From positions 7,804,492 through 7,868,491 of the forward strand of contig NC_057714.1 in the NCBI RefSeq assembly GCF_004010195.1: DNA of 64,000 nt. The letters are read 5' to 3'. The position numbers and the translations under genes were made by a program. The notes below the pieces were generated by a model. That model made no database searches, was not told where the DNA came from, and saw only the letters and a program-made list of their open reading frames with translations. The DNA is from Chiloscyllium plagiosum. Its lineage: Eukaryota. Shown here piece after piece: positions 1-64,000 of the stretch (the first letter of the stretch is position 1; each line of letters begins with the position of its first letter).

Positions 1-693
1 AGACCTTGGAGTGCAAGTTCATAGCTCCTTGAAAGTGGAGTCGCACGTAGATAGGATAGTGAAGAAGGCGTTTGGTATGCTTTCCTTTATTGTTCAGAGT
101 ATTGAGTACAGGAGTTGGGAGGTCATGTTGCAGCTGTACAGGACATTGGTTAGGCCACTGTTGGGATATTGCGTGCACTTCTGGTCTCGTTCCTGTCGGA
201 AAGAGTTCAGAAAAGATTTACAAGGAGATTGCCAGGGTTGGAGGATTTGAGCTACAGGGAGAGGCTGAACAGGATGGGGCTGTTTTCCCTGGAGCGTCAG
301 AGGCTGAGGGGTGACCTTATAGAGGTTTACAAAAATATGAGGGGCATGGAGAAGATAAATAGGCAAAGTCTTTTCCCTGGGGTCGGGGAGTCCAGAACTA
401 GAGGGCATAGGTTTAGGGTGAGAGGGGAAAGATATAAAAGGGACCTAAGGGGCAACTTTTTCACACAGAAGGTGGTACGTATATGAAATGAGCTGCCAGA
501 GGAAGTGGTGGAGGCTGGTACAATTGCAACATTTAAGAGGCATTTGGATGGGTATATGAATAGGAAGGGTTTGGAGGGATATGGGCCGCGTGCTGGCAGG
601 TGGGACTCGATTGGGTTGGGATATCTGGTCGACATGAACGGGTTGGACCGAAGGGTCTGTTTCCATGCTGTACATCTCTATGACTCTATGACT
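1..693 (+). mobile_element. CR1-clade LINE, 3' end of ORF2 (RT C-terminus) plus 3' UTR; cut off by the window edge
   Basis: Frameshifted ORFs 11-250, 169-486 and 505-861 give CR1 C-terminal motifs (LYRTLVRPLLGYC..FW, ERVQKRFTR.LPGL..LSY.ERL, RLRGDLIEVYK, RTRGH, FF.Q.VV). The element ends in a short tandem tail CTCTATGACTCTATGACT. Confidence 0.9.
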
Positions 694-877
694 TTAAGAG
701 ACAAGCAGAGCAAGAGTTGGACTAGGTTCTGCCTGGCCTCAGTATGGGGCATAGTCTCAGAAAATGGTACTCTCCTTTCATACTCCCAATCTCCAGCCTG
801 GCATGCCAATTATGACCTTCCTCAAAGGTGGAAAATTATCCACGTATGTGCTCACCAATGAAACTCCTTACATCTTA

Positions 878-1207
878 TGAGATTTGATTCCCCACAGTAT
901 GGAAACAGGCACTTTAGCCCAAGAAGTCCACAACAACCGTCTAGAGAGTAATCCACCCAGACCCATTTCCCTATCCTATATTTACCCCTGACTAATGCAC
1001 CTAACACTATGGGCAATTTAGCATCGCCAATTCACCTAACCTGCACATCTTTGGATTGTGGGAGGAAACCGGAGCACCCGGAGGAAACCCACACAGACAT
1101 GGGGAGATTGTGCAACTCTACACAGACAGTTGCCCGAGGCAGAAAGCGAACCCAGGTCCCTGGCACTGTGAGGCTGCAGTGCTAACCACTGAGCCACCAT
1201 GCCACCC
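878..1207 (-). mobile_element. tRNA-derived V-SINE (HE1-like shark SINE)
   Basis: The reverse complement begins GGGTGGCATGGTGGCTCAGTGGTTAGCACTG (A box) ... GGGTTCG (B box). It contains the V-domain core GTGGGTTTCCTCCGGGTGCTCCGGTTTCCTCCCACA..CAAAGATGTGCAGGTTAGG and ends in a tail (CCTGTTTCCATACTG) resembling the LINE tail at ~640-670. Confidence 0.85.
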
Positions 1208-1209
1208 TT

Positions 1210-2135
1210 ATATTGATATCTTGGCTGAGAAAAGTGAATGTATTGTAGGTTTGCAGGTGACGCAAAATAGGTAGGGTGGCAAGTGTTGAGGAAGACACAA
1301 AGAGTCTGCAAAGTGATCAAGACAAGGTTGGGCAATAATTTAGCAGTGGGAATAGAATGTGTAAAAAGTTGAGGTTATGCATCTTGGCAGGATGAATAGA
1401 GGAACTGAATATTATTTAAATGGCAAAAGACTGCAGAAAGTTACAGAACAGAAGGAATTCAAAATCCTTGCCATAATTCAAGTTAACATCCAAGTTCAGC
1501 AAACAATAGGAAAGGCAAATGGAATGCAGGCCTTTTTTTCAAAGGGGATGGAGTATGAAAGTAGGGAGGTTTTGCTAAATCTATGCAAGGCATTAGTCAG
1601 ACTACAGGTAGAATACTGTAAACAGTTTTGGGCTCCTTGTTTAAGGAAAGATATATTGGCATTGGAGGCAGTCCAGAGAAGGATCACCAGGCTGGTACCA
1701 GGAATGGAGTGATGATCTTATGAGGAGAGGTAGCATAGATTGAGCCAGTACTTATTGGAATATAGAAGAATGAGAGGTAACCTTAATGAAGCGTACAAGA
1801 TTCTTAGTAGACTTGACAGAGTGGATACAGAAAAGATGTCTCCCCCTTGGGAGAGTCTCAGAGTAATTTCAGAATAAGGAGTCTGACACTTAAGACGGAG
1901 ATGAGGAGGCATTTCTTCTCTCAGAGGGAAGTGAATCCATGGACTGCTGAGGCTGGGTCATTAACTATATTCAAGGCTGAGATGGACAAATTTTTAATTA
2001 GTAAAGGAACAAAGAGTTATGTGGAAAAGGCATGCAAGTGTATTTGAGAGCTAACAGATCTTCTATGATCAAATGAAACAGATTCAATGGGCTGAAAGGC
2101 TGAAATATGGCCCTACATGTTATGGTATTATGATT
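1210..2135 (+). mobile_element. Older, degraded CR1-clade LINE 3' fragment
   Basis: ORF 1377-1712 reads LLNLCKALVRLQVEYCKQFWAPCL.KDILALEAVQRR.TRLVPG, and ORF 1847-2047 reads RRHFFSQR.V..W. The tail is TTATGG-like at ~2120. Confidence 0.85.
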
Positions 2136-3545
2136 GCACAATGTTCAGCACAATTTGTGACTCCTAAGAGACTGAAGCAGTTCACATTCATATGCAGCAG
2201 TAAAATCTGGACAGCACCCAGAGTTGAGTTGAGAAGTGGCAAGTATCATTTGTGCCACCTGTGACTAAGGCAATGACAATGTCCAAAAGAAAATTACTCT
2301 AAACATAGCCCCTTCACATTCAATGGCATTACTATCACTGAATTCCACACTATTGACGTCCTCGGGGTTACCATTGACCAGAACCTAAACAGGGCCAGTG
2401 TTTTAAGCACTGTGGTTACAAAAGCAGGTCAAACCTATGAATTCTGCATGAGTAACATGCCTCATTATTACACAAATCCTGTCAACCAGCTACAAGTCAC
2501 CAATTCCTCTCACAAAACTGGAATCATTGGGGACATGCTCTCCAGTGATTGGAGTCATACCTGGTACATAGAAAGGTGGTTGTGGTTGTTGGAAATCAGC
2601 ACCATGACATCTCTGCAGGAGTTCCTCAAGGTGGTGTCCTAGGCCCAATGATCTTCAGCTGCTTCATCAATGACCTTCCCTCCTCATAAGATAGAACTAG
2701 GTATATTCGCTTATGATTGTACAATGTTCAGCACCATTCATGACAACTCAAATACTGAAGCAATCCATTTTCAAATGCACAAAATGTTAACAATATCCAG
2801 GCTTGGGCTTACAAGTGACAAGTAAAATCTGTACCACACAAATGCTGGGCAAAGACCATCCCCAATAAGACAGAATCTAAACAACACTTTTTATCATTCA
2901 ATGGGGTTATCATCACTGAACCCCCCACTGCCAACAACCTTGGGGTTACCTTTGACCAGAAATTCAAATGGACTAGCCCTTTAAACACAATGTTTACTAG
3001 AAATGGTCACAGACAAGGAATGCGGCTGCAAGTAACTCATCTCCTGATTCCTCAAAAACTATCCACTATCTACAAGATATAAACCAAGAATGTAATGGAA
3101 TACTCCACACTTGCATGGATGAGTGCAGCTCCAACAACATTCAAAATGCCTGATTCTATCCAGGGCAAAGAAGCCTGCTTGATTGGCAGCAAATCCACAA
3201 ACATTCATTCCTTCCACAACATCTACATGATGCACTATAGAAATTCACCAAAGATCATTAGCCAGCACCTTCCAAACCCATGATCACTTCCATCTAAATG
3301 AATTAGGGCATCAGATAAATAAGAACGCCACCACCAGCAGGTTCTCCTCAAAGCAACTCAACATCTTGACTTGGAAATGTATTGCCATTCTGTCACTGTC
3401 AATAGGTCTACATCTGGGAATTCCTTGCGTAGACATTCTGGGTCTACCTGAAGTGTGTGCATTACAACAGTTCAAGAAGGCAGCTCACCACCACCATCAA
3501 GGGCAACTAGGGACGGGCAATAACTGCTGGCCAGCTGACAATACA
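2136..3545 (+). mobile_element. Degraded LINE (CR1/L2-like) RT fragments of a second family, in two overlapping pieces
   Basis: RT motifs are visible in the DNA: GVPQG..LGP..F..FINDLP and FA.D at ~2620-2720, LGVT.DQ.L at ~2360 and ~2940, and MEYS..AW at 3095. The 3' end is GCAGCTCACCACCACC..CAAGGGCAA.TAGGGA.GGGCAATAA. Confidence 0.7.
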
Positions 3546-4351
3546 CCGAAGGATTCCTGCAGAGACTTCCTGGATCTGCAATGACAATCCAATGACCACA
3601 ACCATCTTTTTATGTGCCAGTTATGACTCCAAACAGTGGAGGTCTTGCCCTTGATTTCCAACAATTATAGTTTTGTTAGGGGTCCCTGATGTTGCACTCA
3701 GTCGAATGTGACCTTGAGATCAAGTTCTGTAACTCTCACCTCACTTCAGGAATTCAGCTTTTTTGTTGATGTTTACCAAAGTTGTAATGAGGTCAGGAGC
3801 TGAATGACTCTGTCAGAACCCAAATAGGGCATCACTGAGCAGGTTATTGCTGAGCAAGTGCTGATGCCACATTCCATCACTTTATTGATGATTGAGAGTA
3901 GACTGATGGGTGGTAATTGGCGAGGTTGGATTTGTTCTACTTTTCATGTACAGGACAGACCTTGTCAATTTTCTTTATTGTTGGGTAGATGCCATGTTGT
4001 AATTGTACTGGAACTTGTACTGGAACTCTACTATCAAGAGCTTAGCTTGTGGACCTGCATGTTCTGGAGAACAAGTCTTCAGTACTATTGCGAGAATATT
4101 GTCAGGGCCCATAGCCTTTGCAGTTTCCTGTGCCTCCAATTGTTTACTGATATCACGTGGAGTGAATCAAATTAATTGAAAACAGGTATTTGTAATGCTG
4201 GGGACTACTGGAGGAGGCTGAGACAAATCATCCACTCAGCACTTCTGGCTGAAGATTGCTACAAATGCTTCAGCTTTATCATTTGCACTGATGTGTTGTA
4301 CTCATCCATCACTGACGATGAGGTAGCTGTGGAGCCTCCTCCAGTGAGTTG

Positions 4352-5007
4352 CCTAGTGATCCCATGTCTTTAAGAGGTGGATTTTCTCCTTTTGTTTTAA
4401 TGAAGAGAGGTTGAGACAGAGCTGGTGAGTGATTGGTTTCAGATCAATAAAGTAAAAAGCTGTGAGGCCTAGGGTTTTTATTTTGAAAATTGGAACAATA
4501 GAAGCAGCCTGAAGGGGTGTGGTCAAGCTCCCACAGAACCAGAATTTTAGTTTACTTTCAGTAGCTGTTGGTGTTTGGAAGCTGCTATACGAATCTCCCT
4601 GCTGCAACAAAACACTTGAGTTCTCGCTCTCTCTAACTCTCTCAGAATTTTAAGTTGAAGTTTTTTCCTCTTGGACTAGAGAAATATTGTCTACGAGACA
4701 ATCAATTTTGCTGAGTTTGCCTCTGCCAAGGTTGTGTTTATGGTATGTTACTGTATTGAAACAGCTAATCAGTGGTAGTTAACTTATATACTATTTTGTT
4801 AAATATTTCAACTGAGTTACAGTTAAGATTTTTAAAAATTCATATTTTCTCTATATTTTACCTGCAGCGTAAGAATAAAGTGTGCTTTGCTTCAAGTCTG
4901 GGAGTTTGACCAATTGAATTGCACCTGGAACACAACACCTTATACTTAAGAAAAAGCTGAGATCCAGCTTATCTTCTTCTATTTTTAGGAGGTTTGGTCC
5001 ATAGACA
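4352..5007. mobile_element. Putative solo LTR inserted into the LINE
   Basis: The host LINE sequence stops at CCTCCAGTGAGTTG (4351) and resumes at GTTGTTTAATTGTCCA (5008), giving a 4-5 bp duplication (A)GTTG. The insert is ~655 bp, non-coding, has AATAAA at ~4874 and ends ...CATAGACA. The 5' TG terminus is ambiguous. Confidence 0.5.
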
Positions 5008-5831
5008 GTTGTTTAATTGTCCATTATTCACGACTGGGTGTGACAGGACTGCAGAGCTTAGATCTGATCCCATGGTTGTGACATCATTTAGTTCTGTCTA
5101 TCACTTCTCCTTACACTGTTTGGCATGCAAATAGTTCTATTTGGTCGCTTCACCAGGTTGACACCTCATTTTTAGGTGCGCCTGGTGATGTTTCTGGCCT
5201 GTGCTCCAGTATTTTCCATTGACTCAGGGCTGATCCCCAAATTGATGGTAATGATAGAGTTAGCCATGAGGTTGTAGATCGTGCTGGAGTACAAATATGC
5301 TGCTGGTTATGGCCCACAGCACCTTATGGATACCCAGTTTTCAGTTGCTAGCTTTGTTCAACGTTTGTCACATTGAGCACAACTGATAGTTTCACAAATC
5401 AGAAGAGTATTCTCAGTATGAAAGTAGGACTTTGTCTCACCGGCTCTGTCTCAACCTTGCTTCATTAAAAAAAGAGAAAATATGCCTCTTAAAGACATAG
5501 GATCATTACACAACTCACTGAAGGAGGCTGTACAACTATCCCATCTTCAGAAGCTAAGGACTGTGCAGTGGTCACTCTTAACAATACTGTCATGGACAGA
5601 TACACCTGCAGCTGGCAGTTTGGCAAGAATGAGGTCAAGTATATTTTTCCTGTTGTTGGTTCCTTCACCATCTGCTGCAGACCCAGCCAAGCAGCTGTGC
5701 CCTTTAGGACCCGAACAGTTTGACCAGTAGTACTCATGCTGAGACACTCTTGGTGACGGGCATTGAAATCCCCCACCAGGGAGTGTTTTCTGCCCTTGGC
5801 ACCCTCAGTGTTTCCTCCAAGTGTTGTTCAA

Positions 5832-6145
5832 CATAGAGTCATAGAGATGTACAGCATGGAACAGACCCTTCCGTCCAACTTGTCCATGCCGACCAGATAT
5901 CCCAACCCAATCTATTCCCACCTGCCAGCACCCGGCCCATATCCCTCCAAACCCTTCCTATTCATATACCCATCCAAATGCTTTTTAAATGTTGCAATTG
6001 TACCAGCCTCCACCACAACCTCTGGCAGCTCATTCCATACACCTACCACCCTCTGTGTGAAAACGTTGCCCCTTAGGTCTCTTTGATATCTTTCCCTTCT
6101 CACCCTAAACCTATTCCCTCTAGTTCTGGACTCCCCGACCCCATG
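5832..6145 (-). mobile_element. 5'-truncated young CR1 copy, same family as 1-693
   Basis: It is close to the reverse complement of 380-690 (GVGESRTRG.RFRVR...DLRGN.FTQ.VV; tail CATAGAGTCATAGAG) and is nested in the older LINE. Confidence 0.9.
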
Positions 6146-6408
6146 GAGGAGTGCTGATTCATCAGCTAAGTGAAGATGGAATGTGATAATGAACATGAGG
6201 TTCCTTGTCCATGTTCAACTGGAAGCCATGGGATTTCATGGACTGAATGTTGAAATCTTCCAGGGCGACTCCCATCTGACTGTATATCACTGTGCCACCA
6301 ACTTGCAGGCACTGAGACAAGACATATCCAGGGATGGTGATGGTGGTGCCCAGAACATTGTCTGTAAGGTATAATTTCACGAGTATAACTATATCAGGCT
6401 GTTGCTGT

Positions 6409-8790
6409 TGTTACGACACAGCGGTGAACCCCTCTGTTAATTAAACCAAACAATTCCAAAAGTGGCCTAACCAATGTCCTGTACAGACGCAACATGACCT
6501 CCCAATTCCTGTACTCAATATTCTGACCAATAAAGGAAGGCATACCAAACCCTTCTTTACTGTCCTAACCCTTCTTTACTATCCTCACTACCTGCGACTC
6601 CACTTGCAAAGAGGTATGTACCTGCACTCCAAGGTCTCTTTGTTCAGCAACACTCCCTAGGATCTTATCATTAAGTGTATAAGTCCTGCTAATATTTGCT
6701 TTCCTGAAATGCAGCACCTTGCACTTAAGATATAAAAGAGAGCTAAGTGGCTTTGAAAGGATTAAGTCTGTAGGGGTGTTGTTTTATTGGAACAGCATTT
6801 CCTACTTGCACCTCATGCACAATAGTATTAGCCCTCCCCATCTTATTCCTGCATAAGTCCTCATACTGCTGCAACAAACCTTTCAACTGGGTTCTTTGCT
6901 CCTGAAGCAAATCCCACTCCTCAAGGACTTCCTCATTGCTTAATGCATTTTGAGGAGCCATAAAACTCCTCAACACCTGGACTTGATTCCTCACTCTGCA
7001 GGACATTATCTAAGACCTGTTTTTCCAGTTCCCTGTCTCGATTATGATAAGGTTTCAACATATTCACATGACATTCCCAATACAGTTTTTTCCTTTCATC
7101 TTTACCAGATAGTTTATCTGACAATGTTTTCTCATTTGATAGGGACCACAAAACCTCGCTTTGAAGGGATCTCCTACCACTGGTAACAATACTAACACAG
7201 CATCCCCATGGGAAAACATCTGAATTTTAGAGGTTTTATCTGCCATCTGTTTCATTCTATGCTGTGCCCTCTTTAGGTGCTGTTTAGCTAACTCACCTAC
7301 CCAATTTAATCTCTCCCTCACCTCAGATATGTAATCCAATTGTGAGATTTCCAGCTTCGGTCTTGTCGATTTCTCTTTCATTAATTTCAAAGGCCCTCTC
7401 ACTTCATGTCTGAATATTGACACAAAGGGAGTAAACTCATAGATTTGTTTGGGGTATCTCTAATGGAAAACAATACAAATGGAATAACTTTATACCAGTC
7501 ATTCAGCTAATCCTGACAATATGCTCTTAACATGGTCTTCAGGGTCTGATGCCACCTTTCCAAAGCACCAGGGATTTAGGATGTAATGCACCTGACTTAA
7601 AATGCTGCATACCTAAGCTATCCATGACTTCCTTAAATAGCCTAAGGGTAAAATTAGAACCTTGGTCTGACTGAATTTCTCTGGGTAGCCCATACCGCGT
7701 GAAGAAAGCTACTAACTCCTCTCCCACCCTTTTTGCCTTAATACTCCATAGTGGAATTGCCTCCGGAAATCTGGTAGATACATCCATTATGGTTAGCAAG
7801 TACTGGTTTCCACTTTTAGTTTTAGGAAGGGGACCTACACAATCAATCATAACCCACGTGGAAGGTTCTTCAAATGTGGGAAATAGCAGCAAACATGCTG
7901 GTTTTATTACTGCCTGTGGCTTACCTACCATTTGGCATGTATGACATGAACAGCAAAAGTTAACCACATCCTTGTGCAGTCCAGGCCAATAGAAATGCTT
8001 TTGGGCCTTAGCCTGAGTCTTCCTCACACCTGGGTGATCTCCTACAGGTAGTTCATGTGCTACCCATAACACTTCCTGTCTGTATGCAACCAGCAACATA
8101 ATCTGGTGCACTTCCATCCATTTTTCCTCTGCACTAACCTGCTGTGGTCTCCATTTTCATCTTAGGATTCTTTCTTTAAAATACTAACCCTCAGGAATAC
8201 ATTCTGACTCTTTTTCTGAGTATGCATCAATGTATATATATCTTTTATTGTCTCATCTTTCTGTTGTGAGTCCATTAGCCTTTCCGGACTAAACACTTCT
8301 GCATGAGCCTCTGCCTATTCAGGTTTTTCCTGCACGATTACATCAAACAGGGTATCTGCTAACTGAACCTAACTGGAATCTTGTTACTACACAGTCTGGA
8401 CAAATTCCAGAATATTTTTCTTTTAACTCCTCAGTTCTCTGGTTTTCCTTTGGCTTCTCCACAACAAGGGGTGTCACTCCTGCCTTGGATCCTGCTAAAT
8501 CATTCCCAAGAACAAAATGTATTCCTGGAACTGTCACCCTGTCAATCACTCCCACTGTTACTTCCCCAGTCTTGAGTTTGCACTCCAATCTGATCTTACA
8601 TAGGGGAATGCTAAATTTCTGCCCATCTATTCCACAAGTTACTGTGCTCTTGGATAACAGGTCAGAAAGCGTGCAAATACATTAATCTCTTGCGATTAGA
8701 GAATGATTAGATCCTGTATCTCTCAAAATTATAACTTCATTCCCTTTTCCCCCTGTTCTTTTTGAGTAAAGTTTACCCACCGAGGTGAAA
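6409..8790 (-). mobile_element. Degraded Ty3/gypsy LTR retrotransposon of the Gmr1 type (protease-integrase-RT order)
   Basis: On the minus strand: protease LRDTG at 8712-8726 and ...VLGND; integrase HHCC (AHE..GDH, CHTC), MIDCVGPLP and SDQGSNF (7539-8117), and a GPY module (7064-7423); then the RT N-terminus IKQHPYRLNP (6743-7006). A possible LTR terminus TGTTACG lies at 6409. Confidence 0.85.
6455..6725 (-). mobile_element. Internal CR1 RT fragment nested in the LTR element
   Basis: GTGGCCTAACCAATGTCCTGTACAG..GCAACATGACCTCCCAA is the reverse complement of 113-160. Confidence 0.8.
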
Positions 8791-8794
8791 TTAA

Positions 8795-9020
8795 GAGTCA
8801 ACCACATTGCTATGGGTCTGGATTCACATGTAAACCAGACAGCTAATATAGCAGTTTCCTTCCCTAAAGAATATTGTGAACCAAATGCATTATTCTGACA
8901 ATCAATTTGTGGTCATCACTGGATTTTTAATTGAATTCAAATTGCACCTTCTGTCCTGGAACATACCCAGGTCTCTGGATTAACAGTCCAGTGATAACAC
9001 CACTAGGCCATCACCTCCCC
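8795..9020 (-). mobile_element. tRNA-derived SINE
   Basis: The reverse complement starts GGGAGGTGATGGCCTAGTGGTGTTATCACTGGACTGTTAATCCAGAGACC. Its body (AACCACATT.CT..GGTCT, TTCCTTCCCTA, ATTGAATTCAAATT) is shared with the copies at ~10.75-11.08 kb and ~13.05-13.42 kb. Confidence 0.7.
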
Positions 9021-9859
9021 ATACTAAGTCGGTAGGCTAATAAACAGGGATACATTTAAAGTGGAAGAAGAACACTTGCCAACCTGTTATAATAATTTCA
9101 AATTCACCTGAAAACAAACCTCCTGACAATTCAACTATTCATTGTTTGCTGATAATCCTCAGCTTTTGCAAGACCTTCGCTCCAGCTAAAGCATCAACTC
9201 ATCTAAGAAACTACAGGCCTATTAAGAAAGGGAATGAAATCACTCAGATTTGTAATGCTCTTGTTTTAGTTTTCTTACTCGTCTCTGTCTAAAATTTGTG
9301 TGTGACATAGTATGTGAGTAGAATGAGTGAACGGTCACATTTGTTAACCTCTGAAGTCAATGTGGGATCATCATTAACTTTCTTTATTTTAAAACTTACA
9401 AAGCAACTCATCACTGAAATTTGGGAGTTGAAAGATTAATGGCTCTTAAACTTCTTGAGCTACCAAGGATGGCTGTCTCAAGCAACTCTGGACCTAAAGG
9501 GGATCATTTGAAGATCTCTGTGTCTTGATATAGTTTGCAGATGCTGGGGTTGGCTGTATACTTAGCACTTCAAAGATACTTATAGGGTGAGAAGTAGATA
9601 TGCCATCATTCTGAAGGAGGAGGTCATATAGCCAAATAGCCAAACCACTCTCCTGAAATGGCACTTCAGCAAGACCAACATAGTAGTAGAGGACAGGAGT
9701 GATGCCTTTGAAGCCCCTTTGAACTCAATCTCCCCCAAGCTAAATTGTGCCAAAGCAGCTATCAATGTACCAAAGCAGCTGTCATAAGAGCTGTAATCAT
9801 ACAAAGTTCCACTGTGGTGTTGATGGATCTGACTCGTCCATCCAACAACAGTAAAAGCA

Positions 9860-11290
9860 TATTGCACTTGTACAGCATACTTGACTTAGTGTAATGTCCT
9901 AAGGCACTTCATTAAAGAACTATCAAACAACACTTGACACCAAGCTACATAAGGAGATGTTAAGGTATTGAGTAAAAGCTTGCACAAAAGTTTTATGGAG
10001 CACTTTAAAGAAAGAGAGCAATAGAGTGGGAGAGAAATTTAAGGATGGAACTCCAGATTTTATGAAGTAGCTTCTTAAATGCAAAAATTGCTATTGATAA
10101 AGTGATTTTAAAAGTGCCCAGAAATGAAGAAGAGCAGAAATATCAGGGTTTATAGAACTCAAGGAGGTTATGGGATAAGTGGGGGTGAGACGCAAACAAG
10201 GAAAGGAATTTTAAATTCAATATATTGCTGGATAATGCAAGACAGGAGGTATAGAGGTGACGGGCGAATGGGGAGTGCTGCATGCAAGGTATGGGCGGCA
10301 ATTATGAATGGGCTCAGTTTAAACGGTGTAAGATAAGAGGTACCTAGGATGGCATTGTCTAATCTGGATGTTATAAAAACGGCACGGCAAAAATTAGCCG
10401 AATCATAATAGACAGGATATTGGTTGGGAATCTCAACTTTATGTAAAAATCGACAACTTGATTGTGAAGAGCTTGGTTCAGCAACAACCATTTTCTAGGG
10501 AGATGGATAGAGTCACTAATGATGCAACAGAATTTGGGAGAGGGACCAAAGTCAATAGCTTTGATCTTCTAGAAATTTAATTAGAGAGAATTTCTTCTCA
10601 TCCAATACTGAGTGTTGAATAACTAAGTGTTACAAGTCAAAGACAGTCAAGCAGTTGACAGAACTGACAGTGAAGTACAGGTGAGTGTCATGAGTCATCA
10701 TTTTTTTAGATGATGTCACTGAAGGGCAGTGTGTAGACTTTTTTGTGTGTATTCACAGAATATAGGTATTGCTGACATGACCAGTGTTTATTCCCCATCC
10801 CTGATTGATTGGAGGACAGGGTGAACCACATTACTGTAGGTCTAGGGTCACATGTAGGTCAGGTGAGGTAAGGACTGCAGCTTTCTTCCCTAGAGGGCAT
10901 TAGTGACCCGATGGATTGTTCCTAACAATCGACAATGGTCATTATTAATCCCATAATTCCAGATTTTTATTGAATTCAAATTCCATTATCTGCCATGGCA
11001 GAATTTGAACGTGGGACCCAGGAACATTACCCGGATCTCTGGATTAGTAATCTAATGCTAATGCTTTTGAACTATCACTTCCCACTAATAGACAAGGATT
11101 AAATATAGACCTTTCGTATCAATGCAGGAATAGGAAGGAAAGCCATTGCAGGTATTTCTCTGGAATCAACTCTATAGATAGAAATGTAATCAGGCAATGA
11201 CAGTCCCACTAGGACAATGGAACAGAGATATTAAAGGTGATCAACCAAGTTGAAGGCTGAAGACAGTTTGGGAATGCTCAAAGATGGCAT
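9860..11290 (-). mobile_element. Highly degraded L2/CR1-like LINE 3' region containing a SINE insertion
   Basis: A tail-like AATGTCCTAAGGCACTTC lies at ~9890. Minus-strand ORF 10168-10491 contains AVFITSRLD, resembling the L2 RT C-terminal motif HAFVTSRLDY. Confidence 0.5.
10750..11085 (-). mobile_element. tRNA-derived SINE, same family as 8795-9020
   Basis: It shares the blocks GAACCACATTACTGTAGGTCT, CTTCCCTAGAGGGCATTAGTGA, TTATTGAATTCAAATTCC and GATCTCTGGATTAGTAATC. Confidence 0.7.
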
Positions 11291-12679
11291 AAGGGAAAAT
11301 AGGAGATAAATAACAGAACATGCGAGTTCAAGGCTGGTGAAGGAAGAATTTAGATGAAGTTTGGCTTGATAGCAAAAGAAATAAAGGAAATAGCAATGAA
11401 TGGTCTCAATTTTTGCAACAAAAACAGCAATGTGCTCTTTACCTTGGCTAAGTGAGAGAATAGGTTGCAGGTGACTGAAGATATACGCTAATAATGAAAT
11501 GTTTAAATTAGCCATTATGTGACTGACTGCAAAGATGCAACAAAAGATGTATTGAGTAAAACTGAACATGTTATATTTGTGGACGTGCATGCACACAGAA
11601 TGATTAACTATTTGCAGTTGAGAGAATACTTAATGTTACTGAGTATGTCTACTTTAAATGTTTGGAGTCAAAAGTAACAAATTAACTTTAAAAATATTTT
11701 TTAAATCAAAAAATGATTTTCTAAAACAAAAGAATTGTGCAGACCCTAGTTGCCAGAAGTTTATATAGGATTCCCTTCTCCTAATTTGAATAGACAAAGG
11801 CACGTGGAAAGAGAGTCTGTCTGTTGATAGATGTGGCTTAAGAATGTAAAATCTACCTAGGTAGCAGCTTTTAAAGGGTTCCAATTTACCATTAAAGGCT
11901 AACTTGTAGTAATGGCAGAAAAGTGAGCTAATTGCTCACAACTACAGAGTGGAGACATCTGGACAGGATTGCTCCCTTTGATGTGGCGTGTTGGAGTTTG
12001 TTTGGCTGAAAAAGCATCAAAGGATTCATACTTAGAACTAAAGCTCTGCTCTAGTAAAAGCAAAAGTGAAAGCTACATGTTGAGAAATCACAGACAGAGT
12101 GAAGGCAGCAATCCAGGTCCTTCTTACCTGGCTGAAAATTAAGAATAGACCTGCTGATATCACGGTGAGGAAGTATACAGTTCATCAGTGCACCCATCTT
12201 TTATCTGATCCATCTCCTGTGACATAAACCAGAGTTAAGAGTACCCACACTTTCATGATGGCATCATTTCCTGCATTGCGAGTGCAAATCATTTTGTGTG
12301 TAGGACAAAACACTTACCTTGTTGGTAAAATTGTCAGCTGCGGGAGAAATATAAATGTTTAGATTTCCTTTCTGTTCTCTTAGAGAGCTTGTCAATGAAG
12401 AAGTACCATCAACATTCAGGCTATCCTTGATCTCCTAATGGTTACCAACCATGTGGACTTTCTCCTTCTGAAAATACCGGATCTCTGGTCGTCACATATT
12501 AGAAGCATCATATTGTTTCTTGGACGATAGTCACTGATGTACAGAATGTAGTTTCTATGTAAATGACAGTAAATTAATACAATGTGCTCCTGTTGAACGT
12601 GGAGTTGTTTTGAGAAGCTGTGGTAGCTTTGTTAATGTCTTGAACATTTTGAAGCTTGTTAAGAAAAGGAGAAAACCTA

Positions 12680-12950
12680 GATCCTGTTGGCCTCTCAGGT
12701 GGTTAATAGCAGACCCATAGCATGTTTCTTTGAAGAGTGGGAGACTTTTCTCCTTTATCCTGGCCGACATTTATCCCTTGGTCATTCATAAAGAAGTTTT
12801 CCTGGTTATTATCTCATGGCTCTCAGTGGGCCATACTGAGTACAAATTAAATGAAATGATATTTTTTCCCACATTACCATAATGACGACACTCAGAAATA
12901 TTTAATTTGCTGGTAAGTGCTTTGGCATGTCCTACATGAGAGGTATCAGG
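12680..12950 (+). mobile_element. Degraded DeuSINE-like element (SacSINE1/AmnSINE-type central domain)
   Basis: TCCTGGCCGACATTTATCCCT...TTATCTCAT...TTTCCCACATTAC...AAGTGCTTTGGCATGTCCT resembles the Deu domain and L2-type tail as recalled. Confidence 0.5.
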
Positions 12951-13049
12951 TAAATCTCGAAGTTTTTTTTTCTTTTCGAAGCATTTTGCCTTCTCCACTC
13001 ATTGATCATTTTCACAACGTAAACACCATTTACTGTTTTTAAAACAAAA

Positions 13050-13420
13050 TCTTTTGTAGGTTGAAGGCATCATTGCCCAGATCATTATTCATTCTGATCC
13101 CTATTTGTCATTCAGACAACTGATCCGTTTGCAAGAGGCAATTAAAAATGAACCAGATTCAGTAGATCAGGACTCACTGAAAGGACAGATCAGTTTGGGA
13201 AAGTAGAGTTACTTCTCTAAAGAATATTACTTAACCATAAGGGATTTTACAATGAACCAATAATGAATTAATCACTATACTGACACCAACTTTTATTTCA
13301 GATTTATTTGCTTAACCGAACTTAAGGTTTCTAATTGTTTCAGGATTTTAATTCATAACTCTGAACCATTATCTCAACCTCTGGGTTACTACTCCTGTAG
13401 CACAATCAATATTTACTGTA
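13050..13420 (-). mobile_element. Very old copy of the SINE family seen at 8.8 and 10.8 kb
   Basis: Degenerate shared blocks: CTTCTCTAAAGAATATT, TTTACAATGAACCAATA and CCTCTGGGTTACTACTCC. Confidence 0.45.
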
Positions 13421-15479
13421 TCTCTTTATGAGTAGGGACTTAACATGAAAGATGCCTCATCTTGGAACGTGTGAACCTAATTCTGTGAAGATCCTCACAG
13501 CAATTGGTAAAACAATCCTAACACATACAGTCATTTATAAGCAAATCTGTAGAATGTAGTATTGTTCAGGCAGATGTTGGCAACGTTTGTTCCTGGAGAT
13601 GGTAAGTTTGAAGGCAGGCAGAACATTTAATTCAGTAAGGTGATAGTGGACCTAAACACCATTGTTTTCCTGCTTCCCCAAGAATTAAATTCTGATAGGA
13701 AGGTTTATGTTTAACATATCAGCCCTGCCTCCAATTGCAGTGCAGTAGTGATCAATTAAAACAAAAGGCCTCATCTCCCACATAGCCTTTCACCTCTTCC
13801 TGCCATTCGGAATAACTCAGCGGCAAGCAAGTCTGTGATGACATTAGACCTGCACCTTTCCCCTACATCACTTATATTTCTCCTGAGTCCTCCATGATCC
13901 TGGAACTTTGTGGAGCGGGAGGCTGGGTTTATCTGCCAGCAGTTATGGTTTCCTCTGTGGTAATGGCGAGTGCAAGAATGGCCTGTGATTGGCTGAGGAC
14001 TGTTACTGGGCACATTTCTCTCCCCAAGACCTTGATTCCAGGGGGAAGTGCTGCTGATGGCCTTACCCCTGTCTAATTGCTGTACGGTTCAGTGGGCCTT
14101 CTGTGGAAGAGGCAGTGCACCAGCAACACTGCAACAAGATTCTGAGACTGAAATGAAACAGAATTAGTGAGGCTTCTCAAAGTGTGTCCAGTATAAATAA
14201 TATGATCAATAATCATGGGTCCCAGAGTTACATCAGGCATATAAATGCAAGGGTTCTCCTTTATCGCTCCTAATTTCAATCATGAAAACTAAAAAAAAAC
14301 TGGATATAGTAAATTTCAACTGCCCTAAATATTTAAATGTTATGTGTTACTATAAGAATTTTGAATAGTAACTGCAAGTACAGTACAGAAAATTGAAAAA
14401 CTGCATAGAAGTGGTAGTGCAGACACCAAAATAACTTTACTAAATAGTTAACACAGAAAAGGAAAACATTACAATTAAAAAGTATTTGTACTTTGAAGTA
14501 CTAAATATGCGTAGCCTGTTTAACATTCACCTTATTCATTTTGGGGATAAGTTTGTGGGTGATGTCTTGCCTAAACTCATATAACTTGGCATAACATTCT
14601 AATTACATATTTAAGCCTTTTAAGAAGGAGCAATGCATTTCAACAGTGTCTGACCTCCCAGTTCCTCACAATCAACCTTCCTTAAAAGGGGCACATTGAG
14701 AACCTCACACAATTGTGTTCCTGATTTTTCCTCATCATTCTTGCTGCTCGTAGTATTGAGATTGGCAAAGTTGGGGGTGACCTGAATATTAATTTTGTGC
14801 TAATATACATTGCACATGCACGTATGGACTCAGACAGATTTTCACATCTGAGTATGAACCCAGCAGCAATATATGTCACATTTTCCACAACTGCCTGAAT
14901 GCTGTGACAAGACTCCACTGAAACTTGGAGAGCAGTCCAATGTTAACTGTTTAAAGGGCCTTCTGGTATATATTGGACCTGATGCTGACCCTTTTCACTG
15001 AAAGGTGGTTATGTGTCTCAGCTGCCAATAGAGGGCTGCTGACAAAGGGCTTTAAAGGAATGAATCCACATAAAGGTAGGAGACCAGTATGGATGCAAAA
15101 CTTGCATAAACTTATAAAAAAGCTACAAGAATTCTCAATACATGTTTGCACATGTCCAAGTACAGTACACTTGAGGAATAAACTTGTCTGACAATATTCC
15201 AAAAACTCAAACTATGCATTTAATGGCAAGAAAGGTGATCTTTGGCTTAGTGATGGAGCAATATTGAGTATTTTGTCTAATAATTGTGATCGAGAATAAA
15301 GGGCACAAGGAGGGCTGTTTCTGTTTTTCATTTCTTTATTATTTCTTGAAGTGAGAAAAATGAAACATCGTATGGCTGACAGTGGTAACCAGGTTCAAAT
15401 TACTCCATTCAATGTCTACAAGGTGTGGAAACAGACATTGGAGAAAATTGCACAACTGAGGAAAATTCCAAGGTACCCC

Positions 15480-15760
15480 AAAAAAAATTTGTTGAAGATA
15501 TGGCCCATGTGTTTCCAGTCGGGATTTCAGGAGAAATCCTTGACCAAAGAGTAGAAATATTGTGGAACATGCTACCACAAGAAATATCTGATGTGACTCG
15601 CATAGATGCATTTAAAGAAAAGTCTAGGGAGACAAATGAAGGTGTAAAGAATTAAAAGTGCATAGTAATAGGGTTACATGAAGGGGGCTATGAGAAAACT
15701 CATATGGAGTACAAACACTAGCTTGGACCAATGGGATAATGGCCTGTTTGTGCACTGTGT
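15480..15760 (+). mobile_element. Ancient CR1 3' remnant
   Basis: ORF 15425-15655 contains QRVEILWNMLPQE....IDAFKE, the terminal CR1 motif. The tail GGCCTGTTTGTGCACTGT lies at ~15740. Confidence 0.55.
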
Positions 15761-17967
15761 AATCCAATCAATACCACAAAGCATTTACAAAGCAACATGC
15801 TCTACAATATACACCTGTCTCATTCCAAATTCAAAACATTGTACTGACCACAATTATCCTTAGAGTGTCCATTATACACTCACAAATACAAACACAATAA
15901 CTCAAGCTGTGTGGTGCACTATTATGTTTAATCTTCATTCACACCTGATCCCCATTATAATTGTGCACATCATTCACATTCATGTGCTGGTCCCATTGAC
16001 ATTACATATTGCACTTAGTCTTCACTTATATGTACTACAGATTCTTATAGTTTAGCCTCTTTCTCTCAGAAATGTAATTTATGAATCTGGACTGGATGGT
16101 ATGACACAACCTACTACTAAGTGCCTTATTATAAGCAAAAACATGTGTGGGCCATAAATTGAATTTATCCCCCTATTGTTCAAACATCATATTTTGGTTG
16201 GGAATATCTCATCCTCATTCTTGACCATCTGAGCCATTCTTGGGAAGCAACACCCTTACTTAAGATTTTTTAAGATTTAAATAGATAGTATTGCTCAGTT
16301 TTAATTTGAGTGTCTCCAGCTTTGAGTTGCATATTAATGAAGGTGCAAAATATTCATGTTATGATGAAACAGAAAGGGAACTTATCTGTATAGACCACCC
16401 CTTTTCTTTATTAGAATAAGTTAAATTTCTGACTCAAAAAGCAGAGGATGACATTGGCAGCAGTTGAAATATTAACAGTTGCCACAAAAGGAGCAACAAC
16501 AGCAACAACAACTCATGTCTAAATTGTGCCAAGTTTGTCAAAAGCAAACAAATTGAACACATTATTTCAAATCAGATCTCTGGAGCACTTTCCTAATCTC
16601 TTACATTTAAGTTTCATGCCCTTTGTTGTGAGGTCCAAGATTCTTTGAACATATAAACGGCTCTCATTGCACCTGCGAGCTAATATTTAATGACCTGTAC
16701 CCTAAAGGGCTGATTTTGCAGTCCCAGCAGGAAACAGTAGTCACAGGAAGCACAGTGCAGGAAATTGTAGGTGCAAAGACTGTGCTTTTCCATCTATTAA
16801 ATGAATCAATGAAAAACCACAGGCTCTGTGTGCAAAATTTCCCACATTACACCCCTGTGGATGTTGTTCCTTGCCGGCAGTGCACAAGTATGGAATCAAC
16901 TCTTAAATCCCTTTGTTCATTTACCAAGTGTTGAATTAGTTATTTTCTTTAGCAGTTTCTCCTCTGAGTCAAAAGTCTGTGCCTTCACCAACCTCTGTTA
17001 ACTTGAGCGAGTAATCGTCCTTTGAATAAGACATTAAACTAAAATCTTTTGAGGAGAACATCAAACAGCCAGGACATTATTTGAGTTGTCCTGGGTTCTT
17101 AGCTAATATTCACCACTCACACCCTTTCCTAACCCCTCTCTCAGTCAAATCATTAAATGTACTAAAAACTATACACCTTGTGTCCTCTGGTCTGACTGGT
17201 CACTGAACCTGTGAGAGTTTACTGCTGATTAATTTTGTCAGATTGGATGGATCTTAGATTTCTAATACTTTTCCAGTGTGCTTCGGATGAAATTTGTTGG
17301 CATTAGAATTTGATGCTTTCCTTTTAATATAATGCATTTGGTTTGTTCGATATTAGTTATTTGATCATTCAACATTTTACCAGTGGGCATTGTACAGGGT
17401 TTAATTAAGTTGTAAGTATCTGATTGTTTAAAACCAGTCTTGCAACTGGCTAAATGAGTATTAGTTCTATTGTCCTTTAATATTTTATCATTATGTACAT
17501 TGTTACATTGGGTGGCAATTTGTTTTCTAGTTACATGTAATCTGACAATATCAAGAGTCTAAGGTAATGGAATGCAATGTCAAGATGTGCTTTCAAAATC
17601 TTCTAAATGAGATTAGCCAGGGATCAGAACTGGGGCTTCGATATTCTTTTGCTGTATGTAAGAAGCTGCACCAGTGATTCATTAACTAGGTGTCAGGTAT
17701 TATTTTATGCAAGATTCCTTGAACATCAGGTTGGAAGACTCCTAAATGTTCTTCCAAAACTTTGTGCATAAGTTTGTTTGGGTATGCCTCCACCTGGTCT
17801 AGTTGCACTGTTCCTGGGTCAAGTGTATGTGATTAGCTGAGCGTTAGTTAAGTGGTGCGCATATGCCAAAGGAGGAATTGGTACTGTTACTTTGCATGGA
17901 TATGAGAAGATTTTAGTATGCACAAAAAGGCAGAAATGAGAAATAAGAACTGAGGATGCTGTAAGTC

Positions 17968-18172
17968 TGAAACAAAAACAAAAATTGTTGGAAAACTCAG
18001 CAGGTCTGGCAGCATCTGAGGAGAAAGAAAACAAAGCTAATGTTTCAGCTCCAGAGATACTTCTTCAGATGACCCTTCTTCAGGTCTCTTGACCTGAAAT
18101 GTTAACTTTGTTTCTTTCTCCACAAATGCCAGACCTGCTGAGTTTTTCTCAGCATTTTCTGTTTTCGTTTCA
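17968..18172. repeat. ~205 bp imperfect inverted repeat (Penelope-derived or MITE-like shark element)
   Basis: TGAAACAAAAACAAAAATTGTTGGAAAACTCAGCAGGTCTGGCA on the left pairs with TGCCAGACCTGCTGAGTTTTTCTCAGCATTTTCTGTTTTCGTTTCA on the right. Confidence 0.8.
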
Positions 18173-18459
18173 AAATATACTTTAAGTACGATATATTAAA
18201 GATGTCCAGACAATTAGTGGATGGAGGAAACAAAGGTCTTATCTGCATAAAAGCATTCATACATTGCCATAACCATCAGTGCAATCGGTGGTGTTATCCA
18301 GATGGCATCACATATCAGTTTGAGGAAAAAGCTGCTTTGGGACTGCAGTCTTCACGGGGACTGCAGTCACCACGTGGTCTTCACGTCTTCCAAAGTTCTT
18401 GTGGGGACGTCCCGTCTTATACCACCTTCCCTCCACTCCCCCTCCACCTCCTCACCACA

Positions 18460-18920
18460 CGCACAAAAGCTTGAGCCCATTCAAAGTGCTTATGTTGCTC
18501 ATCCAAAGTCTTATCCATTCGTTATTCCTGTGCTCACTGGTCTAGCTTGCTCTTGTCATGTTGCCAAATTAAAATCTTCAGCCCTTATTTCCAACTCCTC
18601 TCTGGCCTCATCTGTCCTTTCGCTATCTCCTCTAGACCGTTTCTCTTTGACAAATCCGCGTTCTTTCAATTCTGACTTATTGTTCTTCCCCACCTTGCTA
18701 TCCCCCCCCCGCCCCGAATGGCTGTGCTTTCACTAGACTGGACCCAAAGCGTTGAGCTGTCTTTTCTATACCTCGCCACCTCTCCGCTTATCCACCTCTC
18801 CCCTCTTTTGAGATGCTAAATGATCTCTTCCAACCTGGCTTTGATTCCGACTTCCTCCCGACTCTGCGATCCGATTGTTTTCTTAAGAAGCATTTGGGAT
18901 GTTTTCCGGTGTTGAAAGTG
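18460..18920 (+). mobile_element. Degraded L2-like LINE 3' end; last recognisable transposon before the cluster
   Basis: KLEPIQ.A....PVL..L..LK-like translation, a pyrimidine-rich body, and the tail AAGCATTTGGGATGTTTT at ~18890. Confidence 0.55.
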
Positions 18921-21900
18921 TAATAGAAAAACAATCTGTTTAGGATATCCAGGCATGAGATTGGCGGAATGAGTACCCCTTAGTTGGCCCTCTTGCCAGA
19001 GCTGTTTCTGAGATTGGCTGAGGACCAGTTTCTCGGTCCCCTAACGCTCTAACGTGAGACTGACTGGGTTTGAGCCGGCTTCCCTCTGGGGCGATCCTAA
19101 TTGTACACGCTTAATTAGTTCCCTGTTGTAACAGCAGCTGACAGATAAGCAGGGAAATGGGTACGATTAAAACACCTTGGTGCCTTGAGAGAGTCCATCC
19201 TAATGTAATGATCTTCGTAACTGAAAAAAACATAAACACCGTAAAGATCAATCCCTAGCGAGTGAAAATGGCCATATTTTGTAATTTTTTTGCCACTGTT
19301 ATTTGTATATTATTTATAAAGCATTTTACAATAGAAAGGCATAATGCGTAATGATAAAATGATCTTTTCACCATAACATGCTTCGATTATCATATCCTGT
19401 GTGATGAATTACAGTGGACTGTGCAGCATTGTAATAATTCTGAAAGGGAGGCTTAAAAAGTAACGTTTACGCAATAGTTTAAACAATTCGGAGGCTAACT
19501 AAGAGAATGCTCCCATAGAATTAAGAAATAGGCAGGCACACATCCTCCATCACTTGACTGAATCCGCAGCTCTCTCTCCCCTTCGGTGCTTGATGCCCCA
19601 GAGAGTCGCCCTCGGATCCCCGGTGTCACTCCCTGTCTTTGTGCTCCCTCTACTGTTGATCTGCACAATCTGCACAATCATGAGAAACAGCTCCAGATGC
19701 CCCGTTTTACACAGTTTGCTCATGCCACACAAACTGCTTTGAGCAGTGATATTGCTTTATCGTCACCAAAAAGATTTGAATATGTATATTTTGGAGTTGT
19801 CGCAAGTCGGTCTAATAGAAGCGAACACTTTTAAGCTTAAGTTGATTTTTTATTGGCGTAATTGTGAGTTATCGCTGCACGAGGTGAATTAGAATTTCAG
19901 CAAACTACGAACCGTACTCAATTGATCGAAGTCATTTTTTGGGCCGCAGTTCAATTTGAGAGGTGTCTAGGCATAAATGAAAGTTCCTGCTAAAATAATT
20001 TGATATAATTCTCGGACAGCTTGCACATGGAAATGATTTAAGTGCCTGAAGCTCTCTATTGCTAAAGAAAGTGATTTTTAAAAGAAACTGGCTTTCATCT
20101 ATATCTAAATCAATTAAAGTATGCATATTCAAATTTGCATGCTTGGCAAAATCTACCTGATAGACTGTTTTGTTGAATTGTAAAATAAAGTAAGTTTAAT
20201 AATAGCCATAATTCATTCAACTGAAAACATTAATGAGGGTTATGTGCTTCACATAGTAACATTTTTATAAAGACATAAAATTCAGAATATAAATGAGATT
20301 TCTAACCAATAGAAATATGTGCTTCCACTTTGATATAGATGGATTTTCTACAGTGCACACAGTGAAGTCAATAGGAAACTGCGATGTGTGACTATTTAAT
20401 ACGTATAACTAATTAATATATAACTTTAATATTTCCACACTGATTGAATGCAAAACTGAAATGCTCCGGTTTCATTTGCTGTCTTTACTGACATTAATCT
20501 GTACAATGATTCATAGCTTTTAGTGCTTTTTTAATAGTCTGTAATGGTAACACAGTCACTCAAGAGATTTTTAACTTCCTGGGGTGCATGGCAATGTGGA
20601 AGTAACCACACGTTTGAACTGAAAATTCCATTCGTTTTAAGATTTTACGAGCGTAGCATGAAATGGGATTAGTAAATTCTCGGAAATGTGAATGCAACAC
20701 TTACAGGCTATTCAAATAAATGCATGAAATGAACATTCTGTAACCAACACATATCTTGTTGCGACTAATTTCTGAGCAGGGAAATCACTGGCGAATTGGT
20801 ATTGGTAAGGAGCAACACGTCAAATATGGCGAGAATGTTGGATTGTTGTGCCTGACTGTTAACTGTAAAGAGGTATCAGCAATGATGAAAGGATCAATAA
20901 TCTCAGCATCGGGTTCCTTGCTCTTAATTGTTCATGACACACTGAGCGGCAGTAAAACACCTTCCTGACATAGTTGAGGGCTTTGCAGCCAATCACCTAT
21001 GAGTGTGTTTGGCCTTGCGTCCATGTTTTCGCCGTTATGTTTCGAATTTCTATTCGACAGAACGATTCCCTATCGCCTCACAAAAAGTTGACGACATGGC
21101 CATTTTGCAAAACGTGGACACATGCAATCAGAAACGAACGGCAGCAAAAATTGCAATCTGTCCTACTGGGATTGATCTGTATTACAATTCAGTGCAGATT
21201 GTTCTCCCTTCTCTCTCCTGCGTACACATAATTTCAAATGTATAATACATATAAATAATAGAGATATAATGCACACAGGGCAACATTGGTTTGTATTAAT
21301 TGATCAAGCAAAAGCATGTCAATAAAAAAAGTTCAAGGCGCTACCTAAATTCCGACAAAAAGTCTTTGAAATTGTCTCTGAATTTCCAAAACTTAGAAGA
21401 CAGCAGCGCTAATCACGAATAATTGTAAACATACATCCAAGTTCTGGTTGTTGGGTAACGGTATTGTTGATTAGCCCAATGCCTTTCTTTTCAAAGTTCG
21501 GCAATGATTTGCTTTACTAAGATTAATTAAAACGAAGCCTGAAGGCTGAATTAAATCATGCTGTAGTCACACACAGTGGGCGATAGTTGTGCTTTCTCAC
21601 TACAGTTCAAAGAAAACAAAGCTGAAAGCCACGATCGAAATTAGCGCGAGGTCCACCATCTCACATAAACGAGTTACTGAAAGGTTGGGGATTGATTTGA
21701 AGAGACGGATTCACTGGGGCAGCCGAACAGACAATGTTAAAGAAAAGCACAGCGAAAGAAGGAGATAATTAAGCAAGTGTAAACTAGTCTTGGAGGCCAA
21801 GGACACCACATTCAGTCGGCACGAAGCATTTTATGACTTAGAGACTAAATATTTGTTCAAAAGTTTAATGTAGGTATCTTTGTAGAAAGCCTAGGTGCAC

Positions 21901-22539
21901 TGCCCATTTGTAACGACCAATAAATCTCAAACCTCCCATGTCTCAGTGCTGAATTAACTGGATCAGATCCATTTGTCCAACCATATTTCATATAATCAGC
22001 TCCAACATAGACGGTTATACCCACGTTAGGTAAACTGCATAATTCTGTTCAAAGGCAAATGCGCGTCTGGATTTCCACGCAAGTTAGCACTTCTGATCTC
22101 ATCAGCCTGTGTATCTCGCAAAGTAAATGCGGTTGCCGCCTCTGTGGCCTTGACTCGAACAGCTTGAAGATTAACCGGAGGGGTCTTTACTGCTTTACCT
22201 TGCTATTGAAGTGCACAATTGTAATAGAATGATCCATTTGCGTAAGTGCGTAAGTACATTGCCTTGTGACAGGAATGGTTGTGCTTTGTTTTACAGCAAG
22301 GCGAAAGTCTGCCTTCCGTACATAGATGCTGTTAACCTAGATAAATACAAATCAGGACCAAGTCTTTGCAATCTTTTGAGATATGACTGGAAAAAAAAGC
22401 AGGATTATATTCTTGAAAGTCTTCAAGTAGCTCTGCAGACATCTAGTGGGAAAGTTGCGCTACTGCAGGAGAAACTCAGATGATCTTGCTGGTAATCTGG
22501 AATACATGCACTGTACATGAATTTTACTCCTGTTGCTCG

Positions 22540-22850
22540 GAGTGTCAGATACTATCCTTTCCAATGCACGTTTCAGACTTAGAACTGATGCAGTTCGGTG
22601 ATATTGACATCTCGTGATTGTGGAGTTGCTGCTACTCGCAGCATCTGAGTGTTTGTGATTTCCAGCTATTCCCGAAAGCTCCTTATCCAACCTAAGCCTG
22701 GGCTGATATGTAGGGTCACCCGTGCTTATCAGGAAGCTCTGGGTTCCCACGATCCTCTAATCTCACTGGTCAAACTAAGACGAATACTAATGAACTAGGC
22801 CTGAGGATAACCCGTTGCCATCCCTCGTTCTTTACTCCTAGCGAATGAGT
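22540..22850 (+). pseudogene. HoxA14-psi: Candidate exon-1 remnant of HoxA14 pseudogene
   Basis: Hox13/14-type N-terminal motifs occur in the right order with indels and stops: YYPF (22550-22561), CCT TAT c CAA CCT AAG CCT GGG CTG AT ATG, roughly PYQPKPG-L(D)M (22681-22710; compare [11 protein letters not shown] in this window's HoxA13), and HDPLI (22748-22762; compare RHETLL). Confidence 0.55.
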
Positions 22851-24874
22851 AATTCATAACCCTCCTTCATTAAGTGGCTAAAACAGAACAAATTATCGTG
22901 ACTGGCATTAATTTCTGATCAGTTTAATAACATTTGCAATCAGAATTATCACGTTACGTTTAATTTTGAACGACAAAAAAAATGACTGCTGTGATATTTT
23001 GCAGAAATGCTGACAGGCCAGGTTTATATACTAAAATAATACCACATCCATAAAATGGCTAGGACAAGCTTATATTGTCTCTGACTTCTCATAGTCTTAG
23101 TTCTCGTTTGTATTTATTACATCGAATAAATATAAATTTATTTTCTATCCTGTCCTGCCTGATAGTAAGCCCATTTTCGGTGTGGAACACTTCATTTTAA
23201 ACGTTTGTTGAATATTGCAGTCCCTGTCTAATTCAATGAAGCAACGAGCTACCCAGTTCACCTCTAAAATTGTGTTTGGTAGAAGGTTGTCAGAGTGCTG
23301 CATTTCGGGAATCGTAAATTGCAAAAGAGAAATGTCTCAGCCTAAAAGCGACAGTAAAACTTTATGTTGATGCTATCCTCCACTCAAGTGCCCAAAACGA
23401 TATTAACAGATTTTCATTTTACGACTTAATATATGGCATAATTTTAAATAGTTCATTGGGGTGGGTGTCGAGATTTTTTTTACTGTTCGGGAAGCATTTC
23501 ACTTGCAAACTGGAAAGCGAGAAAATAACCCAGTTATCCTTTCGTGCTTCCTTTATCACTGAAACTTGTAAAAGTCATTGAAGATTTTCAGAGGCGGTTG
23601 TGATCGAAAATGTGCAGATGTTTATTTCGATATTGTTTATACAGATAACCGAAGCCTGACACAGAAAAGATGGTTTGTTTAAATATTCAGTGTCATAGTG
23701 TAAATTCTTCCTAAGTACCCCCGAGTTGATTTTAACCGAAAGATATTCATGCAGAAATATATTTTGCAGTTGCATGTTGAAGTACATTTTAAATAATACA
23801 ATGGACCATTCATTAAACCTAAACAAGACGTTGTTCTCCAAAGATTAATTATTTAGCAAGGTGGCAGACACATTTTAATTAACATATATTTAGTGATGCA
23901 AAATCGAAAGTTATTGAGAGGAAATTGTACCAGTATTCACTGTAATACCTCCCAAGAAACTATATTTTACTTATCTAGATGGTAATAACAAAAAATAAAG
24001 TATTAGGAATGAAAAATCAAAACAATTTATAGTGAATGGTACCAAGACACTTTGGTTCGAAGTTCTAACGTCCGGATTCTCAAAATATGTGTATACAACA
24101 CCGGCAGAAAACAATATTTTATTAAGAAAGATATGACTTTGTATTTGGCACACAGCGAGCTATGTAACAGAAAATAGTGCCAACGCAAACGATATGCCGT
24201 TAAAACAAAACAAGTTAAAAATTCACAAAATATATCTTGTTAAGGATTGTGAAAATGGAGTGGTCTTAAAATTACAAGCATTTACAATGCGTTATAATGA
24301 ACTAACTGATATTTTAGTTTTGACATTTTACCTGTTAAGTGTGAGAAAGGACTATGCTGACATAGTGTGGACATCATTAATATCACAGTGAAATAATATC
24401 GGTTTCTTGTTTTCTGGCTGGTCTTGATTCGTATGTCTTCAAACCAATGACGTTTTATACACACAAACTATGAACTTTGGCATTTGTCATTTTAAACAGA
24501 GCACGTATATGATTTCACACTATAATTGCATCTTCTTGCGTGCGTTCTTTCTGGAACTTGAAAAGATGCATGTCTTACATGAATTTAAAATCATATAGAG
24601 TTTGAGGTAGCAGTTTTTTATAGAATGCTGGTGGTTTGAGATCGTAAATTCAAGTTACCTCAACGCTGACATCTGCACATACATATGTGTACTGGAAATC
24701 TTTATCTGTATTCATTGGGCTTTTGTCATTCAGGAAAAAGCCAGTATGGAACTTTACATCTATTTAGTTATAACGACGAACGATCCTTACATACACTTTA
24801 AGGTCGGAGATGATAATGATAAACATAACAATGAAAATAATTAAATCAAATAATGTGATATTATTCGTTTGCAG

Positions 24875-25067
24875 TCCTGAGTGATCATTCACCCGGTCTG
24901 CCCACCCACGAGCCCAGTATACGCAGGAGAAGAAAAGACTCCATCATCGCAAAGTCCAGACTGCATAACTCCACAGTGCTTTCCAGGAAATGTGCTATCA
25001 AACGGTTGCAATACAACATCAGCCAAAACAAAATACTTTAAGAGAAGTGGAGGAGGCAGAACAACAG
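24875..25067 (+). pseudogene. HoxA14-psi: HoxA14 pseudogene exon 2 (5' part of split homeobox)
   Basis: An acceptor TTTGCAG ends at 24874. The exon reads ...PSIRR/KKRLHHRKVQTA*LHSAFQEMCYQT (KKR at 24930-24938; TAA at 24966 replacing GAA/E15), then NIS in a shifted frame. It ends GAA CAA CAG|ATAAGT (mutated GTAAGT donor) at the Hox14 intra-homeobox intron site. Confidence 0.8.
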
Positions 25068-25170
25068 ATAAGTACTAGGAGATTCATAATGGGAATTATT
25101 CCAGACGAGTTTAAAATCAAATGAACGTTATTTTCTTGAGAGCTCACTATGGCAGCATTTTCTCTTGACA

Positions 25171-25245
25171 GTAAAAATTCTGGTAAAATTCTGGCTTCGA
25201 GACCAGCATCATGAACCAATAAGGCTCAGTCGCCGCCAGCAAATT
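25171..25245 (+). pseudogene. HoxA14-psi: HoxA14 pseudogene exon 3 (helix 3 of homeobox)
   Basis: An acceptor TTTTCTCTTGACAG ends at 25171. GTA AAA TTC TGG CTT CGA GAC CAG CAT CAT GAA (25183-25215) reads VKFWLRDQHHE, and each codon is 0-1 substitutions from VKIWFQNQRQK. The Q at the NQR position is diagnostic of group 14. Confidence 0.8.
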
Positions 25246-28200
25246 GGGATAAATAATTTAGTTGTGGACCGCAGTACTAAAACTGGGCCCTTACAATTAA
25301 AATATCTTGCTGTGGGAATATTTTTTTTTGATAAATGTTAATTGGGTCAAAACGAGGAAGTGATAATGCACTTAGATTTAAAGCAGGACGAGGTAACTCT
25401 TCGTTTGAAGCAAATTACCCTTGTTTGGATCATTTTAAATGAGATGCACATTTTGAATGGAACGGCTAATAAGCCATGCTCCAAATTCGTCATTGCTTAT
25501 TTCAAGATTTCGTGTAGTTTGAACAATAGTTCTACTTGAGCATTGTTAGAATATATTAGAATAGTTCTGCTCAAATGGTTGCGTTTTCTATTGTTTGACA
25601 ACAGCGTTCTCACTACTATATTTTAAGCTGATGATGTCTGTTGCAGCAGTTTCATGAACAGTTGTTTCAATGCACCTGACTTATTTAAATGTTCGTACAA
25701 TTTTACTTTGCAATGAAATAAATGTGCACACCTACTGTGCTTAATGAAGGTGATACAGTCGAAAGCGTTAGCCGCTGACATCAGTATGAAATACCTAGGC
25801 AGATGTGTACCAATAAGTTAAATATGACAAGATCAATAACTGAAGAACAGCACTCTGTTCCTCGATTATAGTTGACAAAAAAAACATACATTATTATATT
25901 TCGAATGGTGGACAGTCATCAGTAAATGCGAACAATAAAGTTATTAGCCTTTTAACATACTGTCTCTGAATGTGTTCCATTGACCAACGAGGCCAGCACA
26001 AATACATATGCAAAACATTTGTACAAACGCTGCATTCCGAAACGACTAGATAATTGAAATGATACAAACTCGATGAAATCTTAATATGGCCAGTTATACC
26101 AAAGTCAGTTCTGGTAAGTAACAAGTTGTTCTCCAAATATATATGACACATCTACAAAGTCTATCATAAGTGGCTCGTTCATGAAACAAGTCAGGAGTCA
26201 GCACTCACAATGAAGACTCGGGATGTGCTAGAATTAGAGGATAAAAGGAAAAAAATAATAACCAGTCCATAATGTAAATATATTTATTCTTATGCATGTA
26301 ATAGTACTGTAAATCAGGTAGTCAATGGACAGCTAGATTTTGATTAAGCATTTTGATAGCTTTCATTCGGGCTCCAGAATAGAAATTTAAAATATTTCAG
26401 AAAAGTACGGTGGATGCTTGCAAGGTAGGTTGGCCAATAGAATTGCAGATATAAATCTAATGATCATATAAGTATTCCAAATGAAGTGGTAGGATATGTG
26501 GTGAACATACTGTGTAGTTAATTGTTTTGGGGTAATAATCAAGGTAGCACTGTAATATCATACGGCGATTAGTTTAGCCAAAGTCCAGAAACCATTCTAA
26601 CACAAGTAATACATCTGTAATAGAACCACACGAGAATAAAAATAAAACCCTCTTTACTGGTTTTGTCTATGATATTGTTTCACAATACTAACCCGTGGTA
26701 TCGAAAATTTGAGATGTTTGCAGCGTGAGTGAAGGTCAAGTAATATTGGTGTATAAGTGATGTGGCATATCATATGTCCCATATTGTAGAAAACCAGGAA
26801 TCAAAACGGCACTCATCAAGTTATTTATTTGAATTCACCACTGAGTTTTTATAAATTATTGGTAAATGATCGCTAACAAATAAGTGGAATAAACTACGAA
26901 AATATAAACTGCACGATTGTGTTGTCTAATTAACCGCATAGCTTAGAGTCCATGCATGTTATTTTCATTTCAAATACATTTGGATAGAAATAATGGAAAA
27001 CGACATTAGCAAATTCGAGAACAGGTACAATACAGAAGCAGAAACAAATTACCACAAAGGGTTCTAGAAATGTTCTGAGCTAAGAATAATAAATGCAATT
27101 AACGTTTTGTTGTTTGATATCATAAACGTTTCCGGACAATAGTCTAAACTTATTGCATAGTTTTCACATAAAAGGAAACTCAACATCTTATAATTCAATT
27201 TTTACCTTGTTCGAACGAGTAAGCGCGCGACAAGTCCCAGTTCCAACATACGGTTAATTCTTTAAAGTCAATATTTCTCAAATTAATCACCATTGATAAA
27301 ATATTCACAGACATTACATCAAACCCGAAGATCCCTTTTCATACGGAAGAATTTGGGGGATTAGAATATATAGGCTTCCGGAATACTTTCATTCATTAGG
27401 TGGAAATGACACATCAAGATAACAGTAATCACAAAAAACTGGTTGATAGTAACCCTATATTGATACAATAAAACGATTAATACGCAAACTCTCTTTTATT
27501 CAAGAATAATTCTTGAACATATTTTAGATGACACCAAATAACGAAATAATCTGCACAACTGTGCGTGTATCCCACTCAGTTTTACTATAGCGACCGTTTT
27601 GATTGCACGCACTTATAAAGCGCACCTTTGTGATATTTATCGACATTTGTAGGCAGACAGAACAAATCATGACTGGACTGAAAACACAGAGCTGATGTAC
27701 ATCAAGAGATGTAACTCAGGGATTATGTGATACAATTAAAGTACATGGGTTGATTTTACTTAACGAAAAGTAGTCAATCATTACAAAAACTGTATTTGAA
27801 TTATCAGCTATAAAGTGGAATCATTACAGTTCATTTCAATATCTAGAATAGCAGTGTACAATACCTCTCTGGACAGATACTCCTTATTGATGATGTCCTG
27901 ATCTGTGGATAGTTTGATACCAATTCTTGGAGATAACAGTTTACACGATAGTACCATCGTCAGTACTTTGGCGTGATATGACCTTCTACAGAATACCCCT
28001 ACCTTTTCCAATAATATGAAGGCCTTCCAGGCAGCTCGAGACAAGAGGTTTTGTAAACAGTACATTTAAACCGGATGCAATGCCACATAATTTGCAATGT
28101 ATCTGAAAACGACTGCATCCATTTCACACCCTTTTGCCAGCCAAGCAGAAACAGCCTGGAAATGAAGACGGTATGGTCAGTAGAATTTTTTTTTCATTTG

Positions 28201-28972
28201 GAGAGTTGTGAGTGAAAAACAAAAGAAAACAAACAAAACGGCAATGAAAAAGTCAATTCTCACGGCTTGCCTTTGTAAGAATTCAGACAGGGTCGTCAAC
28301 GCGTGAATGACAGCACTCAGATTGGCTAGACTGCAACTTTCAACTTGACCTTGGCCTTTAGCCGTGTCTAACCCGTATGTAAAAGAGCTGCCCATTTGGT
28401 TGCTGCCATTTTGTAGTATAATCCACAATGCGGCCGTTTACATATGTTTGTAGCACACAGACCATGCACAAACTTTCTTTTAACAAGTAGATTGCATTCG
28501 AAGTTTTACTTATCAGTTAGATACGCAATCGAATGCTTGTTTCAATATAATATGTCCTTTTTGGAAGGAGGGGCAGTGTTCTTTTAATTCAAGAATGGAG
28601 GATTATTGCGACGCCATGCAAATCTGATGTTCCAATGCATTTCCACTTAAAGCGTAATCCAGGACGATGCAGCCGGGCTCATATTTGCGTATTTTATCTG
28701 GTCACTGGAAAAGCAAATGTACTTTTGAATGTGATTTACGTTCGGTATATACTAACATTGCCGATACCGCGAAAATCAAACAGTAGCCGCTATATTAGAT
28801 TCAAATTAAAGAGTTCCAGCTACTAATAATCACGGGGAAGCTACGTATTGTTAGTCAGTGACAGTTCTACTCCAATACCAGTGACGTTATCACACAATCA
28901 TCACTCAACTGCAAAATATATGAACAGTCATTGAATAAGTCGGTCACGCAATTTCAGACACATTAAAGAGAA

Positions 28973-28991
28973 ACACACACACACACACACA
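28973..28991. repeat. (AC)n microsatellite
   Basis: About 9 AC units. Confidence 0.9.
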
Positions 28992-31149
28992 ATTCGCGAT
29001 TTGACTTGTCATAATTTTTCTTCGAGGATTGGTGTTGTGAAATCACCTCAGTATGTTTACCCGACAACAATCCCGAAAAAGATTACGATTTTCAGTTGAT
29101 TTTTCGACATGGAGGATAATTTATAAAAATTTCCAGATTCGCTGGGGAGACGCTTTAATCTCGCCATTCTATGGCGCGTTAGTCATCGCAGAATGTTTAT
29201 CTTCCACATGGTTGGAATTCACCGTCTCTGCTCCAATAACGATGGTCAGTAGCAGCTCAGAATCAGGGCTCCTAAATCATCGAGGTTCGTATCACTTCCA
29301 ATTTCCAAAAGAAGTTTGGAGGAACAGCGTGCAGCTGTTTCTCAAGCGGTTGGATTATTCCTGTACTAAAACAGGGGCAAGACGTTTCAAAAATGTACAA
29401 GGAAGGGAAGGGAGAGATAAACAGGAAGGAGGCAATTAAAGACGTAGTGAGAGTGAGAGAGGGAGAAATTGTGAAGAACATAATAGGAGCATTTTAATTG
29501 TAAAATGATTGTTCTAAACAGCTGCATTACCACAGCCATTGAACCTTATGAGACACAAGAAAAAACTGAAACAAACAGTTGAATGAAACAAGCTTGAAGA
29601 GTTCGTTTGATAGGAACTGGTTATTATTGTATATATCACAGTACCTGGTATATAAGTAAGTGACTGAAATTGTACTAAAAATTATTATCCACAATAACCG
29701 AACAATACTGGCTATATCTTTGCACTTTGCATGCATTTTCAGCAGTTACTGTGCCTCAGCATGCAGTATATGACTGTGGGAAGAAGGTTTATCCCCATAC
29801 TTTTCGCCGAATAACTGCAAATTGATTTCAAATCCATTTAGAACAAGCTTAATATTTATCGATCCAATAGCGTTTTTAATAATGTGCTACATATTATAAA
29901 ACAAATCATATTTATGCATTTTAACACATTTAACAACGTGCCAGCTATTGTTAAATAATTCACCGTTTATCCCTTTTTCGGTGCATTTAATTGAGTCAGG
30001 TACTCATAAAATCCTTGCACTGATATTTCAAAATGAAACCCGGTTATGAGAGTTATGTTCCCGCTCAATTTATGCATATTTTTCAGCAAGTAGGTCGACA
30101 CGAATAGGCTGCCTTAGCGGGGTAAGTAAGAACGCTGACATTTATTTAAATACTTTTAGTATCAGGCCTGGCAAACGGCAAACAAGGAATTAGTGGATAT
30201 CCTTATCCATCTTATAAATGTCTTTTGATCCAAATGTATCTATATTTGTGACTGGCTAGAAATGTTGCTGTCATTATAGCAAGCAAACACATTATTTAGT
30301 CCGCATGAATGAGAATTCAAACTAACTGATTGTTCTAGAAAATGAGTTCCAATCTGCATAGTGATTCATTTTAATAAACTTTGCTCTGGTGCTTAGTTTA
30401 ATGGCACACATTATATCCAGAATGAAGAGATATATTCCCTCAAATAATTATCACGGCTTAAGAAATGTAGGCTCTGGAATAATTTCGGACTGTTCTATGG
30501 CATTATTACCATTTGGTTTAACGAGTTATGTCATGAAGCAATACAAAGGTCATACAGATGTTTCCTTTACACTATAAAATTCTGCTGCTACCCAGTTCTT
30601 TAAAATGTTAATTTCTTATTGGTTTCAAGTACCTGAAGATATTATTTATGAAGTGAAATATAAAAAAAAAAGCTGGGCAAGTGTGGTTTTAGGCCATCCT
30701 AATGTCAGGTTTTGCTTAAGCGGCAAATTATTTTAGAAGAAAGCGCTTTGCGTCGGTCAGAAAATATAGATTTCAAAAGGGTGGATAGTATAAACATCTA
30801 TGTAAAAGTAACCTCAGCTACAGGTACAATAATCAACTACACAAAAAAAGACCTTCACTGAACTGCAAATTATTTAATGTGATCTAGCCTTTAATTATGT
30901 ACATTATTCATCCTGTTACATGTAAATAAAAATACTCGCAATTTTGGTTTGCCTTTTTTTGTACATGCAAAATACTGCCTTATTTTCTGTCTGTGCACTT
31001 ATCTGATGTTCATACATCACTGGCTTATTTTGCGCGCCGTTAGTCGTCAGGTATTTTAGTAAACGTGATTTATCCCAATTGCCCAATGTTCCTTCATTGA
31101 ACTAATGCAGAATCTACCTTTTTAACTCTTCATATATTTACCATCTACT

Positions 31150-31270
31150 TTGCATATCACGTGGTCGACTCGCAGCCAATGAGGAAGCAGCCTTTAGCGA
31201 CACTGGCGCGTCAATGCTGCTAAGTCTCAGAGATTCAGTATCTCTTTTCAGTCTTAGGGGCTTTTAAAAC
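31150..31270 (+). promoter_or_regulatory. HoxA13 proximal promoter
   Basis: E-box CACGTG at 31158-31163, CCAAT at 31176-31180 and TTTTAAAA at 31262-31269, directly upstream of the ATG. Confidence 0.6.
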
Positions 31271-31298
31271 GGCCACTAGTCTCAATGTTGGACGTGAT

Positions 31299-31944
31299 AT
31301 GACAGCGTCCGTGATACTTCATCCCCGCTGGATCGACACAGTAATGTTCGTCTACGACAACAGTTTGGATGAAATTAATAAAAACATGGATGGATTTTCG
31401 GGAGGGAACTTCACAGCAAATCAATGCAGGAATTTGATGACCCATCCAGCATCCCTAGCTCCCAGCTCTGCCTACTCGTCGAGTGAAGTGCCAGCCTCTG
31501 GCATCGCTGAACCTGTCAAACAGTGCAGTCCTTGTCCTGCTCAAACTTCGTCCAGTGCCGCCCTTCCTTATGGATACTTTGGGAGCAGTTACTATCCCTG
31601 CCGCATGAGCCACCATAGCAGTATCAAGTCCTGTGCTCAGCCCTCTACCTTGTCTGGCTATCCTGCCGACAAGTACATGGACACGTCTGCCGGCGAGGAA
31701 TTCACCTCCAGAGCTAAGGAGTTCGCTTTCTATCAAGGTTACGCGGGGCCGTACCAACCGATGCCCAGTTATTTGGACGTACCTGTGGTTCCTACCATCA
31801 GCACTGCCGGGGAACCGAGACATGAAACATTATTATCCATGGAGAGCTACCAGCCCTGGGCAATTACCAATGGGTGGAACGGGCAAGTCTGCTGCTCGAA
31901 AGAGCAACCTCAAGCTACCCACCTCTGGAAATCAAGCTTGCCAG
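31299..31944 (+). CDS. HoxA13: Homeobox protein HoxA13, exon 1
   Basis: The N-terminus [21 protein letters not shown] is typical of HoxA13, followed by [21 protein letters not shown] and [14 protein letters not shown] phase-1 donor G|GTAAGT lies at 31944/31945. Confidence 0.97.
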
Positions 31945-32354
31945 GTAAGTATAGATAAACACGAGTCTTTCAATGCAGTGCCAAACTGGTAAATTGAAGG
32001 GAACAAAGCATTGCGAGATGTAAATACACACGACTAATTGGTACTAAGTCTTCAAAGGATTATGATTAAGACAGTATATGGGTGATGCCCCAGTACCAGC
32101 ACCGCTATAGTAGCATGCAGTTAATGTTTATTGCCTAGATATCATTATGCATGATTTTCCATTATCACTTCTTAATCCTCATACATTTTCAAAATTACGT
32201 TTTTTGCCATATAATTTATTACACCAGGTAGAGTCGAGATAATATCCCCCACGGCATACTCTTGAACTTGACTCCGGTGTCAGTTACAGTTTTTGTGTTT
32301 TTTTTGACGACTGCTAAATGCAATGGATGGTAAGGTGTGCTTTCCTCTTCACAG

Positions 32355-32599
32355 ACGTCGTTTCGCATCCCTCGGATGCGAGCTCTTTTCGGCGTGGGAG
32401 GAAGAAAAGAGTGCCTTACACCAAAGTGCAGTTGAAAGAACTTGAGCGGGAATATGCCACCAATAAATTCATCACCAAGGACAAACGAAGGAGGATATCT
32501 GCATCTACAAACCTCTCTGAGAGACAAGTCACTATTTGGTTTCAAAACAGACGAGTCAAAGAAAAGAAAGTTCTCACTAAACTGAAAAGTAACAGCTAG
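32355..32599 (+). CDS. HoxA13: Homeobox protein HoxA13, exon 2 (spliced protein ~296 aa)
   Basis: Acceptor TTTCCTCTTCACAG; homeodomain [58 protein letters not shown]; stop TAG at 32597-32599. Confidence 0.97.
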
Positions 32600-33691
32600 T
32601 GTGACAATTCCAGAGCCAATCGGACTTCATTTGAACATTTTACAAATTACTGATCTCAGCCTGAAGAGAAAAAACAAAACCCAACACGGCTCATTTTCTT
32701 GATGCTAGATTTTTTTTTTCTTTCTGCGTGCTCCTTGCTTTTTCTTGACAAAAAAAAAGCAAAAACACACAGCAAATATCTCGGAGAGACATTGTATAAT
32801 GATGTTGTGAAAGCAAGCTAATGTTCGCCATAAGGGAATCATGCCCATCTTAGCAAGAATCTAAAAGGGTTATTATTTTGAAATGTAGCAAACCTGCTGG
32901 CTTAGTTACTTACTGCATATAAACCCGACCATTTCAAAACAATAATTGTACCAATTGGATTGATATAGTACCTCCACACAAACCTCACCAAAGCACCTAA
33001 AGAAAATGTGTTTTGCTGGAAAAGGTTCTGGTCAACAAAATGCTAGAGTGCATGAGAGTTTTTCCTCAGGTAACCTATGGGATATATCGCGAAATATGAA
33101 ATAAAATGTATGTTTACACACTACATTTTCTTTGGATGGGTTGCGCTATCTTTAAAGTTTTAATGTACAGGTAGAAGGAAGAATATATTCTAAATAGCAA
33201 TGTATATGGGAAAGAAAATACGTACTATTGAAGCACTCTACATTTCGACCTATGTATATATTATGAGCATCCACGCTTTCGGGAATTAAATAGCAGACCA
33301 GATTGCCATTTCCTACAGAGCAGAAGAAAGATCTGTCTGCAAACATGGAACCACCCCTCCCGTGTAAATTAACTAAATATTAAGTCTTTTCTGCCTGCTT
33401 GTTACGTTACCCACTTCACATAGCATTAGGCTTCACGCAGACCTAAGGCGCACAGCTTCCTTCTTAAAAATGATGACATCTGCGTGCAACTGTATTTTTT
33501 TTTAAATACTGCAATGTTATATCTGCATGCACCCTCCTGCTTAGTTAATATATACCAATAATAGTAAAAATAATTACGAATGATAATCACAAAATTAAGA
33601 TGTCTCGCATTATTCTGCAGCTGTTTAATTTGTATACCCTGTTGTCTTTTTCATCTAGTAAATTACTTGCATTACAAGAAATTATTTCACG

Positions 33692-33697
33692 AATAAA
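33692..33697 (+). terminator. Candidate HoxA13 polyadenylation signal
   Basis: AATAAA ~1.1 kb past the stop, followed by a GT/T-rich tract (TTTTTGTTGTTGTTG, ~33726). Confidence 0.55.
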
Positions 33698-34130
33698 ATA
33701 TCTTCATAAACACCAGCGTCGACCGTTTTTGTTGTTGTTGTTGAGAAACATGATTCCAATTAACAGCTTTTAAACTAAAATGTAAAGAAAAATCGGCCAG
33801 CCCAGATTTATTCTTGATGTCAACTCTGTCATTTCTTTAAAGGTCTAAAATACCTCGGAACCATGCTTTCGTACGTGGAATTAATCAAGGCATTTGCTGA
33901 GAACAAAAGGTATCTGAGAATATTCCCTGTTGTTTTTAATGAAAAACATTACTGCCAGCAAATGTATCACGATTATTATGGTAAAAACGCTTTTCGGAAT
34001 AGGTTCTTAAGTTTGTATTAGCAAATTCTGAAAGTTTAAAGACAATAAATTGATGTCCATATTCTGATTGAAAATATAAGCTCTCCCCTCGGTTTTAATA
34101 TGGAGGGAGGGCGTTAGGAGGGGGGCTTAA

Positions 34131-34172
34131 ACCTTGACCTTGACGAAAACAGATAGTCTTTGACCTTGACTA
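34131..34172 (-). promoter_or_regulatory. Paired TCAAGGTCA (DR0-like) nuclear-receptor sites
   Basis: TGACCTTGA occurs at 34135-34143 and 34161-34169. Confidence 0.5.
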
Positions 34173-34216
34173 TTAACCACTCATGAATAGTCATGAAATG
34201 CATTGGTAGAACAAGT

Positions 34217-34230
34217 GCGCCATCTACTGC
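34217..34230 (-). promoter_or_regulatory. CTCF-binding motif between HoxA13 and HoxA11
   Basis: The minus strand reads GCAGTAGATGGCGC, a close match to the core CCASYAGRKGGCRS. Confidence 0.7.
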
Positions 34231-37200
34231 TAAATCTGTGGATATTCATTTACACGGGCCTTGAACGAGAGAGAGCCAGCAAACATAACTATTTCAACAC
34301 TCAAAGAGCAAAGAGCGAAATGGAGCCGTCAGATGTCGGTCTGTAACTCTAAAAATCAATCTAACTTGTGGAAATGTTCAGAGAAATTACTTGAAATGCT
34401 CGAGTTGCAAGGACTAATGGGGAGTTATTTACTATTGCTAACAATATAACCTTCAAAACCAATTAACAACTTCACACGTTCTATTTGATTTGCAAGTGGA
34501 AGGTGTCAAGTCATCAGAAAGAAAGGACTATGGAACTATGTTTTGCAAATCGAGTTTTGCGGATGGTTTTAATTTTAGCCTCAATAAAATGACTGAAGAA
34601 AGAGTAACCAACTAATCAGGTAAAGCTGATAATGATCACGTTTGAAGAAGTCATAGTTAGAAGGGACTGTTGATCTGCCTATAAATTGTCTGTTCACTTT
34701 CACGCTTGCATTACTTACGCTATCTCTGCCTTCGTGTCCTGTCTGTTTGCATCTGCTAATCTGTTAGGTTTGTCAATTCACTTTCATTCTTATATACTCC
34801 ATGACTGATCAAATGTTTCATTTAAAAATAAACAATTTCATGAAAACTAAACCTTTTTGCGTAGTGGTATTGTGGAATATGGCAGCAATTAAGCCGAGAT
34901 TTTAAGAATTGTATTTATTTAAAAGTATACAGACCGCGTTCAATACAAGTATACCATGTGGATAATGATAGCTGATGTATTTGTATAAAGTAGAGCATTT
35001 TATCTGCCTTTGTAGCAAGCAATTATTGTAGCGATATATTTTGGGAAAATTCAGATAAATTGCACATGCGTGTAAAATGTAGAAATGTGCTCTTATTAGT
35101 AGTGGCCACGCTAACCAGGTTCGCTTATGTAAGCAAGAGAATTTGTTACGTTGAAGTTGAAATGTGCAATGACCAGTCAAAACAACTCATTTAATTTTCG
35201 TTTGTGTCCTGTCTTCATACGGTCCAAGCCACAATCTTGGAATTGCCTATTGCAGCAATGAATCCTGGTTTGTCAAAATGTTGTGGGATTAAAAACTTGT
35301 ACATTCATCACATGACGTATTCAAACCAATCACACCACCCGCTTGTAAAATCCCGTGAAATATTTGTTGGAAACTGCTTGAAGAGAACCACCCTCATTCT
35401 TCCTGATCAAGGCAGGGCTAATGATCCGAGATCATTGTTTTCTGGATGCATAGATTTGAAGTATATCATACGATTTCTATTTACTTGGAAGATGAAGCAA
35501 TAATTGATCAGTGTTTTATTAGTTAAGAGTAACCACTTGTAATTGGTATGGCTAAATCAGCTCATTTTATTGTTGGAATTTGAGCCTTCCAAAGAAACTA
35601 ATTATGTGCAAACACCTTCCTTCAGCATGTTGCTTTTTTTGTCGTTCTTGGGATTTAAGTAAAATAAACGTAAGGTAAAAGATTGTGCATAAGCAGTGAG
35701 AAATCAATGGCATATTTCTGATTACCCGAGTCATTGCTTGTTATTAGTATATTGCAAGATAGAGGTTGAACTAAAATTAATGATATTGTCAGTGTTACCC
35801 TTCTGACATAAACATAGCAAAGCAGGAGGTGCAATCAATTCAAACTGACATTCTATAGCATAATCACTCTTCTTTCGATTCCTCAAATTCTTCTGTGCCA
35901 ATGATTCATCCTGAAATGTGAATCTCTATTTACAGAAAATAAAAGAGCCTTTTATGCGTACAATGGCGATCACGAGCGATTAAACTAGTTTACTGTAAAA
36001 ACAATAATGCATTTGCATCATTGAATTTGGACTGTGAAATAGCATCAGTAATGGCCTCCTGTGTCGTGTTGTCGGACAGGCACGCATATGTCACGTTAGA
36101 ATGCCATAAGAGACTTAACATTTCTATAGAAATTTACGAAAGAGTGGTCATTCGAATTTGAAGGACTTTCTACGTTGAATCCTACATAATTACATCATCA
36201 TTTATCATTTTATTATGTATTAGAGAATTTGAAGGGACGAAGTCGTTGTCAAAAATCCTAGGCGCGTTAAGCTACAACCACAGTATAGTTTTGAATTTCA
36301 ACTCGCCAGTCTTCATTTTTAAAACAATCCAAATAATCGCATCACTGTGTCTTTGCCCACATTAAACTACGCAGGAATAATTGTTTTTTTTGCCTTCATT
36401 ATATGTATTTTTATGGATAAAAACGGTTCATTGGATTTAGTTAGCATTTTCTTTTTCACGCGACTGCAGCCTTACTGTTAATTTTGAGATCATACATCAT
36501 TGATTGCAGAATACACTATAAACCACCTTTTATGCTTTTATCTCTCTTGCTAACTTGGTACCGTACAATAAATTTATTTAAAACTTAAAATTTGATCATC
36601 GAACATAGAGAAAATGCCCATTTCATGATAATGTGGATCATTACAAAATAATCTTTAGTCTAAAATGCCAGATCTGGGCCCAATAATGTACCAACGGTTG
36701 CTGAAAGTAAATGCTTTATAGTGGCCAAAGCCCGAATTCCGAATGAACAACAAGAGTCCATTTTATTTTGAAACGCTGTCTATAATTTTTTAGCAAAGTT
36801 TTGCCGGACTAACTACACAATTGTTCAATTTACTTTAATACTTGAAACAAAAGACTCTCGGGCCACGGTGCAAAAAAAAGCCGATATTATTTGATATTTT
36901 TGTATTATATCTGCTTCCAGTTAAATCACATACACTTGTGAAGTGCAGTAGTAATTGACTCGTTGCTTTCCTCTCATTCAGCAAAGAATGCAACTACACT
37001 ACAATATTAATGTATACGCTTAAGACTTTGGTGACAACAGGGAACGGAAAAAGTGAATTCTTTAGAAAGGAACACGTTTAACATCAGTGAGCAACTTCAG
37101 TTATGTAAAAAGCAAAAACGGACCTGCATTTTTAGAAGTGAAGTCACACTTTTAAAAAGAAATGGTATACAGGCGGGGTCATTGTGCACCTTCAAACGTT

Positions 37201-40200
37201 ACATTTACAGATGACCTGCTAAAGTGTAGACACAAATATTACTTATGTGCGCATACATTAATAGAAGTGTACAAATGTAAGTGTATAATGAACTGGGGAA
37301 ATCCATATATGTAGATTTCACATACAAAACGAATTTATTTAATATCCCTACCTATACATATTTCTACCCATACTTATATGTGTGTGCATTCAAACACGCA
37401 TACGATATTAAGCTTATAATAGTTGTGATAATGCTTGGGGCAGATAATACTGCAAACCATTCTGAGTACGTCATCTTTAATTTCTATCTGAGTAACAAGT
37501 GTTGAATTTTCAAACTGACACAAGGCATAATTAACCTATCACCTAATAGATTTGACTATATTTAGCGGTGGATTATATTTCATCTGTCCGAAATTTTTAA
37601 ATAACATGTTGCCATTGATAAATAATATAGAACTGCAGTATTTACAAAAGTTAAGTATATCTTCGGTAAATGTACGCATGTATGATTATGTGAGCACAAT
37701 TCCATTTAACACTCTAATATCACACGTCAAAATATATTTGAAATTGACGTGATACATTTTGTGTGATATATAACTCAATAGTTCCTTAAAATCACAAATC
37801 CAACTGTTCTACTTAGGGCTATTTTAAATTGAGTACACATTAAATTATCACTTCCAATTCGAGTGTTTTTGCATCTCCAGATACGAGATTGTATGTCAAG
37901 AAAAGCAAAATAAACTTTTTTAAAGGTCTTTGTTACCTTTTTGGATTTAGTACATGTAATTTGTGAGGTCGACTGTGAATTTTTCAGTCGTTTGGATCTG
38001 TATTTTTCGCGCTAGCTAAGGTTTCCCGGTAGTGATGTTGTTTACTGGTTGGCCAAATATCACAGGCCAAAAGATTTCATATCAACTTCGAAGATTTGCA
38101 CTGCTACTTTTGTTTAGGATACGAGTTCGTCCGTGTATATTTGGATACGAATGCAGTATCACAGAGTGGCTTTCTCGTTGCCAATATGACTATTTCAAAT
38201 ACTTAATGAATTAACAGTAACACTTTAGCTTAGTATTTCTATGTGTGAAAGTATAAACAGTTAAAATGGAAGTGTCTATGGTAAATCCGTGAAAGACTTT
38301 GTGGAAACACTTTTTCAAAATGAAGCATTATATTGTGATGTGAGCGTTGTCCATCGCACTCAAAATATTTACTAAGTCCTACACGCAAGAAAATGTAAAA
38401 CCACAATCTTAGCCACTGTTATTTGAAGTAATTTACATAACTCATTAATAAAGTATAACAAAGAGGCTGCATGCAATTCATTAATTGCGGCTTTCATTAA
38501 AACGCAGTTCACTCCTTTTCCTCTGGTACACACAGGCGCGGTCAGTTTGTTGTTGACATTTAGTATAAGTTCGGCATTTCATTGTTATCCCATATGTTCT
38601 TTCAGCTGAAAGGGATTCAGTCATTTTGTCACATTGTAAGTTTAGTGGGCACACAGGCTACGTGTGTGGGTCCTGAATGATCATCTGGGAGACAACAGCA
38701 TCACACGATGGGCTTGGAATATGTGAACTTGACAAAGATTAGGCGCAATTAGAAGATTCTCGCTTTTGCGTTCGGAAAGGTACGCCAACTGGGCACTGGA
38801 TGGAGAAACGGCTTTGCGATTCCATCGCACCTGTGTATGGTGCGGTACACGCCAATTTTGAAAGATTGTGGATTATAAAGCGGGAGGAATCTATTGATAA
38901 AGTGCAGGGGAGTGGTTCACCTATTCGTGTTCCAGTTTTGCCCGCGTTTGAGGTGAGTACAGAGCCTTTTAACGTAGATAATTCGGAATTCCGAGCTGTG
39001 CACCTCTAGCCAAGTTCAAAGTAAAGATCCTTCAAGTTCAAAACCAGCCAATTCAAGTAAAACTGTGCTTCCTTTCTCTCTATTTCAATGTTGATGGCTA
39101 TTTGACCTGGCTCCCACATTGCTTCAGAGCAGTGGCGTCTGATGAGGTCTAATCTTAATTTATTGTTATTTTTTATGAAGGAAACAACGTTGAAAATTAT
39201 TATTAATCTACTGCTGGATTTATTCAACCTTTATATCTGCATTCTTTTTTAATCCCGCTACCGAAACCCATAGCTGGTACCTTGCTGTTGAAGCATCGAT
39301 TATAACTATACTTTTTTTAAAAATTTCACAACGTACATGCCAAGTTCAGAAGCATCACATCAATTCCTAGTTCTCTTCGAATTAGCATTTCGTCTAAAAC
39401 TAATGATGGGTGTATGGTTCAAAATGAAATGGCGATAGGCTCAGAAATACTGAGAAGTGAAACTTCGACCTTGTGAACTAGAAAGTAAAACGCAACTGTA
39501 TTGAATATATAATGTTCTATTCCTCCAATTATTCCAAAGGGGAGACTTCGGGATGAAATAATTTGCCTTTATTTTGCCGGGTAGTGCAATTCGAATAAAC
39601 AAGGCGTGGGCCAAAGTTTGCTATGCGACCTATTGGCCAATTTAATACTGGGATGTTTTCGACAGGGGAATTTATTGAAATAACATCTAAAGCTTTGTAA
39701 CAAAACATGTGAAAAAGTTTCAATAGTTTTATTAGGAAATTTTATAGGAGCTAAAAATGAACCCGGATTTAAATCGTAAATATTTACGCAAATATTTTGA
39801 TGCATTCCGAGCGCTGTACTACAGATACAATCAAGCACTCGTTGTACAGTATATCGCTTTAGACTAAAATGAATGTCCTTACAGCTTTTTCAAATGCGTA
39901 AAGTGCTCACTTATAACATACAAAGTGTATTACTTTCAAGTTTCATTGCCGCTCCTTACTAAATGCTCCTTCTCCTGTGAGGCTATTATCGTACTTTCCT
40001 GTTTTTGACTGGGCGCAAAAATAATGTTAGGGAATACGTTTAACATATTAATTTTGCTGAGTTGTAGCTCGCAATGTTTTATATACAATCTCTTGTTACA
40101 GGAGCATTTTAATAAATCTACTGGGGCTCAATAAAATTAACAAAGGAACAATCTCGCACAACTGTGGCTTAGTTTTTCATCTTTAAGTATGATCCACCTG

Positions 40201-43200
40201 GAGGCTGTGCCTATCAAAACTTGGAATGGTCTTTGAATCTCGAATAAATGTTGTTTATTAATACACAGTAAGCATTTTTCTCTCAATAAAATGCTAGTTT
40301 TTCGAAGTATTTTCGCTTCAATGAACTTTGTGCGGAATTTCCGAGACATTAGGCATAAAAATGGCCGACACTATCTGTTGTCATTGCCACTGAAGAGGCG
40401 GCAAAACCACCACAGACAACAAAACAAAAACACGGATTTTCGTTAAAAAGACACTAACTCTGCTGAAGCCAATAAGTTTGCAGTTTAGATTTTGAGAGTC
40501 ACGACCTTTTTTTGGCAATTAGAAAAGTACAAACTCATTGGAGAACCACCACAATAACATCCCAACCCGACGTCATCCAGCGCCAAGAAAAGGGTTTATT
40601 AGTACAATTATTGATTTAGAATGCGAAATGATGCTTTCTCCGAAATGTCTGAATTTCTCGATGCTCGCAGTTCACCGTGCAGATTTCAAAACCAGCTACT
40701 TTTTAATGAATGAATAACTGTGTCTTACAATAAAGTGGAAGAGTTCCGTCAAAAGGCAGCAGTTGCTGTCTGAGCACTAGCTTCAGTTGCATTTTTCAGA
40801 GGACTTGTAGAGGCTGGGATGAGGCTATATCCACTTTCAGCTTTACATGATGTTGTCCTTCTCATTTTCAACATTTATCCCATCTGCTGGGGAAAATGAT
40901 AGGGCAGAAATGAATGAAAACATTCCAAGTTAGAAAATTGACTTGCCTTTTGGCATAGTAAAGTGTTTTTGCGGTGGCAGGCAATTAAGCTATATGTGAC
41001 TTCGTTTGCGAGATGACAAGCGACGTAACTCGTGGGGAGAACGGAAAACTAACGGGAAGAGAAATTCCTGCAAAATTTGGAAAAGGACAACAATAGCCGG
41101 CCGTTTCCATGCCGTATTGATTAGCTTCAGGGCAACAATAAAAATCTACTGGCCACAAATATAGTTATCAAACTTTTACCCAGTGGTTCTTGATATTTAA
41201 AAATGAATGAATCCATGCGGGACAGATTATACTTAACTCGCGGGTTCATTGCAATTACTGACACGACCGACTTCACAAATGTCGCCAGGGCTCCTGCAAA
41301 TATTTACCTTTTTCTCTGTCCCTCTCTCTCTCTCTCTCCCGAAGATTTAATTTAAGCCATTGACATTATGATTTAGCTTTCATTTCGCGCGATAGAACTT
41401 TTTTGTTAAAAAAAAGTACATTTCTTACACGGATGCAGAATTTTTTCAAAGTTGAAGTTCAATGTTACGCAGGCGCTGCATCTTTAAAGTGCAAAGCTCT
41501 GAAATAACTCGAGTGAGGACTTCGTCTGACCGCAGTCTTATTTTTGGCCCTAGCTTTTTAAAAATTAGTTTCAAACTTTAACAATAGGGTTTCAAATCCG
41601 ATTTCGTTGCTGATAAGAACCGCGACAAAGCTTCGAAGTGCACATCAGTGTAAAGAAATTCAGCTTCATCCGGGTCTCAGCCCTCCCGTTGACTTGGACT
41701 CCTGCAGGAAAATAGACTGCGCCGCAATAATTCACTGATCCCCTTAAACTTCAGTATTTACATTATATTTGATTCACCATCAAATAGCAGTCGAATCTCT
41801 GCAGTGTTTACCTGATCTTATTCCAGCAAGGTACGTCTATTTAATTTTTGGAACCGTTCCTTTAGCTTTACACGATCACAGTCTTGGAAATGAGTATAGG
41901 CTAAAGGCTTAAACTGACGGCACGAATCAATTAGACTGTGAATCTGTAATTGAGAGTGACTGTAAAAGAGCGATTCCCCCAATAGATGAGAATTGGGAAA
42001 AGCTGATGGAGAGAAAATGGCGAAGCGAAGAAGATAGTGAATAGGTCTCCACTCATTTATCGCCTTTTACTTAATCGGAAATGTAATCGCCAGCTTCCCC
42101 TTTCGTTCGGGAGATTATGAAATAGCTACGACGACCCTGTTCTCTTCGAAACAGCATCGGCAAACTGCGTTCAAAGATACAATATAATTATTGGGAATCT
42201 GCCCCCTCCTCAAGATAAGTAAAAAGGGTAAGAAACTAGATTTTGACCAACATGTAGGGATGACGCTCAATGTACAGTTAAAAGAAAACTTCCTCTTTCT
42301 AACACTCAGCCTGACTTTTGATCAGACAAAGCAAGGCTTCTTGCTTCTGTTTTTTTTTCGGGACGCCTGATTGCTCATGTTAGCTGGGAACGTCAGAGAT
42401 CCCATGTAGGTGGCGTCTTCAGCTCACCCCTGGTCAGCTATAATGCCTATTCCGGGGGATCCAGAGGAGTCGGTTGTCAAAACTGCTATTAAAACCGCAG
42501 GTCAAACTAAACGGCCCGCTTTCGGTTGTCATAGGCGTTCTGTATTTAATTATATTATTATATATGTGTTGGAATTTGACCATCGGTACAGCGACAGAGT
42601 GTGCTACCGTCTTTCGGCTTTCCTTTCTGTATAAAAAAATCCTAAACCTTCAAAAAAATCTGCATTGCACTTAAGTAGTCCCGAATGCCAAGACTGGTGA
42701 ACAAAAACCTACGTACCAATCAAACCAGTTAGGTTTCAAAGGCACTATTTCAATTCCTTCTTATTTTTTAAAAAAAAAACATCAGATTTGCAGTCTCTTG
42801 CATGTTATGGGTATCCTTTGCCATTCTGATTAATGCAAATGAATTTATTTTCTATCGAAACCGTAAATAACAATTTAGAGATGATGTAAGGTAAATTCTT
42901 GATCTATGTGTAATATACAATGCCAGTGCTGCATAGACAGTGTTGTATTGATATTTTCAGATCCTTATGATAAAACGTGGACCTTGGACATTGTCAGATT
43001 CATATTCTCAGTATTTTCAATAGCTAAGATTTTTGGAACATGCGCCACCATTTTTTAAATAGCAATTATTTTTTTCAGCTACAGTAGGCTAGGTATTTGA
43101 AGCAGGTATTATGAAGATTTTGCATTGGTCTGTATTTATTATAACGAAACTGTTAGAAAAGCAAGATTCAACAGGCAACTTGTTATTAACGCTGTTCCAA

Positions 43201-44634
43201 GTACGGCTTTCTTTTTACTGCATGGAATTTAATTTAAATAGAAGGTCTTTCTGGCATATGTTTATGGCAAAGGTCCTTTTTTCCCAGGAAACCTGTTTGT
43301 TTTGGCATAACGCAGTTGTTTTTGGAACAGAAAAAAGCCAATTTGTGACAAATTCTAAGGCAAAGTTTAACTTCAACTCTTTTGTGCAGTCCTATTCTTT
43401 TCAACACATCAGGATTCACCGCATGGCGTTCTAACTCTTAGGGTGTATTTAAATCATAAATATTGTTGCATGGAGATAGTGCACCGAAATAAAATGCTTT
43501 TTATTGGGCGTTCTTCAATGAATGTAACCCTCACTAAAGTAAAACTATTTAAAAAACACCTCAAGCTGCACAAAATCTGAGTCTGATGCTTATTCAGTTG
43601 TCCTTGGTGACATTTTACAGAAATATGGAGAAATATACCCACGACCAATGTCAAATAAAACAGCACCCCCTCTTATCAGCTTTTGCCCACTTCTGGCTGC
43701 GGTATTCCCAACTTAGTTTTAACGACAGAATGCGTTCTTGAACAACACACGCAAAAAAAAATTGGTCTGAATGTAAAATTAAGGTGCACATGGGATTTTT
43801 CACTCCAATATTCCTAATCTTCCACCGAAGTGGATGACTGGTTTTATATAATTTGCTGACAGGGCCAGGGTTTTGTGTGTGATGGAGTTGAACGTGACCA
43901 TGCCCGCTTATAACAAGCCAGAAGCAGAACAACTATCTTAAGAGAATAAAAAAGTCTGTCCGCCTCACATATTTGTCAGATTTGTCCGGATTGGGTTTAT
44001 TTCTGGCGGCAGGAGTAATCTAACTATGGTAGATAAAGTAAAAAAAGAAACAAACTAGATCCGTGCCGAACGGTCTAACTTTTCTTCTCTATGCATCTGT
44101 GTGGTCTATTGGAGATTTTCAGAAAAGGTGGGAGACTATTTTACTTAAAACAGGATCTAGCCATTTAAAGATTGCAACCTCGTCCTAATAAATATCGGTA
44201 AGATTTCTTGTAGAACCTTTGTCTTTATTCGTTTGTAATTTCACAAATTCTGAGCAGGCGACACAAGCAGAAAACACAGCGGTCTTTCATTTTTAAAAAG
44301 GCCAAAATGAACGAGTGAGCAGAGGAGATTATTTGTTAATAAAAATGCCGAATATGCCGCAGAATCAACATGGGAGAGATCGGTCGAAAAGCATTTTGTT
44401 CGAGAAAATAGAGTTTCTGATACATTTCCATTGCGGAAATTGTTAAGTGTGATTTCGCGTCTACCCTGGCTGCAACTCAGCTGGTTGGAGCGCCATGAAG
44501 TGAGTGTGCCAAATGCGTCTCTGGTGTGAAGGTTGAACACCTTCACAGTATTATTCGAGCTTCCCGTTCCCTCTTTCTAAATGTGCAGAGCTGAGATGTA
44601 AAGAGCTTTGCACTCCTGGTGCGAGGGGGGAATC

Positions 44635-44775
44635 CAAAGTGATGCATGTCAATTTCTCCAGGCATCTGGTCACATGACTGCCCTGTCCCTGCGATGTATG
44701 GAGATACATTTCCACGTCAGCTTACGTTTCCAAATTTTTACTCCGCGGATCAGCTTCAAAGAGGCAGCAGCATCT
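44635..44775 (+). promoter_or_regulatory. HoxA11 conserved promoter/5' leader
   Basis: GGTCACATGAC (E-box-like) and CCACGTCAGCTTACGT..CAAATTT..ACT...CGGATC.GCTTCAAAGAGGCAGC match the block recalled upstream of tetrapod HOXA11. Confidence 0.7.
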
Positions 44776-44837
44776 AAGGACCATGTTTAGCTGTGCGAAT
44801 GCAAGCTATTCTTGCGCTAGGGGACCCCAAGCAAGCG

Positions 44838-45447
44838 ATGATGGATTTTGATGAGCGGGTTTCTTGTGGCTCTAATCTTTATTTGCCTAGCTGCACCTAT
44901 TATGTCTCGGGTCCGGATTTCTCCAGTCTGCCTTCTTTTCTACCCCAAACGCCGGCTTCTCGCCCCATGACATACTCCTACTCGTCCAATATCCCCCAGG
45001 TTCAACCTGTGCGAGAAGTTACCTTCAGAGACTATGCCATCGATCCTTCCAATAAGTGGCATCACAGGGGGAATCTCCCGCACTGCTACTCCGCAGAGGA
45101 GCTGATGCACAGAGAATGTCTGCCTGCCAGTACCATGGGCGAGATGTTAATGAAAAATAGCGCCAGCGTTTACCACCCCAGCTCCAACGCGTCCTCCAGC
45201 TTCTACAACCCGGTGGGGAGGAACGGGGTCCTGCCGCAAGGATTTGACCAGTTTTTCGAGACTGCCTACGGTTCCAGTGAGAATCAGCAGTCGGAGTATT
45301 GCGGGGAGAAGAGCCCAGATAAAGCGCCGTCTGCGGCAACTTCAAGTTCGGAGACTTCGAGGGTGTCTGTGGAGAAGGAGACGAGCCCGGGGAGTAGCAG
45401 CCCGGAGTCTTCTTCCGGCAACAATGAGGAAAAAGGCAGCAACTCCA
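44838..45447 (+). CDS. HoxA11: Homeobox protein HoxA11, exon 1
   Basis: [39 protein letters not shown]...[10 protein letters not shown]...[18 protein letters not shown]. The phase-1 donor A|GTAGGT at 45447/45448 is the only phase compatible with exon 2. Confidence 0.97.
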
Positions 45448-46673
45448 GTAGGTAGAGTCAGTGCCCACTTGTGAGAGAAAGTTTTGCGATCTCGCGCTCT
45501 GCTGTTAAAATTTTTATGTGCTGTTTTATAAGCATATAAGGGGGTTTATGGATGGCCTGTAGATTTCCCAACAAAACTTTTTTTTATATAAATGACAGGA
45601 TCACGTGTCCAGCTCTGAAATTGGCCGTGAAATAACTCCAGCCAATCGCTGCATTAAAATACTTCTACCAGCACCTCAAAAAGTGAGTTTGGGGTTTAAA
45701 AAATTCTGATCAGTTAAATTATTAGGTGTAAATTTATTAAAATTTGCTTTTGGATGCGTGTGACCTTTGTGTGTATTAATGCAACTCAGTGATTCTATAA
45801 AACACATGTGTTGACACAAAAGCTCTATTTATAGGTTGTATTCGGTTCCATAAGTAACCGCTTTAAAACATAATGTGGCAAAATGACATTTTTAACAGCT
45901 ATATAAATACTGCAATACTTCTAACATGGAGCTTTCCATCATATAAACTTATTTCAGAGCCGGGTGACCGTATTTTATTTAATAATCACATTTTATAGTT
46001 GCACGTTTCACCGGCAGAGTCTTAAGACTGCAATGTTACTTCTGAAGACTGCTCCATGTTGAGTCTTACGATGCGGAATGACTGTAGAATTAAGTTCCCT
46101 CCCCTCAGGAAACTAATTCCTGCTTCGCAGTGCCTATTAAAAAGGTACCTCAAGTATCCCATTCCCCAGCCCCTTTTAGTTGACGCTGTTCAGATAAATT
46201 AAAAGTTTTTGCACCTTTCAATGTCCCTTTTTCTGTCTTAAATGCACGCATCGTAGAGCTGAGTCATCTTTATAATAAAAAATCACTTTTTAAAATTGTA
46301 GCTAACGTCTGATGCCAGGAGGCTCGTTTTTAACTTTCAAGTATAAGGTTGGAATGAGGCTATGAACTAGTTACAGCTAGCAAAGTCCAAATCCATTTGA
46401 ATCCATGCAAATCGAGGCAGCCATTTTTTATCACTAGGACTTGGCAAAATATGAGAGGAATAGCGTGCTGTTGCTTTGTGTAGACAATTATTTACTTCGA
46501 GTACTGCTGAGAGAGACAAAAAAAGCTGCTATGTGAAAATTGGGAGCCTTGCAGAGTTACCTCCACTTCCCTTTTGAAAGTGTTCAGAGTAAAGCACATA
46601 TTGACGGCCGGAAAGCTGAGTGTTCCTCTCAGTTACAACGACCAAAGTTTAACTCACTGTTTACCTGTTACAG

Positions 46674-46906
46674 GTGGCCAGCGTACACGCAAAAAGCGGT
46701 GCCCCTACACCAAGTACCAGATCCGGGAGCTGGAGAGAGAATTTTTTTTCAGTGTCTACATCAACAAAGAGAAGCGGCTGCAACTTTCCCGGATGCTCAA
46801 CTTAACCGACCGGCAAGTTAAAATTTGGTTTCAGAACAGGAGGATGAAGGAAAAGAAGCTAAACAGGGACCGCCTTCAGTATTACACCACGAATCCATTG
46901 CTCTGA
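46674..46906 (+). CDS. HoxA11: Homeobox protein HoxA11, exon 2 (spliced protein ~280 aa)
   Basis: Acceptor TTTACCTGTTACAG; [76 protein letters not shown]. Confidence 0.97.
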
Positions 46907-49370
46907 GATTAGACTGCGATTACAAAGAGGAATTTCTCCTTCCTATGGTCTCCTTCTACGAAGAAAGCGGCCAGGGCGAAAGCAGAGGTAAAACAAAAAC
47001 TCAAGTTCGAGTTTGAGAGCAGACACTTTAGTACAGTTTTGACAGGCCGGACAACTTTGCAAAACTAACTGGGACGTCTAAGTTTCAACTTTAAACAGTA
47101 ACTGGAATTAATGATCATCGTTTGTTTCACATAACACATTATTATATTCTCACTTGTGTGATCGACATGCTTTGTACAAAGGGTGTCTCGAGAGATAATT
47201 GTTGAGATGCCAATGTGAATGCTTGGATTTAGTTCAGCGAAACAGAATTGTCTTAATTCGAAGGAGAATGCAGCATCGTTTTGAATTCAGACCTGTGCAT
47301 TGGAGCCCTAGGAGAACCAGTTGACTGTTGTGGACCAGCTGCAATATAAAAACAAAGTAATAAAATGTGCGCATGCTTTAGATTAGGAAGCTTTCGGTGG
47401 CGCTCACTATCAATCACAACTATTGGATATATATTTTTTATCTTCAGTTACAAGGAGTAGCAACCAACCTCGTTCTTTTTGTAACTGACCTTTCCGTAAG
47501 GGTGGGGGGAGTGTTGGGTTGGGGGGCTGGTGGTGGTTAGCGCGACTGTTCTCTAAACAATGCCTGCTCATCACTGCTTAGGAGACTGAAACTTGTCTGT
47601 ATAAAAGACAGATTAAAACCTAGATCTCAACAATAAATCCGTGTGTTTTTTCTACAAATAATGAGGAGTAGTTCCCGCCCCCACCCCTCGTTCCCCAAAA
47701 GGAGAGCATGCATGTAAATATGCAACCTGGAATTCATTCTCAAAAGATGGCTGCTGTTGGGAATCACAGGCATTTTTGTGTCAAATTCATGTTCACCTCC
47801 AAAATAAGCAAGTGTAATTAAATTCTGTTTAGAATGTAAAGTTTGTACCTTTTTTGGCGTGGTACTCTCTATATAAACACTTTACCGTTTAAAACATAGC
47901 TTGGGGTTATAGAAAACGGGCTATCTTATGCTTGCTGAAGCAATCCGTGAGTGGTTATTTGTACTTGACATATTGTGCGTCGTTATTTGCAAATGCAGTT
48001 TTTACGTTTAACTTTTCAAAGAGAAGGGATACTACCCATGATGACATACTTGAGCACAAATTATTGTAAATATTTTGCTCTTTTCGTACAATATGAATGT
48101 GTATTGACAGTTTTAAATAGGAATAGAGTTTAAAAACTGCTGCTCATGCATCTATTATTTTCACGGATTCCTTCAAAAGATGACAAGTCTGCAGTGCTTA
48201 CAATATTGAAGCCATCTTTGTCCGTGTGAACCAAAGACAAAAAATTATTTTCATTGAACACATACGTGTTTTATTGCACAATGGTAACATTTCCTGTAAT
48301 TCACCGAGTAATTTTTTAATAGGCCGAGATACCTACAGGCCGCATTATACAAAGATCGCCTATTCGTTACCTGGTAACATATGCCAGCCTTTTAAAATAG
48401 TTCTTTTTATTATATCAATCGAATCTAAATGTTTGTGTGGTCTCCATCAGGACCCTCATTAAAAGTAGGTGGTTTCCTTGTACCTTCACATGAAAAGATA
48501 AATGGCAGCGGCCGAATATCTGCCTTTATCCCCCTTTTTTCGGTAAAGTTGGTTTAATTTGCAAGACACTGAAACATATTAAAATGATTGGACGATGCCC
48601 CACACACTGGGGTGTTTTTGTTTTGCATTAAGCGCTTGGATTTTAAAAACAAACTGCAACTTCCTTTATGGGGATACTTTTAATCAAATTCTGTTTAATT
48701 AAATGTGATGCCAACATTTGCTTAACATTTGTATATAATTTATATTTATCGGTTTGAATAAAAGGGTGTAAGATTTGCATGTACGCGTCCAGAGAGCGCA
48801 CAGTGAGATTCGAGGTGGAAAAATAAACATTTTTTTTCTTGAGGACGATCCATGTAGGCTTCTTCAACTTTGCCGGTATTCACGACAAAAAGTAAAAGAC
48901 CTGCGAAGAGCTGTATTATTGTGTGTTTCATGTACGTAACCAACAATCATTAAAGCTGGTAACATTCCACTTCATCCTAAATCCACTGGTATGCTTCTCT
49001 TTGGTTTATTTTTTGGAAAACTTAGAAATTCAAATCAAATTTAGAACAATGAAATCTCAGTTCGACTTCGACACAGCCAAATTGAACGTCATGGCACATA
49101 CATTGTCAAAAGCGGCTGCACTGCCAGAATTTAACGTGGTTTATTTTGCAGGTATAAAAATTGACCGTGTAATAGAGAATATCGCAAATCTAATCTCTCC
49201 AATGGGTAAGCATTCCACTGCGTTTGATTGGATTTGCACCGACCTATTTTCGCAATGACTGCAATACCTTCCATTTGTACTACAATATTTTAATACCAGT
49301 TTGTATTCCCTTTTCCTGCTTGTTTTCTGGCTTTGAACTTCTGATGCGCTATGGACGTCACCTCTAACCT

Positions 49371-49406
49371 TGGTGGTGGGGGGGGGGGGGGGGGGAGGTG
49401 GTGGTG
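49371..49406 (+). repeat. Poly-G tract (G18) flanked by (GGT)n
   Basis: TGGTGGT-G18-AGGTGGTGGTG. Confidence 0.85.
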
Positions 49407-51939
49407 AAGGGATAATCATCTCTGAAGCTTCCATCCACTGGTTAGACTCCCGCCGGATGTAGCCGGAATCCGATACAAATGATAAGCGATTGACCAAGAG
49501 GACTAACAGGGATCCTAGCGAGTTATGATCTGCTATCGTGAAAGTTTAATGTTATGTGTGAGGTGTTTTAATTGGAATGATTCTCGTTGTGATTAAAGCT
49601 TTGAATGTATCTTTTAACTCTACGGAAGAGGGAGTTGAGGCTAGCGTTGTACCGGATTAAGGGGCTGTGGCATTCAAGGCAAATGACAAGGGACTGTCTC
49701 TGTTGCTGTGGTTACTAGCAGCAGGACAAGCCATAAAGCCGATTTTTACTTAGCTCTTTGCATAGTTCCAAGTACCGCAATACGCTCAAAATTCAAAATG
49801 CGGCTAACGGAATCAAACAATTCAATTTTACGGGCCTTGCCGTTCGAGATGTCTTTCCAGGCTCGTTGTAGATTTTTGTGTTGCCACACCGTAGATCTGT
49901 GACAATGAATTATTTCAGCAGGACGTTCAGACCACATGGTGGCGCCAGTTAGATCAATGTCAAAGCCGCTGTAGGGCAGCAAAAATCTATATGGAGAAAT
50001 ATTTGAGCTATCCTTTTTCCAAAGCACGAGTTCCAAAAGAAATATGTTCGTTTCTTAAATCCGAATTGAATGCTGAAGGACTTCGAGTGATAAATTAAAT
50101 CCAATAGACTGGAAATGTCCCAAAATAACTCCAAAATAATCGTTTTGCAAACAAAGGTAGGTGATTAGAGTCTATGTAGATACAACATGGACGTTTTATT
50201 TGGACCAAAATCCATCTAACAGTTTACAGATTTTTCAATCGGCTTCATAAATGTTACTGAACTATCAACGAAACGTCAAAGATTTTATGTTTAAAGTTAG
50301 TGTAACAATTAAAGATTGGAGGGATAAAAGTCCCTTTTCAAATGCATTTTATTTCGCCCAAAAAAAGACCTCTGGGAAAGGGAAGCCGTACGGTTTTTTA
50401 TTTCACGGTAGACTTGAGTTTTGAAAGTGGGTTCGACTACACAATACTGTAGAAATAAAACACTTCTAACAAATTATTTTATTGCAACAACAACATTTAA
50501 GATGAATTGCCACATTTGTAGGTCATGGAGGAAATGTTTAATTCAAGAGTTTAACTTTTGCATTATCTTTCTTTAAATTTTATTTCTGTCTCTGCGTTAT
50601 ACTGACTGATCTCTAATCAATTATGTTTCAGCATAACGCTACCATAAACCAGCGGTACTATTTTTTTTCAGTTTGATTTACAATACTAAATTACGTTTGT
50701 TTCTAAATAACCGTGATTCGGATCCTTAATAATCAGACGTTTTATTGAAAGTATCAGAAAAAGTCAAAATATTTGACCGTTAATCTTGACAATTGCGTTC
50801 AATATATAACACCTTTCTGTAAATTGCATAATGTCGCTTAATGTGCGCTTCTGGTTTGCACAAAAAATAATCAGCTTATTTTTAAAAAAATAACCCACTC
50901 CCGAGGTTTTTTTTTAAACGTTCCTTAAATATTGATTGAATGTTGAAGCTTCAAGTGCGTCGGGAAACTTGCTTGTTGGACAAATTTGCGTTTTTTTTAT
51001 TTATATGACTCAGTCGGACAATATTGTTTCTTTTCCGTTAAAAGTTGACTTTTAGATATAAAGAAATGTTCTCCACTGCTGCACACTTTTTGTTTTAATT
51101 CAAAGAATCTCGCTTTATTTTTGCTTCAGGCATCACACAATGCAGAAATTAGAGCTATATATTCACCATGTATTTGCATATTTCCGACATTCATTTATAA
51201 AAATAGGTATATACAAAACAGCTAATGTTTAAAGGCCTTAAAAATAAAAGAACTTCCAGTAAAGAATTTGGATTGAAAACATTTAATAATTTAGTTCCGA
51301 ATTTATTAACTAAAATAAACAAGGTTTGCGTGGCTTTTGGGAACAGATTCCATGTGAGCATTCTACTTGTTGATCTTAAATTGCATCTGCCGACAAGCAG
51401 ATCAAATTTGTTCAGTTCAACATTGCTTTCGACAGCGCTTCCCTAGACTAAAACGCCGGGATAAAAATTACTCAAAACATGCTACTTGTGACAGCTATTT
51501 TTACGTTGAACACTTTAAAACCATGCATTCAAAGGAAATTCGTATAAAATATATTTTAGTTCATAGTATACTTCTGCGTGCATATGCGCATGTTTGCTTC
51601 ACAGTGCTCATCTAATAAGAAAAATGGTGAAAAGAAAAACTATGCATGAATTGTCGTCTGGTTTTAATCTAATCCACTGCTTTGGTTAAATTGCAAGTTA
51701 TTGAGTTTTTAAACCTGAATACTGTTTAGTATCTATTTGCAATATAGTTTTCTGCCTTTCCGTTTTCCCTTTGTTTTAATCTGCAGAACAATAATGCAAT
51801 TTCTAATTTTATACGTTAATTATTTTAACAGAATGTTATCTGGAGTTTGATACATGCCATGAAGTAGATTCCCACCAAGAAACTGTATAGCCTCAACATT
51901 TACTGCCTGCGCGTTAGACATTGAGCCCACTTTAAACCA

Positions 51940-51955
51940 CAGCGCCCTCTGGGTC
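51940..51955 (-). promoter_or_regulatory. CTCF-binding motif between HoxA11 and HoxA10
   Basis: The minus strand reads GACCCAGAGGGCGCTG, in the same orientation as the 34217 site. Confidence 0.6.
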
Positions 51956-54900
51956 TAGAATCAACACTTGCACATCACACCAGTGATTCTGGTTTTCCGC
52001 TCTGTAAAAAGTATACATTTGTATTTCAGAGCGAACTGATTTTGTAGTTCAGAAGTTAATCAAAACAACTTATAAGAAGGCTCTATTGGTAGGCAATGCC
52101 CTGCTTACTGGTTACTCATAGAATAGACACCTAGTAGTAACCTAGTTATTAAAAAGCTATCATTTCTGAAAAAGAACAGACAATTTCAGTAATCCCTCTT
52201 TAGGTTTGTTAGAAATATATTCTAAAAAGAGTTGTATCTTTTGCAGTTGCTGAAATAACAATTTAAATCATACACAAGGAGTAAATCGTCATTCCAAGAG
52301 TTTAGGGGTCTCACGAATATATAACTAAATAACTCTCCTAATAAGCCATAGAGACACTTACGATTTTGCAATTGGGACCAGCAGTATTTTGCAACAGTGA
52401 AGAATGAATAAAAACCGTAAGAGGAGCCATAGAACAAACATTACCCCGGACCTGCCGCTGTGAACTTTCATTTAACTGTTCGGAAAATAGAACTGTCTAG
52501 ACATCCCAAAGTTTAATTGCACTTTCGTCGATTTTTTAAAAGCTAGTTAATTCTCTCTTTTTTTGTTATTTCAGAGAAAGCACATTGTCACAGTTGTTCG
52601 TCTGTGCAGCTACTAAGTTTTGCTATCATTCAGATTCGAAGGCATTTTGTTGTTAGCTCCCACATGCATTACTTTCCATGCAGACTTCCTCTATATAACT
52701 ACTTAACTAGGATCACGCAAGCAAGATAATAATGTACGTTAAAAACATTTTACTAAAGGATAGCTTGGTTTTTACAGCAATAAATTGAAACATTTGGGAG
52801 CATTGGTTACAGTAAGTGCTTTGTTTGAAAGAGGGAGATGTAATCGAAGATGTTAATAGAAGTTAACGTTTACTTAATTCTGGACCATTGAAGCTATATA
52901 TTAAACAGAACTAGCATGTACGCAGTTCATATTTGTTGAAGTTACCCTGAATTTTTTTCTCTAAAAGTCTTGTCGTTCCGTTATGGTTTTGAACGACTTT
53001 AAATTGAGTATTAAAACCACAAGTGCTTCTTTGTTCGGAGGTATCAAACTATTGAATGATAGCGTTAAAATCAGTGCAGTTCTACACAGGAGACTAATGT
53101 GAGAAATTTGTTGTAATTGTATATTTTACACCGAGACTTTATTTTCGACGTGATACATAACATGGGCATTCTTTTGGCTTGTGACCTGACCCCCGCTGCG
53201 TCACCTTCACCGTGGCCTAAACGACTGAATTGTGCCTTTTTTTTGGGATGAGGAGGGGGTGGAAATGAGCGGTATGGTTGGATGGGAGGCTGAGGCTTTG
53301 GATGAGGAAAGAAAGGCAGTGAACAACTCTGTCAGCGGGGAGAAAAAGCTGTACACTTAATTACATCAAATTATACCAACTAAAATCAGAATTCCAGGCT
53401 CTGATTGTAAATTACTCAAATTAACATAAGCTTATGTTTTCAAATAAGTGAAAGCTGTCTGCGTGTTTCAATAAAATCCAATCAAAAGCTCTTTTATTAT
53501 AAAGCGACAAGCAAGTGTATATCTGAGCGTGTTATCGCTTTTCTATGTTTCTGTTCCTGTTAGCTATGCATGGTTTCTGCAATCTGAACATTTTCACCTG
53601 TAATCCTGAAGGGAAACTCAAGTCTGAATTATTGTAAGACTTCTCGTTTTTTTTTGAAAGGAACCGGTAACAACGTGTCATTCAGAATATTGCACAGGAA
53701 ACAATTCACGCTATTCAGTCTAGATAATAGATTTTAAACCCTGACAACAAGGCTCTTCCACCCTATTTCCATCGGAACGCTTTCCTTTGAATTGTTAGAA
53801 GAGTTTTTAATTGAACAACCTTGATCGCCAGAAACTGTCCTTGATCTATAAAATAATGTATAAGCGACTATATTTTTCATTATGACCATACACAGTTAAC
53901 TTCGCATTCAGGAAGCTTACCGCGCGAAGTGTTGTCCATCGTGGACTTTTAAATGCAGTTTTTTTTTCATTTAAAAATCATTTATTTCCAACCCTATTTT
54001 TCGTTTTTTTTTATTCCTTAAAAGGGTTTCCTCACAGATAATTGTGAATGAACTAAAATAACTGAACTAACATGTGTTAAAATAAAACAAATGAATTATC
54101 TTTACAATTTACTTGGCGCACCTTACCTAATTTATTGAAGCAACAATGTTTTGTTATAGTCACGATGAATATTTTTGCCTTACTAATGCGTTAAGCAATT
54201 TTGTGCTCATTTTTTGTTGTTGCTGCATATTTTATTCAGACTTGCTGTTTATCATAGTGGGTTTTGGGCTTCGCTGAATTTGTTCTGTTAGTTTTATATT
54301 GGAATGCATATGTAAAAAGATTGTTTAAACCATGCTATTTGCTTCTCCCTGTTTTAACGCCATTCTTTTTTTACACCGAGCGATAAGTTATCCCTAAGAC
54401 ACTTTGCGGTTTTCTGCATTAGAATGCTGTGGTAGTAATTTACAAAAAGAATTAGAATTGCAGATTTAGTGAGATACGTGAATATAACAAGGGCAATTTC
54501 TTCACTTTTTTTTTGTTTTAACGGTCCTGACTGCGGCCTGCATTCATTAATTTGTGTTTCAAGAGCAAAATTTGTATTCGGTTTCCTTAGCTAATTTTGA
54601 AAAAAAGTATAGCGGTTTAGTTTTAATAGATTTCATGTTGTAAACACTGTATGTAAAGAACCGAAACACAAATGCCGTAGGGTTGTCAGATTTCAGCGTT
54701 TACTTATCAACTTAGCTTGAACATTTTCATAAAGTACACTTTAAAAAGTCTATTTGCAACAATATTCTGAGGGACAAAATGTACAGTGGTCTCAGATGTC
54801 TAACTGTAAAACCGATTAATGCAGTGCAAGTAAAAGGGCGCCATTGTTTTTAGATTTAGTTTTCAAGGCACGAGACAATAATCTCTCTTCGATCATCCAG

Positions 54901-57900
54901 CGGTGTAAAAACATCTTAAGGAACTGGAGGTTTTTTTTTAAATAGTCTGTAGATGGCAGCTACTTATTCTAGTTGGTAGACTGAAAGGAATTTACTGCGC
55001 ACACGCATAATGACGAGTACACTTGAAGGGTGAGGTTTTTTTTAACACAACACTTCATAAAGTGTTACATAGATTTTTTTGTTAATAAAATTACATGTTA
55101 AGTAATTGAAAGTAATCTCATATAGATCGACAAGTGGTGAGTGTACGAAGACTTTTCGAATCTTTATTTAGCAAAGCACAATGAAAGACTCATTCTGTCT
55201 GGCTTTCAGTCTTAAGTTCACGATCTAGGCTAAGAACGAGCCCGAGCTCTGAGTGCGGTCATCCTGATCTGTTCAGGCTTTGAAATCACTTTTTTGCCTC
55301 AGAATGACCACTCGCTCTACTGCCTTCCACGCTCGCTCTTTGGCCAGTGGTTGGAGAACGTATCGTTTACCTCATTTGATGCAGAGTTTCGAGACGTTTG
55401 TTTATTGCTGGCGCGTTGGAGGAGAAATGGAGAACTCTTGTAATAATCAGGATCGATACAGCTTGAGAAAAAGAAAATGGTCTTCGTTATTCTTTCTTAT
55501 GTCAAGGGAAAGTTGTTACACGCCGCCGAAATATTGCACAACATACGGATTTAGACGTTTTCTACAACTATATCTTACATCTTTTTCTTGTCGTGTTACG
55601 ATCAAGTCATTTCATCTTTCGTCTCCTTCTCGGTAGAGTTAATAATATTTCCTGACTGTTAACAATGTCACAATGCGTAATTACGACATCTTAGAAACTG
55701 GGAAAGGAACTTTCCCCTGCATATCCTTGCTGCTTCAATTACTTCCCAGTGCGTGTGTTTTTAATGTATACAGCAGTCACACGGCCCTCGCCCCATTCCT
55801 ACCAATAAAGTTTGGAAAGGACTGCAGTGCCCCTAGAAACTGCAGCAACCAATCTACTATCCACATTACAGTTTTACTGGGAAACTGGGTTATAAACGTT
55901 CAAGCCCATTGCCGATCCAAAAAATGCACTAATAAAATTATCCAAATATGGAATCAATATATTAAACAATGATATATTTACCACAAGAACCAGATAAATA
56001 TCCTGACTTCAATGCATAACCATGCTGCTAGTTAGCATTGGTGTACAGTAGCTTGAGTCTTTATATATGAGACTGGTATAGATGACAATTGTTATTTCCC
56101 TCCCATTAAATCTTTGTATGCTCCCATGATCATACGTGTCATAGGCACAGTGGGACTGCAAAAGGGAATATTTTCATTTTTTGATACAGCACGTTTAAGT
56201 TTTTATAGGTCTTCTGGACGACCGTGATAATTCTAAGCAGTTGTTTGTGCTAAAAAAAACAAGCAAGACGAAAGAATCCTCTGAGACGGCCCCTCAGCAA
56301 ACACGGTGCGTGTAAAGCCGGCCTTCATATCCCGCTGACTTTACCACAAACAATATTTTGAATAACCTGCTTTAGATTAGCAGCATTTTTGCACTTTAAT
56401 CCAGCGCCAGAGTTAAAGTAACAACAATGGAAATAATAGTGCCGAATTGGGTTTGCTCGTGGTGGGGGCAGAATTCGTGGACGGTTTCAAATTAACTCGT
56501 AGTAAAACGCAGCAATGCCAGAGGCTGAAGATTAAGTCCTTTGTCACAGTGAAATCACACTGTTTACTCCCGGTCCCAACCTAAAGAGTACATTTGCGAG
56601 CGTCATTGTTGGCAGCGCTTGATTACAGAGGTGGCCGAACAAAACACAAATAGCATGTCTCCTTTTCGGAGTCGCATTGATATATATCACATTGTACAGA
56701 TATTCCACAGAATCGTCAATTCGGAGAGGAATGGAGCGCACACTCTAATAAACACGGACGTTTATTTTGGCCATGATAATCTTTGGCGGAGTGTGGGGGT
56801 TGTTTGGTGGAAAGGGAACAGTGCTTACATTTTATCTCACTTAATTTCAACCGGCACTGATATTAAGAATTTTAGCGCCACTTTGTCTATATTTGTCCTT
56901 GAACGCCACCTCACTCGGGAAGAAAAGTTCACAATCCGAAGCTCCGGCTCCGCTCCTGCAAAGGACACAGTGCAGTTTGCAGTTTTTTTTTGTTCTTGTA
57001 GCTGTTCACTTCAATTCTAATAGTTGCCTTTGATCGGCTGGAGAGAGAAACTGTGGACGAGGATTCTGTTTCTGTGCCTTGTTTTAAACTTGACCGGCTT
57101 GTAGTTGAGAGCGTTGTAAAATTCTGTTTAACAGTCTTGTTTTCTCTTTTTAAGACGAAATGATGAGATCGATTTTATAGATGTGGTAAACGCTCTCTCC
57201 TGTAGCTCGGGCAGTCGAAGAATGCAATGGTTAAAGCATTGTAAAAGAAATGTTTTCGATTTCCTGAAATGGTAGGTATGAAATATCTGAAGTGGTCAAT
57301 ACCTAACTGATGTCTAAGATGCAATGCTGGTGAAGTAGAAGAGGAAAGAAAAGGAATAGATTATGTTACTTTATTAGTTTGTTGTCACTGACCTTCTACA
57401 CTTAAACCACAGAGCTGCAGCACATTGCACTAACCTGTTAAACTTTAGACTGCGAACAGCAAACCAGAAATGCAATTTAGAAGCTTTATGTCCAGATGTG
57501 ATTCTGAAACAGACGCGTGAAAGAATTGTTCTGTAACTTAACATTAATTAAATAAATTCTGTAGTATTAGTCAGAATGATAGTGCTCTCTGTGAAAATAG
57601 AGCAGCAACCATTATAGCTAATCACAGGCAGACCGTGAAAGTCAAGATTACTACTGGTTTCTCGCCTCTAATTGCCAGACAATTAAAGCCCACAATGAAA
57701 AGTGCAGAATAGCAGAGTTAGAAGTTCCATTTCTGTTAACTTCATCTGTGAGCAGTTTAAAATATGAAACTGATTGCTAGTCGGTTTCAGTCAGGCCGCT
57801 TTATGGATTTGCTAAAACTTGTGTTGATATTGTATGACATGTTGGAGCCTTTTTTACATTATTTTATTCGAAGGACGTGTTTCTAATAAAGTAGAACCGA

Positions 57901-58009
57901 GTAAATAAAGATGCATTTAGACGCTTTTGCAGTTTACCGAATACATATGGTGACCTTATTGCAGTTTCAGTGACGCAACCCTCCGTGGAGGAGGGGCTTC
58001 TGTCCAACT

Positions 58010-58137
58010 CAGCCATTCGATTGGCCCATCCCGCCTGTCGTGCTGCGGAGGTATCTCTAATCATATTCAGCGTGTTTGCACAAGAAATGTCAGCCTGAAC
58101 TGGATAGCTTCTGCTTTCGCCAAATTACCCCACAACA
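58010..58137 (+). promoter_or_regulatory. HoxA10 conserved promoter/5' leader
   Basis: Reverse CCAAT (GATTGG) at ~58019, then TCTAATCATATTCAGC.TGTTTGCACAAGAAATGTCAGCC, a block recalled from Hox10 leaders. Confidence 0.65.
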
Positions 58138-58897
58138 ATGTCATGCTCAGACAGTCCGTCTGCAAACTCCTTTTTAGTAGATTCTCTGATCAGCGTGGGC
58201 CGTGGCGGGGAAGGAGCCTATTACCCCAACAGCAGTGTATACCTGCCGCCTGCCTCTGAGCTCTCTTACGGCACCCAGAACTGTGGACTTTTCCCATCCC
58301 TCAGCAAACGCAGCGAGAACAACTCTCAGAGTATGGTCCTGACTTCTCATCCTTACATGAGCGGGATGGAGGTCTGGTCAGATCCCCCAAGGTCCTGTCG
58401 CATGGAGCAACCTGCAACCCAGCAAGTGGCAGCATGTTCCTTCCCCCAGAATATCAAAGAAGAGAATGCATATTGTTTGTACGATTCTGAGAAATGTCCT
58501 AAAAGCTCAGCAGCAACAGATCTTTCCACGTTCCCAAGGCTAACATCAGAATCGTGCTCCAATAGTGACACTACTACTAGCGGCGGGGTTCCTGTCCCCG
58601 GCTATTTCCGTCTGTCCCAAGCCTATCCGACATCTAAACAGACACTTTATAACAACACAGGGCAGGTTGGGACCTCTCCATTTGTAGCCCAATCCCAGAT
58701 CCGATATGGAACACCCCCTTCTTCAGCTTCGACCCCGACTGAGTTGGGGAGAAAAGGAAGTGAAGGGACATCCCCTGGTCATTTAACCTGCGGTTCGGAG
58801 AGAGAAGAGACAGAAGCTCCGGCTTCTTCAGCGAACGAGGAATCATCTCCAGTCCCTTCAGAAAGCAGTAAACATTCTCCTGAGAAAGAAACAAAAG
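58138..58897 (+). CDS. HoxA10: Homeobox protein HoxA10, exon 1
   Basis: MSCSDSPSANSFLVDSLI...CGLFP...PPRSCRME...QNIKEE.AYCLY...VPVPGYFRLSQAY. Phase-1 donor G|GTAGGT. Confidence 0.96.
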
Positions 58898-58999
58898 GTA
58901 GGTAAATAAAAAGGTCGAGGGGAATTTATACAGCTAGCACTCAGAACCGGGGAGACGTGGCAGGTACAGCCAACAGGCGTAACAAAGAGGGTTTTATTT

Positions 59000-59013
59000 T
59001 GACCTTGTGAACT
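59000..59013 (-). promoter_or_regulatory. DR2 retinoic-acid response element consensus in the HoxA10 intron
   Basis: The minus strand reads AGTTCA-CA-AGGTCA, a perfect RGKTCA-n2-RGKTCA. Confidence 0.6.
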
Positions 59014-60416
59014 TTTTATTTTTGGGCGTGAGCTATGCTGTAAAAATTAATGCCTACTATAGTTTATAGCACGAGCCCACGTTCCGGAGTCAATTGTAGC
59101 CGCAGTCTAAACTTGTCAGATAAGTTACAAACCACGAATCCTTTCTGCAGTTATTTAAACGTACCGCATAGAAGGACATATTTGCACACAGGGTCCAAAG
59201 TAAACAGAACACAGCCAATAAATAATACTCAAAGGAACCCAGGGATGTTTTATGTTCTGGGGCTCATTTCGAGAAAAAGCATGAAAAATTTCGAAAAAGT
59301 TTTCAAAGTATGAAATGCTGATATGGAACTCTTTTGCGAGATATTTGATACTATTTATCAGCGTATAATTATTGCACATTGAATTTAAATAAACTCAATT
59401 TGAAGCTGTAAATGCTTTAAGTCGTTAGTTTATACGGTGTCTGAAATCCAGGTGGCCAAATAGATTATATTAATGCAATAGCAACGCTGTTAATCTGTGG
59501 AAATGGTTAGTTTTGATTTTATAGAACTTTCGAAAAAAATATAAAGTTATTACAAATAAAGTAAACTGATGAGGTGTTAAAATAGCTTAAAACATTGCAG
59601 CGAAGAGCAAATACGTCAATTTGTTCAATTTGAGTTGTTTCCGTACACGAAATAGCTTAACTTCCTCAGGCTAAAGCAATAGCGAAGCACAGATTTTAAA
59701 CATGGCGAGAAAGGCGGCTGAAAAAAAATTGGGAATGAAGGAAAGAGGGAAAGACACGCCTACTGGTGCTAAGCAAAATATTGAACTTTTAGGGGAAATT
59801 GAAGCAAAATATGTCTTTCAGTGGTTAACTAATGATCAATTCAGTAGCCAAACATATTAAACAGGAGCAGAAACGAGATTCTTGCAAAATAAAATGAAAT
59901 AGACAGTGTCATCCCAAGTACATAACAAGGTTAGCAATTAACTTAAAATCACATTAATATACCAACATCCAACAGAACTTCAAACTAAGTTTGCCTTCGA
60001 TTTAAATGGACATACAGCTCGCTCTTACACAATGTATTTCACAGAACCGTTTCAGTCACAAAATAAGTGAAAATGTTTTTTGTTTACGCTCCATGTGGAT
60101 ATACACAGTGGGTGCTGACAAGATAAATTGTACAATTCTAACTAAAAAATAGTGCCATGGAATTCATTAACAATATTAATTGAAAGACATAACATTTTAT
60201 GTATTTCATAACGCAACTGAAATATTTGTAGATCAAGTGACACTGTAGAATGCAGGTTACAACTAAAATCACCTAAACCTACCACAAGTATTGAAAATTA
60301 AATTACGAAACATGATAAACTTCTTTTCCTCTCTTTTCATCTATTTCGTCTCTCTCTGCTTATCTCTCTATTTTCTACCTTCTTCTGTCTCTCTTTCTCA
60401 CCCCTTCACTTACTAG

Positions 60417-60691
60417 GGGAGGTGAAAGCTGAAAGTGGGGCCAACTGGCTGACTGCAAAGAGTGGCAGAAAAAAACGTTGCCCTTACACCAAACATCAAA
60501 CCCTGGAGCTGGAGAAAGAGTTTCTCTTCAACATGTACCTGACTCGAGAGCGTCGCCTAGAGATTAGCCGCAGCGTCCACCTGACTGACAGACAGGTCAA
60601 AATCTGGTTTCAAAATCGCAGGATGAAACTCAAGAAAATGAACCGTGAGAACAGGATTCGGGAGCTTACAGCTAACTTCAGCTTTTCATGA
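60417..60691 (+). CDS. HoxA10: Homeobox protein HoxA10, exon 2 (spliced protein ~344 aa)
   Basis: A long polypyrimidine tract and TAG acceptor end at 60416; [83 protein letters not shown]. Confidence 0.97.
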
Positions 60692-61384
60692 TAAACACAA
60701 ACACTGGTTTACAGAAATTAAAGGGACATCGGGAAGCTGTGCTAGTGTCACTAAAAGACTAAAAACTTTTCCACTTACCTCTGACTCCTCAGCCTTGTGC
60801 TGGTTGTAGATATTTCGATTTACGTGTTTTGTTTTTATTTGTGGCGGTAGTCTGTTTCTGTAACTATGATAATGTGTGTTGCCACTGATAAGTAAGGCAT
60901 GAACAGAAGTTATCGCCCTGTATGATGATTTTTCCAAACAACCGTGGGGGGAGGGGGACCTGACAACAATCTTTTTAATTGTGCTAATTACCAATTATCA
61001 GCTAAGTAAATCAAACTTTGTAATGTCTAAATACAGATGACCCATGCTGTTAAAATAATTCCAAAATAAGTACCTACCGTATACTGACATGTTAATAGAA
61101 GTTAAATGTGAATATGCTGTAAAGTGTGTTGTTACATAAAGATATCACATACCATGAACTGAAACATCAGATCACATTTAAATGTGAAACACTATTGCAA
61201 GGACAGAAGAGTAGGATGTCGGACCTTTTATTCACTGCCGTTATTTCACATTAAAAAAACAAATAGAATTGATTCATTTGGGTTTGCAATGATGAAATGC
61301 TTTCACTTGAGGACTCAAATTCTGCTCAATCCTATTGCTGCTGCACTCTGTACGTTAACAAAACTTGTGTTTTCATGAAAGATG

Positions 61385-61390
61385 AATAAA
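61385..61390 (+). terminator. Candidate HoxA10 polyadenylation signal
   Basis: AATAAA ~0.7 kb after the stop, with T/GT-rich sequence downstream. Confidence 0.45.
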
Positions 61391-62485
61391 CGTATTTGGT
61401 CGGAGTGCTTTGAGATAGGTACATGTATATTGTTTTATCTCATTTTGTGTTCGATTTCTTTCTTACCTTATCTGTTGAGGAAGCTTACAGCAGGAATGGT
61501 GGGTGTAAAGACTGGCAATTACCGTTACAATCTATTTAAATATTACCTAGACGGTCGTAATTTGTCTGGGCTATATAGCAATGGTGCTGTAACGTTTGTC
61601 GGCTTTTGTTGAGTTTTATGACTTGCTAGTATATCTGGGTTGTTGCTGTCTTGGACGAGTGGTTTCAGTTGAGCGAACAGCCACGAAGACAGAGGAAGCA
61701 GAGCACGGCTCGGATGTAGGAAATTGATTTTCTCTGAGCACAATACACTTCCAGATCTTTTAATCGGCTAGAATCAGAAGAGAGTGAGGAATCGAAAAAA
61801 ACAGCAGATAAGACCTTTGGACACATTTACGATGAAGGTAAGGTCTGTAAAAGGAACGAATGCAAGGGCCCATTATCCTATATTTTAAACTGATAGGTAA
61901 GAGGTTATTTCTCATAATCTTGCATCTATTATCTTTTAAAATACAATTAATGCCTTTCACAAATAAAAGTTGAAGTTACTATATCGTCTTTTTTTTGGCA
62001 GAGGGATGGGGAATAAAGGGGAAAAAAGAAAATTTATCTCGAAAGGCTATGTCATCTGACTAGCTCTTTTATTCGGACAAACCTTGAACTCGTGATAATT
62101 GCAGTGCAGACAAGTTGCTATGGCTTATCATCACTGGAGTCAATGACATGCATTCAGATCGCGTGAAATCCTGCACAGCGATAATAAAGAACCCGCCATT
62201 TTTAGTAGGGAACCAACAATTATTCTCGTGCTGAATTTACAATTAAATCTATTCATTTGAATACCATTCCGACCTGGAATGCAAGAACTGAATTACTTGG
62301 GAAATAATTTCAGAGACTACAAGATTGCAGGTTAAAGGAATGTCTTTCGTGTTTGGTAAACTGCATGCGAGTTTGTGACGAGTAACATCATAATGTGATT
62401 TTGTTTTGTTTGGGTAAGCTTGTTGAATTTGCATTTAGATTAACCTATGTATGTACAATGATAGGAATCTAAAGAGCTGAGATAG

Positions 62486-62569
62486 AGCTGATGTGTGATT
62501 TAGGTAGTTTCATGTTGTTGGGGCTCAAGTCTATCTCTACAACACGAAACTGCCTGAATTACTGCAGTT
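62486..62569 (+). ncRNA. mir-196: miR-196 precursor (HoxA locus, positional orthologue of miR-196b)
   Basis: Mature TAGGTAGTTTCATGTTGTTGGG at 62501-62522; complementary 3' arm CTACAACACGAAACTGCCTGAA at ~62537-62558; basal stem GTGATT/AATTAC. It sits downstream of Hox10, as expected. Confidence 0.95.
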
Positions 62570-63593
62570 ATCCTCTTCGCCAGTGAGTTCTGTCGCTGGT
62601 TTGGAAAGAAACCGCAGTTACTTAATAATCACGTATAAGTAAAATGTTTTGATTTTCTAAGACCAACAGTAAAATGGCATGTTTTATGTCAAAAATAATT
62701 ATGCTTTTTTTAATAGCAAATGTTTTTTTTCGAGAGACCGTTTTCAAACTGATACAACTTTGTATATTATTTTGCAAAGAGCAGCATACCTTCTAATACT
62801 CTGCAGGCAAATACTGAATCATTATTCCTTAACCTCGTGTTAATTGGAGTTTAATGAATGCAATGCTTTCCATTAGATTTGCTATTTTTTCTCTAAGAAC
62901 GATCAAGTTCACGTTTCAGATTTCCTGTCAGTGCATATGTGCTACTGAATGATTATTTTAAAACACAGATGCAGGTCGGCACAATGCTACTGCAAATAAC
63001 TGCAATTTCATCTACACAGCGGCGTAATCGATGCATTGCAGATTTCGTCTTTGTCAGTGATAAATATTTCATCATATTTTAATATCGCCTAAACGGAACA
63101 ATTTTTATAAACAACTGATCTTGTACTTCCCGGTGAAAAACGAAAATAAAAAGGAAAGGCACCAAGCGCGTTGGGATATGCATTTTAGGTCTATATATTC
63201 TGCCATGTGCAAGACAAAGAAATTACTTGAAAGCACAAGGCCTCGGTTATGATCATTACATGGCGCCTAGGCGAGTAAATTTGTGTTGTTCTTCGAAACA
63301 GCGACCTCGGCGGAGTATAGTGGAAGCGCTGCTCGGTCGGCGGCTCCTGCCTCTGCAGGAAAACTAGACTAAACACAGAAAGCAGACTTGTCCCATTATA
63401 TTGGCTGTTTAGGCGAGACAAACAGAAGCTTTAATCTAAGCAAAGCAAGTAAACAAACACAATGGCACTTTATTCTGTTCGTCTTGTGATTTGAGTAGAC
63501 CATCCGATTGGAATTACTCAATTTTAAATCTATGAAGCTAGGTGATTGTCGCAGGATAAATTCTGTGCTCGTTCATGAATGCAGCACTAAATT

Positions 63594-63642
63594 TATATAT
63601 ATATATATTACATATTATATATATAAAACACACACACATATA
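63594..63642. repeat. Interrupted (TA)n/(CA)n microsatellite
   Basis: ATATATATATATAT..ATTATATATATA..ACACACACAC. Confidence 0.8.
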
Positions 63643-64000
63643 TGCATAGACTGTAGCTTTGCTACGCGGAGCTAAGTACAGCGGATTCGCTATGAGAATT
63701 TATTTTAGTAGGAATTGCTTATACGTGTAATTTTCCAAATGCCCATGTAACTGAAATTACTGTTATAAATAATCCATAGATATTTAATTCGAACAAAACA
63801 AATTGCGCATTTACAATATTAAACCATATCATCCTCTTTGTTAGGTTTATCACTGCATGGCGTACTGTAGAAGGATACTTTGCCCGAGTTAAAAACATTT
63901 ATCTTGACTTTTTTTTTCAGCGCAATACAAAAGGATGTCTTCGGGAAAATGTAGGCTGTTGTGCATTCGAGGCGTGATGTTATCCTAATATGATTTCAGA

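What the first reader, a model, noticed from the sequence alone, without database searches (positions are those of the whole stretch)
22540..25245. Hidden three-exon HoxA14 pseudogene with intron-split homeobox
Seen: no ORF call shows this. Exon 2 reads KKRLHHRKVQTA*LHSAF....Y.T in correct homeodomain register (K3 K4 R5, K10, Q12, L16, F20) after a clean acceptor. It ends at EQQ|ATAAGT, and ~100 bp later an acceptor precedes VKFWLRDQHHE (from VKIWFQNQRQK). Established: group-14 Hox genes have a homeobox split after residue 44 and an NQR motif; HoxA14 is intact in coelacanth and reported as a pseudogene in horn shark and elephant shark. The class is therefore known, but this copy is probably unannotated and retains traces of all three exons.
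Basis: partly seen in the sequence, partly recalled or inferred. Interest (0 to 1): 0.85.

Follow-up and report, generated by a model that had tools for sequence, protein, structure and literature searches.

The report
Fossil HoxA14 gene in bamboo shark
This is the decayed remnant of a body-patterning gene (HoxA14) in a bamboo shark's HoxA cluster, a kind of gene fossil already reported in another cartilaginous fish and useful mainly for tracing when the gene died.

Summary
The window is the posterior HoxA cluster of a bamboo shark: its HoxA13 is identical to Chiloscyllium HoxA13. About 6 kb upstream of HoxA13, on the same strand, lie traces of an intron-split homeobox. Family searches (Pfam, PDB, protein databases) miss it, and profiles from HoxA10/11/13 alone give mixed, mostly non-significant results. 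Two published group-14 motifs fit well. ENRFLTPE needs 8/24 base changes in register, against 12-15 for the neighbouring paralogs. The exon-3 motif ranks 1 of 125,236 positions. Jointly, 0 of 300 shuffles reach the score. No real Hox14 sequence could be obtained, so the decisive alignment is unrun. Verdict: a HoxA14 unitary pseudogene (exons 2-3, about 0.87), a new member of a known class, without a gene model in one published C. punctatum set. Side finding: a second helix-3-like remnant at 57490, between HoxA11 and HoxA10.

The parts
22480..22848 (+). Candidate exon 1 remnant (unverified; boundaries are a guess)
   Evidence: ATG at 22480, 4 stops in 123 codons, GC 0.46 in 22500-22749, donor-like GTAATT at 22849 whose phase does not match exon 2; no database or paralog similarity
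24875..25067 (+). Exon 2 remnant: linker plus homeodomain 1-44, with in-frame TAA (24966) and net +12 nt
   Evidence: HD2-27 rank 1 of 125,138; HD2-20 rank 1 of 125,176; acceptor CAG ending 24874; codon table
24987..25010 (+). Trace of the group-14-specific motif ENRFLTPE at HD22-29
   Evidence: 8/24 minimum base changes, top 0.6-0.8% of window positions; HoxA13 15, HoxA11 15, HoxA10 12; motif from PMC3038165 Table 1
25068..25171 (+). Intron 2 inside the homeobox, 104 nt, phase 0, donor mutated (ATAAGT for GTAAGT), acceptor intact
25172..25194 (+). 11-nt tandem duplication at the start of exon 3; removing one unit puts V45 directly after the acceptor
   Evidence: TRF period 11, 100% match, 25174-25194
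25183..25245 (+). Exon 3 remnant: homeodomain 45-60 (recognition helix); 3' end not defined
   Evidence: 5/27 minimum base changes to the group-14 helix-3 motif, rank 1 of 125,236
31299..32599 (+). Intact HoxA13 (context: fixes cluster identity and the position of the remnant)
   Evidence: Pfam HoxA13_N and Homeodomain; 214/214 and 76/76 identical to Chiloscyllium HoxA13

Best explanation
The locus is a unitary (in-place) pseudogene of HoxA14. After the vertebrate genome duplications, group-14 copies sat at the 5' end of several Hox clusters; cartilaginous fishes kept HoxD14 and let the A copy die. It has since decayed by point changes (at least about 19-33% of bases in the two motif blocks), a stop, small indels, an 11-nt duplication and loss of the intron-2 donor. 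It cannot encode a homeodomain (shown), and the homeobox intron probably cannot be spliced (inferred from AT for GT). Most likely it does nothing as a gene; it stays readable because this part of the cluster takes up few repeats and has not been deleted (inferred). Shown: cluster identity, position, lesions, motif fit. Inferred: orthology to coelacanth HoxA14, neutrality, ancient age.
For: HoxA13, A11, A10 and miR-196 in order on +; HoxA13 identical to Chiloscyllium. Group-14 motif at HD22-29 needs 8/24 changes against 15, 15 and 12 for paralogs. Joint exon 2 + exon 3 score with group-14 motifs 35.2 and 38.6 bits, best elsewhere 13.3 and 22.7, 0 of 300 whole-window two-strand shuffles; the same columns from paralogs alone 82 and 119 of 300. 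HD2-20 + helix-3 motif 0 of 400, HD2-27 version 2 of 400. Donor-like site exactly after Q44; acceptor-to-V45 gap equals the duplication period. Alignments not told the intron position put the break at 44/45 in 3 of 4 settings and at 43/44. No self-repeat in 21-26.5 kb. Literature: three exons, WFQNQR and chondrichthyan group-14 pseudogenes; elephant-shark A and B pseudogenes.
Against: No real Hox14 protein or gene was obtained, so there is no direct alignment or tree. Pfam, hmmsearch and nhmmer with window homeoboxes, PDB sequences and a word search all miss it. Flexible paralog-only alignments are not significant: 6/49, 2/39, 10/45 shuffles, a fourth setting preferring another site, and a rival exon 3 at 26360; 19.6 bits against a shuffle mean of 18.5; the fixed-block paralog joint test ranked another site first. 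The exon-2 block alone with the group-14 motif is reached by 6 and 12 of 300 shuffles. Block limits were chosen after seeing the sequence. Q52 is one base from R. The HD33-40 block ranks only about 10,000th-13,000th. Exon 1 is unsupported. Mulley 2009 did not believe Hoxa14 present in skate or horn shark and mentions no pseudogene.
Confidence: 0.87

Rival explanations
1. Chance resemblance: AT-rich intergenic DNA read with hindsight into a homeodomain register.
For: All standard searches are blank; flexible paralog-only alignment is within shuffle range; blocks were picked post hoc.
Against: Two published motifs not used to find the locus fit in register and in order; joint 0 of 300 and 0 of 400 shuffles; donor, acceptor and duplication geometry agree; it lies where group 14 is expected.
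Confidence: 0.06
2. A real homeobox fossil of another origin, such as a decayed tandem duplicate of HoxA13 or another posterior Hox gene.
For: The N-terminal arm and helix 1 match the paralog profile without any group-14 input; Q52 is one base from R; lamprey Hox13beta also has the homeobox intron.
Against: HD22-29 fits the group-14 motif far better than A13, A11 or A10; the three intact HoxA homeoboxes here are unsplit.
Confidence: 0.04
3. It is HoxA14-derived but still active as a non-coding transcript or cis-regulatory element, like bowfin hoxd14, and is readable because it is constrained. (Compatible with the identity above; it differs in function.)
For: Bowfin hoxd14 is a pseudogene that is transcribed, spliced and regionally expressed; Hoxa14 exons persist as pseudogenized conserved sequence in turtles and crocodilians.
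Against: The intron-2 donor is mutated and both motifs are eroded here, whereas bowfin keeps the junction and WFQNQR; gar hoxd14 shows no transcription. No transcript in the bamboo-shark table matched coelacanth XP_005993151, but that file is cut and such a decayed RNA would not be annotated, so this weighs little.
Confidence: 0.12

Closest known systems
HoxA14 pseudogene of elephant shark (Callorhinchus milii); horn-shark HoxA14 pseudogene (recalled, Powers and Amemiya 2004, not held)
   Same: Dead group-14 copy at the 5' end of a chondrichthyan HoxA cluster in a lineage that keeps HoxD14 (bamboo shark Hoxd14 g5652)
   Different: Different lineage (bamboo shark); whether the lesions are shared could not be checked
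Intact HoxA14 of coelacanth, lungfish and caecilians
   Same: Expected ortholog: same cluster position; group 14 has three exons and a split homeobox
   Different: Here a stop, indels, a dead donor and eroded motifs; exon 1 not demonstrated
Bowfin and gar hoxd14 pseudogenes
   Same: Group-14 pseudogene left in place between Evx and Hox13
   Different: D cluster; bowfin keeps the splice junction and WFQNQR and is expressed, while this copy has lost the donor and most of the motif
Pseudogenized Hoxa14 exons of turtles and crocodilians
   Same: In-place HoxA14 remnants with stops and frameshifts
   Different: Independent loss in amniotes

Membership tests
Hox paralog group 14 (as a decayed locus) | Lies 5' of Hox13 on the same strand, between Evx and Hox13 | tested here: met
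   6 kb upstream of HoxA13 on +. No Evx homeodomain is in the window; EVX1 g3546 and HOXA13 g3547 are consecutive gene IDs in C. punctatum, so Evx1 is inferred to lie upstream of the window
Hox paralog group 14 (as a decayed locus) | Homeobox split by an intron (position 44/45 is recalled; the papers read say only that the split is conserved) | tested here: met
   Donor-like site right after Q44, acceptor 104 nt later, V45 adjacent once the 11-nt duplication is allowed for
Hox paralog group 14 (as a decayed locus) | Trace of WFQNQR in helix 3 | tested here: met
   Only W and the diagnostic Q are intact; 5/27 base changes, rank 1 of 125,236; the R version ranks 3 and scores 3.4-4.3 bits less, so Q52 alone is weak
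Hox paralog group 14 (as a decayed locus) | Trace of group-14-specific ENRFLTPE in exon 2 | tested here: met
   8/24 changes at HD22-29 against 12-15 for paralogs; registers one codon off need 12 and 16
Hox paralog group 14 (as a decayed locus) | Three exons | tested here: inconclusive
   Exons 2 and 3 traced; exon 1 unsupported
Hox paralog group 14 (as a decayed locus) | Aligns to and groups with real Hox14 sequences | not tested
   No Hox14 sequence was retrieved
HoxA cluster | Neighbours are HoxA genes | tested here: met
   HoxA11-type DUF3528; miR-196
Unitary pseudogene | Disabling lesions at the ancestral position, introns retained | tested here: met
   TAA at 24966, net +12 nt, AT donor, 11-nt duplication
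Functional Hox gene | Open homeodomain frame with W48, F49, N51, R53 | tested here: not met
   Only W48 remains; in-frame stop
Transcribed Hox14 pseudogene (bowfin type) | Spliced, patterned transcripts | not testable with these tools
   No RNA-seq access; table check uninformative
Transposon or repeat | Copies elsewhere or repeat domains | tested here: not met
   No self-BLAST hit in 21-26.5 kb, no Rfam hit; only this window was searched, no genome-wide repeat library

The most novel reading that the evidence does not exclude
This HoxA cluster holds two homeobox fossils: the HoxA14 remnant and a second recognition-helix remnant at 57490-57525, between HoxA11 and HoxA10, where no paralog group is expected. 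It would be the trace of an extinct extra posterior Hox gene (a Hox11- or Hox13-like duplicate) that I did not see in the gnathostome inventories I read. It needs 6/36 base changes to HoxA11 or HoxA13 HD45-56 (0 and 1 of 500 shuffles), but helices 1-2 are not found and it was noticed post hoc.
Probability: 0.15. Interest if true: 0.65.

Novelty: new member of a known kind. Interest (0 to 1): 0.3.

Why it matters
Modest. It extends the HoxA14 pseudogene to a carpet shark that is a working evo-devo model, and it supplies datable lesions (stop at 24966, GT-to-AT donor, 11-nt duplication, net +12 nt). Comparing these across sharks, rays and chimaeras would test whether HoxA14 died once before the holocephalan-elasmobranch split or several times, which PMC3509897 leaves as 'likely independently'. 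It also shows that standard family searches miss such fossils. It implies no new mechanism unless the locus proves transcribed or the second remnant proves real.

Tried and rejected
Pfam on five translations of the locus: 0 families. BLASTP of exon 2 against HoxA13 exon 2: E 0.09; exon-1 frame against HoxA13 exon 1: nothing. hmmsearch and nhmmer with the three window homeoboxes: locus not listed. PDB sequence search: one unrelated hit at E 1.5 for exon 2, none for exon 3. Getting real Hox14 proteins: the HoxA13 exon-1 search listed 120 of 379 hits, every named one HoxA13-type or hypothetical; the atlas gave only cluster names; profiles from short window pieces were mostly misaligned or weak and were never run against a database; exon-1 phmmer 0 hits; exon-2 word search 1 candidate, none scoring. 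First spliced alignment allowed many introns and is invalid. One-intron and free-intron versions find the locus but are not significant. Rival exon 3 at 26360 rejected: 10/27 changes against 5/27 and a weaker acceptor. My first guess of Evx1 at 18-20 kb was wrong: no Evx homeodomain in the window. Ravi 2009, Hara 2018 and Kuraku 2008 are not held. PMC9495127, PMC3534614, PMC10115646, PMC1965487, PMC5054437 and PMC1845163 passages added nothing on a HoxA14 pseudogene.

Full report
Setting. The long ORFs include three intact homeobox genes on +, and a profile of their homeodomains finds only these three in six frames. The gene at 31.3-32.6 kb has HoxA13_N and Homeodomain. Its best database hit is ray HoxA13 at 93%, and among 15 listed of 23 cluster members it is identical only to Chiloscyllium HoxA13 (214/214 and 76/76). 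HoxA11 (DUF3528), HoxA10 (named from its homeodomain and position) and miR-196 follow. The window is therefore the posterior HoxA cluster of a bamboo shark; the species within the genus is not fixed. Evx1 is not in the window. Self-repeats fall in 1-8 kb and 16-20 kb, none in 21-26.5 kb.

The observation. Three details differ. In one frame the last Q of exon 2 is codon 48, so the exon has a net 12 extra bases; by eye this is a 5-nt loss after HD27 and a 17-nt gain before HD42, but the middle block scores poorly, so only the net figure is firm. The acceptor ends at 25171 and V45 starts at 25183; TRF finds a perfect 11-nt duplication at 25174-25194, which explains the gap exactly and strengthens the case. 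The exon-2 acceptor is unremarkable.

Is it more than chance? Standard tools see nothing. With profiles built only from HoxA13, A11 and A10, the first part of exon 2 is the best site outside the intact genes: rank 1 of 125,138 for HD2-27 under BLOSUM, and under a neutral-decay codon model rank 1 for HD2-20 but rank 4-5 for HD2-27. The joint exon 2 + exon 3 score was best in the window with 1 of 60 shuffles above it, but other paralog-only versions were weaker or not significant: another site ranked first; 5 of 400; 6/49, 2/39 and 10/45, whose fourth setting preferred another site; 19.6 against a mean of 18.5. Paralogs alone therefore give a hint, not proof.

The discriminating test used two motifs from papers. 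PMC3509897 gives WFQNQR as diagnostic for group 14, and PMC3038165 Table 1 gives ENRFLTPE as the target of a group-14-specific primer. The helix-3 motif, extended by three residues of window HoxA11, ranks 25183 first of 125,236 positions with 5/27 changes. ENRFLTPE, placed at HD22-29 by the register of the N-terminal arm, needs 8/24 changes (top 0.6-0.8% of positions), while the same columns of A13, A11 and A10 need 15, 15 and 12, no better than random. The paper's product lengths (89 in the table, 84 in the text) do not fix the register; I tried three and only 22-29, the one expected from homeodomain homology, fits. Jointly the score is 35.2 or 38.6 bits, best elsewhere 13.3 or 22.7, with 0 of 300 whole-window shuffles reaching it; the paralog-only control on the same columns is reached by 82 and 119 of 300. 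The scoring models are my own and the blocks were chosen with hindsight, so these are strong indications, not formal P values.

Splice geometry agrees. CAG|[AG]TAAGT occurs 5 times on both strands of the window, once exactly after Q44. The acceptor is among the top 4.4% of 341 YAG sites by pyrimidine content. Alignments not told the intron position broke at 44/45 or 43/44, although joined a rival exon 3 at 26360 that fits the motif worse (10/27).

Exon 1 is not shown. The most open frame (22480-22848) had no hit among 1.84 billion representatives (one of three frames searched), no Pfam hit in three frames, no similarity to the first exons of A13, A11 or A10 or to a profile of 26 named HoxA13 proteins, and its stop count is only mildly low. 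It may be real but too decayed for these tests without a Hox14 query.

How it most likely works. It is a dead gene left in place. Shown: an in-frame stop, net +12 nt, AT for GT at the donor, a duplication at the start of exon 3, and loss of F49, N51 and R53. Inferred: origin from the A-cluster Hox14 copy, with HoxD14 kept (Hoxd14 g5652 is listed for bamboo shark); neutral decay; survival because Hox clusters exclude repeats (PMC2746220). I cannot date the loss. A bowfin-like expressed pseudogene (PMC8423624) is not excluded but is less likely given the dead donor.

What is known. A review reports HoxA14 and HoxB14 pseudogenes in elephant shark (PMC3707753). PMC3509897 mentions group-14 pseudogenes in several cartilaginous fishes, citing Powers and Amemiya 2004 and Ravi 2009; the horn-shark A14 pseudogene itself is recalled, not read. 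HoxA14 is intact in coelacanth and lungfish (PMC3038165, PMC7875771) and in caecilians, with pseudogenized exons in turtles and crocodilians (PMC11600591). PMC2746220 did not believe the gene present in skate or horn shark. In the C. punctatum gene set of PMC7932699, EVX1 and HOXA13 have consecutive IDs, so no model lies between them, and 'hoxa14' does not occur in its text or 12 supplements, one of them cut. Searches showed no paper on a bamboo-shark HoxA14 pseudogene; of 15 papers holding 'HoxA14', 14 were listed and I read passages of 8. Hara 2018, Ravi 2009 and Kuraku 2008 are not held and Powers and Amemiya 2004 was not looked up; any of them may already show it. For all papers I saw keyword passages only, plus one whole supplementary table and searched rows of PMC7932699 and a keyword search of PMC8423624 supplements (one file unreadable). 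Figures with Hox14 alignments are not held as text.

Side finding. At 57490-57525, about 600 bp before HoxA10, one frame reads as a recognition helix with two stops. It needs 6/36 changes to A11 or A13 HD45-56 (0 and 1 of 500 shuffles; A10 49 of 500; the shorter A13 48-55 block 11 of 500) and scored 25.6 bits with 0 of 400 shuffles. In the flexible model it scored 26.3 against a shuffle maximum of 28.5 in 131 shuffles of 11 kb, helices 1-2 score negative in register, and it was found post hoc. It is unexplained.

Verdict. Probable HoxA14 unitary pseudogene (exons 2-3), confidence about 0.87; exon 1 unverified; new member of a known kind; interest 0.3. The direct alignment to real Hox14 and the cross-species comparison remain open.

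Noticed in passing
window 57340-57525 (+): Second homeobox-like remnant between HoxA11 and HoxA10: helix-3-like block at 57490 (6/36 base changes to HoxA11 or HoxA13 HD45-56; 0 and 1 of 500 shuffles) and a basic, purine-rich patch 150 nt upstream in the same frame, 6 codons too far; helices 1-2 not found. No paralog group is expected here.
   Followed up: partly
window 62492-62565 (+): miR-196 precursor (Rfam 78.6 bits), downstream of HoxA10 as expected.
   Followed up: no
window 7064-8685 (-): Broken LTR-retrotransposon-like fragments with integrase domains (Integrase_H2C2, rve) in the repeat-rich flank; self-repeats cover parts of 1-8 kb and 16-20 kb and stop before the remnant.
   Followed up: partly
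window 1-31299: No Evx1 homeodomain within the 31 kb upstream of HoxA13; Evx1 is inferred to lie beyond the window start.
   Followed up: partly
window 24875-24926 (+): The linker before the homeodomain is stop-free in the neighbouring frame and would then give a phase-1 intron like HoxA13, suggesting a further 1-nt loss just before K3 (by eye).
   Followed up: no
window 17579-17605 (+): Another site 5/27 changes from the helix-3 motif, at the edge of the repeat zone, with no partner block; probably chance.
   Followed up: partly
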